In this document: in pieces, positions 1-64,000 of the stretch
Position numbering within the stretch: the first letter of the stretch is position 1
Layout: each line of letters starts with the position of its first letter
Source: an uncultured Gemmatimonadales bacterium
Lineage (GTDB): Bacteria > Gemmatimonadota > Gemmatimonadetes > Gemmatimonadales > Gemmatimonadaceae
Assembly (NCBI GenBank): GCA_963701965.1
Contig: OY969695.1
Location: forward strand, 3,520,001 to 3,584,000
Direction: 5' to 3'
Length of the DNA stretch: 64,000 nt
The notes under the pieces: model-generated
Told to the model about the DNA's origin: nothing
Databases searched by the model: none
What the model saw: only the letters and a program-made list of their open reading frames with translations
Program-made: the position numbers and the translations under genes

Positions 1-280
1 CGCCGGCTCCGCCGAGGTGGTGCAGTACCGCGGGAATATCCTCACGCTGTTGCGGCTCTCCACCCTACTCGGCGTCCGCAGTGAAGAGCAGCTCGATCAA
101 CCGCTCCAGGTCGTGGTCTACGCCGGCCACGGGCGGCCGTTCGGGCTCGTCGTGGATGGCATCGTCGACATCGTCGAAGAAGTGGTCACCGTCCACGAAC
201 ATGGCCGCGCCGTGATTCAGGAGCGGGTGACGGAGCTCATCGACGTGGAGCGTCTGGTCCGCGCGGCGGAGGCGGCATGA
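1..280 (+). CDS. cheA: C-terminal CheW-like domain, probably the end of CheA (5' truncated by window)
   Basis: VVQYRG..LL.L and FGLVVDGIVDIVEE CheW-fold motifs; stop overlaps cheW ATG; gene order fits cheA. Confidence 0.7.
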   Translation, partial: AGSAEVVQYRGNILTLLRLSTLLGVRSEEQLDQPLQVVVYAGHGRPFGLVVDGIVDIVEEVVTVHEHGRAVIQERVTELIDVERLVRAAEAA

Positions 281-690
281 GCCAGTACTGCACGTTTTTC
301 GTCGACGGTCTCTTCTTCGGCGTCAATGTATCCCGGGTGCAGGAAGTGATCCGGTACCAACGGGTCACGCGCGTACCATTGGCCCCGGCCATCGTCGAAG
401 GCTTGATCAACCTCCGCGGCCAGATCGTGACCGCGGTCGATCTCCGGCGGCGCTTGGCGCGGCCGGCGCGCGAAGCCGGGGCGCTCCCCACCAACGTGAT
501 CGTGCGCGTCGACGACGGCACGGTCAGCTTTTTGGTCGATGAGATCGGCAATGTCGTCGAAGTCGACGCCTCCACGTTCCAACCGCCGCCCGAGACTTTG
601 CCGGATGTCGCGCGCGAGTTGATTCCGGGCACTCACACCCTGCCGGATCGTCTGTTGCTGATTCTGGAACCGGAACAGGTCGTTCGCTGA
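277..690 (+). CDS. cheW: Chemotaxis coupling protein CheW
   Basis: VQEVIR, TRVPLAP, GLINLRGQIVTAVDLRRRL motifs. Confidence 0.95.
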   Translation: MSQYCTFFVDGLFFGVNVSRVQEVIRYQRVTRVPLAPAIVEGLINLRGQIVTAVDLRRRLARPAREAGALPTNVIVRVDDGTVSFLVDEIGNVVEVDASTFQPPPETLPDVARELIPGTHTLPDRLLLILEPEQVVR

Positions 691-1061
691 TGCGCGCGCT
701 CATTGTCGACGACTCCCGCACGATTCGCGTGGTCGTCGGTCGCATCATGCAAGAGCTCGGCTTCGAAGTCATGGAAGCCGCCAACGGACAAGAGGCGCTC
801 GATCTGCTGGCCGCGAATCGGGCGCCGGACGTCGTGCTGGCCGACTGGAACATGCCCGTCGTGAACGGCTACGAGTTGCTGTGCCGGTTGCGCGCGGATG
901 CCCGGTGGCGAACGCTGCCGATCGTCATGGTGACGACCGAGACCGACATGCACATGATGGTTCGCGCGCTCGAGGCGGGCGCCAACGAGTACATCATGAA
1001 GCCCTTCACGCAAGACGTCATCCGCGAGAAGCTCGACCTGCTGCAGCTCTCGCCGTCGTAG
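690..1061 (+). CDS. cheY: Chemotaxis response regulator CheY (single receiver)
   Basis: ALIVDDS, DWNMP, MVTT, KPF receiver motifs; inside che operon. Confidence 0.92.
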   Translation: MRALIVDDSRTIRVVVGRIMQELGFEVMEAANGQEALDLLAANRAPDVVLADWNMPVVNGYELLCRLRADARWRTLPIVMVTTETDMHMMVRALEAGANEYIMKPFTQDVIREKLDLLQLSPS

Positions 1062-1068
1062 GATCCCG

Positions 1069-2124
1069 GTGTCCCGCATCCGGGTCCTCGTCGTCGACAA
1101 TGCGGTCGTCGTCCGCCGCATGCTGTCCGACGTGCTCGGCGCCGACGAGGCGATCGAGGTCGTGGGCGTGGCGGCCAACGGGCACATCGCGCTCCTCAAG
1201 ATTCCGCATGTGGCGCCCGATTTGGTCGTGCTCGACGTCGAGATGCCGGAGTTGGACGGCCTGGCCACGCTGACGGAGATCCGGAAGACGCAGCCGCGGC
1301 TGCCGATCGTGATGTTCAGCACCACGACTGAGCGCGGCGCGGTGGCCACGCTGGACGCGCTGGCCCGTGGCGCCACGGACTATGTCACGAAGCCGAGCTA
1401 CACAGGGAGCGCCGCCGAGGCCCAGCAGCGCATCCGCGAACAGCTCATTCCGAAGATCAAGGCCCTGTGCGGGCGATCGACGGTCGCGCGCCCCGGGCCG
1501 GAGCGGCCGCCGCCCCTCCGGCCCGCGCGCTCACTGGGCGGCCCGGTCGACGTGGTGGCCATCGGCGTCTCGACCGGGGGACCCAACGCGCTGGCGCAGA
1601 TCATTCCGGCGCTCACGGCGGACATTCCAGTGCCGATCCTGATCGTGCAGCACATGCCGCCAATGTTCACGGCGCTCCTCGCCGAACGGCTCGCGGCGCA
1701 GGCGGCGATCCCGGTGGTCGAAGCCGTGGACGGGATACCGGTGGATCCGGGTTGTGCCTACATCGCGCCGGGCGACTATCACCTGCTGGTGGAGCGTACG
1801 GCGGCGGGCGTGGTGCTCCGGACGCAGCAGGGGGCCCCGGAGAATTCCTGTCGCCCCTCGGTCGATGTCCTGTTCCGCTCCTGCGCCGCGGTTTGGGGGA
1901 ACGCGGTCCTGGGCGTCGTCCTCACCGGCATGGGCCAGGATGGGGTGCGGGGGTCCCAGGCCATCGTCGAGGCCGGGGGCCGCGTAGTGGCTCAGGACGA
2001 AGCGACCTCGGTCGTGTGGGGGATGCCAGGATTCGTCGCCGCGGCGGGGTTGGCCGAGGCGATCCTCCCGCTGCCGCAGATCGCCGCCGATATCACCCGT
2101 CGGGCACTCGCGCTATGGCGGTAA
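1069..2124 (+). CDS. cheB: Chemotaxis methylesterase CheB
   Basis: Receiver plus methylesterase motifs GVSTGGP, QHMP, LTGMGQDG. Confidence 0.96.
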   Translation: MSRIRVLVVDNAVVVRRMLSDVLGADEAIEVVGVAANGHIALLKIPHVAPDLVVLDVEMPELDGLATLTEIRKTQPRLPIVMFSTTTERGAVATLDALARGATDYVTKPSYTGSAAEAQQRIREQLIPKIKALCGRSTVARPGPERPPPLRPARSLGGPVDVVAIGVSTGGPNALAQIIPALTADIPVPILIVQHMPPMFTALLAERLAAQAAIPVVEAVDGIPVDPGCAYIAPGDYHLLVERTAAGVVLRTQQGAPENSCRPSVDVLFRSCAAVWGNAVLGVVLTGMGQDGVRGSQAIVEAGGRVVAQDEATSVVWGMPGFVAAAGLAEAILPLPQIAADITRRALALWR

Positions 2125-2984
2125 CCAGTCTCGAATTTGCCTTCGTGCGCGATCTCATGCGCGAGCGCGCGGGGGTCGTGCTCGAGCCGGGCAAGGAGTA
2201 TCTGATCGAGTCGCGGCTGGCGTCGGTCGCCCGCAGCGAGGGCTTCGCGTCGCTGCAGGAGTTGATCAGTCGTCTCCGGTCGCGCCCCACCGACCAACTC
2301 CGCCTGCGGGTCGTCGAGGCGATGGTCACGAACGAGACAAGCTTCTTCCGCGACCTGCACCCGTTCGAGGCGCTCCGGACGACGGTCATCCCCGAGCTCA
2401 AGCGCCGCCGCGCCGCCGACCGGCGGCTCGTCGTGTGGTCGGCGGCGGCGTCGACGGGACAGGAGCCGTACAGCATCGCCATGATTCTCGCGGACCTGGG
2501 GCTCCGCGAGGCAGGATGGACGGTCGACGTCCTCGCGACCGATCTCTCGACCGAAGTGTTGGCCCGCGCCGCAACCGGCGTGTTCACGCAGCTGGAGGTG
2601 AACCGCGGGCTGCCGGCGTCATTGCTGGTGAAGTACTTCACCAAGGAAGGGGGCGCCACCTGGCGTATCGCCAGTGCTGTGCGCGATATGGTCCAATTCT
2701 CCGCGCTCAATCTCGCGGGCCCGTGGCCGTCGCTCCGCGTCCCCGACATCGTCTTCATGCGCAACGTCCTGATCTACTTCGAGACGGAGACGAAGCGCGA
2801 CATTCTGGGACGGGTGCGCCGGCTCATGCGGCCCGACGGGTATCTCTTCCTGGGCGGCGCCGAGACGACCCTCAATCTCGACGACGGCTACGATCGGGAG
2901 CCGATCGGCAAGACGGCGTGCTACCGTCCGCGTCCTAAAGGCGAAGCAGGACATCCCGCAATGCGCGCGCCCGGGACCGGCTGA
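2115..2984 (+). CDS. cheR: Chemotaxis methyltransferase CheR
   Basis: TNETSFFRD, WSAAASTGQEPYS, RNVLIYF; ATG at 2115 overlaps end of cheB. Confidence 0.95.
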   Translation: MAVTSLEFAFVRDLMRERAGVVLEPGKEYLIESRLASVARSEGFASLQELISRLRSRPTDQLRLRVVEAMVTNETSFFRDLHPFEALRTTVIPELKRRRAADRRLVVWSAAASTGQEPYSIAMILADLGLREAGWTVDVLATDLSTEVLARAATGVFTQLEVNRGLPASLLVKYFTKEGGATWRIASAVRDMVQFSALNLAGPWPSLRVPDIVFMRNVLIYFETETKRDILGRVRRLMRPDGYLFLGGAETTLNLDDGYDREPIGKTACYRPRPKGEAGHPAMRAPGTG

Positions 2985-3711
2985 CCGGGATCTGCTGGCG
3001 GTTGGCCAGCGTCACCACGTACGTCCCGCCGGGCATCGGACTGACCCGCTGCACGACGTCGAGATTGACGATGGCGCCGCGGGAGAGCCGGATGAACCGG
3101 GTGGGGTCGAGCCGCGCTTCGAGATCTTTGAGCCGATAGCTGATCGTGTGGCGCTCGCCGTTGGCGGCGGTCAGGTGCAACAGCTCGCCATCGGCGACGA
3201 TCGACACGATCTGGTCGACGGCCAGAATGATGGTGTCTTCGCGGCGCCGGACGGGGATGCGACGCAGATATTCGCCGCGGGGCGCGCCCCGGTCGTAGGC
3301 GATGACGGCTTCGCGCAAACGGTCGGCCTGCACCGTCTGGTACTCGGTCTCCTCCATCCGCTGCCGGGCCCGCGCCAGCGTCAGCGCGAGGCGCGCGGGC
3401 TCGACGGGCTTGAGGAGATAGTCAATGGCGCTCAGCTCGAAGGCTTGCACCGCGTACTCGTCGTACGCGGTCACGAACGCCACGAGGGGCATCCAATGCG
3501 GGTCAATGAGGCGCACGACGGCGATGCCGTCGACCTCCGGCATCTGGAGATCGAGCAGCGCCAGATCCGGCCGCAAGCGCTCGATCGCCGCCACGGCCTC
3601 GGCGCCGCCGGCGGCTTCGCCGACGAGCTCCACGTTCCCCAACGACCGCAGCGTGTTGGCGAGGAACGCGCGGGCGGGCCGCTCATCGTCAGCGATCAGG
3701 ACGCGCAGCAC
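2935..3711 (-). CDS. LytTR-family response regulator
   Basis: Receiver (IADDE, LDLQMP, FVTAYDEYAVQAFE, LLKP) plus LytTR domain (LEARLDPTRFIRLSRGAIVN). Confidence 0.95.
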   Translation of the reverse strand: MLRVLIADDERPARAFLANTLRSLGNVELVGEAAGGAEAVAAIERLRPDLALLDLQMPEVDGIAVVRLIDPHWMPLVAFVTAYDEYAVQAFELSAIDYLLKPVEPARLALTLARARQRMEETEYQTVQADRLREAVIAYDRGAPRGEYLRRIPVRRREDTIILAVDQIVSIVADGELLHLTAANGERHTISYRLKDLEARLDPTRFIRLSRGAIVNLDVVQRVSPMPGGTYVVTLANRQQIPVSRSRARALRDVLLRL

Positions 3712-3716
3712 GGCGC

Positions 3717-5549
3717 CTATCCGGCCTTACGCCCGGCACGCGCCGGATCGGCCGGCATCCGGATCTCGACGGTCGTGCCGACGTCGGGCGCGCTCCGGAC
3801 GGCGAGCGTCGCGATATCGCCGTAGTAGTGGCGAAGCCGCGACTCGACGTTGCTCAGCCCAATGCCCCGCGCCCGGCGCCGAGACAGGTCGTCGGGCGAG
3901 ACGCCCACACCCGTGTCGACCACGGTCACGACCAGCATCTCCACGGGTTTCGCGCGATCGATACGCGCCGATATCACCAACCGCCCGCCATCCTTGCGCG
4001 GCGTGATGCCGTGTTTGACGGCGTTTTCCACCAGCGGCTGCACCAGCAACGGCGGCAGTTGCGCCGCGGTCAACGCATCGGGCACATCGATCGTCACCGA
4101 AAGGCGCTCCTCGAATCGCGCGCCTTCGATCGCCAGGTACGACCGAATGATCTCCAGCTCGTCGCCCAGCGTCGCCAGCTCGCCGTCCGAGCGCCGGAGC
4201 ACGGCGCGCAAGAGACCCGTGAGACGAAACAGCGTCTCCATGGCCCGCTGCGGCGCGGTCTCCATGAGGTAGCCGATGGTCGTCAGCGCGTTGAACAGAA
4301 AATGGGGATTGAGCTGGGCCCGGAGCGCCGTGAGCTGGGCCTCGGTGGCCAGCTGCAGGATCTCGCGCTCCCGCAGGTCCCGTCCGTAGCGTTCGCGGGC
4401 GACGCGCACGGCGTCGATGCGCCGCGCGGCGAGGAGCCCAATGCCCTCGAGCATGGCGGTGTCGTCCGACAGGAGCCGCCGGCCGCCGGAGAGTCCCCCC
4501 ACGATAATCGCGTACGTGGGCGCGTCGGAGGTCGGCACGCTCGCGTCCGCCGATGCCCCGCCATCGGCCACGCGCCAGGTCACGTGTTTGGCCGACAGCG
4601 TCGATTGGAGGGCGTCGCAGATGGCGTCGAGAATGGCCGATTCGGCGTCGAGGGCCGCGATGCGCGTGGCGATCGCCTCGCGCAACTGACGATAATCGCC
4701 ACGCCGCAGGATCAACCGGTCGACGACGCCATGAATCCCCCGCCGGAGTCGTGGGTACGCCAGCGCCGTCGCCACCCACAGGGCGACGAACACCGCCGCC
4801 GAATCGGGTGAATAGGGTGCGGGGACCAGCCGGTAGAGGCCAAGAGCCAACAGCAGCAGCGCGACGAACGTGAGCGCGCGTTTGAGAAAGAGGTCGGCCA
4901 GCGCGAACCGATAGTCCTGATAGAGAATGACGAGTGCCAGCGGGAGCGACGCGTGATGGCCGACCAACTCCGTCGCCCAGGAGTCGGCGGCCGCGTGTTG
5001 GCTCAGGTGCAGCGCCATGACGGCGAACGCCGCCAGGGCGACGGCGGACAACGCCCGGCGCCAACCCGGCTGTCGCCGGGCGTACACGATGAGCGCGCCG
5101 ATGAGAATGGCGTAACCGACCGTGAGGGTGACCAGCGCCGCCCGCGACGGCAGTGCGCCGCCGCGTTCGGCATCGAGCAGTTGCAGCGCGCCCGCGATCG
5201 CGCTCAACCCGTACGCGGCCGACACCAGCGCGGCACCGCCCGCGCGCCGCCCGGCCGACTGCACCGCGGAGTGGACGACGACCGCGGGCAGGAATCCCAA
5301 CGCCGTGAAGGCGAGAGCGACGACCCAGGGCCAGGCCCGGGGCAGGGGGGCCGGCAAGCCGAAGTCGTGCAGGCCGTAGATGATGAGGGCCACCGAGTTC
5401 CACAGCAGTCCCAGGATCGCCGTGGCCAATGGGATGCGATCGCCGCCCGCGCGCTCCTGCAGCGTCATGACCGCCAGCATCGCGTAGAGCACCACCCCCG
5501 CGAGGAACCCTACGAGGTGGACGAGGGTGGTGGTGTCGTTTGGCGTCAC
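3717..5549 (-). CDS. LytS-type membrane sensor histidine kinase
   Basis: Multiple N-terminal TM helices; LRAQLNPHFLFNAL H-box, QPLVENAVKHG, DTGVG, GIGLSNV. Confidence 0.94.
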   Translation of the reverse strand: MTPNDTTTLVHLVGFLAGVVLYAMLAVMTLQERAGGDRIPLATAILGLLWNSVALIIYGLHDFGLPAPLPRAWPWVVALAFTALGFLPAVVVHSAVQSAGRRAGGAALVSAAYGLSAIAGALQLLDAERGGALPSRAALVTLTVGYAILIGALIVYARRQPGWRRALSAVALAAFAVMALHLSQHAAADSWATELVGHHASLPLALVILYQDYRFALADLFLKRALTFVALLLLALGLYRLVPAPYSPDSAAVFVALWVATALAYPRLRRGIHGVVDRLILRRGDYRQLREAIATRIAALDAESAILDAICDALQSTLSAKHVTWRVADGGASADASVPTSDAPTYAIIVGGLSGGRRLLSDDTAMLEGIGLLAARRIDAVRVARERYGRDLREREILQLATEAQLTALRAQLNPHFLFNALTTIGYLMETAPQRAMETLFRLTGLLRAVLRRSDGELATLGDELEIIRSYLAIEGARFEERLSVTIDVPDALTAAQLPPLLVQPLVENAVKHGITPRKDGGRLVISARIDRAKPVEMLVVTVVDTGVGVSPDDLSRRRARGIGLSNVESRLRHYYGDIATLAVRSAPDVGTTVEIRMPADPARAGRKAG

Positions 5550-5572
5550 GCGTCGGCTCCCGCCTACATGGG

Positions 5573-7915
5573 CTATATCCCCAACGTCAGGCGAAAGTTA
5601 ACCGCGAACGGACGTCCGATGGACGCGCCGCTGAAGAACGCGCCTTTCAAGATGTACTGGGAGTTGAAGAGATTCGTGAAGAACACTTCCGGGCGGATGT
5701 AGCCGCGCACGGTGAAGAAGGTGTACCCCAGGCTCAGATTCTGGATGTAGCTGGGATGGACCTTGTACTGCGAGTTGAAGCAGAAGAGACACGTCCCGTA
5801 CTGCTTGAAACCGGGTTGGAACGTGCCCTTCGACACGCTGCCGGTATCGTTCGGCACGGTGCCGTCGGGCGTCAGGCCGTTGGTCAAGCCGCTGCCGTAG
5901 ATCCCCGTCGCGCTGGCGTAGAAGCCGTGGGTGCTGTACATGATGTTGGCGACGGCCGAGACGCGCTGGTCGTGATCCAGGTCGAACGTGTAGTTGGGCG
6001 TCGAGATCGGGAAAAATCCGCCGGTGATGGGCCCGCGACCGTAGGCGTGATTGATCGCCAGGTTCACGTAGCCGGAGAACGGTCCATGGGGCTGCCACTC
6101 CAGAGCGTCCTCCACGCCGACCACCTGCACCTCGGCGATGTTCACGTCGGTCGTGATCGCCGATCCAGGCACGGTGTTGTCGTCGATCCCCGGCGTGCTG
6201 ACTTTGTGGTACACCGCCGCCTTGTTGATGAAGCCCAGCGGGAACCGGTGGATGTAGCCGCCTTCATAGAATGCGTCGCGCTCGGGGAGCGTGGGTGTCG
6301 TCGCGACGTTCTGGTCGCCGATCTGCGTGATCGACCGGAGGTCCTCGATGTTCGTGGGGATGAACTGCCGGCCGAAGTACAGGTAGATGGTGTTCGACGC
6401 ATCGGGGAAGAAATTCAACCGGACGCGCGGACTCCACTGGGTCTGGTTGCCGGCGAAGGGCGCGACGTGGCTGTCGAACCGCAAGCCCGCGCGAAGCTCG
6501 AACCACTCCACGGGCTTGAGTGACGTCTGGACGTAGCTGCCGAAGTCGTAGCCGTCGAGGGCCGAGACGGCCTGGATGGTACCCTGCCTGCCGGTGGGGT
6601 CGATGAGCTGGAAGTTCTCATTGCCGGACGTGTGGGAGTAGAGCGTGCCGATCTTGCCGTCCATGATGCCGCTGATGAGCGGGAACGACAGGTCCGTCTT
6701 GACGCCGATCGTATTGAAGCTCCGATTCTCCGACACGTTGCGCGGGGTCTGGGTCGGATCCTCGGCGTCAATGAAGCCCGGAACGTCCTGGCTGCCCGGC
6801 CGGTAGTCCAACGATCCATGGCGGTAGAACGGTCCCACGAACAACTCGGTCGGCGCGCTGCGCTCGTCGGTGCCCACCGAATCCCCGAACCAATGGCGAT
6901 AGCTCAAGTTCACGAACGCGTTCACGTCCGTCTGATGATCGTTCAGGATCGTACCGCCCGTGGAATCGAACGGGACGGCGAAGTTCGTGGTCGAGTAATT
7001 GCCGTCGAGCGACAGGAGGTCGCGGTTGCTCGCCGTGTACTGCAGCTTGCCGAACCCGAAGTAATCCTCGCCGTGGTTATGGAAGTTGATCGGCGAGTTC
7101 TGGGCGTTGCCCATCACGGGCTCGTTCCGCATGTCACTCCCCTGCGCCGTGCCGGAGACGAACGCGCCGAACTTGCCGCTGTTGCCGCTCATCGACAGCG
7201 CCTGGCCCAAGGCGCCGTATGAACCCCCGTACGTCGCTTCCTCGCCGTGGAATCCGCCGGCCGGGACGCGCGTCTGGATGTTGATCACGGCCACGTTCTT
7301 GCCGCCGTACTCCGCATCCCAGGCGCCGGTCTGGAAATCGATGCTCTGCACGACCGCGGGATCGAACAACTCATTGAGCGAGCCGGCCACGCCCGACGGC
7401 ACCGGTACGCCATCGACATAATACTGGTACTCGGCGTGCTGCCCGCGAATGTGCACTTCGCCCGTCGGCGCCCGGGCGGCGCCGGCCATCGCTTGCTGCA
7501 GAATGCCCAATGTCGTCGTGGTCGGGGCCGCGTGGGACTCGTTCTGCGTGTACGACTGGTCGCCGGATCGCGTGTCGATTTCGACGGGAGCCTTGGACGT
7601 GATCTGCACCGACTCCAGCGTCGTCGGCGCCGGCACGAGTCGGAAGTTCACGTGGACCGTGCCCGTCCCGATCGTCACGGGCCGGGACTGCGCGTGGAAC
7701 CCGATGAACCGGGCTTCGATCTGGTAGTCTCCGCCCGGTACATTGTGTATGATGAACCGGCCGAACGCATCGGTCGTCGTGTTGGCTACGACCGTGGTGC
7801 CGCGTTCGATCGCGATTTCGACGGCGGGCAATGGGCCCCCGGACGTGCTGTCGGTGACGGATCCGGCCACGTCACCATTGAGCGCGAGGGCGGCGGCTGC
7901 GATGAAAGTGAGCAT
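5573..7915 (-). CDS. TonB-dependent outer-membrane receptor
   Basis: Signal peptide, carboxypeptidase-regulatory-like N domain, plug (HIRG..YYVDGVP..DAEYG), beta-strand pattern to C-terminus. Confidence 0.9.
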   Translation of the reverse strand: MLTFIAAAALALNGDVAGSVTDSTSGGPLPAVEIAIERGTTVVANTTTDAFGRFIIHNVPGGDYQIEARFIGFHAQSRPVTIGTGTVHVNFRLVPAPTTLESVQITSKAPVEIDTRSGDQSYTQNESHAAPTTTTLGILQQAMAGAARAPTGEVHIRGQHAEYQYYVDGVPVPSGVAGSLNELFDPAVVQSIDFQTGAWDAEYGGKNVAVINIQTRVPAGGFHGEEATYGGSYGALGQALSMSGNSGKFGAFVSGTAQGSDMRNEPVMGNAQNSPINFHNHGEDYFGFGKLQYTASNRDLLSLDGNYSTTNFAVPFDSTGGTILNDHQTDVNAFVNLSYRHWFGDSVGTDERSAPTELFVGPFYRHGSLDYRPGSQDVPGFIDAEDPTQTPRNVSENRSFNTIGVKTDLSFPLISGIMDGKIGTLYSHTSGNENFQLIDPTGRQGTIQAVSALDGYDFGSYVQTSLKPVEWFELRAGLRFDSHVAPFAGNQTQWSPRVRLNFFPDASNTIYLYFGRQFIPTNIEDLRSITQIGDQNVATTPTLPERDAFYEGGYIHRFPLGFINKAAVYHKVSTPGIDDNTVPGSAITTDVNIAEVQVVGVEDALEWQPHGPFSGYVNLAINHAYGRGPITGGFFPISTPNYTFDLDHDQRVSAVANIMYSTHGFYASATGIYGSGLTNGLTPDGTVPNDTGSVSKGTFQPGFKQYGTCLFCFNSQYKVHPSYIQNLSLGYTFFTVRGYIRPEVFFTNLFNSQYILKGAFFSGASIGRPFAVNFRLTLGI

Positions 7916-7960
7916 GTTGACCAGACTATCGGCCGCCCTTCGGGTCGCCCACGAAAATTC

Positions 7961-7990
7961 AACGAATGGAGCGAATCGTCCGGTGAGTGG
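7961..7990 (-). promoter_or_regulatory. Putative LytTR direct-repeat binding site
   Basis: Minus-strand CCACTCACC (7990-7982) and CCATTCGTT (7969-7961), 21 bp apart, upstream of -10-like TAGTCT (7928-7923). Confidence 0.5.
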
Positions 7991-9551
7991 TCGGCGACGG
8001 AACGCCTATGGCGTGCTCGGCTGCTGGTCCCTGGTCACGATCGCCGCCTGCGGGGGCTCGGCCAGTGGTCCGTCCCCCAAGGGATCCTGCACACCGGCCA
8101 CCGTGTCGCTCGCGCCGCTCCACGGCGTGACGCTGGACTGCTCGACCGGCAGCGGTCTGACGCTCGACGGGAATGGCGCCACGTATCTCATCGTGCCGCA
8201 GTTTGCCACCGGCAACGTGGCGTATCAGTTCCAGAATTTCACGCTCAATCGCCGTCAGGCGCTCTTCGACCTGCACTTGAGACGCAAGGGGCAGCGGCTC
8301 GCCGCCGCGGCGGCGTCCATGGGTCCCATGGCGCCGGGTCCAGCGGCGGCCGTGACCGTCGGCAGCACGCGCACGTTCTGGGTATTCGCCGACACCAACG
8401 CCACGACGTACAAACTGGACACCGCCACGCTCCAGTTCGCGGGCGCCAACGTCTACGTGTATGTGGACAATGCGGCGCCGGCCAATGGGTTCAGCCCGAC
8501 CCAACTCCAAACGTTCGGCCAGCTCACCGATCAGGTGCTGTACCAACTCAATGTGACGACATTCGCGGCGCCGACGGACATCGACCACAACGGCCACGTG
8601 ATCATGCTGCTGTCGCCAGCCGTGAACGCGCTCACCCCGGCGAATGACTGCCGGACCGAAGGCTTCGTGGCCGGCTACTTCGACCCCAACGATCTCGCGC
8701 CCGGGAACGCGCACTCCAACCAGGGCGAAGTGTTCTATGGTATAGTGCCCGATCCCGATGGGACCGCGCACAGCTGCGCGCATCTCGTGGCCGATGTCGA
8801 CGGCATCATCCCCGGGACGTTCCTGCACGAGCTGCAACACATGATCAACTACGGCCACCACGTCCTGATCAATGGCGGGAGCGCCGAGGAAGGGTGGCTC
8901 GACGAAGGGATGAGCATCGTCGCCACGGAACTGGGCGCGCGATACTACAACGCCAAGCATCCGCCGGCCAACGGCCGGATTTTCACCGATTCGGCGGTGC
9001 CGTACATCGAGGAGCAGCTCAACGACTCCTACGACTACCTCGCGAATCCCGATACGGCATCCCTGACACTGCACACGGACGCCGACTGTTGCCTGGAGTG
9101 GCGCGGCGGTGACTGGCTCCTGATGCGGTACCTCGGGGATCAAAAGGGAGACCCGGTCTTTCACGCGCTGGAGACGTCCACCGCGACTGGCACGGCAAAC
9201 ATCGCCCAAGCGTCGGGCCTGCCCTTTTCGGTCTTCTTCGGCAACTTCGGTATCGCCGCTTATACCGACAGTATCCCGGGAGTCGCGCGGAGCGCGATCC
9301 CCGCTCCGTATCGCTTTACGTCGTACAACTTGCGTGACCTGTACGCACTCGTTCATAACATCTACCCGCTTCTTCCAGCGACCCTCACCAGCGCGGGCCT
9401 GTCGGGGAAGATCGTGCCGGGCACGAGCGCCTATTATCAGCTGGCGACGCCGGCGGGCTCGGGCTCCGTCTCGCTCACGTTCGGTGGAACGGGCGGCGGG
9501 GTGTTCCCGGCGTCGCTCCATCCGCAGGTCAACGTGTTTCGCCTCGAGTGA
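7983..9551 (+). CDS. Lipoprotein zinc metallopeptidase (M30/neutral-protease-like)
   Basis: Lipobox IAAC; HELQH followed by WLDEG; start chosen at GTG 7983 to avoid overlap with receptor gene (uncertain). Confidence 0.75.
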   Translation: MSGRRRNAYGVLGCWSLVTIAACGGSASGPSPKGSCTPATVSLAPLHGVTLDCSTGSGLTLDGNGATYLIVPQFATGNVAYQFQNFTLNRRQALFDLHLRRKGQRLAAAAASMGPMAPGPAAAVTVGSTRTFWVFADTNATTYKLDTATLQFAGANVYVYVDNAAPANGFSPTQLQTFGQLTDQVLYQLNVTTFAAPTDIDHNGHVIMLLSPAVNALTPANDCRTEGFVAGYFDPNDLAPGNAHSNQGEVFYGIVPDPDGTAHSCAHLVADVDGIIPGTFLHELQHMINYGHHVLINGGSAEEGWLDEGMSIVATELGARYYNAKHPPANGRIFTDSAVPYIEEQLNDSYDYLANPDTASLTLHTDADCCLEWRGGDWLLMRYLGDQKGDPVFHALETSTATGTANIAQASGLPFSVFFGNFGIAAYTDSIPGVARSAIPAPYRFTSYNLRDLYALVHNIYPLLPATLTSAGLSGKIVPGTSAYYQLATPAGSGSVSLTFGGTGGGVFPASLHPQVNVFRLE

Positions 9552-9554
9552 CGG

Positions 9555-10508
9555 TCACGGGAACGGCACGCCACCCATCTGCGCCACGCCCATCATCCCG
9601 GACATGGCCTTCCAGTCGGCGACCGTGGTGACGGACGAGACGTCGTCCCGATAGCGGGCGGCGGCGGCGACGACCTCGGCGCGTTTGCGCGCGCGTGGCA
9701 CGTCGTTCGACGCCAGGATGTCGGCGACGACGTCGTGAAAGGCGTGCAAGTTGTCGAAGATGATCGCCGCCTCCGGATAGCGCCCGGCGAACGCGGGCGC
9801 GACGCCGGCGGTCATCGGCATCACGCTCGGCATCCGCGAGGGGGCCTCGGCCAGCATGCCCCGGAACCGCGCGACCGCCGAGTCGACGTTTGCCCGCCGC
9901 TCGGCGGGTGTCGCGCCCCGCATCAAGGCATCATACAGGACGACCTGCAGCCAGTGATACGACCACAGCAGGCCCGTGAACTTCGGGTAGCGCTTCCGAA
10001 AAGCCAGGGAGTAGTACTGGCCATCCATCAGGGACATGCGCTTCGGGCTGCTGCTGAATGCCAGATCGTGGCGCGAACGATAGTAGCGGATGGCCGTGGC
10101 CACCGCGGTGTCCTTCGCCGCCGTTGGAATCCGGTCGTCGGCCCAGATGTCGTAGATCTGCCGGTGCAGCATGTGCGCCCACTCGAACATCGCGTGGGCC
10201 TCGGGAATGAGGCGCGCGTAGTCGGGGCCGATGGCTTCTTCGTCCAACGGGACCGCGGGCGGGTGCACCAACAGTCGGGTCGTGATAAACGTGAATCGAT
10301 CGTCCTCGATGCGGCTCACCGGACCGTCCGGGTGCGCGATCAGCTCCTCGTACACGATCGCGTGCCCATAGTCGAACGCGTTGAACAGCCGGTCGGCCTG
10401 GGCATACTGATGCCGAAACGCCCAGTTGTGCGACGCGGGGAAATACGTCTGCTCGTAGTATCCGCAGCCCGCGACCAGCAGCAACGCCGCGACGCCCCTA
10501 GTGCGCAC
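9555..10508 (-). CDS. Hypothetical lipoprotein with four His-bearing helical repeats
   Basis: Lipobox LVAGC; four internal repeats; Met-rich linkers. Confidence 0.8.
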   Translation of the reverse strand: MRTRGVAALLLVAGCGYYEQTYFPASHNWAFRHQYAQADRLFNAFDYGHAIVYEELIAHPDGPVSRIEDDRFTFITTRLLVHPPAVPLDEEAIGPDYARLIPEAHAMFEWAHMLHRQIYDIWADDRIPTAAKDTAVATAIRYYRSRHDLAFSSSPKRMSLMDGQYYSLAFRKRYPKFTGLLWSYHWLQVVLYDALMRGATPAERRANVDSAVARFRGMLAEAPSRMPSVMPMTAGVAPAFAGRYPEAAIIFDNLHAFHDVVADILASNDVPRARKRAEVVAAAARYRDDVSSVTTVADWKAMSGMMGVAQMGGVPFP

Positions 10509-11430
10509 CAGGCTTGGCCTCGGGCACGAGCGCCGGGAGCGCGAAGGTGTACGACGTGCCGAGCGTCACCAGCCACGCGGGTCGGAGCCCGCTGAACAGC
10601 CGGCCCACCCCAGCGTCGAGCACGAAGCGCGGCGAGAGTTGCTTTCGGAATCCCAGCTCCAATGTCCAATCATCCGGTCGCGGCGGTCCGCCGCTGTAGC
10701 GGGACACGACGATATCGCCCACGACGAGCCACGAGGCCAGCGGGAAGGTGCGGTCGAGAGCCAGACCAGCGGATATCACGTTGCCGCTGCTCTGGGTCGG
10801 CGACGATGCGGCCGGTGGGGCTGTTTGCTGACTCCCAATGTCGTCGGCGACGACGCCGCAGGGGATATCGGGAATAGGCGGCGGAGGTGCCGGGCAATTC
10901 ACCGTGCATCCCGGTGCCGGCGCGGGAGCGCTCGCTACGTGATACGAGCTATAGGTGACGTTGGCGTGCACACGAAACGCGCCCAGGGTCCGAGTGGCCA
11001 TCGCCCGGCCCTCGAATAGTGTCCCCGTCGTGGTGGCGCCGGCCGCCGGAAACGCGACTTCCCCCCGCACCGCGAACGCGGGGAGCCACGTGCTCTCGTT
11101 ATTGAAGTTGTACATCGCGCCCAGCCCGAACTGCGTGAGCCCGTGGCTGGGCGTGGCGCCGCGCTCCCGAAGGATGAACGGCGCCAGGAGCTCGATCTCG
11201 GCGCGGGGCAGGATGCCGTAGGAGAGCGCCGGCTCCAGCGTCACACGGGTCAGGCCGCCACTGAACAGCGCAACCGTCGCCGGCGCGAGATCCAGCTCAA
11301 TGGCTTGTCGAGGCGTCACCGCCGCCTCTTCGACGCTGGATGGCCGTCCGGGTGACAGGTCGTGGTATTCGGTCTGCGCGGCCGCGGCGCCCGCGAAGAG
11401 CCAGGCGCCGATCGGCAGCAGGATCCTCAG
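10498..11430 (-). CDS. Outer-membrane beta-barrel (MetA/phenol-degradation-like channel)
   Basis: Signal peptide LRILLPIGAWLFAGAAAAQ, RP...E.A N-terminal motif, amphipathic strands ending GTSYTF; start may be CTG 11430 or ATG 11490. Confidence 0.7.
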   Translation of the reverse strand: MRILLPIGAWLFAGAAAAQTEYHDLSPGRPSSVEEAAVTPRQAIELDLAPATVALFSGGLTRVTLEPALSYGILPRAEIELLAPFILRERGATPSHGLTQFGLGAMYNFNNESTWLPAFAVRGEVAFPAAGATTTGTLFEGRAMATRTLGAFRVHANVTYSSYHVASAPAPAPGCTVNCPAPPPPIPDIPCGVVADDIGSQQTAPPAASSPTQSSGNVISAGLALDRTFPLASWLVVGDIVVSRYSGGPPRPDDWTLELGFRKQLSPRFVLDAGVGRLFSGLRPAWLVTLGTSYTFALPALVPEAKPGAH

Positions 11431-12993
11431 GACGACGTGAGGCGGGCCAGACCCTTGCTGACGCGGATGCGGTCGATCTCGCGGCCCCATTGATCGATCT
11501 GCGTCAGCGTGAGATTCGCACCGTCAATGTCGAAGACGGTGAACGAGTGGCGATCGGAGACCATACGCGCGACGTAGGCGACGCGGCCATCGTCGTCGTG
11601 CAGCCATTGCTCCGGGGCATCGGTGAAGCCTGGATCATACAGAATGCTTTCCGCCAGCCCCGGTCGTGATGTACTGGACGCCGTTGGCGTGGGTCGTGGT
11701 CTCTCCGTCGAAATGCTCGTCGACGTGGAACGTCCCCGGGGTCCGCCGGTCCTTGCCGAAGCGGTTGGCGGCGTTGGCCGTGCTCGACGCCAGAAAGGTC
11801 AGCGGCCGCGTGCGCTGGTAATTGTGCTCGTGTCCACTGAGCACGAAGTCCACGCGATGGCGCTCCAGCACGGGGCTCAGCGCCCGCATGTGCTGCTCCG
11901 TGTAATGCTCGAGGCCAACGTTGAACGCCGGATGGTGGTAGACCACGAACTTCCATCGCGCGTCCGTCGCGCCCAGGTCGGCGTCAATGTACGCCGCCCA
12001 TCCGGCATCGGTGGGATCCACGTACGAGTTCGAATCCAGACAGAGAAAGTGCGTGTCGCCGTAGTCGAAGCTGTAATTCCCCATCCGCGGAAACCGATCG
12101 CCGGCGCACCGGGTGAAATCGTCGACACGCGCGCTGGCGCCCGCGATGGGCATGGGTTGTGGAGGCGCCACCGGCCCGTTCAACGGCAGGTACATGTTGG
12201 TGAAGTAGCCGAGGGCGTCCGCGTTGGTGTCGAAGTCGGCGACGACGTGGCCGTTGGCATCCTTCCCGTGCACATCGTGATTGGCCAGCACGGTATAGAA
12301 GGGCACCGACCGGAGCAGGGGCGCCCCGACGCCGGGGCTCGCCACCTCGGCGTTGTAGATGGGGAAGAAATAGCGCTGATACTCATCGTCGCGCCCGCTC
12401 TCATACACGTTGTCGCCGGTATTCATGACGAAGTCCGGGCGCGCGTGGTAGGCCCAGTACGCGATCGCCCGCTGCCCCATCTCGCCGTAGGAGTTGTCAC
12501 CGAAGGCGACGAATCGCACCGCCGTCCCCCGCGGCTTGCGCGTCGTGCAGTATCCCTCGGCGACGAGGCTCTCGCCCTGCTTCACGCGATAGTGGTAGGT
12601 CGTGGCGAGCCGGAGTCCGGTCAGCGTGGCCGCGTAGTTGAGCCGGCCCTCGCCCTCCTTCTTTGGATCGCCACCGGAACGCGACGCGCGCACGACAGTC
12701 GCCCGGCGGCCGTAGCGCGGCGTCAGGCCGTACTCCACGGTGAAGTCCGCCGGCCGGGAGTCGGTCTGCCAAGCGACGACGACGGATTCGTTCCCTTCGT
12801 TCAGGGGTCCGCCTGCGGGGCCGGGCTGGATATAGGGGACGGCCGTGAACAGCACGGGCGCGCGGGGCAACACGCCGGGTTTGGTCGCGTCGGCCTCCAA
12901 CGCAAACAGGCCGCGTCCAACGGGCAGGAGGCCCAGCACCGTGATGCCGCCGGCTGCCTTGAGCAGCTCGCGCCGCGTGATGTCGTTTGTCAT
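11427..12993 (-). CDS. Tat-exported purple-acid-phosphatase-like metallophosphoesterase (one apparent frameshift near 11643)
   Basis: TRRELL Tat motif; FGD, TGDNVY, LANHD, HHP, GHEHNY; natural C-terminus (HLYDPGF...HSFTVFDIDG..IDRIRV) continues in another frame to TGA at 11427. Confidence 0.88.
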
Positions 12994-13122
12994 GGGTATG
13001 GTACGAACGTGACGCCACGCGCAATGCGAGGCCAGTATGCGCGAGGGCCGTGAGCAACCTGTTACCCGGTTGCGCCTTCCGAAACCGGGTTACGCCGCGC
13101 GCGCCGGGCGCGTCCGCCAAAT

Positions 13123-13896
13123 GTGAGGCGGCCTATCCTCCTATTCGCGCTCGCGGTCGCGCTGGGCGTGGCCGGATTCGTCCACCGGCGGGCCGCGCCC
13201 GCCGGACCGGTCCTGACCGAAGCCGACAGCCTGCGGATCGTCCAGGCGTACGACGCGCAGGTGGCCAACCAAGGCGGGTCCTACGAGCCACCCGACTGGC
13301 TGCGAGCGATCCATTTGGCGCGGCTGCGCGCGACGGCCCTCCGGCAGATCGCCGGCGACACCGGGGCCGATGCGGCGCCCGCGGCGGTCGATTCGATCCT
13401 CGATGCGGAGGGCGGGGGCACGTACCTGAGGGCCATCCTGGCTGACCATGAGGGCCGCATCCGGCGCTGGCCGGCGCGCGATCGCCCGCTCGCGCTGTGG
13501 GTCGCGCCCCATCCCTACGCGGGCGTCGTGCGGGCGGCCTTCCTCCGGTGGAACGAAGCGAACGCCGGCATCGGGTACGCCATGACCGACGATTCGACCC
13601 AAGCCAATGTCCACGTGACTTGGAGCGAGAGTTTGCCCGTCACCGGCGAGCTGGGCACGACGTTCCGGCTGACGGACGAGGCGGGACGCATCGCGATCGC
13701 CCACGTAGTGCTCCTGTCGACGGCGAGCGTCGAGGGCATACAGAACGCTGCCCTGCACGAGGCGGGGCATGCCCTCGGCCTGGATCACTCGCCCGACAAG
13801 AACGACATTATGGCGGCCGTGTCCAATGGCCGGCAGTACCAGCTGAGCGACGCCGACTCGAGAACTCTACGCTTACTCTACCGTCTGCCGTTCTAG
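13123..13896 (+). CDS. Matrixin-like (M10) metallopeptidase
   Basis: HEAGHALGLDH metzincin motif plus DIM Met-turn; N-terminal signal/TM. Confidence 0.88.
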   Translation: MRRPILLFALAVALGVAGFVHRRAAPAGPVLTEADSLRIVQAYDAQVANQGGSYEPPDWLRAIHLARLRATALRQIAGDTGADAAPAAVDSILDAEGGGTYLRAILADHEGRIRRWPARDRPLALWVAPHPYAGVVRAAFLRWNEANAGIGYAMTDDSTQANVHVTWSESLPVTGELGTTFRLTDEAGRIAIAHVVLLSTASVEGIQNAALHEAGHALGLDHSPDKNDIMAAVSNGRQYQLSDADSRTLRLLYRLPF

Positions 13897-13904
13897 CGCT
13901 CGCA

Positions 13905-14990
13905 ATGGTGCAACAGCAGGACTTCCCGGCCGCGTTCGACCGCTACGTCCACACGGATAGCGTCGTCGGCGGAGCCTACGTGGTCGTGGACCGGGGCCGG
14001 GCGGTGGAGTGGCACACCGTCGGCATGGCCGATCGCGAGCGGCACCAGGCGGTCGACAGCGCGACGATCTTCCACTGGGCGTCGATCACGAAGACGTTGA
14101 CAGCGATCGCCATCATGCAGCTCCGTGACCGCCACCGATTGTCGCTCGATGACCGGATCGTCACCTACTGTCCCGAGCTGACGGCGGTGCACGCTGATAC
14201 GGGGTCGGTGCGCGACGTCACCCTGCGCCAGCTGCTGTCGCACACCGCGGGGTTCCAGAACGCGACCTGGCCGTACAAGCAGGGCCTCCCCTGGGAACCG
14301 TTCGAGCCCACGCGCTGGGAGCAGCTGGTGGCGATGATGCCGTACCAGCAGCTCGCCTTTCGACCGGGCGAACGCTACTCCTACTCGAATCCGGGCTTCA
14401 TCTACTTGGGCCGCGTCATCGAGGCACTCGGCGGCGATCCCTACGCCGTGTACATCGAGAAGAACATCCTCGGGCCCCTGGGGATGACGCACAGCTACAT
14501 GAACGTCACGCCCTATCACCTCGCGGGGCACCGCGCCAACAACTACACCGTCCTGGAGAACGGGACGGTCCAGGCCAATGGCCGCGAGTTCGATACGGGG
14601 ATCACGACGGCCAACAGCGGCCTCAACGCCCCGCTCGGCGACATGGTACGCTATGTCGGGTTTCTCGCCGCGGCGGCATCCGACGTTCTGGCGCATGGGA
14701 CGCTCGAGGAGATGTGGCGTCCAGTCGCCCGGGTCGAGCCGGGCTCATGGCCCGAGACGCCGGCCGCGGGCTCGTCCATAGGGCTCTCGTTCTTCATCTT
14801 TCCGCGGGGCGGTGCGACGTTCGTCGGCCACACGGGCGAGCAGGCCGGATTTCGAAGCTTTTTGTTCTTGAATCCCGCCAATGGCAAGGCGATCGTGGGA
14901 TCGCTCAACACGACGCACGCAGAAAACAGCGGCGCGTCGGCCGCGGGCTACAATGATCTGCGCGAGCGGGCGTTCCAGCTGCTCCGCTGA
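13905..14990 (+). CDS. Serine hydrolase, beta-lactamase class C/AmpC-like family
   Basis: WASITK (SxxK), LLSHTAG, YSYSN, GHTG motifs; start uncertain. Confidence 0.88.
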   Translation: MVQQQDFPAAFDRYVHTDSVVGGAYVVVDRGRAVEWHTVGMADRERHQAVDSATIFHWASITKTLTAIAIMQLRDRHRLSLDDRIVTYCPELTAVHADTGSVRDVTLRQLLSHTAGFQNATWPYKQGLPWEPFEPTRWEQLVAMMPYQQLAFRPGERYSYSNPGFIYLGRVIEALGGDPYAVYIEKNILGPLGMTHSYMNVTPYHLAGHRANNYTVLENGTVQANGREFDTGITTANSGLNAPLGDMVRYVGFLAAAASDVLAHGTLEEMWRPVARVEPGSWPETPAAGSSIGLSFFIFPRGGATFVGHTGEQAGFRSFLFLNPANGKAIVGSLNTTHAENSGASAAGYNDLRERAFQLLR

Positions 14991-14993
14991 CCG

Positions 14994-15272
14994 CTACTTC
15001 AAATAACTCTTGATGATATCGACGAGCTGCTCGGCGGCCTGATGCTCGTGGGAGCCGGGCGCCGAGTCCGGCGGCAGCACGTGATAGCGCACGTGATCTT
15101 CGAGAATCTCGGCCATGAGCGCGTTGATGGCCCCGCGGCACGCGGCCAACGTATGGAGCGCGCGCTCGCAGTCGACCTCCTCCGCCAGCAACTCCTCGAC
15201 GGCGCCCACCTGGCCGCGAATCCGCTTGATGCGGTTGATCAGCTTCTGCTTCTCGCGGATGGTATGCGACAT
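14994..15272 (-). CDS. RcnR/CsoR/FrmR-family metal-sensing repressor (RcnR-like)
   Basis: MSHT start, LINRIKRIRGQV, conserved Cys, AACRGAINALM..EDHVRYH. Confidence 0.9.
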   Translation of the reverse strand: MSHTIREKQKLINRIKRIRGQVGAVEELLAEEVDCERALHTLAACRGAINALMAEILEDHVRYHVLPPDSAPGSHEHQAAEQLVDIIKSYLK

Positions 15273-15282
15273 ACCGAACAGT

Positions 15283-15299
15283 ATACCGTGGAAGGGTAT
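15283..15299. promoter_or_regulatory. Putative RcnR/CsoR operator overlapping -10 box
   Basis: ATACC-N7-GGTAT inverted repeat with G-rich centre, overlapping minus-strand TATACT (15285-15280). Confidence 0.65.
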
Positions 15300-15396
15300 C
15301 GGCGCCAGCGACGGCGCTTGCGACGGCACCCGTGCCGGGTTTTTGGCTCGCGTCATGCATTAACGACTGGCATTCATCACAGTCGAGGGTGGGGCC

Positions 15397-15651
15397 GTGT
15401 ATTTCCTATGGTGGATCATCGTTGGACTGATCGCCGGTTGGGCGACCGGGCGCATCATGCGCGGAGCGGGCTACGGTCCGCTCATGGACATCATCCTCGG
15501 CATCGTGGGTGCTGTCATTGGCGGCTGGATCATGTCCGTGCTCGGCGTCGGCGGCGGCGGGATGATCTATACGATCGTTGTGGCGATCATCGGCGCCTGC
15601 ATTCTGGTCGCGCTCGCTCGGGCCGTCTCGGGGCGCCGGACGGCGCTATGA
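15397..15651 (+). CDS. GlsB/YeaQ/YmgE stress-response membrane protein
   Basis: WIIVGLIAGWA..IM, IILGIVGAVIGG pattern; 84 aa. Confidence 0.9.
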   Translation: MYFLWWIIVGLIAGWATGRIMRGAGYGPLMDIILGIVGAVIGGWIMSVLGVGGGGMIYTIVVAIIGACILVALARAVSGRRTAL

Positions 15652-16235
15652 ATATCGACTCGCTGGGCACGCTGTATCTGGAAGAGTTGCGGGACCTCTA
15701 TAGCGCCGAGCTCCAGATAAAAAAGGCGCTGCCCAAGATGATCAAGTCCGCGTCGAACGCCGAACTCAAGCGGGCGTTCGCCACCCATCTCCAGCAGACT
15801 GAAGGTCATGTCGATCGGCTCGAGCAGATTTTTCAGGACCTGGGGTCGAGCCCGCGGGGGAAGAAGTGCGTGGGCATGGAGGGCGTGATCAAGGAGGGCT
15901 CGGAGCTGATCCATGAGCGCCCGGACGCCAATGTGCTGGACGCCGGATTGATCTCGAAAGCGCAGCACATCGAGCACTACGAGCTGGCGGGATACGGGAC
16001 GGTGTGCGCCTGGGCCGACAAGCTCGGACATGGGCGGCATGCGCAGGTGTTGCGGCTGACGCTGGGCGAAGAGCGCGACACCGACCGCCTGCTCACGCAG
16101 CTGGCCGAGCGGTCGATCAATCTGGCCGCGGATCGCGCGCAAGCGAACGAACCCGAGCTGGCCGATCTGCCGCGGCGGTCCCCCGCCCGAAAGAAAAGCG
16201 TCTCGCGTCCGGCTGGAGAGCGCCCGCGCGCCTGA
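15648..16235 (+). CDS. YciF/DUF892 ferritin-like protein
   Basis: LRDLYSAE.QI.KALPKM, HLQQTEGHVDRLE, KKC.GMEG, AQHIEHYE; ATGA coupling. Confidence 0.92.
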   Translation: MNIDSLGTLYLEELRDLYSAELQIKKALPKMIKSASNAELKRAFATHLQQTEGHVDRLEQIFQDLGSSPRGKKCVGMEGVIKEGSELIHERPDANVLDAGLISKAQHIEHYELAGYGTVCAWADKLGHGRHAQVLRLTLGEERDTDRLLTQLAERSINLAADRAQANEPELADLPRRSPARKKSVSRPAGERPRA

Positions 16236-16293
16236 AGGTTTGGCAGCGCACGGCCTTACGCATCGGGGGGCGAATGCATAAGTTCGTCACCCG

Positions 16294-18042
16294 ATGCACC
16301 TGCGTCTCGCCATCTCGTGTGCCGCCCTTGTCGCCGCGCCAGTTTTGGCGCAGTCGGATACCGCCGCCGCGCGCGCGGTTTTCTCGGCGAATCTGGATGC
16401 GATCCACCACCACGATCGCCAGCGCTACCTCTCGTACTATCTCTCCACCGAAGGGCTGATCCGGAACGGTCCCGGCGGACCGGATCTGGGCTTCGCCGGG
16501 CTGGCATCGGCCCGCGATACGACGTGGCCGGACACGCTCATCGCGCGCGACCTTCGGGTCTGGTCGCTGGCGCCGGGCGTGGTCTACGGCACGTACCATT
16601 ATCGCGTCACGCAGCACGGGGTCACATCCGAGGGCATCTCGGAGCGGGTGTTCGTCCGCACGGCCAATGGTTGGAAGATCGCGGTAAGCACCGCGTTCGG
16701 TCTGCCGGCGGGTGCCGCGCCGCCACCCTTGGCCCTCGTGGGCGGCACTCTGGTCAACCCGTCGGCCGCGCCGGTGAGCAATGCCGCGGTCGTCTTCAAG
16801 GCCGGCCGCGTCGTGTGCGCGGGTCCCCGTGCGTCGTGTCCGGTGCCTCCGGGCACGGAAACGATCGACGTGCGGGGCAAGTTCATCGCGCCCGGGCTCA
16901 TCGACGCCCACGTCCATTACTCGCAGACGGGCTGGATCGACGGGCGGCCCGACGCCGGCGACGTCCGCAGCCAGTTTCCGTACGACTCGACGATCATCGC
17001 GCTGCGCGACCACCACGACCGGTTTGATCGCGCCTATCTCTGTACCGGCGTGACGGCGGTGTTCGACGTGGGCGGGTATCCGTGGTCGATAGAGTTGGCG
17101 CGCCGTCAGGACGCGTCGCTCGTCGCGCCCCACATGGCGGCGGCCGGTGGGCTCCTGTCGACGATCGATTTCTGGCTCAACCTGCCCGACCAAAAGCAGT
17201 TCATTTACATGCGGGACGACTCGACCGTGCGCGCCACGGTCCGCGCCCTGGCCCGCGCCGGTTCCTCGGCCATCAAGGTCTGGTATATCCAGGTGCCGGA
17301 CTCGCTGGCGGCCCATGCGCGGGCAATGTTGGAGGCCGCGGGTGATGAAAGCCGCCGCGTGGGACTGCCGTTGATCGTGCACGCCACGCAGCTGGCGCGG
17401 GCGAAGGAAGCGGTGGCCGCCGGCGCCCGGGTGCTGGTGCACGGTGTCGAAGACGCGCCGGTCGACAGCGCATTTCTCGCGCTGGCCAAGCAAAAAGGGG
17501 TCATCGACATCCCGACCATTACCGTGCTCAATGGGTACGCCGACGTGTGGGCCGGCCGGTCGCCGGGTGAGCGGTACCCGCTGGATTGTGTCGATCCTGT
17601 GACGCGCGCACACGTCGAAAGTGTTGCGCCGGCGCCAATACGGGCCAATCGCGCCGCGGCCTTTGAGCGCGTCGCCAAGACTCGCCGGATGATCGAAGCG
17701 AACGTCCGCGCCATGATGGCGGCGGGCATCCCGATCGCAATGGGCACGGACGCGGGGAATCCCGGCACCGTGCACGGGCCGAGCGTGTACGCGGAGATGG
17801 AGGCGATGCAGCACGCGGGGATGCCGGCCGCCGCCGTCTTTTCCGCGGCGACGGAAGTCTCGGCTCGCGCTATGGGCCGTCAAACCGATCTGGGGTCGCT
17901 GGCGCCGGGCAAAATCGCCGACGCCGTGGTGTTTGATGCCGACCCAGCGGCGGATGCGGTAAACATGCGTAGCGTGCGCTGGGTCGTGCGTGGGGGGGCG
18001 ATCTATGGGCGATCCGAGCTCCTTCCCGCTCGGTCGCGCTGA
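16294..18042 (+). CDS. Secreted amidohydrolase with N-terminal NTF2/SnoaL-like domain
   Basis: Signal peptide; PGLIDAHVH, IVHA, LVHG, MGTDAG, GSLAPGKIAD. Confidence 0.88.
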   Translation: MHLRLAISCAALVAAPVLAQSDTAAARAVFSANLDAIHHHDRQRYLSYYLSTEGLIRNGPGGPDLGFAGLASARDTTWPDTLIARDLRVWSLAPGVVYGTYHYRVTQHGVTSEGISERVFVRTANGWKIAVSTAFGLPAGAAPPPLALVGGTLVNPSAAPVSNAAVVFKAGRVVCAGPRASCPVPPGTETIDVRGKFIAPGLIDAHVHYSQTGWIDGRPDAGDVRSQFPYDSTIIALRDHHDRFDRAYLCTGVTAVFDVGGYPWSIELARRQDASLVAPHMAAAGGLLSTIDFWLNLPDQKQFIYMRDDSTVRATVRALARAGSSAIKVWYIQVPDSLAAHARAMLEAAGDESRRVGLPLIVHATQLARAKEAVAAGARVLVHGVEDAPVDSAFLALAKQKGVIDIPTITVLNGYADVWAGRSPGERYPLDCVDPVTRAHVESVAPAPIRANRAAAFERVAKTRRMIEANVRAMMAAGIPIAMGTDAGNPGTVHGPSVYAEMEAMQHAGMPAAAVFSAATEVSARAMGRQTDLGSLAPGKIADAVVFDADPAADAVNMRSVRWVVRGGAIYGRSELLPARSR

Positions 18043-18136
18043 CCGGGACAGTCCGTCCACGACGGACAGCGGACGGTGACCGGTGGCGCGGCGCAGAGGT
18101 TGCTTACAGGGCGGTATTGAGGATATGCCGGCCACC

Positions 18137-18730
18137 ATGCGGAGACTCGCGATCGTCGTCTGTGCGCTTGCCGCGACAGGGTGTGGGTATCTCGACAACC
18201 TGCTCGCGCCGGCGCATCCGGAGACGACCAACTGGGTGAAGTTCGACCCGCCCGGTTGGTATCGCACGTTGTTCGTGGAGGCCGAGCAGTGCTCGGGGTT
18301 GGAGCGCAACTACCAGTCGCTGCGGTTCTACTATCACGTCCAGAAGGACACCAGCGACCACATCCTCGATAGCGACGGCCAGCCGGTGCTGGCCATGGAA
18401 GACGCGTGGTCGCGGCGCGTCTGGATCGGCTCGCAGTCGCTCGCCGATCCAATGGTCGTGGAGCACGAGATGATGCACTATCTCCTCGATGGCGTGGGTG
18501 GGCATCCGCCGAAGTACTTCGAGGACAAGTGTCATCTGCGGCCGTGGGTCTACACCCAGGCCGACTGGACCCGCGACCACAACATGATGTCGGCGTTCGC
18601 GGAGACCAACGGCTCGTTGGACCTGCCGGTGCTACCCGACGGACAGCCCGAACACAACGGGGCGGTCACCGGCTCCGACAGCTCCGACGTCGGCGTCCCG
18701 CAGGGCGCCGAGCCCCAGGGCGCCGACTAG
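18137..18730 (+). CDS. Hypothetical lipoprotein with HExxH (minimal zincin-like)
   Basis: MRRLAIVVCALAATGC lipobox; VVEHEMMHYLL...GHP. Confidence 0.65.
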   Translation: MRRLAIVVCALAATGCGYLDNLLAPAHPETTNWVKFDPPGWYRTLFVEAEQCSGLERNYQSLRFYYHVQKDTSDHILDSDGQPVLAMEDAWSRRVWIGSQSLADPMVVEHEMMHYLLDGVGGHPPKYFEDKCHLRPWVYTQADWTRDHNMMSAFAETNGSLDLPVLPDGQPEHNGAVTGSDSSDVGVPQGAEPQGAD

Positions 18731-19227
18731 CGGCCCTGCTTCTTCCGGCTCTCTGCCGCCACGGTGGCGGCGATCGCCTCCAACTCGATGAGATGCTCCC
18801 GGTCTTTCGACCGCCCTGCCGCGCGCTTGGCGCGGATGAGCGCGTCGAGTGTCAGCGTGCGAAACCGTATGCCCGCGACCGCGAGTTCTTGAGACTCGGC
18901 GAGGCACTTGGCGTAATCGCCCACGCCCTTCACGACATCCATGATGTCGAACCACCCCTGGCTCGTCGTCAGCGTCAGTATCGGCGCCTGGTGCAGCGTC
19001 TTCGCATCCATGATGAAGGGCAGTCCTTTTTGGACGCCGCGGGGATACGCGTCCCACCGCGCCAGGAGAGCGGCGAGCCGGTCCAGGTTGTCGGGCGCCG
19101 TGTCGTAGCAGATGTCGATGTCGTCGGTCACGCGGGCCGAACCGTGGGCCGTCGCGGAAAAGCCACCGACGACGACAAAGCGAACGCCCGCGTCGACGAG
19201 TCCCGCAATGGTGCCGAGGAGGCTCAT
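18727..19227 (-). CDS. Pol-beta-superfamily nucleotidyltransferase (possible toxin)
   Basis: FVVVGG.SA.AHGS.RVT.DID and LIRAKRAAGR.KD motifs. Confidence 0.8.
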   Translation of the reverse strand: MSLLGTIAGLVDAGVRFVVVGGFSATAHGSARVTDDIDICYDTAPDNLDRLAALLARWDAYPRGVQKGLPFIMDAKTLHQAPILTLTTSQGWFDIMDVVKGVGDYAKCLAESQELAVAGIRFRTLTLDALIRAKRAAGRSKDREHLIELEAIAATVAAESRKKQGR

Positions 19228-19700
19228 CGTCGCGCTGCGCCGCGCAAGGCGCTCACGAATTGCGCGTTTTCGTTGAGCATCACGAGCCGTTCCTCCGGCG
19301 TCATCGCCAGGTGCTGATCGACGAGCGTGAGGTCGATCCCGTAGTCGCGAGCGCGGGCCCGGGCATCGCCGCGCGTGGCCCGTGGCCGGCCGCGGCGGAG
19401 CGGCTCATGCCGGGCGGCGAGTGACAGGCGACCGGCGTACGCCGACAGCAGGTGTGGCAGGTCGACCGTGATGTGCACATTCCCGTCGCCGGGGAGCGCG
19501 ACCCCCCCGGCCAGTGCCTTGGCCGCCAGGCGGTCGGCGCGCGGCAGCGCGACGCCGAGGGCTTGTTGGATGGCCCGGGCGACGGTGAGCCGGCGGGCAT
19601 TCTCGGCAGTGTAGGGGATGCGCCGGCGGAGCGCGGCGGCCGCGTTATGGACCCACTTCTCCGGCGCCCCGACCGCGATGGCGAACTGGGCTCGCGTCAT
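19224..19700 (-). CDS. Hypothetical HTH-like protein coupled to nucleotidyltransferase (possible antitoxin)
   Basis: N-terminal MerR-like HTH pattern; C-terminal GIDLTL...MTPEERL; ATGA coupling. Confidence 0.6.
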   Translation of the reverse strand: MTRAQFAIAVGAPEKWVHNAAAALRRRIPYTAENARRLTVARAIQQALGVALPRADRLAAKALAGGVALPGDGNVHITVDLPHLLSAYAGRLSLAARHEPLRRGRPRATRGDARARARDYGIDLTLVDQHLAMTPEERLVMLNENAQFVSALRGAARR

Positions 19701-19711
19701 GACTTAAATAT

Positions 19712-19726
19712 GTCTGACGCTCAGAC
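19712..19726. promoter_or_regulatory. Palindromic operator upstream of HTH-nucleotidyltransferase operon
   Basis: Perfect GTCTGA-cgc-TCAGAC inverted repeat in the 35-bp AT-rich gap. Confidence 0.55.
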
Positions 19727-19735
19727 TAAAAGCTA

Positions 19736-20980
19736 TTATTCGTACCGCAGGGCGGCGACGGGGTCCAATCGCGACGCGCGCAGGGCGGGGAGCAGGCCGA
19801 AGAACACGCCGGTGATGGCGCTGACGCCCAGCGAAGCGAAGAGCGCCACCGGCGGGATCGACGCCTCCACCGGGGTCACCGATCGAATGAGCCAGGTGGC
19901 GAGCCCGCCGAAGATGAGGCCAATGACGGCGCCAATGGTCGTGAGCGTCGCGGCCTCCACCAGGAACTGCCAGAGGATGGCCCCGCGCGTGGCGCCCAGC
20001 GCCTTCCGCACGCCGATCTCCCGCGTGCGCTCCGTGACACTGATCATCATGATGGCCACGACTCCCACGCCGCCCACGAGCAGCCCGATGGCCGAGAGGA
20101 CGATCATGACGAGGAAGAACACCAGCACAGTCTTGTTGTAGACCTCCATCACCTTTTCCTGACCGTAGATGAAGAAGGTATTGTCCGCCGACGGTCGCAG
20201 CCCGCGGCGGATGCGCAGGCTGCCGGTGACATCGTCCATGGCCTCGCCCTGCGCCACGCCTGCGCGCGGCTTGACCGTGATGTCGAGCCACTTGATGTTC
20301 ACCTTGAGCGACCGCCGCGCCGTCTCGAACGGCACCACGACTTTTGGTTTGTTCGCCGGATCGAACAGATTCCCGCGGGAGTGATAGACGCCAATGACTT
20401 GGTACGGCGCGTTGTCCAACGACACCAGGTTCCCGATGGCCCGCCCCGTGGGAAAGAGATCGCGCGCCACCACGTCGTTGATGAGCGCGACGTGGGCGCC
20501 GCCATCGTTCTCCCGCTGCGTGAACGTGCGCCCGGAGTCGATCTGTGCGGGATCGACCTCCGTCCACCCCGGCGTATAGGCATCGACGGTCGCCGCGCCC
20601 AGCGAGCGGTCGTTCACCCGCGCATACGCTGTCGTCCCGACGTGCACAATGACGGCGTGCACGCTGGCCAACGCGCCGATCGCGGTTGCCTCGGGCACCG
20701 TCAACGGCTTGTTGTGCCGCCACGGACAGCTGTCCGCGGACCCGCTGCAGCTGTTCACCTGCATCGGCCACCGCGTCACGTAGAATGTGGTGGGCCCGGC
20801 CGCGGCCAGGCTGGCCTCGACGCCGGAATTGATGCCGTGCACCGCCGCCGACATCGCGGTCACCACGAACACGCCGACGGCGATCCCCAGGATCGTCAGG
20901 CCGGCCCGCACGCGATTGCCCCGGATGGCATCAACGGCGATCAACACGCCCTCGGCCAGGGCCTGGACGGCGCGCCTCAT
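19736..20980 (-). CDS. ABC transporter permease, MacB/FtsX family
   Basis: LTILGIAVGV, periplasmic domain, GGVGVVAIMMISVTERTREIGVRKALGA, LDPVAALRYE. Confidence 0.93.
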   Translation of the reverse strand: MRRAVQALAEGVLIAVDAIRGNRVRAGLTILGIAVGVFVVTAMSAAVHGINSGVEASLAAAGPTTFYVTRWPMQVNSCSGSADSCPWRHNKPLTVPEATAIGALASVHAVIVHVGTTAYARVNDRSLGAATVDAYTPGWTEVDPAQIDSGRTFTQRENDGGAHVALINDVVARDLFPTGRAIGNLVSLDNAPYQVIGVYHSRGNLFDPANKPKVVVPFETARRSLKVNIKWLDITVKPRAGVAQGEAMDDVTGSLRIRRGLRPSADNTFFIYGQEKVMEVYNKTVLVFFLVMIVLSAIGLLVGGVGVVAIMMISVTERTREIGVRKALGATRGAILWQFLVEAATLTTIGAVIGLIFGGLATWLIRSVTPVEASIPPVALFASLGVSAITGVFFGLLPALRASRLDPVAALRYE

Positions 20981-22220
20981 TCGACGCGCAGGGCCACGAT
21001 GGGATCCAGCCGGGCCGCGCGACTCGCGGGGTAGGCGCCGGCCGCGATGCCCACACCGCCGCCCAATCCCACGGCGACGACCAGGGACCAGGGCGCGATC
21101 GCGGCCGGCAACGGCGAGGCGGCGGCCACGACGTGTGCCAGGCCGATCCCGAGGCCGATCCCGATGCCCGCGCCGATGAGGCTCAAGGTCGCCGATTCAC
21201 GAGGAACTGGGCCAGGATGTCGCGCCGCCGCGCCCCCAGGGACTTCCGGATGCCGATCTCGCGGGTCCGCTCGGCCACCGCGACCAGCATGATGTTCATG
21301 ATCACGATCGCGCCGACGATCAACCCAACCAATGGAAGAATCAGCCCGCCGTACACCATGAACGACTTGATTTGCTTCCAATCGCCGAGCGCCGACTCCG
21401 ACGTCTCGAAGACGAAGTCGTCGCCCTCGGCCGGGTGCAGCTTATGGCGGCGCCGCATCACGTCCCGCGTCCGATCTTCGGCGTCCAAGAGGGCGGGACC
21501 CAATGGCGCCTGCACCACGACGCCGTAGAGGCCCGAGCTCAAGCGCAACGCGTGCACCAACGAGGAGCGGAACGGCCCGATGATCTGGCGATCGAGGTCG
21601 AGACCGAAGAACGAACCTTGCGTCTCGAGCACGCCGACGACGGTGAACGGCAAGCCGTCGAGGCGCACTTCGCGGCCGAGGGGATCGAGATTGGGGAAGA
21701 GTTGCTCCGCGGTGGTCTTGCCGATGACCACCACGGGCGCGCCGTACTGGTCCTCTTCGGCGTCGAACAGTCGGCCGGCGGAGACGTGCAGGTCCTTGAT
21801 GGCGAAGTAATCGATGGTCACCGCCTCGACGATGACCTGCGGACCGCCCCGGGAGTATTGCGACCGCGGCGTCACCCACCGTGCCTGCTGGATCGCCCAG
21901 CGCGTGCCCGGCGGCAAGCCGTCGCGTACCGCTTCGGCATCCTCGGCCGTGATCAGCGGCCGGTGTTGCCAGTCGCGCCACGTCGCGGCCGAGACGTCGC
22001 CGGAGTTGAAATCCGGAAAGCGGCGGAGATTGAACGTGTTGACGCCGAGGAACTTCCCGGCGAAGTCGTCCTCGACGTAGCGGGACATGCCATTCACGAC
22101 CGCCACGACGGCGATCAAGAACATCACGCCAATGGTGACGCCCAACAGCGTGAACACGCTCTTGAGTTTCTGGACGCGGATTTGCGCCAAGGCCAGACGG
22201 ACGGCTTCCAGGATGGACAT
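20977..22220 (-). CDS. ABC transporter permease, MacB/FtsX family (apparent frameshift near 21198)
   Basis: IMNIMLVAVAERTREIGIRKSLGA; QFLV continues as ESATLSLIG...LDPIVALRVE in another frame. Confidence 0.88.
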
Positions 22221-22271
22221 GCGCTCCGCTCCAAGCAGTCCCCTTCCTACGCGGAAGCGCCCCTCAAAGTT

Positions 22272-22781
22272 TCAGCCCTTGAGGTTGATCGACAGCCCGG
22301 CGGCCATGAAGGTGACCCGGTCCGCGGCGGCCGCGACGAGGCGGTTGACCGCCCCTAGGGCGTCCCGATACGTCCGTGCCAAGGCGTTGTCGGGTACAAT
22401 GCCGAGACCGACTTCGTTGCTCACGACGATCCAGCTCGGCGTGCCGCGCCGGTAGGTCTCGATCAGGGTGCGCGTGGATCGCTCCAGCTCGCCGTCCAGG
22501 ACGTTGCTGACCCAGAGCGTCAGACAGTCGATGACGACGAGATCGTACGCGGTGCTGGCGCGCGCGATCGACGCGGCCAGATAGCGGGGCTCTTCCAGGG
22601 TCTGCCAATGGGCCGGACGCTCGCGCCGGTGCGCGGCGATCCGCACCGCCATCTCGTCGTCGAGTGCTTCGGCGGTGGCCACGAACAGCACGCGCGCGGC
22701 GCCACGCGCCAACTCCACGGCGCGCGAGCTCTTACCAGAGCGCGCGCCGCCCAGGATCAATGTCAGGGTTTTGTCAGGCAT
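22272..22781 (-). CDS. cobU: Adenosylcobinamide kinase / phosphate guanylyltransferase
   Basis: LILGGARSGKS, RIAAHRRERP, DCLTLW, VSNEVGLGIVP. Confidence 0.95.
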   Translation of the reverse strand: MPDKTLTLILGGARSGKSSRAVELARGAARVLFVATAEALDDEMAVRIAAHRRERPAHWQTLEEPRYLAASIARASTAYDLVVIDCLTLWVSNVLDGELERSTRTLIETYRRGTPSWIVVSNEVGLGIVPDNALARTYRDALGAVNRLVAAAADRVTFMAAGLSINLKG

Positions 22782-24241
22782 CCGATGAGTTGAAAGATGC
22801 GGGCGACATCGACGTGGCGACACACGAGGTCGGCCAGTGCGTCGAAGGCGGCGTCGCGTCCTGGCGGAGCGGGACCGAGATCCAGTGCTAGGCCCTTCCA
22901 TCGGGCGAGCTGCGCCAGGATGGCGCGCCGAATGTCGGTCTCTTCGAATATCCCATGGATGTATGTGCCGACGACGCGACCGCTGGCGTCGGTCGTGAGC
23001 ACCGGCCGCTCTGGTCCGTCGGTCTGGCCATGGTGAATCTCGTATCCGGTCACCGCGCATCCCTCGGCGCCGGCGAGGAGTCCGGGAGCCGCTCCAGCGC
23101 GTGCCCGAACGACCCGTGTCGTCTTCGCGGACACGAAGGTCGTGTGCACGGGGAGCAGGCCGAGCCCTGGCACGGTCGCTGACGCTGACTCTACGTGGTC
23201 CGGATCGTGGATCGCGCCACCGAGCATTCGGTACCCGCCGCAGATTCCCATGATGGGCGCGCCGCTGGACTGGCGTGCCTGGAGCGCCGCGGCGAAACCG
23301 CTGGCGCGCAGCCACTCGAGGTCGGCGACCGTGGATTTCGTGCCGGGGAGAATGAGGAGATCGGGCTGGCCTAAGTCCTCGGCGCGACGGACGTAGCGGA
23401 CGCCAACGCCGCGCTCGCGCCGCAACGGATCGAAGTCATCGAAGTTGGCCATGTGGGGCAGATGGACGACGGCGATGTCGAGCCCGCATGGTTCGGGCGC
23501 GGTGGGGACGCCGAGAGAATCCTCTTCCGGCAACCCGAGATCGCCGGCATACGGCAGGACGCCGAGTGTCGGCACGCCGGTTCGCTCGGCGAGCATCTCC
23601 GGGCCCGGCGCGAGGAGAGCGGGGTCGCCGCGAAACTTGTTGATCAGGAATCCGCGCACCAGGGCGCGCTCGGCGTCGCCGAGAAGCATGACGGTACCGT
23701 ACAGCGAGGCGAACACGCCGCCGCGCTCGATGTCGCCGACGAGGAGGACGGGGGCATCCGCCCACCGGGCCACGCGCATGTTCACGATGTCGCGCGAGGC
23801 GAGGTTGATCTCGGCGGGGCTGCCGGCGCCCTCGATGATGACGATGTCGTGGGCGGCGCGGAGATCGTCCAGACTTTCGGTGACGATCGGCCACAAGGCG
23901 TCGCGCCGGGCGTAGTAGGCGGTCGCTTCCTCGGTGGCGAGGGGACGGCCGAGCACGACGACCTGGGACCGGCGGTCGTCGGTGGGTTTGAGCAGGATGG
24001 GATTCATCTGGACCGACGGCACGACGCCGGCGGCCTCGGCCTGCGTGTACTGCGCGCGTCCGATTTCCCCGCCCGCGGGAGTGACGGCGGCGTTCAACGA
24101 CATGTTCTGCGCCTTGAACGGCGCGACCCGATAGCCGGCGCGCGCGGCGATCCGACAGAGCGCCGTCACGATGGTCGATTTGCCGGCGTGGGACGCCGTG
24201 CCTTGCACCATGAGAGCCGCGCCCAACCGTTTCCCGCGCAC
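22763..24241 (-). CDS. cobQ: Cobyric acid synthase
   Basis: MVQGTASHAGKS, PFKAQNMS, EGAGSPAEINL, GICGGY, GTYIHG. Confidence 0.96.
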   Translation of the reverse strand: MRGKRLGAALMVQGTASHAGKSTIVTALCRIAARAGYRVAPFKAQNMSLNAAVTPAGGEIGRAQYTQAEAAGVVPSVQMNPILLKPTDDRRSQVVVLGRPLATEEATAYYARRDALWPIVTESLDDLRAAHDIVIIEGAGSPAEINLASRDIVNMRVARWADAPVLLVGDIERGGVFASLYGTVMLLGDAERALVRGFLINKFRGDPALLAPGPEMLAERTGVPTLGVLPYAGDLGLPEEDSLGVPTAPEPCGLDIAVVHLPHMANFDDFDPLRRERGVGVRYVRRAEDLGQPDLLILPGTKSTVADLEWLRASGFAAALQARQSSGAPIMGICGGYRMLGGAIHDPDHVESASATVPGLGLLPVHTTFVSAKTTRVVRARAGAAPGLLAGAEGCAVTGYEIHHGQTDGPERPVLTTDASGRVVGTYIHGIFEETDIRRAILAQLARWKGLALDLGPAPPGRDAAFDALADLVCRHVDVARIFQLIGCLTKP

Positions 24242-24323
24242 GGATCGAGGCTAGTGGCCCGGCACCGCGCGCGCCAGTTGCGCGTCCGCCCGCGCCGACG
24301 TACGATTGCCTCCACAACTGTAG

Positions 24324-24485
24324 GCGAACGGGGCTCACGGAAGTCCGGTGGAATACCGGCGCGGCCCCGCCACTGTAAGAGGTGTTCCGGATGTGCTCGG
24401 ATTGTGCCACTGCTCGCGCGACATTGCGTCGCGCGGCGGCAAGGCGAGCACTGCTGCCTCGAGCCAGGAGACGCGTCTCGTTCGC
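24324..24485 (+). ncRNA. Cobalamin riboswitch
   Basis: GGAA.TCCGGTG.AATACCGGC.CGGCCCCGCCACTGTAA, GCCACTG and GAGCCAGGAGAC B12 box; P1 24324-24333 pairs with 24476-24485; precedes btu genes. Confidence 0.92.
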
Positions 24486-24609
24486 TCCCGCGTGTGACAC
24501 CCTCGAGGGAGGGGTGCGGGGCGATCTCAACCGGTAGCCGCGCACACCGTCGCCGCTCCGGACAATCGCCCGTCGCCTTCCCGACCAAAGGGGAGGAGGT
24601 GGGCGAAAC

Positions 24610-25635
24610 GTGTTTTGGGCGGCGACCGTACGAATAATCAGGTGCGCTAGCGCGGCGCTTCGCGCCAGCGCTCGCGCTACGCCGCGCGCGTACGCCGCGG
24701 CGCCGACGCGTTTCGTAACCTGTGGGTTGCCTCGAATTGCATACGGCGTGATGCTCGTGTGTGGCGTGGCGTGCAGCGCCGGCGCGCCGAAGACGCGCTC
24801 GGTGCATAGCATGCCGGTCACGGTCGTCGATGGCGATGGGGATACCGTGCGCCTTGCCACATTGGCAACGCGCGTCGTGTCGCTGGTCCCGAGCGCCACC
24901 GATCTCATTGGAGCGCTCGGCCAGCCGTCGCCGCTCGTCGGGCGGACGCGATACGATACGGCCAAAGCCATCCAGACCGTAGCGTCAGTCGGCGGGACGG
25001 AGGACCCGGACCTGGAGCGACTGTTTGCGCTCCAACCGGATCTGATCATTGCGTGGCAGGGCGCCAAGCGGGCTCCCATACGGCGGACGATCGCATCCCA
25101 CGGGATCGCGGTCTACGCCGCCGACACGCGCGACTCCGCCGCGCTCTATCGGACCGTGCACGACCTCGGCGCGCTCCTGGGTCGCGACTCCACCGCCGCG
25201 GCGCTGGCCAGCACGCTACGCGCCCAGATCGACAGCGTGCATGCGTCGGTCGCCGGGCTCGGGACACCGAGCGTGCTGTTCGTGATCTGGGGCGATCCGC
25301 CCATGACCGTCGGCCCGCACACGTTCATCGCCGAGTTGATCCGGATCGCCGGTGGCCGCGACGCATTCGACGACGCGACGACCGATTGGCCGCGCGTCTC
25401 GATGGAGCAGATCGTGCATCGCGCGCCAGACGTCGTGGTACTCTCCGTGGGAGAGGATTCCGCCCGGGGCGCCGAGCTCCTGCGGCACAGTCCAGGGTGG
25501 CGTACGCTCCCGGCCGTGCGCACGGGTCACGTCGCCGAGGTGCCGGCCGACCTCACGATTCGCCCCGGGCCGTTGTTCGGCGTCGCCGCCCGCACCTTCC
25601 GCGACGCGATCCACCCGGAGGCGCGCCACCAGTGA
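24610..25635 (+). CDS. btuF: Cobalamin ABC transporter substrate-binding protein
   Basis: RVVSLVPSAT, VGRTRYD, PDLERLFALQPDLI, AGG, RPGP; GGAGGAGG SD before GTG 24610 (ATG 24751 is an alternative). Confidence 0.88.
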   Translation: MFWAATVRIIRCASAALRASARATPRAYAAAPTRFVTCGLPRIAYGVMLVCGVACSAGAPKTRSVHSMPVTVVDGDGDTVRLATLATRVVSLVPSATDLIGALGQPSPLVGRTRYDTAKAIQTVASVGGTEDPDLERLFALQPDLIIAWQGAKRAPIRRTIASHGIAVYAADTRDSAALYRTVHDLGALLGRDSTAAALASTLRAQIDSVHASVAGLGTPSVLFVIWGDPPMTVGPHTFIAELIRIAGGRDAFDDATTDWPRVSMEQIVHRAPDVVVLSVGEDSARGAELLRHSPGWRTLPAVRTGHVAEVPADLTIRPGPLFGVAARTFRDAIHPEARHQ

Positions 25636-26627
25636 TGCCGCGCCGGGCCGCGGCCGTGCTGGCGACTCTCGCGATGTTGGTCGTGATCGCCTTCGCGATC
25701 AGCCTGCGCGTGGGATCCGTGACGCTCGATGCCCGTGCGGTAGTCGTCGCCCTGTCGGGCCGGGGGGACCCCGCGACGGTGGCCATCATCAGAGAGCTTC
25801 GACTTCCCCGCGCCACAGTCGCCATGCTCATTGGCGCCGCCCTCGCCGTCAGCGGCGTCACGTTCCAAGCGCTGTTGCGGAACCCGCTGGCCGAGCCCTA
25901 TGTCCTGGGAGTATCGGGCGGCGCCGCACTGGGTGCCGTCGCGGCGATCGTGGTTGGCGCGGCGATGCCGGTCCCGTGGTCCGTGTCCGCCGCCGCATTC
26001 GCCGGCGCCGCGCTGGCGATCCTGCTCGTGCTCCGCATCGCCGCCGGAGTCGGTCCGACCCTCGACACGCGCGTGCTGCTCCTGGCCGGCGTCGTCGTCG
26101 GCGCCTTTGCCAACGCCGGGATCTTTCTCATCCTCTCCGTCGCCGACGTCGCTGCCTTCCGCTCGGCTGCGGGTTGGATGATGGGCAGCTTGTCGGGGTC
26201 CACCTGGCCCGGCGCGGCGACCCTGGCCGCGTATCTGGTCCCCAGCCTCGCGCTGCTGCTCACGCTGGCCCGTCCCCTCAACGCGCTCGCCATCGGCGAG
26301 GACACCGCGGCCTATCTCGGCATCTCGGTGGAGCGCACGAAATGGCTCGCCTACGGCGCGGCCTCCTTGCTCGCCGCGGCATCGGTCGCCGCCGCCGGCA
26401 TCATCGGCTTCGTCGGTCTCATCGTGCCTCACGCCGCGCGCCTGGCGTGGGGCAGCGACCATAGGATACTGCTACCTGCGTCGGCACTGCTCGGCGCGGC
26501 GTTCCTCCTCCTCGCCGACACGCTCGCCCGCACCGCCGTCGCTCCGACCGAGCTGCCGCTGGGCGCGGTCACCGCCGTCATCGGCGTCCCACTCTTCGTC
26601 GCGCTGCTCCGGCGCCCGCGCGCATGA
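25635..26627 (+). CDS. btuC: Cobalamin ABC transporter permease (FecCD family)
   Basis: LRLPR, FQALLRNPLAEPYVLG, GIIGFVGLIVPH, ELPLG. Confidence 0.92.
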   Translation: MPRRAAAVLATLAMLVVIAFAISLRVGSVTLDARAVVVALSGRGDPATVAIIRELRLPRATVAMLIGAALAVSGVTFQALLRNPLAEPYVLGVSGGAALGAVAAIVVGAAMPVPWSVSAAAFAGAALAILLVLRIAAGVGPTLDTRVLLLAGVVVGAFANAGIFLILSVADVAAFRSAAGWMMGSLSGSTWPGAATLAAYLVPSLALLLTLARPLNALAIGEDTAAYLGISVERTKWLAYGAASLLAAASVAAAGIIGFVGLIVPHAARLAWGSDHRILLPASALLGAAFLLLADTLARTAVAPTELPLGAVTAVIGVPLFVALLRRPRA

Positions 26628-27403
26628 CCGCGGCGTGGGAATGCCAGGATCTCACGATTCGATACCCCGGCGCGCCCGCGCCGGCGCTCGATCGCGTGAC
26701 CCTGGCACTGGAAGAGGGCGCGTGCACCGTCGTCCTCGGCCCGAATGGATCGGGCAAGTCGACTCTCTTGCGCGCATTGCTCGGCGTGCAACCTCCCGGG
26801 AGTGGCGACGTACGATGCTTCGGCACGCCCGTTCGCGCCTGGCGGCGCGATGCCTTGGCGCGCGCGGTTGGGGTCGTGCCCCAGGGCGAGCGCGAGACGT
26901 TTGCCATGACCGCGCGCGAAGTCGTCGCCATGGGGCGCTACCCGCATTTGGGCCCGTGGCGGGCCGAGCATGCCGAGGACCAGGCCGCGATCGCGTCGGC
27001 CATGGCGCGGTGCGATGTCGCCGACTTCGGCAGTCGATACATGGACACCCTGTCGGGCGGTGAGCGGCAGCGCGTACGCGTCGCGCGCGCACTCGCGCAG
27101 GAACCCCGCGCGCTCGTGCTGGATGAGCCCACCGCGTCGTTGGATCTCCGACACGAGATGGAAGTCCTGACGCTGCTCGCGACCCTGGCGTCGAGCGGCG
27201 TCACCATCGTCTTGGTGACCCATAATCTCAGCGTTGCCGCCCAGTACGCGAATCGCGTCGTGCTCCTGGATCGCGGGCGACTGGTAGCTGACGGTCCGTC
27301 GGATGCCGTGCTCACCACGGAGCGATTGAGCGGCGTGTTCGGTTGGCCCGTGGAACTGGTCCGCGGTGGCGCCGGCACCCCGTACATCGTGCCCACGCAC
27401 TGA
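26624..27403 (+). CDS. btuD: Cobalamin ABC transporter ATPase
   Basis: GPNGSGKS, LSGGERQR, LDEPT. Confidence 0.9.
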   Translation: MTAAWECQDLTIRYPGAPAPALDRVTLALEEGACTVVLGPNGSGKSTLLRALLGVQPPGSGDVRCFGTPVRAWRRDALARAVGVVPQGERETFAMTAREVVAMGRYPHLGPWRAEHAEDQAAIASAMARCDVADFGSRYMDTLSGGERQRVRVARALAQEPRALVLDEPTASLDLRHEMEVLTLLATLASSGVTIVLVTHNLSVAAQYANRVVLLDRGRLVADGPSDAVLTTERLSGVFGWPVELVRGGAGTPYIVPTH

Positions 27404-29559
27404 TGCGCGGCGCGATGGCGGCTCTCCTGTTTCTTCCGGCCCTGGCGTGGGGTCAAGTGCCGGCCGAGGTACACGGCCGGGTCACATCCCGGTCTGACGG
27501 GCGCACCATTGCCGGGGCGATCGTCGAGGACGTCGCCGCCGGAGGCGGCGCGTCCACAAACGATCAAGGGGATTTCGTCCTTCGCGGACTTCCACCCGGC
27601 CGCCGCACGCTGCGCGTGCGCGCGGTCGGGTATCGACCAGTGAGTCTTGGGGTCGGCGTCGAAAATGGCCTGACCACGACGATGGACGTCACGTTGGAGC
27701 CGGTGACCGCGCGGTTGGCGCCGATCGCGGTCGTCGCCGCGGCCGACACCGCGAACGCCGGCGCCACGACGATCACGCGCGTCGAGATCGAACGATCCGG
27801 CCGGCGCGACCTCGGCTCGCTCTTGTCCGGGCAAGCGGGCGTGCTGGTCACGCCGTACGGCGGCCCGGGCGCGCCAGCCACGCTGTCGATGCGCGGCTCG
27901 GACGCCAACGAGATTCTGGTGCTGGTGGACGGCGTGCCGATCAACTCGCCCCTCACCGGTATCGCCGACCTGTCGACGATCCCCCTGAACACGGTCCAAC
28001 GCATCACCGTAGTGCGCGGCGCCCAATCCGCGCGCTGGGGTGGGCGGGCGATGGCGGGGGTCGTCCTGATCGAGACCCGCCGCCCCACCGGCGCCGAGGC
28101 CGAGTTGGATGTCACCGCGGCGTCCTGGGGAGAGCGCGACGGCACGCTCTCCGTCGGCGGCACAGGTCCCGCCGACATTGGCGGCGTGATGACGGCGTCC
28201 CGCCGCCTCACGCGGAACGACTACCCGTACGACGTCCCGGACATCCGCGGAGGCGGGACCGCCGTGCTCGGCAATGGCGGATTTTCGTCCACCGGTATCG
28301 ACGGAGCGCTGAGCCGGGATATTGCGCCGATCGCGCTGCGCGTGCACGGGACTTACCTCTCGGACGCGCGTGGCGTCCCGGGTTCCATTGCCGCGCCATC
28401 GCTCGAGGCCCGCAACACCGACGAGCACGTCGCCGGCGGCGTCGATGCCCGCGCCGATCACGGCATCGTCCGGTGGACCGCCGATCTCGAGGCCGAACAT
28501 CAGCGCACGACGTTCGTCGACACCAATCCGCCCATTGGAGCGCCCTACAACGACCGCATTGGCGCCAGCAGCCTGTCCGCGCTGGCGTCCGTCGGGACCG
28601 GTGGCCCGCGGCTGTCGGCGAGCGCGGGGGTCGAGGCGCGCTGGATCGACATTTCCGCGACCGCGCTCTCGGCGAACGCGCCGGCGTCGGAACACGAGGA
28701 TGGTATCTGGACCCGCGTCGAAGCCAGCCAGCCTGTCGGGCGTGCCGTCACCCTCGGCGCCGAGGCCGGCGCCCGTGTCGACTGGAGCTCATTGCTCGAC
28801 GGGCCCCAATTCTCGCCGCGCGTGGGCGTGTCGGCCAGCCATGGCCCGCTGACGTTGCACGTGAGCGTCGGCAACGGCTTCGCGCCGCCGGCCTTGGCCG
28901 ATCAGTACTTCCACGAGGGTGTGCAGGTGCAGCCGAACCCGAACCTCAAGCCCGAGGAAGTCCGTGGGGAAGTCGAGGGTCGTCTCACGCTGCACGAGAT
29001 CGCGGTCGGGCCACTGCTGCGCGTCAGTGGCGACGTCGCCGCCTATCGGGCCGACGTGGACGGCATGATTCTGTGGTTTCCCGATTTCCGGTTCGTGTGG
29101 AGCCCGAACAACTTCGACGTGCATTGTTCCGGGTGGGACGGCTCCCTCGCGCTGACCCTCCCGCCCGCGGGCTTCACGTTGCGCGGGACGATCACCCAGG
29201 TCGTCGTCGATTACGCCACGGCGCCGCTCTCCGGCCAAGTGGCGTACCGGCCGCGGACCACCGGGAGCCTCACAGGCTCACTCACCCGCGGACCGGCGAC
29301 GCTCGACGTGACGACCCGCTACATTGGTGACCGGCGCACCGTGGAAGGCAGTGCCCTCAACTCCATCGGCGCCTACTGGCTCACCGATGCGCAGCTCACC
29401 CTGCATGTCCCCGGGACTCCGTGGCCGCTCGACGTGTTGGCCGGAGTCGACAACGCGTTCGATCGACACGTCGCTTTGCTCTTCGACTATCCGCTGCCGC
29501 CCCGTACTTGGGTGCTCGGCATCAAGATCCGCACGCCCTCTCACTCCTATCTTCCATGA
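27403..29559 (+). CDS. btuB: TonB-dependent cobalamin receptor
   Basis: Signal peptide, plug (MRG..ILVLVDGVP, RITVVRG.QSARWG), NPNLKPE; riboswitch operon. Confidence 0.85.
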   Translation: MRGAMAALLFLPALAWGQVPAEVHGRVTSRSDGRTIAGAIVEDVAAGGGASTNDQGDFVLRGLPPGRRTLRVRAVGYRPVSLGVGVENGLTTTMDVTLEPVTARLAPIAVVAAADTANAGATTITRVEIERSGRRDLGSLLSGQAGVLVTPYGGPGAPATLSMRGSDANEILVLVDGVPINSPLTGIADLSTIPLNTVQRITVVRGAQSARWGGRAMAGVVLIETRRPTGAEAELDVTAASWGERDGTLSVGGTGPADIGGVMTASRRLTRNDYPYDVPDIRGGGTAVLGNGGFSSTGIDGALSRDIAPIALRVHGTYLSDARGVPGSIAAPSLEARNTDEHVAGGVDARADHGIVRWTADLEAEHQRTTFVDTNPPIGAPYNDRIGASSLSALASVGTGGPRLSASAGVEARWIDISATALSANAPASEHEDGIWTRVEASQPVGRAVTLGAEAGARVDWSSLLDGPQFSPRVGVSASHGPLTLHVSVGNGFAPPALADQYFHEGVQVQPNPNLKPEEVRGEVEGRLTLHEIAVGPLLRVSGDVAAYRADVDGMILWFPDFRFVWSPNNFDVHCSGWDGSLALTLPPAGFTLRGTITQVVVDYATAPLSGQVAYRPRTTGSLTGSLTRGPATLDVTTRYIGDRRTVEGSALNSIGAYWLTDAQLTLHVPGTPWPLDVLAGVDNAFDRHVALLFDYPLPPRTWVLGIKIRTPSHSYLP

Positions 29560-30623
29560 CTATTACCCGCCGTTTGATCGCCGGTCTCGCACTGCTCACC
29601 GTTGCCGCCTGTGGCTCCGACAAGACCACCGCGCCGCCGCCGGGATTCCTGCACGGACAAGTCGGTTTCGTCGTGAACGCGCTGAGCCACTCGGTCACGT
29701 TGTTCCAGCTGGCCAGTCCCGCCATGAAAGAGCAGATCGCCCTCGGCGCGTCCAATACCATCACGCCAGTCGGCATGAGCGTCCAGGGCAAGACGGCCAT
29801 CGTCCCGCTCGGCGACGCGGCCAGTGTTGCCGACATCGATCTCACGCACGTCAGCGCGACGCCGAAATTCTTTCTCTTCCCCAGCGGCAACGCCACCGGC
29901 CAGGCGTTCATCGACGACACGACGGTGCTGGCCAACAACGCCACAGACGGTGTCGTCGGCCGATTCACACTGGGACAGTCGTCGACGAACATCTCCAACA
30001 CGGTCGGCGTGGCGCCGCAGCCGACGGACATCGTCGTGAGCGGCACCCGCGCTTACATCATCTCGGCGAATCTCGACCAGAACTTCGCCCCGATCGGGAA
30101 TGGCATCGTCACCGCGCTGGACACGAAGACCCTCCACGTCCTCGGCACCGTCTCGACGACGGGAATCGATGCGTCGGCCGGCGCCATGGGCCCCGACGGC
30201 AAGCTCTACGTCGTCAACACCGGTGATTTCGTAGACCCCGGCAGCGTGACCGTCATCGATCCGGCGTCGCTCACGGTCGTCGACAGCATTCCCAACGCCG
30301 GTGTCGGCCCGACCGCCATCGCCATCGACAATGGCGGTCTCCTCTACATCTCCGACTTTTCGACGGGCACACTTGTATACAACACGTCGACGCGAGCCTA
30401 CGTACGGGGGCCGAACAACCCGGTTTGCGCCTTGAACGCGCAGCAGGCCTGCCGCGGGGCCGCGGACACGCGGACCGATGCCAACGGCAACGTGTACCAG
30501 GTGTACTTCGGCGCCACGGGCGACCCCGGACAGATCTTCATCTATGCGCCGGGCACGTATACGCTCAAGGACAGCGTGACCGCCGGTGATGGGCCCATCT
30601 CGCTCCGGATCGCCTCCTACTAA
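29556..30623 (+). CDS. YncE-like beta-propeller lipoprotein (BtuG-like)
   Basis: VAAC lipobox; repeated blades (LYVVN..SVTVID); directly after btuB. Confidence 0.75.
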   Translation: MTITRRLIAGLALLTVAACGSDKTTAPPPGFLHGQVGFVVNALSHSVTLFQLASPAMKEQIALGASNTITPVGMSVQGKTAIVPLGDAASVADIDLTHVSATPKFFLFPSGNATGQAFIDDTTVLANNATDGVVGRFTLGQSSTNISNTVGVAPQPTDIVVSGTRAYIISANLDQNFAPIGNGIVTALDTKTLHVLGTVSTTGIDASAGAMGPDGKLYVVNTGDFVDPGSVTVIDPASLTVVDSIPNAGVGPTAIAIDNGGLLYISDFSTGTLVYNTSTRAYVRGPNNPVCALNAQQACRGAADTRTDANGNVYQVYFGATGDPGQIFIYAPGTYTLKDSVTAGDGPISLRIASY

Positions 30624-31510
30624 TGCGCGGTGCGGCGACGGTCGCCATGCTGATCGATGCCGCGCTCGGCGAACCGCCGCCTGCGTGGCATCCCACCGTA
30701 TGGATGGGACGCGGCATTGCTGCCGGGCGCACGCGACGGCGCGCAGCGTCACCGAAGGGGGCCTTTGCCGAAGGGGCATTGACCGTTCTCGGCGTCGCCG
30801 CGGTCGCGGCGACCGCCGCCCGCGCGTTGGAGTCGATCGTCGGCGGACCACTCGTCGCCGGGCTGGCGCTCAAGCCGGCACTGGCGCTGCGGGGACTGCT
30901 CGATGCCGGGAAAGCCGTGGAGCGCAGCCTGCGCGCCGGCCGCCTCGAAGAGGCGCGCCGGCAGCTCTCCTATCATCTCGTCTCTCGAGACACCGCGACG
31001 CTATCGGCGAGCGACGTGGCGGGGGCGGCTATTTCGTCGCTGGCCGAGAATGCCAGCGACAGCATCGTCGCCCCGCTCCTGGCGTATCGGGTCGGCGGCC
31101 TCGCCGCCGCCTACGCCTATCGCGCGCTCAACACGGCCAATGCGATGCTCGGGTATCGGACGCCCGAGTTGGAGTGGTTCGGCAAGGCGGCGGCGCGCAC
31201 CGATGACGTCGTCAACTGGTTCCCCGCGCGGGCCACGGCGGCGCTCATCGCGGCGGCCGCGCCTGCGGCGGGTGGCTCGATGCGCGCGGCTTGGATGGCG
31301 GCACGACACGACGCGGGTCGTTGCCCCAGCCCGAACGGCGGCTGGCCCATGGCCGCCATGGCGGGCGCACTCGGGGTCGTGCTCATCAAGCGCGGCGTGT
31401 ACACGCTCAACGATCGCGGCCGGGCGGCCACGCCCGACGACATCGCGCGCGCCCGTCGTATTCTCGTCGTGTCGTCGGTGATGGCTACCGGATTGGTCGA
31501 GCTGTGCTGA
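30623..31510 (+). CDS. cbiB: Adenosylcobinamide-phosphate synthase
   Basis: GEPP..HP.VWMG, LVSRDT, SLAENASD, YRALNT.NAMLGY, SPNGGWP.AAMAGALG. Confidence 0.93.
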   Translation: MRGAATVAMLIDAALGEPPPAWHPTVWMGRGIAAGRTRRRAASPKGAFAEGALTVLGVAAVAATAARALESIVGGPLVAGLALKPALALRGLLDAGKAVERSLRAGRLEEARRQLSYHLVSRDTATLSASDVAGAAISSLAENASDSIVAPLLAYRVGGLAAAYAYRALNTANAMLGYRTPELEWFGKAAARTDDVVNWFPARATAALIAAAAPAAGGSMRAAWMAARHDAGRCPSPNGGWPMAAMAGALGVVLIKRGVYTLNDRGRAATPDDIARARRILVVSSVMATGLVELC

Positions 31511-32487
31511 CCCACGGTCGCGACGGCTTCGCCGTCTGCGTGAATGCCTATGGGCCCGCGCCAAACGTGCGCGCGGCCGCGCTGGCGGCCTCGATCGACG
31601 CCTATCCCAATGCGTCGTGCGCCGCCGCCCGCGCAGCGGCCGCGCGGCGTTTCGGGCGACCGGTCGACGAGATCGCCTGCGGGGCCGGGACATCGGAGCT
31701 GATCCAAGCGATCGCGCTCGCCACGGTCCGACCGGCCGACGTCGTCGTCATCTGCCGTCCGGCGTTCTCCGAGTATGGTCGCGCCGCTCTCGTGGCGGGC
31801 GCTCGCGTGCGGCGTCCGGCACGGCTCCCGGTCGGTGCGCCGGAGCCGGCTATTGGAGAGGGGATGATCGCCGCCATACGCGAACATCGTCCTCGCCTCG
31901 CGTTCCTGGCCGCGCCGACCAGCCCGGAGGGCATCGCGCTCTCCCGCGAAACCGTCCGGGCCGTGGCCGATGCGTGCCAGCAGCAGGGCGCGCTCCTGGT
32001 CCTCGACCAGTCCTATGATGCCTTCACCGGCGCGCCACTCGACACGCCCGCGCTCCCCGGTCATCCCGCCGTCTTGCATCTCCGATCGATCACCAAGGAC
32101 CATGCGTTGGCGGGGCTGCGCGTGGGATTCGCCATCGGGCCCGCGCATCGCATTGCGGCTTTGTCGCGCGTGCGGGTCCCGTGGACGGTGTCGGCGCCCG
32201 CACAGGCCGCGGCCGCTGCGGCCATGACGAACGAAGCTGAGGCCCACGTGACGCGGACGATTGCGCTGCTCCGTGCGCACGCGGCGGAGCTGTGGCGGCA
32301 CTGCGACGCCGCCGGCATTCGACGCGTTCCCAGTGACACCCATTATGGGTTGTTGCGCGCCCACGCCAACGGCGTGTCCGTCCGGGACTGCCGATCCTTC
32401 GGTCTCCCGGGTTGGATCCGCGTGGCGGTCCGCACGCCGCCCGAAAACGCGGCGCTCACCCGAGCTCTTGGAGCCAGAGATGGCTGA
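31504..32487 (+). CDS. cobD: L-threonine-O-3-phosphate decarboxylase-like PLP enzyme
   Basis: GTSELI, PAFSEY, LDQSY, LRSITKDHALAGLRVG, VRDC.SFGL; next to cbiB. Confidence 0.8.
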   Translation: MLTHGRDGFAVCVNAYGPAPNVRAAALAASIDAYPNASCAAARAAAARRFGRPVDEIACGAGTSELIQAIALATVRPADVVVICRPAFSEYGRAALVAGARVRRPARLPVGAPEPAIGEGMIAAIREHRPRLAFLAAPTSPEGIALSRETVRAVADACQQQGALLVLDQSYDAFTGAPLDTPALPGHPAVLHLRSITKDHALAGLRVGFAIGPAHRIAALSRVRVPWTVSAPAQAAAAAAMTNEAEAHVTRTIALLRAHAAELWRHCDAAGIRRVPSDTHYGLLRAHANGVSVRDCRSFGLPGWIRVAVRTPPENAALTRALGARDG

Positions 32488-33103
32488 CCGTACCGATCCC
32501 CTGGCCCCGCCGGACGAGGGGCCCAACGTCCCCAAGCCGAAGCTCAAGCGGCCGCGCCTTCGGCGCGTGCCGCCCCGCGAGCAGCGACACGGACTCGTGA
32601 TCGTGCACACGGGCCACGGAAAGGGCAAGACGACCGCCGCCCTCGGCCTGCTGCTCCGCGCCGCGGGCCGGGGCATGACGGTCGGGATGTTCCAGTTCAT
32701 CAAGAACGCCTCGGCCGACTACGGGGAGCACCGCGCCGCGCGCCAACTGGGCGTTGAGATCACTCCCCTCGGCGACGGGTTCACCTGGCTGACGGAGAAC
32801 ATCGCCGAGGATCGCGCCTTGGCCGAGCGGGGTTGGACGCGCTGCGCCGAGGCGCTGACCGCTGGCGCGTTCGATGTACTGATTCTCGACGAGCTGACGT
32901 ATCCGCTGACCTTCGGCTGGCTCGACATCGCCACCGTGTTGGCCACGATTGCGTCACGACCCCGCGGCACCCACGTCGTGATCACGGGGCGCGACGCTCC
33001 GCCCGCCCTCATTGAGGCCGCGGACCTGGTGACCGAAATGCGCTTGGTCAAGCATCCGTATCGGGAACGGGGCATCGGCGCGCAACCGGGGATTGAGTTA
33101 TAG
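32480..33103 (+). CDS. cobO: Cob(I)yrinic acid diamide adenosyltransferase (BtuR/CobO)
   Basis: HTGHGKGKTTAALG, QFIK, LDEL, ITGR, ADLVTEM..KHPY. Confidence 0.95.
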   Translation: MADRTDPLAPPDEGPNVPKPKLKRPRLRRVPPREQRHGLVIVHTGHGKGKTTAALGLLLRAAGRGMTVGMFQFIKNASADYGEHRAARQLGVEITPLGDGFTWLTENIAEDRALAERGWTRCAEALTAGAFDVLILDELTYPLTFGWLDIATVLATIASRPRGTHVVITGRDAPPALIEAADLVTEMRLVKHPYRERGIGAQPGIEL

Positions 33104-33138
33104 CCGGGATGGGCGAAAATGATGGCGGCATCGTTGCA

Positions 33139-33172
33139 GGACACGCTCTCCGTCGGCGCGCTGAGCGTGTCC
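33139..33172. terminator. Hairpin between convergent cobO and cobS (possible bidirectional terminator)
   Basis: Perfect 10-bp inverted repeat GGACACGCTC / GAGCGTGTCC, 14-nt loop, no U tract. Confidence 0.45.
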
Positions 33173-33213
33173 GAGATCGAAGTGGAGATCACGACCGTCC
33201 CGCGCGTCCGTCT

Positions 33214-33972
33214 TTACTTCACCCACACCGCCGCGACCGTCGCGTAGGTCGCGAGCTCGACCAGCTGGTTGGCGGCGCCGAGGCAGTCGCCCGTGACGCC
33301 GCCAATCCGACGGCGGAAATAGAAGCCGGCCATCGCCGTCACAATCACGGCGACGAGTACCGGGCCAATCGCCCGGAATTGCATCACGCCAGCGGCAACA
33401 GCGACGGCGATCGCTGACGCGATCGCCAGCCGCATCGTCCCCACATCACTAAACGCCGCGCCCTTGCTAGCCGCCGACGTGCCGGCCGCCGAGCTGACGT
33501 AGGGATATCGCCAGAGTAGCGCGACGCTGGACCACCGGGCGAGTGTATGGGCGACGACCAACGCGCGCAGCGCGTCGAGTGGCGTGAGCGAAGCGAGCGT
33601 AGCGAGCTTCGCCACGATGACGAGTATCAGCGCGACGGCGCCGTACGTGCCAATTCGGCTGTCCTTCATGATGGCCAGCACCCGGTCCGGCGCCGTCCCG
33701 CCGCCAAATCCGTCGGCCGCATCGGCCAGCCCGTCTTCGTGCAGGGCTCCCGTGATCGTCACCGTCGTCGCCACCGCGGCGACGGCCGCGATCGCCGGTG
33801 GCCACAGCAGGCTGGCGAGCCAGAACGCCGCGGCCCCACCGACGCCAACGAGCGCGCCGACGACCGGGAAATAGATAGTCGCGCGTCCAAAGTCGGCCGG
33901 GTCGACGGGCCCGGGCAGCGGGATGCGCGTGAGAAACGTGACCGCCGCGCCGAACGCGCGCCGATGTCGCGT
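33214..33972 (-). CDS. cobS: Cobalamin synthase
   Basis: FLTRIP, YFPVVG, TGALHEDGLAD.ADG, IMKDSRIG, GGVTGD.LGA; no canonical start at expected position (ACG at 33972). Confidence 0.92.
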   Translation of the reverse strand, partial: TRHRRAFGAAVTFLTRIPLPGPVDPADFGRATIYFPVVGALVGVGGAAAFWLASLLWPPAIAAVAAVATTVTITGALHEDGLADAADGFGGGTAPDRVLAIMKDSRIGTYGAVALILVIVAKLATLASLTPLDALRALVVAHTLARWSSVALLWRYPYVSSAAGTSAASKGAAFSDVGTMRLAIASAIAVAVAAGVMQFRAIGPVLVAVIVTAMAGFYFRRRIGGVTGDCLGAANQLVELATYATVAAVWVK

Positions 33973-33973
33973 G

Positions 33974-34993
33974 TTACGCCTCGCGCGACACGTTGGCGTT
34001 CGCGAACGTCGCCATGTCGGACAACACCGCGGCGGCCGACCGCAGCAGCGGGATGGCCATGGCCGCCCCCGTGCCTTCGCCCAGCCGGCACTTGAGATCC
34101 AGCATCGGCAGTGCCCCCAACGCGTCGAGCGCGATGCCATGTCCCCGCTCGGCCGATCGGTGCGCGAAGAACAGATTGGCGCCGGTCGCGGGATCCAGTC
34201 GTACCGCCGCCAATGTCGCGACGGTCGAGATGAACCCGTCGGCCACCACGACCATCCCGTGCGCCGTGGCCTCCAGGGCCGCACCGGCGATGGCCGCCAT
34301 CTCGAGGCCGCCCAGGGACGCCAGTAGATGGCGTGGGTCGTCCGACGCATGCCGGCCCACCGCCCGATCGACGACCCCGCGCTTGTGCGCCAATCGTTGG
34401 TCGTCGACGCCGGTGCCGCGTCCCACCGTCTCGACGGCCGGCGCACCCGTGAGGCCACTCAGGAGCGCCGCGGCGGCCGTCGTGTTCCCAATGCCCATCT
34501 CGCCGAGACCCACGGCGCGGACGCCGTCGGCCGCCGCCCGCCGCAACGCATCGCGCCCCGCGGCCATCGCGGCCGTGCACTCGGCGTCGGTCATCGCCGG
34601 TTCGTGCAGGAAGTTGCGCGAGCCCGACCGGACCTTCGCGTGCACCAGCGATGGGATCGACGAAAGGTCCGCATCGACCCCGACGTCGATGACCTCGACC
34701 TCCAGGCCATTGGCCCGGGCCAGCACATTGATGGCCGCGCCGCCGCGCGCGAAGTTCCGCATCATCTCCGCGGTCACCTGCGGGGGGTAGGCGCTGACGC
34801 CTTCGGCCGCCACACCGTGGTCGGCGCCAAACACCAGGATGCGCGCCCGGTCAATGCGCGGGGTCAGGGTCCCCTGGATACACGCCAACCGGACCGCCCA
34901 CGCCTCGAGTTCGCCGAGCGCGCCCAGCGGCTTGGTCTTCTCGTCGATCGCCTGTTGGGCGCGAGCCGCGAGGGTCCCGGTCGCCGTGATCAT
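33974..34993 (-). CDS. cobT: Nicotinate-nucleotide dimethylbenzimidazole phosphoribosyltransferase
   Basis: KTKPLGALG.LE, ADHGV, GEMGIGNTT, GGLEMAA, RLGEGTGA. Confidence 0.96.
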   Translation of the reverse strand: MITATGTLAARAQQAIDEKTKPLGALGELEAWAVRLACIQGTLTPRIDRARILVFGADHGVAAEGVSAYPPQVTAEMMRNFARGGAAINVLARANGLEVEVIDVGVDADLSSIPSLVHAKVRSGSRNFLHEPAMTDAECTAAMAAGRDALRRAAADGVRAVGLGEMGIGNTTAAAALLSGLTGAPAVETVGRGTGVDDQRLAHKRGVVDRAVGRHASDDPRHLLASLGGLEMAAIAGAALEATAHGMVVVADGFISTVATLAAVRLDPATGANLFFAHRSAERGHGIALDALGALPMLDLKCRLGEGTGAAMAIPLLRSAAAVLSDMATFANANVSREA

Positions 34994-36558
34994 TTGTCCT
35001 TGTAGCCCGGCACCGGCCACCCACCGCCGAGCGCGCGGTACAGGGACACGACGCCCACCAACTCCTGCCGCTCCGCCGCCGTCAGCGACAGCTCGGCGGT
35101 GAACAGCGAGCGCTCCGCGTTCAGGACGTCCAGGTAGCTCGACACACCGGCCGCGTAACGGTCGTTCGCCAACTGGAGCGCGCGCCGCAGCGCATTGACC
35201 TGCGTCTGCTGGGCGACGACTTGCTCCCGGTCGGTGCGGACCTCGACCAGCTGACCGTCGACCTCGCGCGTCGCGTTGAGCACCGTCTTCTCATAGGTGT
35301 AGCGCGCTTCTTCCCGCCGCGCCTGGGCCGCATCCTGCTGGCCCTGCAGCGCGCCGCCGTGGAAGATCGGCACGGACACGCCGGCGAAGATCTGATACAC
35401 CTGATTGTTGAGCGAAGTGAATTGTCCTTGGGGCAAATACCGTTGCGTGTCGAACGCCTCGGCCCCCCAGCTGCCGGTGATGGTGAACTTCGGCAACCGG
35501 TCGTCGAGCGCGGCGCCCACGCGCGCCGTCGCCGACACGAGATTGTGCTCGGCCAGCCGGACGTCCGGGCGCCGCTCGAGCAGTGTCGACGGCACGCCGA
35601 CCGGGATCTCGAATTGCGACAACACTTCGCTGAGCGCCCGCCCGCGCGGAATGGGTCCCGGGTGATGTCCGAGCAGGAAGGCAATGGTGTCCTCCTGCTG
35701 GCGGATCTGGCGCTCGTAGTTCGCGACCTGCGCCGCCGGATCGGCGACGTTCGCCTGGAACTGCCGCACATCCAGCTCCGAGATTACGCCGCGGTTGAAC
35801 CGTTGGCGGGACAGCTCCAGCGTCTGCTGGTTCGATGCCAGGGTGTTCTTGGAGATCTCGAGGTCGAGGTCCAGTTCCCGGAGATGCAGGTACGCCACGG
35901 CGACGGTCGCCACCAGGTCGACAACCACGGAGCGGCGGCTGTCTTCCTGCGCCAGTAAATCGTTCCGTGCGGCCTGTCGCGTGTTCCGGAGGCGGCCCCA
36001 GAAGTCCAGCTCCCAGGTCAGGTTCGCTTGTGCTTGCAGCACGTTGATGGGCGGGATCACGACCCCCGGGCCGAACGCGACCTTCTCGCGTCCCGATTGA
36101 CCCGTGGCATCGATCTGCGGAAAGAGCCCTCCGGTCGCCACGCCCAGGTCGCCGCGAAATTCCCGGATCGTCGCCACCGCGATGCGCACATTGCGGTTCT
36201 CGTTCAGCGCCGTGACCACCAGGTCTTTCAATACCGTGTCCTGGAACAGATCCAGCCACGTGATGTTGGCCGCGGAGTCCGACAGCTTGTAGTTCGGCGT
36301 CATGAAGCTGCCCGTCCGGCCGCCTGACGCTTCGCCGGCGGGCGGCGCGTGCATCGTGTCGCCGGGGAGGTGGATCATGGAGTCCCGGCTCGCGGCCAGG
36401 GAGTCGAACGTCGGCCGGAGCGAGTCCTCGAGCGTGCTTGGTGGACGATAGGCGCTGGGCGGCGGCGTCACATCGGGCCGGTGGTACCCCGGCCCGACGG
36501 GACAACCCGTGGCAAACGCCAACAACGCGATGGGCAAAAGACGTTTCATATCAGTCAT
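34990..36558 (-). CDS. RND efflux outer-membrane lipoprotein (OprM/NodT family)
   Basis: ATGC lipobox, VGPGY.RP, WELDFWGR, LLERRPDV, LYRALGGGW. Confidence 0.94.
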   Translation of the reverse strand: MTDMKRLLPIALLAFATGCPVGPGYHRPDVTPPPSAYRPPSTLEDSLRPTFDSLAASRDSMIHLPGDTMHAPPAGEASGGRTGSFMTPNYKLSDSAANITWLDLFQDTVLKDLVVTALNENRNVRIAVATIREFRGDLGVATGGLFPQIDATGQSGREKVAFGPGVVIPPINVLQAQANLTWELDFWGRLRNTRQAARNDLLAQEDSRRSVVVDLVATVAVAYLHLRELDLDLEISKNTLASNQQTLELSRQRFNRGVISELDVRQFQANVADPAAQVANYERQIRQQEDTIAFLLGHHPGPIPRGRALSEVLSQFEIPVGVPSTLLERRPDVRLAEHNLVSATARVGAALDDRLPKFTITGSWGAEAFDTQRYLPQGQFTSLNNQVYQIFAGVSVPIFHGGALQGQQDAAQARREEARYTYEKTVLNATREVDGQLVEVRTDREQVVAQQTQVNALRRALQLANDRYAAGVSSYLDVLNAERSLFTAELSLTAAERQELVGVVSLYRALGGGWPVPGYKDK

Positions 36559-39500
36559 CCCCGGCGGGTGCCGGGGCCAGGGCAGGCGACGGGGCGCGGC
36601 GACGGAAGACACCTTCCTCGCTCGCCCGTCGCACAATGACGAACAACGTGGGGATGAACACGACGCCAAAGAGCGTCTCCAACAGCATACCAAAGCACAC
36701 GCCGGTGCCGAGCGAATGCCGGCTTCCAGCGCCGGCGCCGGTGGCGAACAACAGCGGTGTGACGCCGAGAATGAAGGCGAACGACGTCATGAGAATCGGC
36801 CGGAGCCGTTCGCGACCGGCCTCGATCGCCGCTTCCTTGATCGAGCGGCCCGCTTCGCGGAGCTCGCGGGCAAACTCCACGATCAGAATGGCGTTCTTCG
36901 CTTCCAGTCCGATGACGACAATGAGGCCGATACGGAAGTAGATGTCGTTCGGCATCGTGCGCAGGAACACCGCGAGGAACGCGCCGAACACGCCAAACGG
37001 CACGCCCAACATGACCGCGAGTGGCGTCGACCAACTCTCGTATTGGGCGGCGAGGACCAAGAACGCCATTGCCACGCCGAGCCCCAGGACCAACACGATG
37101 CTGCGGCCGGCCAGCGTTTCCTGATACGACTGGCCGCTGAACGCGAAGCCCAAGCCCTTCGACTCGTATTTTTCGCGCGCCAGATTGGACACGGCTTGCA
37201 GCATCTCTCCCGAGCTCTTGCCTTCGGCCGGCGAGCCCAGCACCAGTGCCGATGTAAACCCGTTGAATCGATTCAGCACCGTCGGCCCGGCCCGGAAACT
37301 CGTACGGGCCAGCGCCGAGATCGGTACCATCTGTCCCGAGGCGGCGCGCACATAGAGCTTGCCGATATCCTCCGGCGTCTCGCGGTACTGCTGCTGCGCC
37401 TCGAGCTGCACGCGATACGTCTTCCCGTACAAGTTGAAATCGTTCACGTAGTACGTGGACAGCATGGACGACAGCGTCGTGAACACGTCGCCCATCGGGA
37501 TGCCCAGCGATTTGACGCGCGTGCGGTCCACGTCGACGTACAGTTGCGGCACGTCCACGCGCATGGTGCTCTGCACCCCCTTGAGCATCGGACGCCCACG
37601 GCGGTCCTTGAGTCCGTTCGCGTCGGCCGTGAACTGCTGAACGAGGCTGGCGAACTTCCGGACGTCGTTCACGCTCCGGTCCTGCAGCTGCATCTCGAGG
37701 CCGGCGCTCGTGCCCAGGCCCGGGATCTCCGGCGCGTTGAAGCCGAAAATCAGCGCTTCCTTGATGCCGAAGAACCGGAAGTTGGCGCGTTGCACGACGG
37801 AGTCGACGACCGAGCCGCGTTTCTTGCGCTCATCCCACGGCTTCATGACGGCGAACAGCGTGCCCGAGCTCGTCTGGTTCGTGCCGAGAATGAGGCTGAA
37901 CCCGGTGAGCGAAAAGACGTGGTCGACCTCCGGCTGCTTGAGCAGATATTGCTCGACCTCGCTCAGTGCCGCGCTGGTGCGCTGCGCCGACGCGCCGCCC
38001 GGAAGCTCGACGGCGACGATGAAGTAGCCTTTGTCCTCGGTCGGCAGGAAGCCGGTGGGGACCGTTCGCCCGAGCTCCACGACGCCGAACACGATCAACG
38101 CCACCAGGCCGAGGACAGGGATGGGATGGGCGACGATTTTCTCCATCGTGCCCACGTACCAGTGCCGGAACTCATCGAAGCGCCGGTTGAACCACCCGAA
38201 GAAGCCGGTCGTCGCCGGGGCGTCCGACCCTTCCTTGAGCAGGATGGCGCACAGCGCGGGCGTCAGCGTGAGCGCGACCAGGCCCGAGATGATGATCGCG
38301 ATACAGATCGTGATCGCGAACTGCTTGAAGAGCTGCCCCGTGATGCCGCTCAGAAAGGCGACGGGGACGAAGACCGACACCAGCACGAGCACGATCGCGA
38401 TCAGCGCGCCGGCCAGCTGGCGGATGCCCTTGTCGGCCGCCACGCGGGCCGAGACGTGCTCGTCGGCCATGATGCGTTCGACGTTCTCGATGACGACCAT
38501 GGCGTCGTCGACCACCACGCCGATCGCCAGGACCAGCGCGAACAACGTCAGCAGGTTGATCGACATCCCGAGCAGGGACAGACCCAGGAACGTGCCGATG
38601 ATCGAGACGGGCACCGCGATCAACGGGATGAGGGTCGACCGCCATTTCTGGAGAAAGATGAACACGACCAGCGTGACCAGCAGCATGGCGACGACGAGCG
38701 TGCTCACGACCTCCTTGATCGAGGCCGTGATGAACGGCGTGGTGTCGTAGCCCAGGACATAGTGAACGCCGGGCGGGAAATTCCGCTTCAGCTCTTCCAT
38801 GCGCTGGATGACGGCAGTCTTGACGCGGAGCGCGTTGGCGCCGTTCCGCAGATAGATGAGCATGCCGCCGACCGGCTGCCCATTGTAGCGACTGAAGTTG
38901 TCGTAGCTCTGGGAGCCGAGTTTCACCTTCGCCAGATCGCCGACGCGGAGCACCGATCCGTCGGGTCGGGCGCGGACCACGATATTGGCGAACTCCTCGG
39001 GCGTGCTGAGCCGGCCAATGGCGGTGACCGGAATCGTGAACTGATTGCCCGGCGGCGCCGGCTCCCGTCCGATGCGCCCCGAGGGATTGGTGGTGTTCTG
39101 CTCCTGGATGGCGGCGATGACGTCGGACACGGTGACGTTCATCTGGGCCATCTTCTGCGGGTCGAGACTCGTCAGCATCGAGAACTGCAGGTTGCCGAAC
39201 GTCAGGGCTTGGCCGACGCCTGGTACCCGGCTGATCTCATCCTGCACGTAGATGCGCGAATAGTTGCTGAGCGCCGCGGCATCCCAGCTGGGATCATCCG
39301 ACGTGAATCCGAAGGCCAGCAGAATATCGGTCTGCGCTTTCTGCACCGTGACGCCGATGCGCTGCACGTCCTGCGGGAGCAACGGCTTGGCGATTTCCAC
39401 GTAGTTCTGGACGTCGACGGCCGCCAGATCTTCATTGCGCGAGATGTCGAAGTAGCAGCGGATGCTGAGCGAGCCATCGCTGGCCGTCGACGTCTGGTAG

Positions 39501-39766
39501 TACAGCAAGCCGTCCAGCAATGCCAGCTGCTGCTCGATCGGCGCCGCCACCGCTGTCGACACTTCCTCCGCGCTCGCGCCCAGGTACTGGGTCGTGATCT
39601 GCACCGTCGGCGGCGTAATGCGGGGGTAGGTGTTGATGGGCAGACTGCTGACCGCCGCCAGGCCGAGGAGCACGATCACGATGGAGATGACCATCGCGAA
39701 AATCGGCCGTTGGACGAAGAAATAGTGCAGGTCGCCCTCGCGGGCGGGTTTGGTCGGAGTGGTCAT
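36551..39766 (-). CDS. RND efflux transporter (AcrB/MexB, HAE1)
   Basis: FFVQRPIFA, VVDDAMVVIENVER, KNAILIVEFA, RLRPILMTS. Confidence 0.96.
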   Translation of the reverse strand: MTTPTKPAREGDLHYFFVQRPIFAMVISIVIVLLGLAAVSSLPINTYPRITPPTVQITTQYLGASAEEVSTAVAAPIEQQLALLDGLLYYQTSTASDGSLSIRCYFDISRNEDLAAVDVQNYVEIAKPLLPQDVQRIGVTVQKAQTDILLAFGFTSDDPSWDAAALSNYSRIYVQDEISRVPGVGQALTFGNLQFSMLTSLDPQKMAQMNVTVSDVIAAIQEQNTTNPSGRIGREPAPPGNQFTIPVTAIGRLSTPEEFANIVVRARPDGSVLRVGDLAKVKLGSQSYDNFSRYNGQPVGGMLIYLRNGANALRVKTAVIQRMEELKRNFPPGVHYVLGYDTTPFITASIKEVVSTLVVAMLLVTLVVFIFLQKWRSTLIPLIAVPVSIIGTFLGLSLLGMSINLLTLFALVLAIGVVVDDAMVVIENVERIMADEHVSARVAADKGIRQLAGALIAIVLVLVSVFVPVAFLSGITGQLFKQFAITICIAIIISGLVALTLTPALCAILLKEGSDAPATTGFFGWFNRRFDEFRHWYVGTMEKIVAHPIPVLGLVALIVFGVVELGRTVPTGFLPTEDKGYFIVAVELPGGASAQRTSAALSEVEQYLLKQPEVDHVFSLTGFSLILGTNQTSSGTLFAVMKPWDERKKRGSVVDSVVQRANFRFFGIKEALIFGFNAPEIPGLGTSAGLEMQLQDRSVNDVRKFASLVQQFTADANGLKDRRGRPMLKGVQSTMRVDVPQLYVDVDRTRVKSLGIPMGDVFTTLSSMLSTYYVNDFNLYGKTYRVQLEAQQQYRETPEDIGKLYVRAASGQMVPISALARTSFRAGPTVLNRFNGFTSALVLGSPAEGKSSGEMLQAVSNLAREKYESKGLGFAFSGQSYQETLAGRSIVLVLGLGVAMAFLVLAAQYESWSTPLAVMLGVPFGVFGAFLAVFLRTMPNDIYFRIGLIVVIGLEAKNAILIVEFARELREAGRSIKEAAIEAGRERLRPILMTSFAFILGVTPLLFATGAGAGSRHSLGTGVCFGMLLETLFGVVFIPTLFVIVRRASEEGVFRRRAPSPALAPAPAGDD

Positions 39767-39777
39767 CGGCTACTCCC

Positions 39778-40996
39778 TCAGTTGCGCCGGTCGCGCACCA
39801 TCGGCACGGAGGGCGCCGCGATGGGATCGTCAGTGGGCACGCCGCTTGAATCGCGTGTCGCGACGTAGGCCACCGGGGTGACCGGCGCGCCGGGGAAGAA
39901 GATCTTCTGGGTGCCGTCGACGACGACGCGGTCGCCGGCTTTGAGGCCGCTGTTGATCACCCACTGCGAGCCTTGCCAGTTCGCCGCTTGGACGGGCCGG
40001 ATCGCGGTCTTGTTGCTGTCACCGACGACGAAGACGTACTGGCCGGTGATGCCCTGTTGCACGGCCCGCTGCGGCACGAGAATCGCCCCGAGGCGCTCGA
40101 AATCGAGCAGCGAGACGCGGACGAACTGGGCCGGCAGCATAATGTGTTGCGGGTTCGGGAAAGTCGCCCGCAGCGTCTGGGTCCCGGTCGATGAATTGAG
40201 CAATGTCGGCGAAGTTCACAATGCCGGGTTGCGGGAACACACTGCCGTCGCTCAATGCCACGCGCACGCGCAGCTTGCCATCGGGCAGCCGGAGCCGCTT
40301 TTCGGCCACCTCGCGCCGCCACTGCAGCACGTCCTGGTCCGAGGGGTTGAATCGCACGTACACGGGATCGACCTGGTCGAGCGACGTCAGGGAATCGCCC
40401 GGGCCGGTGACGCGCGAGCCCAGGACCATCCACGCAATGCCGACGCGCCCGGCCACCTGGGCGCGGACCTGCGTGTCATCGAGATCTTTCTTCGTCTTGT
40501 CGACGGTGCCCTGCGCCGCAATGACGTCGGCCGAGTCCTGGTGCACCTGCGCCTGGGCATTGTCGACGTCCTGTTGGGCGACCGCGCGTTCGGCGAGGAG
40601 CGGGACGTCGCGATTCAGCGTGATCTTGGCGTTCGCCAAGCGCGCGCGGGCATCTTCGAGCGTCCCGATCGCGTTGTCGTAGGCGGCTTTGTAGGTCGTC
40701 GGGTCGATCCGAAAGAGCAGGGCGCCCTGGGGGACATCCGTGCCCTCGACATACGGGCGCTCGACGATCACGCCGGTGACGTTCGCCCGCACGACAATGT
40801 GCTTCGACGCCTCGGCCTGGCCGACGTACTCGAAGTGGGCGGCCACGTCCTGCGGCGCGATGGTCATCACTGCTACCTGCGGCGGCGGCGGCGCGCCCTG
40901 TTGCGGGGCCGCGCGACAGCCGGCAAGAAGGCCGAGCGCACCGACAATACCCGCCGACCAGACGCGGGACCTGCGAAATGAGCCTGCTCCTTGCAC
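39778..40996 (-). CDS. RND membrane-fusion protein (AcrA-like; apparent frameshift near 40200)
   Basis: LAGC lipobox, VRANVTG, LFRIDP; C-terminal TGTQTLRATFPNP...GLKAGDRVVVDG lies in another frame. Confidence 0.9.
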
Positions 40997-41132
40997 ATCC
41001 CCCTCCGTTCAATTGCTTCAATCAATCGTTTAATCCCACGGTGGAATCCTGCCAGGGTCGTACGAGTTCCGCTAGCGGAGGTTTCGTTGTTGTTTCGGGA
41101 ACCCGAACCGAGCGGACTGTACTTTTCCGCTA

Positions 41133-42704
41133 ATGTCTGCGACGGCGCTCCCGATTCCTGCCGACCGGTACGCGAACAAATGGCTCATCGCATTTGCCGT
41201 GACACTCGGCGCCGTGATCGAGCTGATTGACACGAGTATCATTAACGTCGCGCTGCCGCACATCAGCGCGAACCTCGGCGCGACCATCGAAGAAGTGACC
41301 TGGGTGTCGGTCGGCTACATCCTCGCGGCCGTGATCGTGCTCCCGATGACCGGTTGGTTGTCCGCGTTCTTCGGCCGCACGCGTTACTACGTCGGCTCCA
41401 TCATCCTGTTTACCATCGCGAGCTTCCTGTGCGGCGCCTCGCGCTCGCTGGACATGCTGGTGCTGTGCCGGATCATCCAGGGGATCGGCGGTGGCGCGCT
41501 GATCGCGACGTCGCAGTCGATCCTCTACGAGAGCTTCCCGCCCGACGAGCAGACGCTGGCGGCCGCGATCTTCGGCATCGGCATGATGATCGGCCCGGCG
41601 ATCGGGCCCACCCTCGGCGGCATCATCGTCGACCGGTACGATTGGCCGTGGATTTTTTACATCAATATTCCCATCGGGTTCCTGGCGACCGTCATGATCC
41701 TGTCGTTCGTCCGGGATCCGGTGCACGAGCACAAGGCCGGGCGCTTCGACTTCGTCGGGTTTACGCTGTTGGCCGCCGGGTTGGGCTGCCTCCAGTTCGT
41801 GCTCGAGCGCGGGGAACATTACGACTGGTTCGAGTCCCCGCTCATTCGCTCGCTGACGGCGTTTGCCGTCATCATGCTGTCGGTGCTCATCTGGTGGGAG
41901 CTGACGACGGACCAGCCGATGATCAATCTCCGTCTGCTCCGCCATCGAAACCTGGCCGCGGGATGTCTGGCCATGGCGGCCGTCGGGCTCGCGTTGTACG
42001 GGAGCATCTTCGCCGTTCCGTTGTTCACCCAGAACCTGCTCGGCTACGACGCGGCCACGACCGGTTGGGTGCTGTTCCCCGGCGCCGTCGGCAGCGCGGT
42101 CGCAATGTTTGGCATCACGCGCATGCCCAAAACTATCGACCGGCGCTACATCACGGTCACGGGCGCCTGCATCCTCGTGGTCGCCATGTTCATGCACTCG
42201 CAGTGGACGACCCAGTCCGGGCGTCCGGATATGTTCTGGCCGATCGTCCTGCGCGGGGTGGGCGCCGGGATGATGTTCGTGCCCTTGGCCGCGTCCACCG
42301 TGGCGGGGCTCAAGGGACCGGACATGGCGCAAGGCAGCGCGATGTTCAACCTCGCGCGCCAACTGGGCGGCAGCTTTGGCCTGGCGTGGCTGGCGACGCA
42401 ACTGACCACCGCCACGGCCATTAACCGGGGGAACTTGGTGTCCCACGTCACCATGTTCAATCCCGAGACGCAGCGCCGGCTGACGATGCTCACGGCCGCC
42501 ATGCGCACCCATGTCGGCGACCCAGTGCTGGCGGCCCGGCAGGCACAGGCGATTCTGGATCGCATGGTGCAGGGTCAAGCGCTGATGCTGACGTACGATC
42601 AGCTCTTCCGGGTCGTGGGCATCGTCATCTTCTGCTGCCTGCCACTACTCGTGCTGCAGCGGCGGCCCGCGGGTCCCGTCGAGGTGCCGACCGACTTGCA
42701 TTGA
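41133..42704 (+). CDS. MFS DHA2 (EmrB/QacA) efflux transporter
   Basis: IDTSIINVALP, RIIQGIGGG, GPAIGPTLGG, WIFYINIPIG. Confidence 0.94.
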   Translation: MSATALPIPADRYANKWLIAFAVTLGAVIELIDTSIINVALPHISANLGATIEEVTWVSVGYILAAVIVLPMTGWLSAFFGRTRYYVGSIILFTIASFLCGASRSLDMLVLCRIIQGIGGGALIATSQSILYESFPPDEQTLAAAIFGIGMMIGPAIGPTLGGIIVDRYDWPWIFYINIPIGFLATVMILSFVRDPVHEHKAGRFDFVGFTLLAAGLGCLQFVLERGEHYDWFESPLIRSLTAFAVIMLSVLIWWELTTDQPMINLRLLRHRNLAAGCLAMAAVGLALYGSIFAVPLFTQNLLGYDAATTGWVLFPGAVGSAVAMFGITRMPKTIDRRYITVTGACILVVAMFMHSQWTTQSGRPDMFWPIVLRGVGAGMMFVPLAASTVAGLKGPDMAQGSAMFNLARQLGGSFGLAWLATQLTTATAINRGNLVSHVTMFNPETQRRLTMLTAAMRTHVGDPVLAARQAQAILDRMVQGQALMLTYDQLFRVVGIVIFCCLPLLVLQRRPAGPVEVPTDLH

Positions 42705-42732
42705 GCGGCGGCGGGGGAAACATTAGGCAGTC

Positions 42733-44076
42733 ATGCGGAGCCCAAGGATCGGGGGACCCGAGCCGGAGCCGGTCCAGACGGCGGTCGAGCATTTCGCCTT
42801 CTTCGAGGCGATGGCCGAGCTGGTGGAGCAGATCGAGCGCGACGGGTATCGCGCCGAGGATGCCGAGCACATGCAGCCGTACCTCGAGCTGCTCGCGGGT
42901 TTGCTCACCATGCGGCTGGTCGATCGCTGGGTCACCGGGGTCACGGGGGGATCGCCCCCGACGCTGCGTGAGCTGCAAAGCGCCCGAAAGGCCGTCCGGG
43001 ACGTCAATGCCGGCCCGATCCGTACCGCGCTGGGTGGGGTGCTGCGGGCCCTGACGGATTCGTGGGGCGCCCCATCCCGCCACGTTGGCGCCCACGCCTT
43101 CGCCTACGGGCAACTGTTGGAGGACCAACTCGCCGTGGGCATGGCCGCTGACGTTCAGCGATCGGTCATCGCCTGCGCCCAGGCGTCGGGCGATGAGGAG
43201 CTGCTGCCCAAGGTGTATCTGAGCCTGGGGAACAGCTATCGCATCGAGGGGCGCCTGTCGGAGGCCGAGCGCGCGTTTGGCCGGGCCGGCGCCACCGCCA
43301 ATCTCGTGCGGGACGATTACTCCGCGCTCTTGAGCCGGCACGGGCTCGCCTACGTCGTGTGGCAACGCGGAAATCTCCCGCGCGCTGGGGCGATGCTCGA
43401 CGCGCTCGTCCAGGACATCGAGGCTCTGATGCCGCGCGCGCCCGCGCTCCGGGACGTCTGGTGCAAGGCCAAGCATGACCGGGGTAACATCATGATCGTG
43501 AGGGGCGACTTCACGCGCGGGATCGCCGACGTGAGCAATGTGTTGGATGTCACGACCGATCCCAACATCCGCGGGCGCCTGCTGAATGATCTCGGGTATG
43601 CCTTCTTGATGATTGGCTGTCGGGGCGCGGCGCGCAATGCGTATCAGCTCACACTCGCGACCACGACGGAGCGCATGATTCAGGTCGTCGTTCGCATGAA
43701 CCTCATGGATATGGCCCGCGAGGATGGGGAAGAGACGGTGTTCGAACGCTGGCGGCGCGAGCTCGCCAGCGAGTCGCTCCCTCCGCACCGGGAGACGCAG
43801 TTCCTCGTGAATACGGCCGAGGGTCTGTACCGCTTTGGGCGGCGCGATGCCGCGCGCGACGCGATCGTGCGGGCCCTCGTGCTCGCCGAGCGTCACCAGT
43901 ACAACGAGTACCTGATCAAGGCGGAAGCCTTGCAGGCCGAGATCGAGGGCGGCCCGTGGACCCCCGGGACCGGTGCCCCAGCCACCGATGCCCGCCCTGC
44001 GTCCCCAGCGGTCGCCAAAGTCGTCGATCGCCTCCGCCTGATGCGTCAGTGCACGACCATGACCCCGTGCATGTAG
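42733..44076 (+). CDS. Hypothetical all-helical TPR-like protein
   Basis: Repeated helical units (LGNSYRIEG.LSEA, LLNDLGYAF); paralogous to 47586-48231. Confidence 0.7.
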   Translation: MRSPRIGGPEPEPVQTAVEHFAFFEAMAELVEQIERDGYRAEDAEHMQPYLELLAGLLTMRLVDRWVTGVTGGSPPTLRELQSARKAVRDVNAGPIRTALGGVLRALTDSWGAPSRHVGAHAFAYGQLLEDQLAVGMAADVQRSVIACAQASGDEELLPKVYLSLGNSYRIEGRLSEAERAFGRAGATANLVRDDYSALLSRHGLAYVVWQRGNLPRAGAMLDALVQDIEALMPRAPALRDVWCKAKHDRGNIMIVRGDFTRGIADVSNVLDVTTDPNIRGRLLNDLGYAFLMIGCRGAARNAYQLTLATTTERMIQVVVRMNLMDMAREDGEETVFERWRRELASESLPPHRETQFLVNTAEGLYRFGRRDAARDAIVRALVLAERHQYNEYLIKAEALQAEIEGGPWTPGTGAPATDARPASPAVAKVVDRLRLMRQCTTMTPCM

Positions 44077-44462
44077 GGGTGAATCCCGCAATGGTAGGCG
44101 AATGACCCCGCCGTCGGCGCGGTCACGGCGATCAATGTGTTCGATTCCCCCCCGCTGGTGCCGACCGTGTCCGCAGTGCCGGGGTGGGTGGGGCTATCCC
44201 AGACGATCTCGTGCTTCACATCCTCGTACCTGAACGTCACGCTGGACCCGACGGCGACGGAGTCGGGCGTCGGCGTGAAGTAATAGTTGCAGCTCGGCGT
44301 GCTGCCGTACGCGCCGCCGCCGCCGGAGCAGACCGAACTGCCGACCGCCGTGATCGTTAAGCTGCTGCCGGACACCGGTCCGCCGTTCGGAGATGTGCTC
44401 GATCCACAAGCCCCGGCGACGACGGCCCCGGCGCCCATGGCTAGCGCGTACAGTTTTCTCAT
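44046..44462 (-). CDS. Cupredoxin (plastocyanin-like) lipoprotein
   Basis: AGAC lipobox; type-1 Cu ligands H(EIVWD) and YHCGIHPYM. Confidence 0.82.
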   Translation of the reverse strand: MRKLYALAMGAGAVVAGACGSSTSPNGGPVSGSSLTITAVGSSVCSGGGGAYGSTPSCNYYFTPTPDSVAVGSSVTFRYEDVKHEIVWDSPTHPGTADTVGTSGGESNTLIAVTAPTAGSFAYHCGIHPYMHGVMVVH

Positions 44463-44582
44463 GATGTTCCTCCGGAAAGTGAAAATGGCCCCGGCTAGAA
44501 CGTAGACCCTCTCCGGCAACCCCCGGTGGGTTCTGGGGTGAGCATCTACTGCGATGTGGCGGAGAGCTATTATCCTCAGGCC

Positions 44583-46211
44583 ATGAAAACTGAAAGCCGC
44601 CGCTCGTTCGTTCTCTCCGGTCTGGCCACCGGAGCCGTGGCGCTGACCGGTCTCCCGCGGTTGCCCGATCGACGCAATGTGCCGGCCGAACAGGACTTCG
44701 CCCTCGCCGAGGCGACCGTGGCCCAGCTGCAAGAGGGCATGCAGTCCGGCCGTCTGACCGCGCGCAGTATCGCCGAGCAGTACTTGGCGCGCATGGACCA
44801 GGTCGACCGCCAGGGGCCGGCGATTGGCGCGGTGATCGAGCGGAATCCCGACGCCCTCAGGATCGCCGACGCGCTCGACGCCGAGCGCAAGGCCAAGGGC
44901 CCGCGCGGTCCGCTGCATGGGATCCCGGTGTTGATCAAGGACAACGTCAGCACCGCCGACCGCATGCAGACCACGGCCGGCTCGCTGGCGCTCGTCGGCA
45001 GCATGGTGCCGCGCGATGCCTTCATCGTCGCGCGGCTCCGCGCCGCGGGCGCGGTCATCCTGGGGAAGACGAACCTGAGCGAGTGGGCCAATTTCCGGTC
45101 CAGTCACTCCACTAGTGGATGGAGCGGCCGCGGCGGCCAGACGCGCAACCCCTACGCGCTCGACCGGACGCCGTCCGGCTCCAGCTCGGGCTCCGCCGCC
45201 GCGGCGGCGGCGAACCTGGCGGCTCTCACCATCGGGACCGAGACCGACGGGTCGATCCTGTCTCCGTCGTCCTGCAACTCATGCGTCGGTATCAAACCGA
45301 CCATTGGTCTCGTCAGCCGCGCCGGTATCGTGCCCATCTCCCACAACCAGGACACGGCCGGCCCGATCGTCCGGACCGTCCGCGATGCCGCGGTGCTGCT
45401 CACCGTGCTGGCGGGCATTGATCCGCGCGACAAGGCGACGGCGGCGAGTCGCGGCAAGGCGTCGCCCGACTACACGGCGTTCTTGAGCGAGACCGGCCTG
45501 CGCGGGAAGCGCATTGGGATCGCCCGATCGCATTTTTTTGGTTACAGCTACGTTACCGACGCGATCGTCAACGGGGCCATCGACGCCATGAAGCAGTTGG
45601 GCGCCGAGATCGTCGATCCCGCGGACATCGTGACCGCGGGCAAGTACGACGACGACGAGCAGGAAGTGCTGCTGTACGATTTCAAGGCCGATCTCAATGC
45701 GTACCTCGCCGAGCTGGGCGCCGGCGCTCCGGTGCGCACCCTGGCCGACATCATCGCGTTCAACACGGCGCACCAGGACGCCGAGATGCCGTACTTCCGC
45801 CAGGAGCTGATGGTGCAGGCCCAGGCCAAAGGGCCGTTGACGAGCCCCAAATACGTGGCGGCGTTGGCCCGCTGTCATCAATTGGCCCGCGCCGAAGGCA
45901 TCGACCATACGATGACCCTCCACAAGCTCGATGCCATCGTCGCGCCGACCGGCGGGCCGCCGTCAATGATCGATCTCGTGGATGGCGACGGCGGGGGCGG
46001 CGGGAGCAGCACCACGCCGACCGCGGTCGCGGGTTATCCGGCGGTCACGGTTCCCGCCGGCTACGCCTTCGGGTTGCCCGTGGGTGTCTCCTTCATGGGA
46101 CGGCCATTTTCCGAGGGGAAGCTCTTAGCGATGGCCTACGCCTTCGAACAGGCGACCAAAGTCCGACGTCCGCCGGAATTCCGGCCAACGGTTGTGTTGA
46201 CGCAAACGTAG
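44583..46211 (+). CDS. Tat-exported amidase (amidase-signature family)
   Basis: SRRSF Tat motif; LHGIPVLIKDN, GKTNLSEW, GSSSGS, GTETDGSI. Confidence 0.94.
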   Translation: MKTESRRSFVLSGLATGAVALTGLPRLPDRRNVPAEQDFALAEATVAQLQEGMQSGRLTARSIAEQYLARMDQVDRQGPAIGAVIERNPDALRIADALDAERKAKGPRGPLHGIPVLIKDNVSTADRMQTTAGSLALVGSMVPRDAFIVARLRAAGAVILGKTNLSEWANFRSSHSTSGWSGRGGQTRNPYALDRTPSGSSSGSAAAAAANLAALTIGTETDGSILSPSSCNSCVGIKPTIGLVSRAGIVPISHNQDTAGPIVRTVRDAAVLLTVLAGIDPRDKATAASRGKASPDYTAFLSETGLRGKRIGIARSHFFGYSYVTDAIVNGAIDAMKQLGAEIVDPADIVTAGKYDDDEQEVLLYDFKADLNAYLAELGAGAPVRTLADIIAFNTAHQDAEMPYFRQELMVQAQAKGPLTSPKYVAALARCHQLARAEGIDHTMTLHKLDAIVAPTGGPPSMIDLVDGDGGGGGSSTTPTAVAGYPAVTVPAGYAFGLPVGVSFMGRPFSEGKLLAMAYAFEQATKVRRPPEFRPTVVLTQT

Positions 46212-46244
46212 CCCTGGCACGACGACTGCAGCAGGGAGTCTTTC

Positions 46245-47096
46245 GTGCTGATCGCTGATCGTCTCTCAGAGTCCGAGTGGAGCGCACGGGTCGGTGCGCT
46301 CCTCGGTGACGAAACACAATATCCCGAGGTCGAGGGGGCTTTTCCCTCCTCGACTTCCGCTTGGCCCATCCCCCGGGAACTGGGCCGGGTCCTGGCCCGC
46401 CTCGTGGTGCAGCTCGATCGGCGCAATGTGTTGGAGTTCGGCGCGGGCGCATCATCAATGGTCTTTGCCCAGTCATTGACCCGCCTCGGGGGTGGGCGGC
46501 TGACATCTGTCGAAGAGGACCCCCGCTGGACCTCGGCCCAATGGGCGTTCGTCTCCAACATGCTGGGCGTCGATGCGCACCTGGTGTCGTCCCGCGTGGC
46601 GTTCCGGTTGCGCCGTGAGGGCATGTACCACGGGTATACCGCCGAGGCGGAGGCGGTGATCGCCCGCCGGGCGCCGTACTCGTTGGTATTGATCGATGCA
46701 CCGGATGGGTACATCGGCCGGGATGGCGCGCTGCATCTGGCGTTCCCCTACCTGGCGCCCGGCGCGCTCATCGTCGTCGACGACGCCAGGCGCCGAAAGG
46801 AGCGGGACACGATCGCGCGCTGGCGCGCGACGTACCCGGGACTCCTGCTGCTCGCCGACGATCCGGCCCTGGGCCATGGCACGGCCATCCTCGGCTATAC
46901 CGGGGATGCCACGCGGCTCGTGTCGCCCCGCGCCATGCTCTCGAGCGCCATTCGCGAAGCGTATGCGTCCGTGCGGACGCTGTTCGACCCGCTCCCGACA
47001 CCGCCCGGAACCCAGGTGGTCGACGGCGTACAACTGGGTCATGACGATCAGCACAGTCCGGCCTACCCCGCGCTTCGTCGAAGTCGCGACAACTGA
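46245..47096 (+). CDS. Class I SAM-dependent methyltransferase
   Basis: VLEFGAGASS, SVEED, VLIDAP, IVVDDA.R. Confidence 0.8.
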   Translation: MLIADRLSESEWSARVGALLGDETQYPEVEGAFPSSTSAWPIPRELGRVLARLVVQLDRRNVLEFGAGASSMVFAQSLTRLGGGRLTSVEEDPRWTSAQWAFVSNMLGVDAHLVSSRVAFRLRREGMYHGYTAEAEAVIARRAPYSLVLIDAPDGYIGRDGALHLAFPYLAPGALIVVDDARRRKERDTIARWRATYPGLLLLADDPALGHGTAILGYTGDATRLVSPRAMLSSAIREAYASVRTLFDPLPTPPGTQVVDGVQLGHDDQHSPAYPALRRSRDN

Positions 47097-47589
47097 CCAC
47101 GTGATCGGCCCGGCCAGCGCGCCGGTGACCCTCCTCATGTACGGCAATTACGAGTGCTTGCACTGCCGCCGGGCGTATCCCGCGGTGGCCGCGCTGCGCG
47201 CCGAGCTCGGTGCGCGGCTGCGCTTCGTGCATCGCCACTTTGCGATTTCCGCCGATTTCCCGCACGCCGAGATGGCGGCCGAGGCCGCGGAGTCAGCGGC
47301 GGCCCACGGAAAGTTCTGGGAGATGCACGAGGCGCTCTCCCTCCACGCGCCATTTCTCGATGAGCCCGCACTGCTCGCCGAAGCGGCCCGCATCGGGTTC
47401 GACATCGGGACGCTGGCTGGCGATCTCGATGCGCGCCGGTATCAGTCGCTGGTGCGTTCGCGCACGACCCAGGCGATCGAAGCCGGCGTGTGGAGCACGC
47501 CGACGTTTTTCGTGAACGGCGCGCACTTCGAAGAGGCGTGGGACCTGGAGAGCCTCGGCGCGACGTTGCGTCGTCTCGGCCGGGCTTAA
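47041..47589 (+). CDS. DsbA-family thioredoxin
   Basis: GPASAPVTL.MYGNYECLHC, RHF, FWEMH, GV.STPTFFVNG. Confidence 0.9.
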   Translation: MTISTVRPTPRFVEVATTDHVIGPASAPVTLLMYGNYECLHCRRAYPAVAALRAELGARLRFVHRHFAISADFPHAEMAAEAAESAAAHGKFWEMHEALSLHAPFLDEPALLAEAARIGFDIGTLAGDLDARRYQSLVRSRTTQAIEAGVWSTPTFFVNGAHFEEAWDLESLGATLRRLGRA

Positions 47590-48231
47590 CCCGCCGTCGC
47601 CGCGGCGCGCAGCGCCAGCGCGCGTATCAATGGCACGCCCGCGCGCTCGGCGGCGCCGATCGTTTCGTTGAGGATGGCGTGGGCTTCGTCCGTGGCGCCG
47701 CGGCGCGACGCGACCGTCGCTTCCGCGACGCGCAACCGCAACTCGCCGACGACGTCGCCGCGCGTCAGCGCCAACGCCCGACCGGAGCGGAACGACTGCG
47801 TGGCTTCATCGAAACGTCCCAGCGCCCGGAGGCACTCGCCCGCGCGCTCGTACGTCTCGGCCACGTCGGATTCATCGACGGGCATCTCCGCGTGCGTCAG
47901 CAACGTCTCGTAGACGTCGGCGGCCAGCGCCCACTCCTCGAATGTCCTGCAGGTGACCCGCGTAGCGCGCCAGACCGGCAATGAGGCGTGGCCGCCGGCC
48001 GCTGATCGCGGCGCCGAGCAGCGCGAGCAAGGGCGCGCGGAGCGGCGAGTCGCGCCGGAGCTGGCCCACGGCGCGGCGCACGCGCCAGATCTGGCGCCAC
48101 GTCGGTTTGCGTCCGCCGGCGCGCGCGTCGGCGAGACGCACGGTCACGAGACCGGCCGCGGTCGCGCGCCAGGCGGCGCTCTCCGGCGTTTGCCGGTTCA
48201 AGACTTGAAAGAAGGGGAAGTGTGATGTCAA
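47586..48231 (-). CDS. Short TPR-like paralogue of 42733-44076 (apparent frameshift near 47946; possibly pseudogene)
   Basis: HFPFFQ..AGLVTVRLAD in one frame, EEWALAADVYETLL..GECLRALGRFDEA in the next. Confidence 0.6.
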
Positions 48232-48348
48232 AGGCTCTCAAGAATTGGCGGTGGCTCTGCAATGAAATGACGCGTACGCGCGTCGCGCGCTGCATGCCTC
48301 AGGAAGCGGGCATCGCGCGGTACGCGCGACGCCGGTAGATTTCCGCCA

Positions 48349-49596
48349 ATGAAAAGACGAGTCGTCGTCACCGGGATGGGCGCCCTGACGCCGATCGGGA
48401 ATACGGTGCACGAGTTCTGGACCGCCGCGCTGCGGGGTGAGAGTGGCGCCACGCCTATTACGCGGTTCGACGCGTCGGCGTTCGACACGCGCTTCGCGTG
48501 CGAGCTCAAGGGTTTCGATCCGCTCGAGTTCATGGATCGCAAGCTCATCAAGCGTCTCGACCCCTTCTGCCAATACGCGATCGTCGCCGGCAATGAGGCG
48601 CTACGCGATGCCGGCCTCGACCCGGCGACAATGTCGGCCAATGAGAAGGCCCGCTGCGGCGTGATCTTCGGCAGCGGCATCGGGGGCATTCAGACGCTGC
48701 AGGCGCAGTCCAAGGTGTTTCAGGAGAACGGTCCGCATCGTCTCTCGCCGTTTTTCGTGCCCATGATGATCTCGGACATGGCCGCGGGCATCATCTCGAT
48801 TCGCCACGGGTTCACGGGTCCCAACCACTGCGTCGTGTCGGCGTGCGCGACCGGCAATCACAACATCGGCGATGCCTTGGCCGCGATCCAGTCCGGCGAC
48901 GCGGACATCGTGTTATCCGGTGGCAGCGAAGCGGTGATCTGCGAGCTGGGCGTCGGTGGGTTCTGCGCGATGCGGGCAATGTCCACGCGCAACGATTGTC
49001 CGGCGATGGCGAGCCGGCCGTTCGACGCCACGCGCGATGGGTTCGTGATGGGCGAGGGCGCCGCGGCGCTGGTGCTGGAATCGCTCGAGCACGCCCAGGC
49101 GCGGGGCGCGCGGATCTACGCCGAGCTGCTGTCCGTCGGCGCGTCGGCCAATGCGTTTCACATGACGGCGCCGCACCCGGAGGGATTGGGAGCGAGATTG
49201 GCCATGGCGGCGGCGCTGCGCAATGGCGGGATTGGCTTGGACGAGGTCGACGCCATCAACATGCACGCGACGTCAACTCCGCTCGGCGACGAGTCGGAGT
49301 CGCGCGCCATCCGCACGCTATTCGGCGCGCGGGCCAATGCGATCACGGCGACATCGACCAAGAGTATGACGGGCCACATGCTGGGCGCCGCGGGTGCCGC
49401 GGAAGCGATCCTCTCCATCCTGAGCATTGTGCACGGGGTCGTGCCGCCGACCATCAACGTCCGGCAGCCCGATCCGAAGTGCGATCTGCGCTTCGCGTTC
49501 AATACGCCCGTCGAGCGCCCGGTCCGCATCGCGCTGAGCAATGCGTTCGGGTTCGGTGGGCACAACACCACGGTGGCATTCAGAGCCTTCGAGTAG
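48349..49596 (+). CDS. fabF: 3-oxoacyl-ACP synthase II
   Basis: RRVVVTG, SACATG, HATST, KSMTGHMLGAAG, SNAFGFGG. Confidence 0.95.
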   Translation: MKRRVVVTGMGALTPIGNTVHEFWTAALRGESGATPITRFDASAFDTRFACELKGFDPLEFMDRKLIKRLDPFCQYAIVAGNEALRDAGLDPATMSANEKARCGVIFGSGIGGIQTLQAQSKVFQENGPHRLSPFFVPMMISDMAAGIISIRHGFTGPNHCVVSACATGNHNIGDALAAIQSGDADIVLSGGSEAVICELGVGGFCAMRAMSTRNDCPAMASRPFDATRDGFVMGEGAAALVLESLEHAQARGARIYAELLSVGASANAFHMTAPHPEGLGARLAMAAALRNGGIGLDEVDAINMHATSTPLGDESESRAIRTLFGARANAITATSTKSMTGHMLGAAGAAEAILSILSIVHGVVPPTINVRQPDPKCDLRFAFNTPVERPVRIALSNAFGFGGHNTTVAFRAFE

Positions 49597-51551
49597 CCGT
49601 CGCCGCCGCGCTGCGGCGGGACTCGGAACGCCTGGCGATCGAGCACGGCGTCCGCACGGCGATCGTCACGGTCGCGCCGCTGATCGCCGGCGACTGGATC
49701 GGACACCCGTTGGCGTTCGCCTGGGTCTCGCTGGGCGGTTTTCAAGCGGCGCTGGCCGACAATGGTGGGCCCTACCGATCCCGGGCCGCGGCCATGGCGA
49801 CCGTGGTCTTCGGTGGAGGCCTCGGCTGCCTCATCGGATCGCTGGCGGGACTCTCTCCGTGGCTCGCGGTGCCGTGGACGTTTGCCGCGGCGCTCCTCAG
49901 CGGGATGGTGCGGGTGTACGGGAACAATGGCTCGGTCGTCGGTCTGGCGAACCTGGTCGTGTTTCTCGTCGCCGTCGCGTCGCCGCTCCCCACGCTCGCC
50001 GCCGCGGGGACGCGCGCCGGCCTGTTTGTCGCCGGCGGCGCGGCGTCCGGTGTCCTGGCGCTGCTGCTGTGGCCCTTTCATCCCTACCTGCCCGCGCGGC
50101 GGCCGGTCGCCGAAGTGTGGCGGATGTTGAGCGCCCGGATCGTCGCGACCAATGGCCTCCCGTCCAATCACGAGATTCGCGAGCAGTTGGAGGAGGCCAA
50201 TCGGCAGTTGGTCGCCGTGCGGGCATCGCGCGATGGGACGACGCGTCGCGGGGAGGCGCTCCTGGCGACGCTGGTCGGCGCCGATCGGACGTTCGGTGTC
50301 GTCAACGGTGTGCCCGACGTGCTGGCGACCACCGGGGTCGCCCCTCCTCCCGTGCTCGGCGACGCATCGGTGGTCGCGGCCTCGATCGCCAATGTCGTGC
50401 TGGGGAAGCGCGCCGCGGCTGACACCAGTCGACTGGCCTCGGAGCGCGCGGGTCTTCCCGGGGACGCCACCAGGGTCCTCGAACACCTGACATCAGAGAT
50501 CGGTATTGCGGCGGCGGTCGCCGTGGGGATCGATCACGACGTGGCGGCGCCGATCAACGTCCACGGCGCCGGGGGCCGGCCGCACCCGCGCACTTTCTCC
50601 GACGTGTTCCTCGCGCCGCTGCGCGCCAGCTGGGCGCCCGGGTCGCTGGTCGCGCGCCATGCGCTGCGGCTGGCCGTCGGTGTCACCGGGGCGCATCTGC
50701 TCAGCACGGCGTTGGGACTGCCGCGGGGATACTGGATGACGCTGACGACGGCCGTCATCCTGCAGCCCTATGCCGGCGCCACAATGCATCGCGCGCTGCA
50801 GCGCGTGATCGGCACGATCCTCGGCGGTGTCCTTGCTGCCGCGTTGACCACGGTGGTGCACGGGGCGCTGGCAGTGTCGCTCGTGTTGGTGCCGCTCTGC
50901 GTCATGACGATCGCCGCACGGCCGCTGGGCTATACGTGGTTCGTGATGTTCCTGACGCCGCTCTTCGTGATCATCACGGAGGGAACGCACACCGATCCGC
51001 GGTTGGCGTTCGTGCGCATGTTGAATACGCTGCTCGGCGGCGCGCTGGCGCTTGCGTCGGGCGCGGCGCTGTGGCCGGATTGGGAAGGGGACTCGCTCAA
51101 CGACGCGCTGGCGGCGGCCGTGCAAGCCGTGCGCGCCTATCTCCGGGCGGCGCTCACGGGCGCGCCGTCGACGCCCGCGGCGCGGCGGGCGTCGGGGTTG
51201 GCGAGCAACAATGCCAATGTCGTGCTCCAGCGCATCGTCAGCGAGGGCGACCGGTCGGCGGCGCGGGTGGCGCCCGGTCTGGCCCTGGTCACGTTCGTGC
51301 GCCGACTCGCGGCCACCACCAGCGCGCTCGTGGCGCTCCGCGCGCCGGAAACGTTGGGTCCGTTCAGCGATGCCGCGGACGCGGCGCTCGCCGACATGGC
51401 CCAGGCGCTCCAGCACGGCACCGCTCCGGCGCCCGCGGTCGATCTGGCGTCGGCGAAACCGAGGCAGCTCTCATCGCCCACCGTGAGTGCGTTGCTCGAC
51501 CAGATCGCGCGCCAGATCGACGTGCTGCACCACGCCATCGCCGCGCGCTAA
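49593..51551 (+). CDS. FUSC/YccS-family membrane protein
   Basis: D.GGPYRSR, LWP, RHALRLA, GYWMTLT..ILQP, QRVIGTILG; start codon unclear. Confidence 0.85.
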   Translation, partial: VAVAAALRRDSERLAIEHGVRTAIVTVAPLIAGDWIGHPLAFAWVSLGGFQAALADNGGPYRSRAAAMATVVFGGGLGCLIGSLAGLSPWLAVPWTFAAALLSGMVRVYGNNGSVVGLANLVVFLVAVASPLPTLAAAGTRAGLFVAGGAASGVLALLLWPFHPYLPARRPVAEVWRMLSARIVATNGLPSNHEIREQLEEANRQLVAVRASRDGTTRRGEALLATLVGADRTFGVVNGVPDVLATTGVAPPPVLGDASVVAASIANVVLGKRAAADTSRLASERAGLPGDATRVLEHLTSEIGIAAAVAVGIDHDVAAPINVHGAGGRPHPRTFSDVFLAPLRASWAPGSLVARHALRLAVGVTGAHLLSTALGLPRGYWMTLTTAVILQPYAGATMHRALQRVIGTILGGVLAAALTTVVHGALAVSLVLVPLCVMTIAARPLGYTWFVMFLTPLFVIITEGTHTDPRLAFVRMLNTLLGGALALASGAALWPDWEGDSLNDALAAAVQAVRAYLRAALTGAPSTPAARRASGLASNNANVVLQRIVSEGDRSAARVAPGLALVTFVRRLAATTSALVALRAPETLGPFSDAADAALADMAQALQHGTAPAPAVDLASAKPRQLSSPTVSALLDQIARQIDVLHHAIAAR

Positions 51552-51826
51552 CGCAGGAAGCGCTCGGCGAGTTGCTCCAGGCGATCATCGCCCTCGGCGC
51601 GCGCCCGCGCCAAAATGCGTTGGACGTGGGGAGCCAGCCGGGGCTCGCCCCAGTAATACCCGGTCGCCATCTCGGCCGACCCCGTCTCGCCATCCCGCGC
51701 CGCCTCGAGCAGCGCCTCGGCGGCCGCTTCATCGAAGCCCGGATCCTCGCGCGGTGGCAGCGCGAACCGCCGCGACGGGTCGCCCCAATGTCCGCCGGCG
51801 TCGTCGTCGACGAATGCCCGCGACAT
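51548..51826 (-). CDS. Small hypothetical protein
   Basis: MSRAFVDDD start, 5 bp after previous gene on same strand. Confidence 0.6.
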   Translation of the reverse strand: MSRAFVDDDAGGHWGDPSRRFALPPREDPGFDEAAAEALLEAARDGETGSAEMATGYYWGEPRLAPHVQRILARARAEGDDRLEQLAERFLR

Positions 51827-51831
51827 GCGCG

Positions 51832-52659
51832 CTACTGGCTCGCGGTGCGGACCGGCGGCAGGGGCTCGATTTCCGAGCGGATGACCTGCGTGCTCGCCGG
51901 CCCGTCGCCCGTCTCCGGGAACGACTCGACGATCCGGATGGTCTGCGTCGAACGGGAGCCCAGGAAGATGCCGGCGGCGTTCACGTACTGGACGCCCCGG
52001 ATAGTGCCGTCGCCCGTGACCTTGAGCGCGCGCCCGCCCTCCTGGCCTGCGCCATTCAACGCGACACTCCCCGCGCGCTCGATACGGAGGGCCCGTTGCC
52101 CGGCGTAGGTCGTGTCGCCCGTCACCCGCGCCAGGATCACCGTTTGCGTGCGGACGGAATCAAACGGTCCGCGCCGGCCCGCCTGCTCAATGGACGTATC
52201 GGCCCACGATGAGCCGATGCCGACCGGGGTGCGCAGCAGCGGCAGAAAGCGCCGAAATCCCGCGTACAACCCGCGCGTATTGGCGTCCACATCGGCGGGC
52301 GGCGCGAACGCATAAATGCGCCCGGTCGGCGAGACGGTCCCCACCATTTTCACGCCCTTCTCCCACGAGAGGTCCGGCCGCGGCGCATCGAGCGCCGACT
52401 CGATCCCGATCGAGTCGACCGTGACCGTGAGCGTCAGCGTATCCCGCGCCTTGGCCGCCAGGTTCACGGTGACCACCTGCGTTGCCGTATAGTCGAACTG
52501 AGCCGGCGCGCGGCCACCGTTCTGGTCCCGCTGATTGTTGTACGAGATCGAGATGCGATAGCGCTGAGTCCCGGCCGTGTAGGCGAATGGCTGAGTCTGA
52601 GCGAACGCCGGGACCGCAGTAAGGCAGAGGGCGAGAAGTGTCATGGCGCGACCGAACAT
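51832..52659 (-). CDS. Secreted beta-rich hypothetical protein
   Basis: Signal peptide ending AFA; G-rich SD; beta-strand pattern. Confidence 0.7.
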   Translation of the reverse strand: MFGRAMTLLALCLTAVPAFAQTQPFAYTAGTQRYRISISYNNQRDQNGGRAPAQFDYTATQVVTVNLAAKARDTLTLTVTVDSIGIESALDAPRPDLSWEKGVKMVGTVSPTGRIYAFAPPADVDANTRGLYAGFRRFLPLLRTPVGIGSSWADTSIEQAGRRGPFDSVRTQTVILARVTGDTTYAGQRALRIERAGSVALNGAGQEGGRALKVTGDGTIRGVQYVNAAGIFLGSRSTQTIRIVESFPETGDGPASTQVIRSEIEPLPPVRTASQ

Positions 52660-52685
52660 CGTTCCCCCCGTAGTGGTGCCGTAAG

Positions 52686-53741
52686 CTAACGGCCCGCCGG
52701 CGGTGACGCGGTCATGATGCGCATCACCGGCTGGCCACCAATGTCCTGCAGTGGGAAATACAGGAGATGGGTGCGCGGGTCCACCGCCACCGAGTGCCCG
52801 GAGGGGAGCAGAAAGTCGCCCTCATGGACCAGATGCAGGCCGTCGCGTGCCATGATCTCCGTGAATGCCGACACCGTGCCCGACTCCGACGCGACGTACA
52901 CGCGGCCCCAGTCGGGATCGACCGCCAGGACATCGGGATCGGCGCCGATGGCGTAGGTCGCGATCACGCGACCGTTGTCGAGATCAAGCAGCGCCAGTCG
53001 CGCGTTCTTCTGGCCGGCCACGAACGCGACCCGCCGCGCGGCGTCGAGCGCGACCCCGTGCGGCGACACGATGCCCGGTACCGGCACGCGCGCGACGATC
53101 TTGTTGGTCTCCGGATCGATGACGGCAATGGCGTTCGAGTCGTGCACGGCCACCAAAATGCAGGCCGTTACCGGGTCGTAGATGGTGTTGCCGGCCTCGC
53201 CTCCCAGCGGGATGCGTTTGACGAGGGTGTCGGCGAACACGTCGAGGACGGCATCGGCGCGGCCATGCTCGTCGGACACGAACACGCGCCGCACGTTGGG
53301 TGCGTAGGCGATCCCATCCGGGTACTCGATGCCGCCTACGCGCGCCAGCACCGTCAGTCCCCGCGTGTCGACGACGACCACCTGCTGCCGCCCGGTCGCC
53401 GAAGCGTAGACCCGGTTGAGCTCGGGCACCGCCAGCACGCCATGCACGCTGGTGAACCCGTCGAGATTCGCCACGACCTGTCGGTTTTTCACATCGAACA
53501 CGAGCAGCGTGCCGGCGTCCATGTGCGCGACGTAGAGACGGTCGGCGGCCGTATCGAGGCTCGTATAGTCGAAGCGGACCGGCGCCCCCGGCAGCGGAAC
53601 ATCGACAATGGTGCGGAGCGCGAACGCGCCGCGGGTCGGGCCCGGCGGCGCCGGTGCCACGACCGGAGCCGATCGGTGACCCGGCGGCTCGCAGGTGGGA
53701 ATCAGCGGAAAGACGGCGAGCGCGATCGCGCCGAGTATCAC
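52686..53741 (-). CDS. YncE/YVTN beta-propeller secreted protein
   Basis: RFDY, RLYVAH, HGVLAVP, YPDGIAY, PHGVALD, PDVLAVD blades; GTGA coupling. Confidence 0.85.
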   Translation of the reverse strand: MILGAIALAVFPLIPTCEPPGHRSAPVVAPAPPGPTRGAFALRTIVDVPLPGAPVRFDYTSLDTAADRLYVAHMDAGTLLVFDVKNRQVVANLDGFTSVHGVLAVPELNRVYASATGRQQVVVVDTRGLTVLARVGGIEYPDGIAYAPNVRRVFVSDEHGRADAVLDVFADTLVKRIPLGGEAGNTIYDPVTACILVAVHDSNAIAVIDPETNKIVARVPVPGIVSPHGVALDAARRVAFVAGQKNARLALLDLDNGRVIATYAIGADPDVLAVDPDWGRVYVASESGTVSAFTEIMARDGLHLVHEGDFLLPSGHSVAVDPRTHLLYFPLQDIGGQPVMRIMTASPPAGR

Positions 53742-54499
53742 GTGCGGTCGATCATGGCGCCGATGACCCCGCCCAGCAGGCCGCCCTTGGTCGCCGCCGC
53801 CGCCTCTCCTGCCACCGGCGGATGATAGTACATCGACTGGATGCCGACGCGGCCCGGACCCGTGAAGCGATTCCAGAAGATCTGACCGGCGCTCGCGAAC
53901 AATCCCGTCGAGAACCGCTGGAACTGCGTCTCCATGCGCACCGTGCGGTCCTTGTAGATCCAGCCGCCCGGCTCGATGTCGATCTGCTCCCCGGCCGCCA
54001 GCTCCACGGAGAACACGTTGCCGTACCCGTGCAGCCACACGATGCCGTCGGCCCCGTTGGCGGTGAACGTATCGATGAAGAACCCGCTCCCGCCGAACAG
54101 CATGTTGCTGACGCCTTTGACGCGCTCGAACGTGTAGTCCACGGCGCCCGTCGCGGCCAGGAACTGATGCTCGCGCACGTCGACGGATTGCCCGCGCGTC
54201 AAGTGCAGCGGCACGATCTGTCCCGCGCCGTCACGACTGAACGCGATATGTCCGGGTCCAGCGGCCTCGGTGAGAAAGATCGGTAGTCCCGCGATCATGC
54301 GGCTGAACGCCCCATCCAGCGCTTTGATGCCGACGGCGACTTGCGGATGCTTCCACAGCAGCACGTGGTGCTCGAAATACACGCGCATCTGCTCCAGCTC
54401 GAGGTGCAGCACGGGCACGAGCTCGCCCTCGAGATGGTACGTGACGCCGCCATAGCGCTCGTCGCGAACTTTGGTCGGGTGCAGCGTTGGGATGGCCAT
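53738..54499 (-). CDS. AIM24-family protein
   Basis: YHLEGELVPVL, EHHVLLWK, GPGHIAFS, GGSGFFID, FTGPGRVGIQSM. Confidence 0.85.
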   Translation of the reverse strand: MAIPTLHPTKVRDERYGGVTYHLEGELVPVLHLELEQMRVYFEHHVLLWKHPQVAVGIKALDGAFSRMIAGLPIFLTEAAGPGHIAFSRDGAGQIVPLHLTRGQSVDVREHQFLAATGAVDYTFERVKGVSNMLFGGSGFFIDTFTANGADGIVWLHGYGNVFSVELAAGEQIDIEPGGWIYKDRTVRMETQFQRFSTGLFASAGQIFWNRFTGPGRVGIQSMYYHPPVAGEAAAATKGGLLGGVIGAMIDRT

Positions 54500-55350
54500 C
54501 AGTCCCCCATCCGCCAACGCGCCATCAACGCCGCGTACAGGCGTCCGGCGATCGGGCCCGGACGGCCGTGACCCACGGGACGGCCGTCGATGGAGACGAC
54601 CGGCATGACGTCGTTCGTCGTGCCCGTCAGGAAGCATTCGCTGAGATGCGGAAGGTCGTCGACGAAGAGCGGTGTCTCTTGGACCGGCACGTCGATCTCG
54701 GCGGCGACCTCCAACACGACCTCCCGCGTGACGCCCGGCAGGATGTAGTTCGACGTCGGATGCGTGTGCACGACGCCGTCGATCACGCCGAAGACGTTCG
54801 TGGCCGCGCCCTCGGTGACGGTGCCGTCGCGCAGCTGGATCGCTTCCCATGCCCCCGCGGCGATGGCTTTTTGCTTCGCCATGACGTTCGGCAGCAGGTT
54901 CACGGTCTTGAGATCGCACCGCGCCCACCGGAGGTCGGGCACCGTGATGGTCCCGACTCCCGTGCCCCGTTGGGCATGCGGGACGACGAATGCCGCGGCA
55001 TTCGCGTACACGGTCACCGGTGTGCCGGCGGGCGGATACTGATGCGTGCGCGGCGAAGCCGCGCCGCGGGTGATCTGCCAGTAGACGAGTGCGTCCCCAC
55101 GCGTAAGCCCGTTGTCGCGCAGGAGTTTCTGCGAGATCGTGGGGAGATCATCGGGCGAGAAGTCCAGGGCGAGCCCGGCGATGCCGCGCCGCAGCCGGCG
55201 CACGTGGCGCTCGAGCTCGAGCAGCACGCCGTCCCGCGCCCGCGTGACTTCGTAGACCCCGTCGCCGAACAAAAAGCCGCGATCGTCCACCGGGACGACC
55301 GCATCACGCCGGTCGACGTAGCGACCGTTGAGATACGCGAGAGCAGTCAT
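54499..55350 (-). CDS. dat: Class IV PLP aminotransferase (D-amino-acid transaminase-like)
   Basis: DRGFLFGDGVYEV, RW.RCDLKTVNLL, EGAATN, ILPGVTR. Confidence 0.88.
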   Translation of the reverse strand: MTALAYLNGRYVDRRDAVVPVDDRGFLFGDGVYEVTRARDGVLLELERHVRRLRRGIAGLALDFSPDDLPTISQKLLRDNGLTRGDALVYWQITRGAASPRTHQYPPAGTPVTVYANAAAFVVPHAQRGTGVGTITVPDLRWARCDLKTVNLLPNVMAKQKAIAAGAWEAIQLRDGTVTEGAATNVFGVIDGVVHTHPTSNYILPGVTREVVLEVAAEIDVPVQETPLFVDDLPHLSECFLTGTTNDVMPVVSIDGRPVGHGRPGPIAGRLYAALMARWRMGD

Positions 55351-55353
55351 GAT

Positions 55354-57879
55354 TCAAGTAGGATCCGCGGGTTGCAACAGCAGTTCGAAGGGCGCATATC
55401 CGTGAAGGGGATCGAATGCCTGATCCGTATGCAATGTTAGATCATAGGGCCGCCCTTCGCCAAACGACACGCGCAGGAACTGGACGGCCTGATCGCGCTG
55501 GCCAAGTTGCGCCGCGATCCGGGCCCGCTGGTAGGTGTTGCCACCGAACCGATAGGGGCGGTCCATGGCCGCCAACGCCGAGTCGCGCCGGGCCGCCTCG
55601 GCGCGGTCGCCGCGCCGCGCGGCCGACACCCCGAGCGCGCCGAGCGCCTCAATGTCGCTCGAAGGATCGGCGGCGAGCGCGAGCCAGATCGAGTCGGCGG
55701 CGGCCGGATGTCCCGACGCGTCCAGTGCCTCGGCGAGCCCGCTCCGCTCCAGCGGCCGCGCGCGTTCGGCCGCGGGTCGCGCCTCGTACCACCCGACCGC
55801 GCGCGTGGCGAATCCGCCGGCGACGGCGCCGTGCCCGTGGGCCCGGAGTTCCTCATACGCCAGCAGCATGAGCCGCCCGGCGTTCATCGTATCGCTCGGC
55901 GCCAACGGCGCACTCTCCTCGACCCGCGCCGTCAACTCATCGACCCGACCCAACGCCGCCAGCGCCCGGACCTCGGCCGAGAGGACGCGCCACGCGGTCG
56001 GGAACCGCGCGCGCCCCTCGCGCACGACCGCCAACTCGGCGCAATGGTCGCCCAGCAGGTGGTACGCCGCCGCCGGAAACTGCCAGTAGCCGTCCCACCC
56101 CTTCATCCAGCCCCGGTCGACGTCGACCTGCCGAAACGCGGCCAAGGCCGCGTGGGGGTGATCGAGCGCCAGCTCGAAATAGCCCACATCCAAGAGACCC
56201 TCACCCCCCGGCGCCGCCTCCACCATCTGATGCGCCGTGCGGACCGCCGCCGGCCAATCGCCGTGAATCTGGGCGATGGAGTTGTCCAGAAACCACCGAT
56301 CGAACGGCGCCAGACGCGCGCGCGACGCCCCCAGCCGGCCAATCAGCGAGTCGGCGCCGGCATACTCGTGCATCGTGAGATACGCGTCGACCGCCCACAG
56401 CAGCGGCTGCACGTAGGTCGTGTCCAGCGCCGTCGCCCGCAGATAGTGGGCGATCGCCTCGCGTTTTTCTCCACGGCCGTGCAGGTCGAGGCCGGTCACG
56501 AACTCCTGATAGGCCGCGTACGTGGGTGGGGACGTCGCCCGCTGTATCCAGTCGCTCAGGCGCGGATTGTAGAGGAGCGCCAGCGCGCCGGTCACGTGCT
56601 CGCGGAGTCGGTCGACCGCGATCAGCGGCGCCCGCACCGGACCGCTGACCGGATCCACCCCGCGCAGCACCCGGCCCGCCCGGGCGTCGGAGATCTGCGC
56701 CTGGAACCGCAGGGAGTCCCCGTCGCGATAGTACGATCCCCAGACGACCGTGCCCGCTCCCGTCTGCTCGGCCAACGCGCGGACCGTGCGGGGCGTCGAT
56801 GCGCCGCCCGTCAGCATCGCCGTCCGCGCGTCCACGACGTCGACGAGGCCGGTCTCGGCGAGGCGCTGCGTCACCCAGTCCGCCGCCATTCGACCCACGG
56901 GGTTGAGCGCGGTATCGCCCGTGTTGTTCTCGAATGGCGCGACGAGCACACGATTGGCGACGAGCACAGGCTGCCGCGATTGTCGCCAGGCCACCGCCAG
57001 GATCACTCCCACACCGACCACGGTGAGCGCCGCGATGAGCCCCCATCCGATGTGACGCCGCGGCGGTTTCGCCGCCGCCGGCACACTGGCGCTGACCCGA
57101 TCGCTCGCGCGGCCGCTGGATCGCGGTGCTGGCGTCAGGCGCTTGGGTGGGGCCAGCACCTCGGCGGGAGCCTCGCGCAGCTGGGTGGCGAAGGCCGTGA
57201 TCGAGGAGTCCGGCGGGACGTCGAGCTCCTGGCGGAGCAGCGTCTCGTACACCCGCGCGTGCTGCAGGGCTGCGGACCGGTCGCCCGAAGCGGCGAGCGA
57301 CCGCATGAGGTCGAGCGCCACGCCCGCGTCGAGGGGATCGACCGAGGCCAATCGCCGGAACCACCCGGCCTCGGCGCGACGGTCGCCGCGATCCTTGGCC
57401 TCAGACGCCAGCATCCGCAGCGACCGGCGGTACCGCTCGGCGAGATGGGTGCGCTCTTCCTCGGCCCAGCGCTCGAACTCCGGCGCGTCGCTCAGATAGA
57501 ACCCGTCGAGAAACGGCCCCCGGTAGATGGCGACAGCGCGCTCGTACTCCTGTCGCCCGATCGCGGCATGGAACTCGGCGAGATCCGTCGTGATGGCGTC
57601 CGGATTCAGGCGGAGGTCGGTCGTGCCGAGCACCAGATCGTCGCGTCCCAAATCCCGGCGCAGGGTGTAGACCGTCTGCGCCAACACGCGCCGCGCCTTC
57701 TCCTCGTCGCTGTCGGCCCACAGCTGTTGGATCAGCTTGGCGCGCGGGACCGCGCGCTCCCCCGCCCCCGCCAGCATGGCGAGCAGGGCCAAGGGACGCC
57801 GTTGCGCGGCAGCGCCGCCCAGACCCTCGGACGCCTCACGATCAATCGACAGGCCGCCAAACGTGCGAAGCCGTAGCAT
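55354..57879 (-). CDS. Membrane-anchored SARP/BTAD regulator with TolB-N-like and TPR C-terminus
   Basis: LRLRTFGGL, LW.DS, YRGPFLDGF..FERW, DPLD; TM IGWGLIAALTVVGVGVILAVAW; VLVAPFEN.TGD. Confidence 0.85.
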   Translation of the reverse strand: MLRLRTFGGLSIDREASEGLGGAAAQRRPLALLAMLAGAGERAVPRAKLIQQLWADSDEEKARRVLAQTVYTLRRDLGRDDLVLGTTDLRLNPDAITTDLAEFHAAIGRQEYERAVAIYRGPFLDGFYLSDAPEFERWAEEERTHLAERYRRSLRMLASEAKDRGDRRAEAGWFRRLASVDPLDAGVALDLMRSLAASGDRSAALQHARVYETLLRQELDVPPDSSITAFATQLREAPAEVLAPPKRLTPAPRSSGRASDRVSASVPAAAKPPRRHIGWGLIAALTVVGVGVILAVAWRQSRQPVLVANRVLVAPFENNTGDTALNPVGRMAADWVTQRLAETGLVDVVDARTAMLTGGASTPRTVRALAEQTGAGTVVWGSYYRDGDSLRFQAQISDARAGRVLRGVDPVSGPVRAPLIAVDRLREHVTGALALLYNPRLSDWIQRATSPPTYAAYQEFVTGLDLHGRGEKREAIAHYLRATALDTTYVQPLLWAVDAYLTMHEYAGADSLIGRLGASRARLAPFDRWFLDNSIAQIHGDWPAAVRTAHQMVEAAPGGEGLLDVGYFELALDHPHAALAAFRQVDVDRGWMKGWDGYWQFPAAAYHLLGDHCAELAVVREGRARFPTAWRVLSAEVRALAALGRVDELTARVEESAPLAPSDTMNAGRLMLLAYEELRAHGHGAVAGGFATRAVGWYEARPAAERARPLERSGLAEALDASGHPAAADSIWLALAADPSSDIEALGALGVSAARRGDRAEAARRDSALAAMDRPYRFGGNTYQRARIAAQLGQRDQAVQFLRVSFGEGRPYDLTLHTDQAFDPLHGYAPFELLLQPADPT

Positions 57880-57882
57880 GGC

Positions 57883-57912
57883 TTGACAAGTTACAACGCA
57901 GCGGCCTACTCT
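57883..57912 (+). promoter_or_regulatory. Sigma70-type promoter of the Cys leader
   Basis: TTGACA (57883-57888), 18 bp, TACTCT (57907-57912); ATG 5 nt downstream. Confidence 0.75.
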
Positions 57913-57917
57913 CCGAC

Positions 57918-58001
57918 ATGCATTGCGCTGTCACCATGCTGTGTTGTGCCCGTTGCGCCGCCGCCGTCAGGCGGTCGGGCGTGCTGGCGCGCAACGTGTG
58001 A
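57918..58001 (+). CDS. Cys-rich leader peptide (27 aa) MHCAVTMLCCARCAAAVRRSGVLARNV
   Basis: 4 Cys in first 13 codons; lies between promoter and terminator upstream of a sulfurtransferase. Confidence 0.75.
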   Translation: MHCAVTMLCCARCAAAVRRSGVLARNV

Positions 58002-58030
58002 CGGACTGACACGATCCGCGATGGACCCCC

Positions 58031-58061
58031 GGCCGCTCTCAAACGAGCGGCCCTTTTTTTT
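58031..58061 (+). terminator. Intrinsic terminator (attenuator) upstream of sulfurtransferase
   Basis: GGCCGCTC-tcaaac-GAGCGGCC stem then C and T8. Confidence 0.88.
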
Positions 58062-58078
58062 CACTGGAGCCTGCCGTC

Positions 58079-58975
58079 ATGTCGAGTACACTCACCGCTG
58101 AACCGGATGTCGCCAAGAAGGGGTATGTGCATCCCGAGGTGCTGGTCACGACCGCGTGGCTGGCCGAGCACCTGAACGATCCCAAGCTCCGCGTGCTGGA
58201 GAGCGACGAGGATGTCCTGCTCTATGACACCGGCCATATCCCGGGCGCACAGAAGATCGACTGGCACCACGACCTGAACGATCAGGTCGTCCGCGACTAT
58301 ATCTCGTCCGCGCAGTTCGAGGCGCTGCTCCGCCGCCTCGGCATCGACGAGACGACACCGGTCGTCTACTACGGCGACAAGAACAACTGGTGGGCGACGT
58401 ACGCGTTCTGGGTCTTCAAGCTCTTTGGCTTCGAGAATGTCCGCGTGCTCGATGGCGGACGGGCCAAGTGGGAAGCCGAAGGACGGCCGATGGTGACCGA
58501 CAAGAAGGCCTTTCCGCCGACGTCGTACAAGGCGCCCCAACGCTCCGACGGCAAGATTCGGGCGTTCATCGACGATGTGAAGAAGCACCTCGCGGCCCAT
58601 GGGAAGCTCGTGGACGTGCGCTCGCCGCAGGAGTACACGGGCGAGAAGATCCACATGCCCGACTACCCGCAAGAGGGCACGCTGCGCGGCGGGCACATCC
58701 CGACGGCCAAGAGCGTCCCCTGGGCGCGGGCGGCCAACGCCGACGGCACGTTCAAGTCCGCCGACGATCTACGCGCGATCTACGAAAAGGAGCAGGGCCT
58801 CGCCAAGACCGATGACGTCATCGCCTACTGCCGCATTGGCGAGCGGTCGTCGCACACGTGGTTCGTCCTCACCTACCTGCTCGGCTACGACCGCGTGCGC
58901 AACTACGACGGCAGCTGGACGGAGTGGGGGAACGCGGTGCGGGCGCCCATCGAGAAAGGCACCGGCACGCCGTGA
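58079..58975 (+). CDS. Two-domain rhodanese / thiosulfate sulfurtransferase (CysA2/SseA type)
   Basis: GHIPGA, LDGGR.KW, VDVRS..EY.G, active loop [17 protein letters not shown]. Confidence 0.95.
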
Positions 58976-60156
58976 ACGTGCACGTCGCGCCCCGGGCCGC
59001 CGAGCTCGGAGTCGAAGGCGCATTCGCCGTGTACGCGGCCGGTCGTCAGTTGGAAGCCGAGGGGCGCGACGTCATCCATCTGGAGATCGGCGAACCGGAT
59101 TTTCCGACGCCGCCCCACATCGTGGAGGCCGGCATCCGCGCGATGCGGGACGGCCACACGGGCTACACGGAATCCGCCGGCATCCCCGCGCTCCGTATGC
59201 GGATCGCCGAGGCGATGGCGCCGCGTGGCGTTCCCGCCGGTCCGGAGAACGTCGTCGTGACACCGGGCACGAAGCAGCTGGTGTTCCTGGCCCTGCAGGC
59301 CCTGCTCGAGCCCGGCGACGAAGTGCTCGTGCCCGACCCCGCGTATCCGGCGTACTTCGAATCGACCCGGTTCGCCGGCGGTCGCCCCCTACGCTATAGC
59401 GTGCACGCAGAGCGGTCGGATGGCGTCGATCTGGCCGAAATCGCGGGGCGCATCACGCCCCGGACGCGCGCGCTGGTGATCAGTTCGCCGCACAACCCGA
59501 CGGGGCACTCCCTGCCGTTACCCGTGCTCGAGGCGCTGGCCGAATTGGCGGTGCGGCACGATCTCGTCGTGCTCACCGACGAGATCTATCACCAACTGAC
59601 GTTCGCCGCCGCTCCCGCGCCGTCGATCGCCGCGTTTCCGGGGATGGCGGAGCGGACGATCGTCGTGGACGGCTTCTCCAAAGCGTACGCCATGACCGGT
59701 TGGCGTCTGGGCTATGGCGTGATGCCCGAGGCCTTGGCGCGCACAGTGACGAAGCTCCTCAACAACAGCAATGCCTGCGTCACGACGTTCGTGCAGCACG
59801 CCGGCATCGCCGCGCTCACCGGCCCGCAGGACGCCGTGTGGGCCATGCGCGACGAGTATCGGGCGCGGCGGGATCTGGTGGTCGACGCGCTCAATGCGAT
59901 CGATGGCGTGACGTGCGCGCGGCCGGGCGGGGCGTTCTACGCGTTCCCGCGCGTCCCCGGCGACGCCGACGCGCTGGCCCGCCGGCTCCTCCACGAGCAC
60001 GGGGTCGGCGCACTGAGCGGGACCGCGTTCGGCCCGGGAGGGCTGGGGTCTCTGCGATTCTCGTTCGTCCGTTCGCGCGCGCAGCTGACGGAGGCCATGC
60101 GGCGGTTCACACTCGCCGTGCAATCATCCGCATCCCGTGACGCGGTCGTAGCGTGA
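58972..60156 (+). CDS. Class I/II PLP aminotransferase (aspartate aminotransferase-like)
   Basis: [41 protein letters not shown] coupling to rhodanese. Confidence 0.93.
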
Positions 60157-61441
60157 GGACGGGCTTCGGAGCGACGATGTGTCCGGGGGCGAGATCGAAT
60201 CGCCACTGCTGGGCGATCGTGGCCAGCACCAGGATGATCTCGGTCCAGGCGAACGACTCCCCGATGCAGAGACGCGACCCGCCGCCGAACGGGAAATAGG
60301 CGAACTTGGGGCGGCTGTCCGCCGCCCCACCGAGCCACCGCGTGGGATCGAAGCGCTCGGCATCGGGCCAGTATCGCGGATCCCGCTGCGTGATCCAGGG
60401 CGAGAGGAACACGTACGTGCCGGCCGGCAGGTCGTACCCGCCGACCCGATAGTCGGCCAGGGCGCGGCGGCCGATGATCCACGCGGGCGGATAGAGGCGC
60501 AATCCTTCCGACGCCACGGCGCGCGTGTATGCGAGGCGCGGGAGGTCGTCCGGTGTCAGCGTTCGGTCACCCAGGGCGGCCACCTCGGCATACAGCGCGT
60601 CGGCGACGGCAGGCGCCTGGGACAGGGCGTACCAGATCCAGGTCAGCGCATTGGCCGTCGTCTCGTGACCCGCCAGAAAGATCGTGAGCAGCTCGTCGCG
60701 CAGCTGGGCGTCCGACATGCCGCTGCCATCGCCCTCGGTGTCGCGCGAATCCAGCAGCATCGAGAGCAGATCGGTGCGCCGCGTCGCGCCCCGCCGCTCG
60801 GCGATCATGCGATAGATGATCGCGTCGAGTCGGGCCTTCGCCCGCCGGGTCTTGAGCACCCAGGGCATTGGCAGGCGGTCGAACACCTCGGTGAACGGGA
60901 GCGAGGCGATCCGAAAAGCATCGAGCGCGGTGTCGATCGCGTCGCGGATGGCCAGCGTCTCCGCCTCCACGTCGGCACCAAACAACGTCTTGCCGACGAT
61001 GGACAGTGTCAACGTTGTCATCTCGTTGGCGAGCTCCACGGTCTCGCCATCGCGCCACCGCGTGCGCGCAATCGCGGTCTCGTCGATCATGGTGCGGGCG
61101 TACGCCGCGACCCGGTCTCGGTGAAACGCGGGCTGGGCCAACCGGCGTTGTCTCAGGTGGAACTCGCCCTCACTCGTGAGCAGCCCATCGCCGAGGAGCG
61201 GTTTCGTGCGCTCGAGTCCACGGCCTTTCTTGAAGAGGCGCTGATTGGTGACGAGGACATTGCGAACGGTATCCGGGTGAGTCAGGAGCACCAGCGGTCG
61301 TGACAGCACGCGAAGCGCCACCACGTCGCCATACTCGCGCGCGAGGAAGTGCAGATACCCCAGGGGGTCCCGACGAAACGCGACCAACCCCTGCCCAGGC
61401 CACCGCGACTTGGGACCCGGCGGCAGGTTGTAAGTGACCAC
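60107..61441 (-). CDS. Cytochrome P450
   Basis: PPGP, AGHETTA, EGLRLYPP (ExxR), FDPTRW, FGGGSRLCIG heme motif. Confidence 0.96.
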   Translation of the reverse strand: MVTYNLPPGPKSRWPGQGLVAFRRDPLGYLHFLAREYGDVVALRVLSRPLVLLTHPDTVRNVLVTNQRLFKKGRGLERTKPLLGDGLLTSEGEFHLRQRRLAQPAFHRDRVAAYARTMIDETAIARTRWRDGETVELANEMTTLTLSIVGKTLFGADVEAETLAIRDAIDTALDAFRIASLPFTEVFDRLPMPWVLKTRRAKARLDAIIYRMIAERRGATRRTDLLSMLLDSRDTEGDGSGMSDAQLRDELLTIFLAGHETTANALTWIWYALSQAPAVADALYAEVAALGDRTLTPDDLPRLAYTRAVASEGLRLYPPAWIIGRRALADYRVGGYDLPAGTYVFLSPWITQRDPRYWPDAERFDPTRWLGGAADSRPKFAYFPFGGGSRLCIGESFAWTEIILVLATIAQQWRFDLAPGHIVAPKPVLTLRPRHGMRMIARRV

Positions 61442-61445
61442 TTGC
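61430..61445. promoter_or_regulatory. Putative TetR operator
   Basis: GtAAGTG-AC-CACTTgC palindrome overlapping TTGCTT-17-TACGTT promoter and the P450 start. Confidence 0.55.
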
Positions 61446-61478
61446 TTGCATCTCCCTAGGTTGTTACGTTCGCTCGCC

Positions 61479-62066
61479 ATGAGGCCAGTCGTCGACCGCA
61501 GCAAGCTGCTGGACGCCGCGCTCCGGGTCTACGCCGAGTACGGTTTTCGCGGCGCCACCACACGGCGGATCGCCGACGAAGCGGGCATCAACGAGATCAC
61601 GATCTTTAGACAGTTCGGGTCCAAGGAAGCCCTCATAACCGCGGCCATCCAGGCGCATGGCACCGACGGGGTGGGGCCATTGTTTCCCGACGTGCCGGTC
61701 GACCCGGAGCAGGAGCTCGTGGCCTGGTGTGACGCTGGGCTGACATCGATCCGGCAAAACCGGGCCATGCTGCGGCGGGCATTGGCCGAGATGTTGGAGT
61801 TGCCGGACAGCGCGGCCCATGTCATGGACGGCGCGCGCGATGCGCGGCGCGAGCTCGACGCCTATGTCGGCCGTCTGACGTCACACGGTTTCGTGCCCGC
61901 GGTCGACGATGCCGAGCGGGGCGCGGCCATCTCGATGCTGCTGGCGGCCATTCGGAATGACGGGATGACGCGCGAGCTGGCGCCCGAGATCTTCCCGCAA
62001 CCCGCGGAGCGGGCCGCGGGTCTCTACGTCCGGTTATTTCTTCGGGTACTAGGAGTGCGATCATGA
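61479..62066 (+). CDS. TetR/AcrR-family regulator
   Basis: LLDAALRVYAEYGFRGATTRRIADEAGINEITIFRQFGSKE. Confidence 0.93.
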   Translation: MRPVVDRSKLLDAALRVYAEYGFRGATTRRIADEAGINEITIFRQFGSKEALITAAIQAHGTDGVGPLFPDVPVDPEQELVAWCDAGLTSIRQNRAMLRRALAEMLELPDSAAHVMDGARDARRELDAYVGRLTSHGFVPAVDDAERGAAISMLLAAIRNDGMTRELAPEIFPQPAERAAGLYVRLFLRVLGVRS

Positions 62067-63718
62067 GCTACACGCGCGTACTCGCGATCGGTGTGGCGAT
62101 CGGGGCCGCCCAGGCCGTGGCGCAGCCGCCGGCCCGGAGCCTGTCGCTCGGGGACGCCGTCCGCGTCGCGTTGACACAAAGCGAGGCCCTGGCGATCGCC
62201 CAGGCTGGCGTGACGCGCGCGCGCGGACAGGTGATGCAGGCGCGATCCGAGTTCTGGCCCCAGTTGTATGGCACCGCGGGCTATACCCGCACCCTCAAGT
62301 CGCAGTACGCGTCCCTGGCATCGAGCTCGGCGTTCGGCCCGCCCCCGAGCAGCCGCGACTTCCAGCTGTGCACGATCCAGCTCGACTCGAACGCGACGAC
62401 GGCTCAGCGGCAGGCGGCGTTGGCGGCCGCCCAGACGTGCCCCGCGGCATTCTCCGGCAACATCTTCTCGAACGTCGGCTTCGGCTCGCTCAACGCGTAC
62501 AACATCGGGTTGTCCTTCAGCCAGGCGATCTTCAACGGCCAGTTCCTCGCCGCGCAGCGCGCGGCATCGGCGCCGCGGCAAGCGGCGGACGTCGAGGTCG
62601 CGGCCCAGCGCGCCCAGGTGATCTATGACGTCGCGCAGGCGTACTACGATGCGGCACTGGCGGATGCGCTGGTGTCGATCGCCGACTCGACGCTGGCGCA
62701 GAACGAGCGGACGCTGGGGCAGGCGCGCCTCGCCCGGCGCGTGGGCACGCAGTCCGAGTACGATCTCTTGCAGACGCAGGTGACGCGCGACAATCAGGTG
62801 CCGGTGCTCGTGCAGGCCCGCAACGATCGAGATCAGAGATACTACCGGCTCAAGCAGCTCATCAAGATGCCGCTCGACGCGCCGCTGGAGCTGACGACGA
62901 CTGTCGAAGACTCGACGGACCTTCCCGGTGGCGTCCGGCTGGTGTCGCTGACCGACAGTACGCCGGCGGTCATCGGCGACACGGTGGCCGAGCATCGCTC
63001 GTCGGTCCGGGAACAGGGCTACGCCATCGTCGAGTACAAAGCGCTAGTGTCACAGGCGCGCGCCGAGTATCTGCCGATCCTGACCTTGTCGTCGGACTAT
63101 TCGCGAGTGGCCTATCCGTTTGGCGGCTTGCCGGCGTGGAACAACTTTCTCACGAATTGGACGATCGGTCTCACCGCCTCCGTGCCGATCTTCAACGGAT
63201 TCAAGACCCACGGCGATGTGTTGATCGCCCAGGCGAACCTCAAGGAGCAGCAGGCGCGCTTGACGCAGGCGCACGACCTGGCCGCGCTCGATGCGCGGAC
63301 CACCATCGCCGATCTGCGGGCGGCGGAAGCCAGTTGGGCCGCCGTGTCGACGTCGTGGCGGCAGGCGGTGCAGGCGTACCAGATCGCCGAGATCCGCTAC
63401 CAGCAGGGGCTGTCCACCTTGGTGGAGCTCAACGCGTCCAGCATCGCGAAGCAGCAATCGTTCTCCAACCGCGCGCAGAGCGCCCGCAATCTCCAGGTCG
63501 CGCGCGTGAAGGCGGCGCTCATCCGCGATCTTCCCGTGTCCGCGGGAGGGGCGGGCGCCAGTGCGGCGCCGTCGGCGCAGCAGCAGGCGCAGAATGCCCA
63601 GCAGCGGCCACAGTCGCAGACCCAAACTCCGATATTAGGGACCGGCCAATTCAATCCAGCGTACGGGTTGCCCATAAGCCAGGCTTCCCCCGGTATTCCG
63701 GGGCAGCCAACACCATGA
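62063..63718 (+). CDS. TolC-family outer-membrane efflux protein
   Basis: LSLGDAVR.AL, ARSEFWP, ARAEYLP, SVPIFNG, RYQQGLST.VEL. Confidence 0.9.
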   Translation: MSYTRVLAIGVAIGAAQAVAQPPARSLSLGDAVRVALTQSEALAIAQAGVTRARGQVMQARSEFWPQLYGTAGYTRTLKSQYASLASSSAFGPPPSSRDFQLCTIQLDSNATTAQRQAALAAAQTCPAAFSGNIFSNVGFGSLNAYNIGLSFSQAIFNGQFLAAQRAASAPRQAADVEVAAQRAQVIYDVAQAYYDAALADALVSIADSTLAQNERTLGQARLARRVGTQSEYDLLQTQVTRDNQVPVLVQARNDRDQRYYRLKQLIKMPLDAPLELTTTVEDSTDLPGGVRLVSLTDSTPAVIGDTVAEHRSSVREQGYAIVEYKALVSQARAEYLPILTLSSDYSRVAYPFGGLPAWNNFLTNWTIGLTASVPIFNGFKTHGDVLIAQANLKEQQARLTQAHDLAALDARTTIADLRAAEASWAAVSTSWRQAVQAYQIAEIRYQQGLSTLVELNASSIAKQQSFSNRAQSARNLQVARVKAALIRDLPVSAGGAGASAAPSAQQQAQNAQQRPQSQTQTPILGTGQFNPAYGLPISQASPGIPGQPTP

Positions 63719-64000
63719 CGCGACGCCTGGCCCTGCTGTCGGTCCTGCTCGCCGCCGCGAGTTGCCGCCCGACGCGTGACCCAAAGAAAGAGACCGCCGT
63801 GCCCGTGATCGAGCTGGGCGCGGAGAACGTGACGGTCGTGTCCGCAGACATCGTGCGGAGTGGTCCGCTGATCTCGGGGACGCTGGCGCCGGTGCGCAAC
63901 GCGCAGATCCGGGCGCAGGTCTCGGGGTCCGTGCTCGACATCAAGGTCGAGCAAGGCCAGCGGGTGTCGGCGAATCAGCTACTGGCCCAGATCGACGCGG
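63715..64000 (+). CDS. Efflux membrane-fusion protein (3' truncated by window)
   Basis: AASC lipobox; ISGTL.P, IRAQVSGSV..IKVEQGQRV...LAQID. Confidence 0.85.
   Translation, partial: MTRRLALLSVLLAAASCRPTRDPKKETAVPVIELGAENVTVVSADIVRSGPLISGTLAPVRNAQIRAQVSGSVLDIKVEQGQRVSANQLLAQIDA

Follow-up and report, generated by a model that had tools for sequence, protein, structure and literature searches.

The described system closest to the locus reported here is the PcoA-PcoB (CopA-CopB) pair. According to the accessible parts of two studies, Cu passes through its barrel, and a tail rich in His and Met helps the system to function and keeps the periplasmic oxidase stable; in these parts, the two studies disagree on the direction of Cu flux (PMC9210255; PMC12509749). 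The family to which the locus belongs resembles this system, as far as it is described there, in pairing a putative periplasmic metal protein with an outer-membrane barrel in one operon, in its His/Met-rich disordered tails and in its copper-resistance context (PMC12509749; PMC9210255). However, the periplasmic partner, called the bundle here, is all-helical rather than a cupredoxin-fold multicopper oxidase, and it is the bundle that carries the His/Met tail. The barrel, unlike PcoB, best matches FapF/COG4313 and lacks PF05275. The best reading is that bundle and barrel work like PcoAB but are built from unrelated folds.

The bundle gene lies in the window, the whole 64,000-nucleotide stretch analysed here, which belongs to a 5.1-Mb genome (G000) of an uncultured Gemmatimonadales bacterium. 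It is read on the minus strand from a GTG start at 10508, with GAGG 9 nt ahead of it, down to 9555, and encodes a protein of 317 amino acids with a lipobox. Only one copy was found in the genome with the family HMM; a weak tblastn match at 2.37 Mb was rejected as a second copy because it is an unrelated protein. The features of the locus are listed below.

9555..10508, minus strand: His-bundle gene, 317 aa, single copy
10464..10508, minus strand: lipoprotein signal peptide MRTRGVAALLLVAGC with Cys15, from the sequence; the Cys is retained in the closest relatives
10341..10421, minus strand: repeat unit 1, residues 30-56, with D46xxH49
10143..10223, minus strand: repeat unit 2, residues 96-122, with H112xxH115 and D120
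9924..10004, minus strand: repeat unit 3, residues 169-195, with H185xxQ188
9714..9794, minus strand: repeat unit 4, residues 239-265, with DNL-H255xxH258, D259 and D263
10498..11430, minus strand: partner gene, a predicted outer-membrane beta-barrel of the FapF/COG4313 type, from its model, Foldseek and VIA

The preliminary description of this DNA had proposed a lipoprotein made of four units that place DxxH, HxxH, HxxQ and HxxH at the same register. Conservation of the lipobox in close relatives agrees with the first point; across the family, a regular expression found a lipobox in 37 of 355 called proteins and Tat-type signals in 8. The common register was confirmed by profile alignment, in which all six pairs of units aligned without gaps in the proposed register with scores of 15.6-52.7, compared with at most 13.9 for column-shuffled controls (20 per pair) and at most 12.9 for units against other helices (16 comparisons). 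The weakest pair, unit 2 with unit 3 (probability 28), was barely above the controls. The suggested pseudo-symmetry was upheld by hhalign, which aligned the N-terminal to the C-terminal half over 127 columns with a probability of 99.5 and an E value of 8e-23, using family profiles of 122 sequences with less than 70% identity; single-sequence BLAST self-comparison did not reveal the repeat. An independent confirmation of the register comes from a subfamily whose members also have His at positions 46 and 188 and thus four HxxH motifs and eight His, which were found in 4 of the 34 genomes examined and in 5 of 136 non-redundant sequences. The bundle is a twofold repeat built from four alignable units. 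The Met-rich linkers that had been described are present after units 2, 3 and 4, but the linker between units 1 and 2 (PPAVPLDEE) has no Met.

Structure prediction and fold search had been recommended as checks and were carried out. AlphaFold2 with a 132-sequence alignment gave an all-helical model (pLDDT 96.9, pTM 0.94), each quarter of which comprises a short helix, a His helix of 22-23 residues and an outer helix. Long His-bearing helices, as proposed for the four-helix site, are present in this confident model. Rather than a bare four-helix bundle, however, the fold is best viewed as four His helices that make up a twofold-symmetric core, with four outer helices wrapped around it. Foldseek searches of the PDB and BFVD gave no match at E ≤ 0.001, and there was no type-3 copper or hemerythrin entry among the matches listed. 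The best VIA match among 48,161 chains had a Z score of 4.8 (rmsd 4.0, 130 residues aligned), which is below the level VIA reports as typical for unmatched models, and a second VIA comparison gave a best Z score of 4.2. No tyrosinase, hemerythrin or DUF305 entry was among the listed VIA matches, an absence that is not proof of a new fold, and the ferritin match 7die (Z 3.7, rmsd 3.7, 114 aligned) has a Z score at background level. Judging from the predicted model, the fold is likely to be new.

The arrangement of the His helices was approached through coevolution in 519 sequences (Meff 218). The couplings between His residues were discounted because the clades that have lost them confound these signals. 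Among the other coevolving pairs, I118-A247 and A104-V261 point to an antiparallel arrangement of helices 2 and 4, F42-L191 and I51-F177 to the same for helices 1 and 3, L181-A262 to antiparallel helices 3 and 4, and Y119-L191 to parallel helices 2 and 3. This signal is weak but suggests an up-down-down-up order of the core, with D46, H112, H185 and H255 near the twofold axis, H49 and H258 on one side and H115 and Q188 on the other, so that the bundle may hold two adjacent metal sites. An all-parallel fourfold bundle is disfavoured by the coevolution, although for several helix pairs the band statistics are marginal.

Searches of Pfam and NCBIfam assigned the bundle to no family, and the window protein matched none of the Pfam families at E ≤ 0.1. 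Neither the single sequence nor the 132-sequence profile retrieved a relevant PDB sequence at E ≤ 10, and the ESM Atlas search returned nothing named. The literature search, which covered few subscription papers, found no description of the family. At the sequence level, the bundle does not belong to the tyrosinases, hemerythrins, ferritin-like ExxH proteins, DUF305 proteins or multicopper oxidases. Like CopM/DUF305 proteins (PF03713), it is exported, helical, His/Met-containing and found in copper operons. However, CopM/DUF305 motifs are of the Met/His-His kind, whereas the bundle has HxxH on four helices, an obligatory barrel partner and no PF03713 match. Ferritin-like dimetal proteins share with it a twofold internal repeat, the xxxH spacing on helices 2 and 4 and, as the weak coevolution signal suggests, the up-down-down-up order, but the bundle has four extra outer helices and His in place of the bridging Glu: instead of ExxH carboxylates, H112xxH115 and H255xxH258 are present in all 98 members that keep six His.

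Type-3 copper proteins such as tyrosinase and haemocyanin likewise have six conserved His and a pseudo-twofold four-helix core. Their motif consists of HxxxH pairs and a distal His, whereas the pairs of the bundle are HxxH (112/115 and 255/258), there are additional Asp and Gln positions, Pfam and PDB-sequence searches gave no match to them, and none is among the fold matches listed. Hemerythrin ligands are HxxxE, HxxxH and HxxxxD with bridging carboxylates; the ligand string of the bundle is DHHHHQHH, and there is no PF01814 match. The bundle also lacks a type-1 Cu motif and any Cu-oxidase Pfam match, and with its all-helical model it has no cupredoxin domains of the PcoA/CueO kind. The earlier view that no known family can be assigned is supported by these searches.

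The bundle is a real, undescribed family. A word-index search yielded 3,188 relatives among 7,998 scored candidates, and a 50%-cluster library contained 473. The named close relatives are from Gemmatimonadota, in which a member was found in 36 of 151 and 107 of 401 genomes in two tallies; the second includes the unpublished genome G157, a protein of which is also among the 519 aligned sequences. Named genomes contain at least 595 relatives, and the best 80 of these are mostly from Cyanobacteria (Microcystis, Chlorogloeopsis, Aphanothece), Armatimonadota and Elusimicrobiota; the family is also carried on Methylobacterium plasmids. The relatives are annotated as hypothetical proteins, save for names derived from fusions and one DUF3160 label on a UniRef entry, which was rejected since Pfam gives 0 families for this entry at E ≤ 1e-6. 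This is a widespread, unnamed bacterial family.

Conservation of the His residues in homologues, another of the proposed checks, was found in the majority of the family: of 136 full-length, non-redundant members, 98 have the complete set of six His, while 29 keep at most two and 9 are intermediate. In the 98 six-His members, Q188 (92), E90 (89), W110, W182, Y184, W186, F251, D252, N253, D259 and D263 are near-fixed, and Met is conserved at positions 158 (87), 230 (97) and 232 (85). Position 46 is more variable, with D in 74, A in 11, H in 5, G in 5 and other residues in 3. When the ligand columns are excluded from tree building, loss of the His residues, which go in blocks, maps to two or more distinct clades, with 5 Fitch changes, one of which comes from a truncated sequence. 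A Met/His-rich tail is present in 49 of the 90 members that have a tail, compared with 22 of 548 control proteins. Natural fusions join the bundle to cytochrome c, cupredoxin, DUF2231, SnoaL/DUF4440, STI1-like and PQQ-propeller domains and to a MerB-like domain with a Cys motif, which we take to be NosL-like as well. The cytochrome c, cupredoxin, DUF2231 and MerB/NosL-like fusions fit electron or Cu transfer. In the Armatimonadota-type loci L090-L143, the bundle has this Cys-motif domain at its C terminus, and a stand-alone copy of the domain is encoded directly upstream in 55 of 82 loci.

The preliminary description missed the obligatory barrel partner, on which the functional reading depends in large part. 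The barrel gene lies upstream of the bundle gene, and the two overlap by 11 nt, the stop of the former with the start of the latter. Its open reading frame extends from an ATG at 11490, but the likely start, judging in part from homologues, is a CTG at 11430. The protein is modelled as a beta-barrel that carries a plug at its N terminus (pLDDT 85.7). FapF (Foldseek E 7e-9; VIA Z 22.8, rmsd 2.9, 235 aligned, 5o65) and Pput2725/COG4313 (4rl8; Z 21.6, rmsd 2.6, 224 aligned) head the VIA list, placing the barrel structurally in the COG4313/FapF group. It nevertheless has only 13% identity to FapF/Pput2725 and invariant RxHxN and GxRxQ motifs of its own; it is also tied to copper genes, a link that the literature search did not show for COG4313 barrels. 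The window barrel matches 0 Pfam families, PF05275 included, and the genome has no PF05275 match; one distant member of the barrel family passes the PF13557 cut-off.

Across Gemmatimonadota, Cyanobacteria, Armatimonadota and others, the barrel is fused or adjacent to 128 of 137 bundle genes. This count takes in the genes from the fetched loci that encode 200 aa or more, with one frameshifted copy (L060) left out. These pairs comprise 80 with the bundle first, 32 with the barrel first, 7 fusions, 1 divergent pair and 8 found by six-frame search; the 9 genes without a barrel are four at a contig edge and five His-degenerate copies. Gene order flips across lineages while the pair persists. In the fusions, the bundle follows the last barrel strand, and we infer that the bundle is periplasmic and held at the outer membrane, in this protein through a lipid anchor and elsewhere by fusion to the C terminus of the barrel. 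Frameshifted or split barrel-bundle pairs or fusions were observed in three genomes (L053, L059 and L060).

The neighbourhood of the family was scanned with Pfam and NCBIfam in selected sets of 129, 71, 73 and 20 proteins. Strict Cu markers were found within about 6 kb of the bundle in 57 of 82 loci outside Gemmatimonadota and in 12 of 34 Gemmatimonadota loci (one of which, L054, rests on a CusB-like match only), compared with 6% of 13-kb control windows of the genome G000; neighbouring loci are related, and the counts are therefore not independent. The other 22 Gemmatimonadota loci have no strict Cu marker. Around the copy in the window, no copper gene was found within about 6 kb; a block of Gemmatimonadota loci lies in housekeeping synteny with cutA, Yip1 and aldehyde dehydrogenase genes. 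The neighbours include Cu-ATPases, CusABC-type pumps, CopC/D, cupredoxins, DUF305 (in 11 of 116 loci), DUF2231, YHS and YtkA proteins, together with CsoR, MerR and heavy-metal-type two-component regulators. The combination of CPC, YN and MxxSS is the Cu(I) signature of P1B ATPases and occurs in 28 of the 41 neighbouring enzymes; with 4 of the CPH type, 32 are of the Cu type, while 3 are SPC-type and 1 is TPC-type. Two neighbouring ATPases were tested against TIGR01511, and both pass its cut-off. This gene context favours Cu over Fe as the putative metal of the bundle.

The relation to CopB was also considered. Mutual exclusion of the two was rejected, as 13 of 28 genomes with CopB also carry the bundle family, compared with about 7.5 expected; this co-occurrence at the genome level argues against a simple replacement. 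CopB is present in 4 of 6 genomes with His-lost copies and in 28 of 401 overall, a small and kin-biased sample. One His-lost paralogue (L177, G313:C81) lies between two multicopper oxidase genes and beside copB, with a barrel on the opposite strand, and its genome has an intact barrel-bundle pair elsewhere.

In 24 mostly cyanobacterial loci (L065-L088), a palindromic MerR-type box lies in a long-spacer promoter ahead of merR (10), the bundle gene (8) or Cu-ATPase genes (5), so that the cyanobacterial bundle gene shares its operator with copA; in 2 loci, CopZ-like genes lie between the box and the bundle gene. The box gave 46 strand-matches, compared with 0-5 in 20 shuffles, with a pattern derived from the same loci that were counted. 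The regulators themselves fall below the CueR and MerR cut-offs, and with their operator ahead of copA, copZ, merR and the bundle gene they possibly represent an undescribed copper regulon. In Microcystis RNA, 5' ends pile up at 5595, and stranded coverage is continuous over merR, bundle and barrel in all four runs from two studies. In one of the runs, these genes are covered about 5-25 times more deeply, with comparable coverage of the flanking metK. The regulator, bundle and barrel thus appear to be transcribed as a unit. Upstream of the pair, a CsoR/RcnR-type box was not enriched (4 of 137, compared with 41 of 1055 controls) and was rejected.

Because of the barrel partner and the frequent copper-defence clusters, the bundle likely captures copper in the envelope, and we consider a copper-handling module, whether it oxidises or merely traps the metal, to be probable. 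More tentatively, and with somewhat less than even confidence, we suggest that the pair detoxifies envelope copper by capturing Cu(I), oxidising it with O2 and handing it to the barrel. Cu(I) would be pumped out by CopA and fed to the bundle site by the Met/His tails and the conserved Met158, Met230 and Met232. It would be bound at a buried, predicted two-metal site, in which H49, H112, H115, H185, H255 and H258 together with D46 and Q188 may line two adjacent positions around the twofold axis. There the bundle would probably oxidise Cu(I) with O2, as the ferroxidase centre does Fe(II), and the copper would pass to the barrel for transit of the outer membrane; the oxidation and the direction of flux are the least certain points. 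Cu(II) held tightly by His may not be easily released. A more specific version, which we regard as doubtful, is that a dicopper centre of six to eight His in a ferritin-like up-down-down-up core with four outer helices forms a cuprous oxidase of a new fold under a COG4313 barrel, and that Gemmatimonadota, bloom-forming cyanobacteria and Armatimonadota have arrived with it at an independent second PcoAB solution.

It is possible, if somewhat less likely than oxidation with hand-over, that the bundle has no catalytic role and serves as a high-affinity trap or chaperone like CopM or CusF, a periplasmic buffer that exchanges copper with the barrel. All evidence from copper context, barrel and regulation speaks for it, as do the Met/His tails and the lack of a type-1 Cu site, and CopM is itself a periplasmic Cu(I)-binding resistance protein according to the accessible part of its description (PMC4335983). 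However, about two ions per 35 kDa would be poor for a sponge, and the deep invariant second shell (E90, W110, W182, Y184, W186, F251, D252, N253, D259 and D263), together with the variable ligand position 46, at which 17 of 98 members have A, G or S, is more like an active site. This low stoichiometry, the fixed second shell, the openable ligand position and the fusions to redox partners favour oxidation over pure trapping, as does the loss of the His residues in the copy within a copA-copB cluster.

We think it improbable that the bundle acts as a dicopper enzyme on some other substrate (catechol or phenol, superoxide, peroxide or NO) admitted by the barrel, with the copper genes reflecting a need for Cu or a role against Cu stress. 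Six His is the type-3 copper stoichiometry, COG4313 barrels are small-molecule uptake channels, and fusions to cytochrome c and PQQ propellers occur, all of which would suit such an enzyme; but the neighbours are mainly efflux and resistance genes with no recurring substrate-pathway genes, the operator is common to bundle and copA, and the invariant residues of the barrel are polar (D, E, H, N, R and Q). Still less probable is a module for broader heavy-metal handling, with Zn, Co, Ni, Ag or Fe at the site. His, Asp and Gln ligands are promiscuous, the SPC-type and TPC-type ATPases occur nearby, the window has an RcnR/FrmR-like gene at a distance of 4.5 kb, and the suggested topology is ferritin-like, whereas most of the 41 ATPases are of the Cu type and cupredoxin, CopZ, CopC/D, DUF305, YtkA and CusB neighbours dominate. 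That the barrel is a FapF-like polypeptide exporter through which the bundle or its tail reaches the cell surface and binds extracellular copper is very unlikely, although FapF is its top structural match and CopM is partly extracellular according to the accessible part of PMC4335983, since 4RL8 scores nearly as high, the position after the last strand of a presumably even-stranded barrel would be periplasmic, and the members with Tat-type signals would arrive folded.

The copper-handling reading provides a testable function for thousands of hypothetical proteins without a fold match. It also suggests that abundant soil bacteria and Microcystis have an envelope module for copper defence that is so far undescribed. 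The three-gene, apparently regulated Microcystis operon is directly testable, and copper serves as an algaecide. Should the His site prove to be a catalytic dicopper centre, nature would offer a new metal-site architecture, for which natural variants with six His, eight His or lost His are available for comparison; COG4313 barrels would also, if the reading is true, be linked to metal transport.

Other genes of the window were also noted. The barrel-bundle pair is preceded by a Tat-type metallophosphoesterase gene (11427-12993, minus strand), which is purple acid phosphatase-like and is frameshifted near 11640; the TGA that closes its C-terminal frame overlaps the likely CTG start of the barrel. 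The RcnR/FrmR-like repressor gene (14994-15290, minus strand) has a TACC...GGTA-type inverted repeat just ahead of its likely start. Convergent with the bundle gene is a gene (7743-9551, plus strand) with a HELQH (HExxH) motif and no Pfam or NCBIfam match, which likely encodes a secreted metallopeptidase, and a TonB-dependent receptor-like gene (5573-7915, minus strand) carries a CxxC in its C-terminal region.

Follow-up and report, generated by a model that had tools for sequence, protein, structure and literature searches.

How is the rhodanese gene at this locus controlled, and does the short Cys-rich open reading frame (ORF) in front of it take part? Between positions 57883 and 58079, the window (the whole stretch of 64,000 nucleotides that was analysed) carries two promoter-like hexamers, a short ORF with four Cys codons, and a terminator-like hairpin. 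The original prediction was an attenuator in which ribosomes stalling at Cys codons permit read-through when cysteine is scarce. This reading gains support from several kinds of sequence evidence, namely the Cys codons, the distance between promoter and ATG, the spacing of the antiterminator, and a codon identity that matches the pathway of the controlled gene. We regard the element as very probably a leaderless, ribosome-mediated, cysteine-sensing transcription attenuator. Its parts are listed in Table 1.

Table 1. Coordinates of the leader element and of the two genes downstream (positions of the window).
Feature	Position	Strand	Basis or remark
-35 hexamer TTGACA	57883..57888	+	read in sequence
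-10 hexamer TACTCT	57907..57912	+	18-nt spacer after TTGACA; 5 nt before ATG 57918
Leader ORF, 27 aa	57918..58001	+	Cys at codons 3, 9, 10, 13; Met codon 7
Probable sensory Cys cluster, codons 9, 10, 13	57942..57956	+	Cys-to-antiterminator spacing
Protector segment CCGCC	57961..57965	+	predicted partner 57970-74 (ribosome absent or at stop codon)
Antiterminator segment	57970..57979	+	core GCGGTC; most homologues GCGGCC
Antiterminator target, overlaps terminator 5' arm	58028..58037	+	
Intrinsic terminator-like hairpin (58031-58052) and T8 (58054-58061)	58031..58061	+	
Shine-Dalgarno-like GGAG of rhodanese, outside terminator	58066..58069	+	
Two-domain rhodanese / thiosulfate sulfurtransferase, SseA-CysA type, CRIGER loop, 298 aa	58079..58975	+	Pfam Rhodanese
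Class I/II aminotransferase, overlaps rhodanese stop codon	58972..60156	+	

The individual parts are present as originally described. The promoter hexamers with their spacing, the ATG and the ORF with its Cys codons were all recovered, as was the terminator, whose stem (58031-38/58045-52) consists of 8 pairs, 7 of them G-C, followed by one C and then by a T8 run that ends 17 nt upstream of the rhodanese ATG. The 9-nt pairing between antiterminator and terminator, with one G-U, is likewise present and yields a duplex of -18.0 kcal/mol, compared to -16.2 kcal/mol for the terminator arms. Two further hairpins had been proposed to lock the antiterminator upstream. Both exist, but the helix 57951-58/57989-96 merely encloses the antiterminator and does not pair with it, and the protector is only partly conserved.

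Taken alone, the sequence of the window is not beyond chance: the fold of the whole leader is no better than that of shuffled sequences (z -1.18), the 9-mer GCGGYCGGG is a common word (14 occurrences in the window versus 10.3 expected), and a consensus promoter scanner lists 0 promoters in the leader region, TTGACA/TACTCT included. A search of positions 57700-58200 against Rfam gave two chance matches only (E 4-5) and no riboswitch, T-box or known leader; the leader peptide has no NCBIfam match up to E=10, a weak test for a query of 27 aa. What places the element beyond chance is its conservation in relatives. Two alternative ORFs, of 28 aa from TTG 57923 and of 72 aa from TTG 57883, were set aside, as homologues keep the in-frame Cys-rich ORF.

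The gene downstream encodes a rhodanese whose nearest named relatives are Gemmatimonadota, mostly Gemmatimonadaceae. Its best PDB matches are 1UAR, 8K55, 3P3A and 3HZU, with mycobacterial SseA/CysA proteins among the closest, and CRIGER is a motif of thiosulfate sulfurtransferases (PMC6856128). The aminotransferase is likely co-transcribed with it. The pair is found in 3 of the 7 leader loci checked in the family (L001, L006 and L009, not L002-L005), and in two relatives homologues of the aminotransferase (55-61% identity) have a Met-type leader of their own. We considered that rhodanese and aminotransferase might together degrade cysteine, which would reverse the regulatory logic. This possibility is disfavoured because the pair occurs in merely 3 of the 7 loci and because homologues of the aminotransferase are elsewhere under Met-type or SAM control. 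At a number of other loci (L008, L010-L022, L025, L150, L151, L162, L178, L179) the rhodanese is followed by genes that resemble OsmC, SufU or SufE, neighbours pointing to sulfur-transfer partners.

Conservation was assessed upstream of 128 orthologous rhodanese genes, comprising 28 of the first 30 loci (two distant paralogues were dropped) and 100 of the 135 further matches listed; the 35 left out were 20 from the same family, mostly of genera already sampled, and the 15 ranked lowest. A family-type terminator, defined solely by its arms and T-tail (a definition that replaced a looser, over-calling scan), is found upstream of 42 of the 128 genes and is missing in 86, the latter including one locus from the unpublished genome G012. 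The short leader ORFs at the 42 terminator loci contain at least two Cys in 36 cases and one Cys in two, with four probable false calls; the terminator pattern as such has about five (L083, L095, L103, L109, L126), of which L083 is counted within the 36. The comparison of orthologous upstream regions bears out the expected conservation of Cys codons. Short ORFs with a Cys cluster occur at 34 of the 42 terminator loci versus 17 of the 86 others, counts that are not independent tests since the genomes are related.

The same bias is seen when leaders are chosen by promoter distance only, which yields 29 loci, 23 of them with a terminator. Cys then accounts for 67 of 540 residues (12.4%), as opposed to 4.0% when the other two frames are read and 0.68% proteome-wide, an 18-fold in-frame enrichment, and at least two Cys are present in 22 of the 23. 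Among the leader Cys codons, TGT is used in 66 of 105 cases versus 19% genome-wide; the genome has one tRNA-Cys(GCA). Leader length ranges from 16 to 36 aa, Cys spacing and the remaining residues vary freely, and the peptides diverge except for Cys, Met and the antiterminator-encoding codons. A Cys leader with terminator before a rhodanese gene was also found in three Chloroflexota, one Longimicrobium and one Cellvibrionaceae-labelled record (80 loci, 16 viewed in detail). At two loci, L188 and L179, the Cys leader begins right after the stop codon of the upstream gene, giving a candidate intra-operon attenuator, with a terminator in L188 and none clear in L179. We take this upstream gene to resemble sufD.

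The position of the promoter-like site suggests a leaderless start. In 23 orthologous loci with the terminator, TTGAC precedes the leader start by 33-38 nt, and TA at the -10 offset is kept in most homologues. Where the leader is missing, as in two loci, the rhodanese ATG itself sits at this promoter distance. Of 164 promoter-like sites in the genome of the window, 11 are followed by a long ORF whose ATG is 35-37 nt from TTGAC, forming a peak of start codons. Because the loci without a leader and this peak share the same distance, a leaderless start of the leader ORF is likely; in the window, transcription is predicted to begin at or near 57918. Some members of the sister family, in which the gap between promoter and ATG is longer, are probably not leaderless. 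On the opposite strand, a divergent gene for a BTAD-domain regulator (55354-57879, -) has its start codon merely 38 nt from the leader ATG and a TAACTT hexamer 8 nt before its start, an arrangement that suggests overlapping back-to-back leaderless promoters in 57879-57918. A reverse-strand ATG occurs at the same offset in L002-L005, where the upstream sequence is different.

The antiterminator keeps its distance from the Cys codons and not from the start. Counted from the first nucleotide of the final Cys codon to the antiterminator core in 14 homologues of the same family, this distance is 17 nt in nine, 14 nt in three, 20 nt in one and 26 nt in one; it therefore falls within 14-20 nt in 13 of the 14, with 17 nt in the window. 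Its standard deviation is 2.9 nt, as against 11.8 nt when the distance is taken from the start. On its 3' side, a stalled ribosome extends approximately 12 nt beyond the A site. The antiterminator core is hence positioned just outside the footprint of a ribosome waiting at the last Cys codon.

The original prediction had proposed folding with and without a ribosome footprint, and the outcome depends on the RNA considered. When the fold is restricted to RNA available before the 3' arm of the terminator is made and the ribosome is masked, the antiterminator has a probability of 0.00 without a ribosome, 0.43-0.56 with the ribosome at Cys9 or Cys10, 1.00 at Cys13, and again 0.00 at codon 18 and onward up to the stop codon. 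Averaged over 13 homologues of the family, it is 0.96 with the ribosome at the last Cys and 0.26 once the ribosome has moved five codons on. A stall at Cys13 is thus predicted to free the antiterminator in the pre-terminator RNA, whereas in the full transcript the terminator has a probability of at least 0.80 at every ribosome position. As equilibrium favours the terminator, switching has to be kinetic; in the full-transcript model the terminator likewise dominates in this genome's leaders of the His, Phe and Thr types. Once 5' RNA enters the fold, a clean on/off switch is obtained in only 6 of 14 homologues, and the antiterminator beats shuffled sequences (p<=0.05) in only 14 of 36 leaders, being weak in the sister family. 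The protector pairs with a probability of approximately 0.8 (0.82) in both states in the window; with the ribosome at the stop codon, the protector hairpin reaches at least 0.67 in 8 of 14 homologues, 0.34 in one, and at most 0.11 in five.

Covarying stems, which had been anticipated in relatives, were not found. The helices are nearly invariant instead: covariation counts for the antiterminator and terminator helices do not exceed those of shuffled alignments, and covariation lends no support because the helix cores are nearly constant. The terminator helix is paired in 92% of cells of alignment A1, in whose antiterminator columns L108 and L118 are out of register. Some antiterminator substitutions change the peptide (Pro/Ser, Arg/Trp) yet keep the pairing via G-U, and the comparison of cognate with non-cognate antiterminator duplexes gave p=0.055. 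A DNA pattern of Cys-Cys, antiterminator and 5' arm, searched in 401 genomes of the family, was abandoned as its matches were no commoner than those of a reversed control; three matches (G273, G623, G690) nonetheless led to leaders of cys operons. One metatranscriptome run contained 5% of the words, its contigs covering the conserved coding part only and leaving the leader uncovered, and is uninformative either way.

The dominance of the terminator at equilibrium, together with the commonness of the 9-nt complement, would also fit a constitutive terminator that ends an unregulated short transcript, with leaky termination or another promoter accounting for rhodanese expression and with Cys codons that are incidental. 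The 18-fold enrichment of in-frame Cys, the fixed spacing between Cys and antiterminator and the match between codons and pathway argue against this, as do the mere 17 nt between T8 and ATG, a region with no promoter by scan, and we judge an unregulated terminator to be very unlikely.

The preferred reading, cysteine-sensing attenuation, would operate as follows. Transcription would start at approximately the A of the leader ATG, where a ribosome would load. With ample cysteine, the ribosome would pass through or past 57970-79, this segment would be either covered or held in a short upstream hairpin, and the terminator would form. With low Cys-tRNA, the ribosome would stall at codon 9, 10 or 13 and cover the protector segment; 57970-79, just outside the footprint, could then pair with 58028-37 before the 3' arm is made, and the polymerase would continue. 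Read-through into the rhodanese, and probably the aminotransferase, would thus take place only when charged tRNA-Cys is scarce. The family and gene neighbours of the rhodanese suggest that it would provide sulfane sulfur for the synthesis of cysteine or Fe-S clusters.

We note that the comparisons with published systems given here are based on partial texts of the cited papers. Similar to classical attenuators (trp, his, pheA, thr, leu, ilv; mechanism summarised in 10.1101/834739), the element consists of a short ORF rich in one amino acid and an antiterminator that competes for the 5' arm of an intrinsic terminator. Its GGCC-type three-way repeat resembles the gGCC-rGCy-GGCC triples of trp attenuators in Corynebacterium and Streptomyces (PMC1262725). 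Unlike classical attenuators, it is predicted to sense cysteine and to be leaderless, it would control a sulfurtransferase and in relatives genes of sulfate assimilation, and it is found in Gemmatimonadota. A close counterpart in architecture, described as a prediction only, is uORFC-8-2 of Rhodobacterales, where a Cys uORF and an intrinsic terminator precede cysS (Brewer et al. 2021, PMC8632094). Tandem Cys codons, an intrinsic terminator and a proposed read-through upon shortage of Cys-tRNA are shared. Compared by its description, uORFC-8-2 differs in occurring only before cysS and in Alphaproteobacteria, in the dominance of UGC (UGU here) and in having its Cys codons in the first stem. The leader Deide_16409 of Deinococcus deserti, also before cysS, has a mapped leaderless start and a proposed role in transcription attenuation (De Groot et al., PMC4007540). 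It shares the leaderless start (here predicted) and two adjacent Cys codons, but encodes only 10 aa, and the part of that paper available has neither an analysis of terminator and antiterminator for it nor a rhodanese leader among the 14 listed. Actinobacteria possess Cys leaders without a conserved terminator (Seliverstov et al., PMC1262725, available in part).

A further counterpart is found in mycobacteria, where leaderless poly-Cys sORFs (Ms5788A and the Cys ribulon) exert their effect on translation, by sequestering a Shine-Dalgarno sequence (Canestrari et al., 10.1101/834739, available in part). Common to both are the leaderless Cys-rich sORF (here predicted), several sulfur loci per genome and a CRIGER-type rhodanese (CysA2), whereas the mycobacterial sORFs control translation rather than termination and carry up to eight Cys in a run at the 3' end. 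By analogy, the leader in the window might mask the rhodanese ribosome-binding site, the hairpin being secondary, and this mechanism has been demonstrated for leaderless poly-Cys ORFs before an operon with CysA2 (10.1101/834739, same partial text). Here, the GGAG lies outside the hairpin; in predicted folds its pairing is 0.62-0.73 in all states, of which pairing with the leader ORF makes up at most 0.19 in any state, and the G-C hairpin and its T-rich tail are conserved in homologues. Translational attenuation of this type is therefore very unlikely.

The cysteine-sensing transcription attenuator, as we continue to read the element, has to be set against earlier reports, the architecture having been thought possibly novel. 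In the papers surveyed, with most subscription journals outside the survey, no experimental demonstration of a cysteine-sensing transcription attenuator was found, since the case tested in mycobacteria acts on translation and those before cysS are predicted only; likewise, no paper was found that treats Gemmatimonadota and attenuation together. Lopatovskaya, Seliverstov and Lyubetsky are said to have carried out a comparative study of attenuators. The available parts of PMC2965389, PMC13236596, PMC8079986 and PMC11109978 add no Cys transcription attenuator. The lineage is thus apparently undescribed, but the combination of Cys uORF and intrinsic terminator is not new, as it was already predicted before cysS (PMC8632094, available in part). 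Apparently new are the phylum and the target genes, not the architecture. As the principle is that of textbooks, the surprise is moderate; a compact element with a clear antiterminator makes a good test case.

Two further readings concern what the leader senses. Cys clusters can bind metals. The nascent Cys-rich peptide might accordingly read a signal itself (metal, thiol-redox state or ligand-induced arrest) or act in trans, the ribosome controlling termination for a reason other than shortage of Cys-tRNA. An Arg-Pro-Gly-like stretch that follows the Cys cluster in the same register in many homologues would be compatible with this reading, but the stretch corresponds to the antiterminator sequence and is found in Tyr- and Met-type leaders as well. 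Leader length, Cys spacing and the other residues are all free to vary and the downstream targets are cysteine-supply genes, such that sensing at the level of the peptide appears unlikely.

The other reading is a refinement compatible with sensing of Cys-tRNA: the leader may in addition sense methionine, via the Met codon just before the Cys cluster. Internal Met accounts for 4.3% of leader residues versus 1.8% in the proteome, a Met lies at most 4 codons before a Cys in 16 of 35 leaders, and the leader of homologue L035 has one Cys and two Met. The same scaffold also occurs with Met-rich leaders before thrC-like, panB and aminotransferase genes. The close homologues L002-L005, however, lack an internal Met, a ribosome at codon 7 gives an antiterminator probability of merely 0.5 (full-RNA fold), and internal ATGs may be alternative starts. 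We consider a joint sensing of methionine possible but rather doubtful.

Similar leaders exist elsewhere in the genome of the window. Locus L211 (5434-5511, -) consists of a second Cys leader with terminator before a gene of the nitrite/sulfite-reductase family; the leader is kept in four of 15 relatives examined, and in most others the gene lies within an operon. The start of this reductase-family gene is apparently frameshifted in the assembly compared to relatives. Locus L212 (264-359) groups a third leader, of Cys/Met type, with a promoter-like site and a terminator ahead of the gene for a TonB-dependent receptor that might import a sulfur compound; this receptor has one weak homologue among five congeners. 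Leaders rich in His, Phe and Thr, each with a terminator, precede hisG (L213, 200-292), the gene for prephenate dehydratase (L214, ~149-223) and the gene for homoserine dehydrogenase (L215, 198-278), respectively, and by virtue of these the genome seems to make wide use of attenuation. Inspection of cysS, three genes for PLP enzymes and two other rhodanese genes of this genome revealed no Cys leader in front of them.

A covariance model built from 16 homologues and searched in 150 genomes of the family gave 49 matches in 36 genomes, nine of which are training loci. From the 40 non-training matches, 36 were examined for leader and downstream gene; one further match beyond these is a Cys leader at a rhodanese locus. 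The largest class, 19 of the 36, precedes sulfur-related genes: nine rhodaneses, cysK, cysG, cysH, a ThiS-type carrier, hemD, two SBP56, TauE and two osmC-led clusters. Both clusters hold a NirA/Sir-family reductase, and one also holds cysD, cysC, cysH and a CysN-like ORF. Leaders of this class have at least two Cys in 17 cases and one Cys in one, the frame being ambiguous in one. A second class consists of 5 matches with leaders rich in His, Tyr/Phe or Leu before hisG (two, one of them assigned by sequence resemblance only), prephenate dehydratase (pheA), DAHP synthase and a leuC-like gene. A third class comprises 5 matches with Met-type leaders before two thrC-like genes, one panB and two aminotransferase genes. 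Another 2 matches have Cys/Met leaders before genes without a family match, and 5 have no convincing leader. As the covariance model contains the Cys-codon sequence, Cys matches are favoured, and the non-Cys matches are therefore the informative control. The Met-rich leaders (L304 before panB; L310 and L314, thrC-like; L323 and L328, aminotransferase) are candidate methionine-sensing attenuators, unexpectedly with one before panB; none was found before panB in L312. The Cys-rich leaders of L325 and L326 precede SBP56 (selenium-binding protein family) genes and tie SBP56 to sulfur supply.

In eight genomes of the family (loci L308, L313, L316, L317, L318, L319, L328 and L330) a SAM-II aptamer (RF00521, above gathering score) is located upstream of the attenuator. 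It follows a TTGAC promoter-like site and lies approximately 200-290 nt before the attenuator terminator (seven loci computed), and in seven of the eight loci it is succeeded by a hairpin and a U-rich run. The genes concerned are cys operons, cysG, cysH, a ThiS-type carrier, rhodanese and aminotransferase. A search of 20 homologous loci against Rfam gave two SAM-II aptamers upstream of the element as sole matches. Stacking of this kind could form a two-input gate. No tandem of SAM-II and attenuator is evident in titles and abstracts of the literature surveyed, and the stacking is the less expected part of our results.

On balance, we incline to the view that the element in the window is a node of a cysteine regulon of Gemmatimonadota run by attenuation, with an interchangeable scaffold that carries Cys, Met, His, Tyr/Phe or Leu sensor codons. 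Its Cys versions would control rhodanese, cysK, cysG, sulfate-assimilation operons, TauE and SBP56, and some would follow a SAM-II riboswitch that has a terminator of its own, the gate opening only when SAM and Cys-tRNA are both low. This regulon-wide view is the more novel lead. The element in the window hints at the way sulfur metabolism is regulated in a phylum that has received little study, and it marks SseA-type rhodaneses, together with some genes for TauE, SBP56 and TonB receptors, as functions of cysteine supply. At two of the loci, L315 and L318, the Cys-rich frame and the frame of the antiterminator differ across a long run of GC dinucleotides, pointing to either a slip in the assembly or a Met-rich leader.
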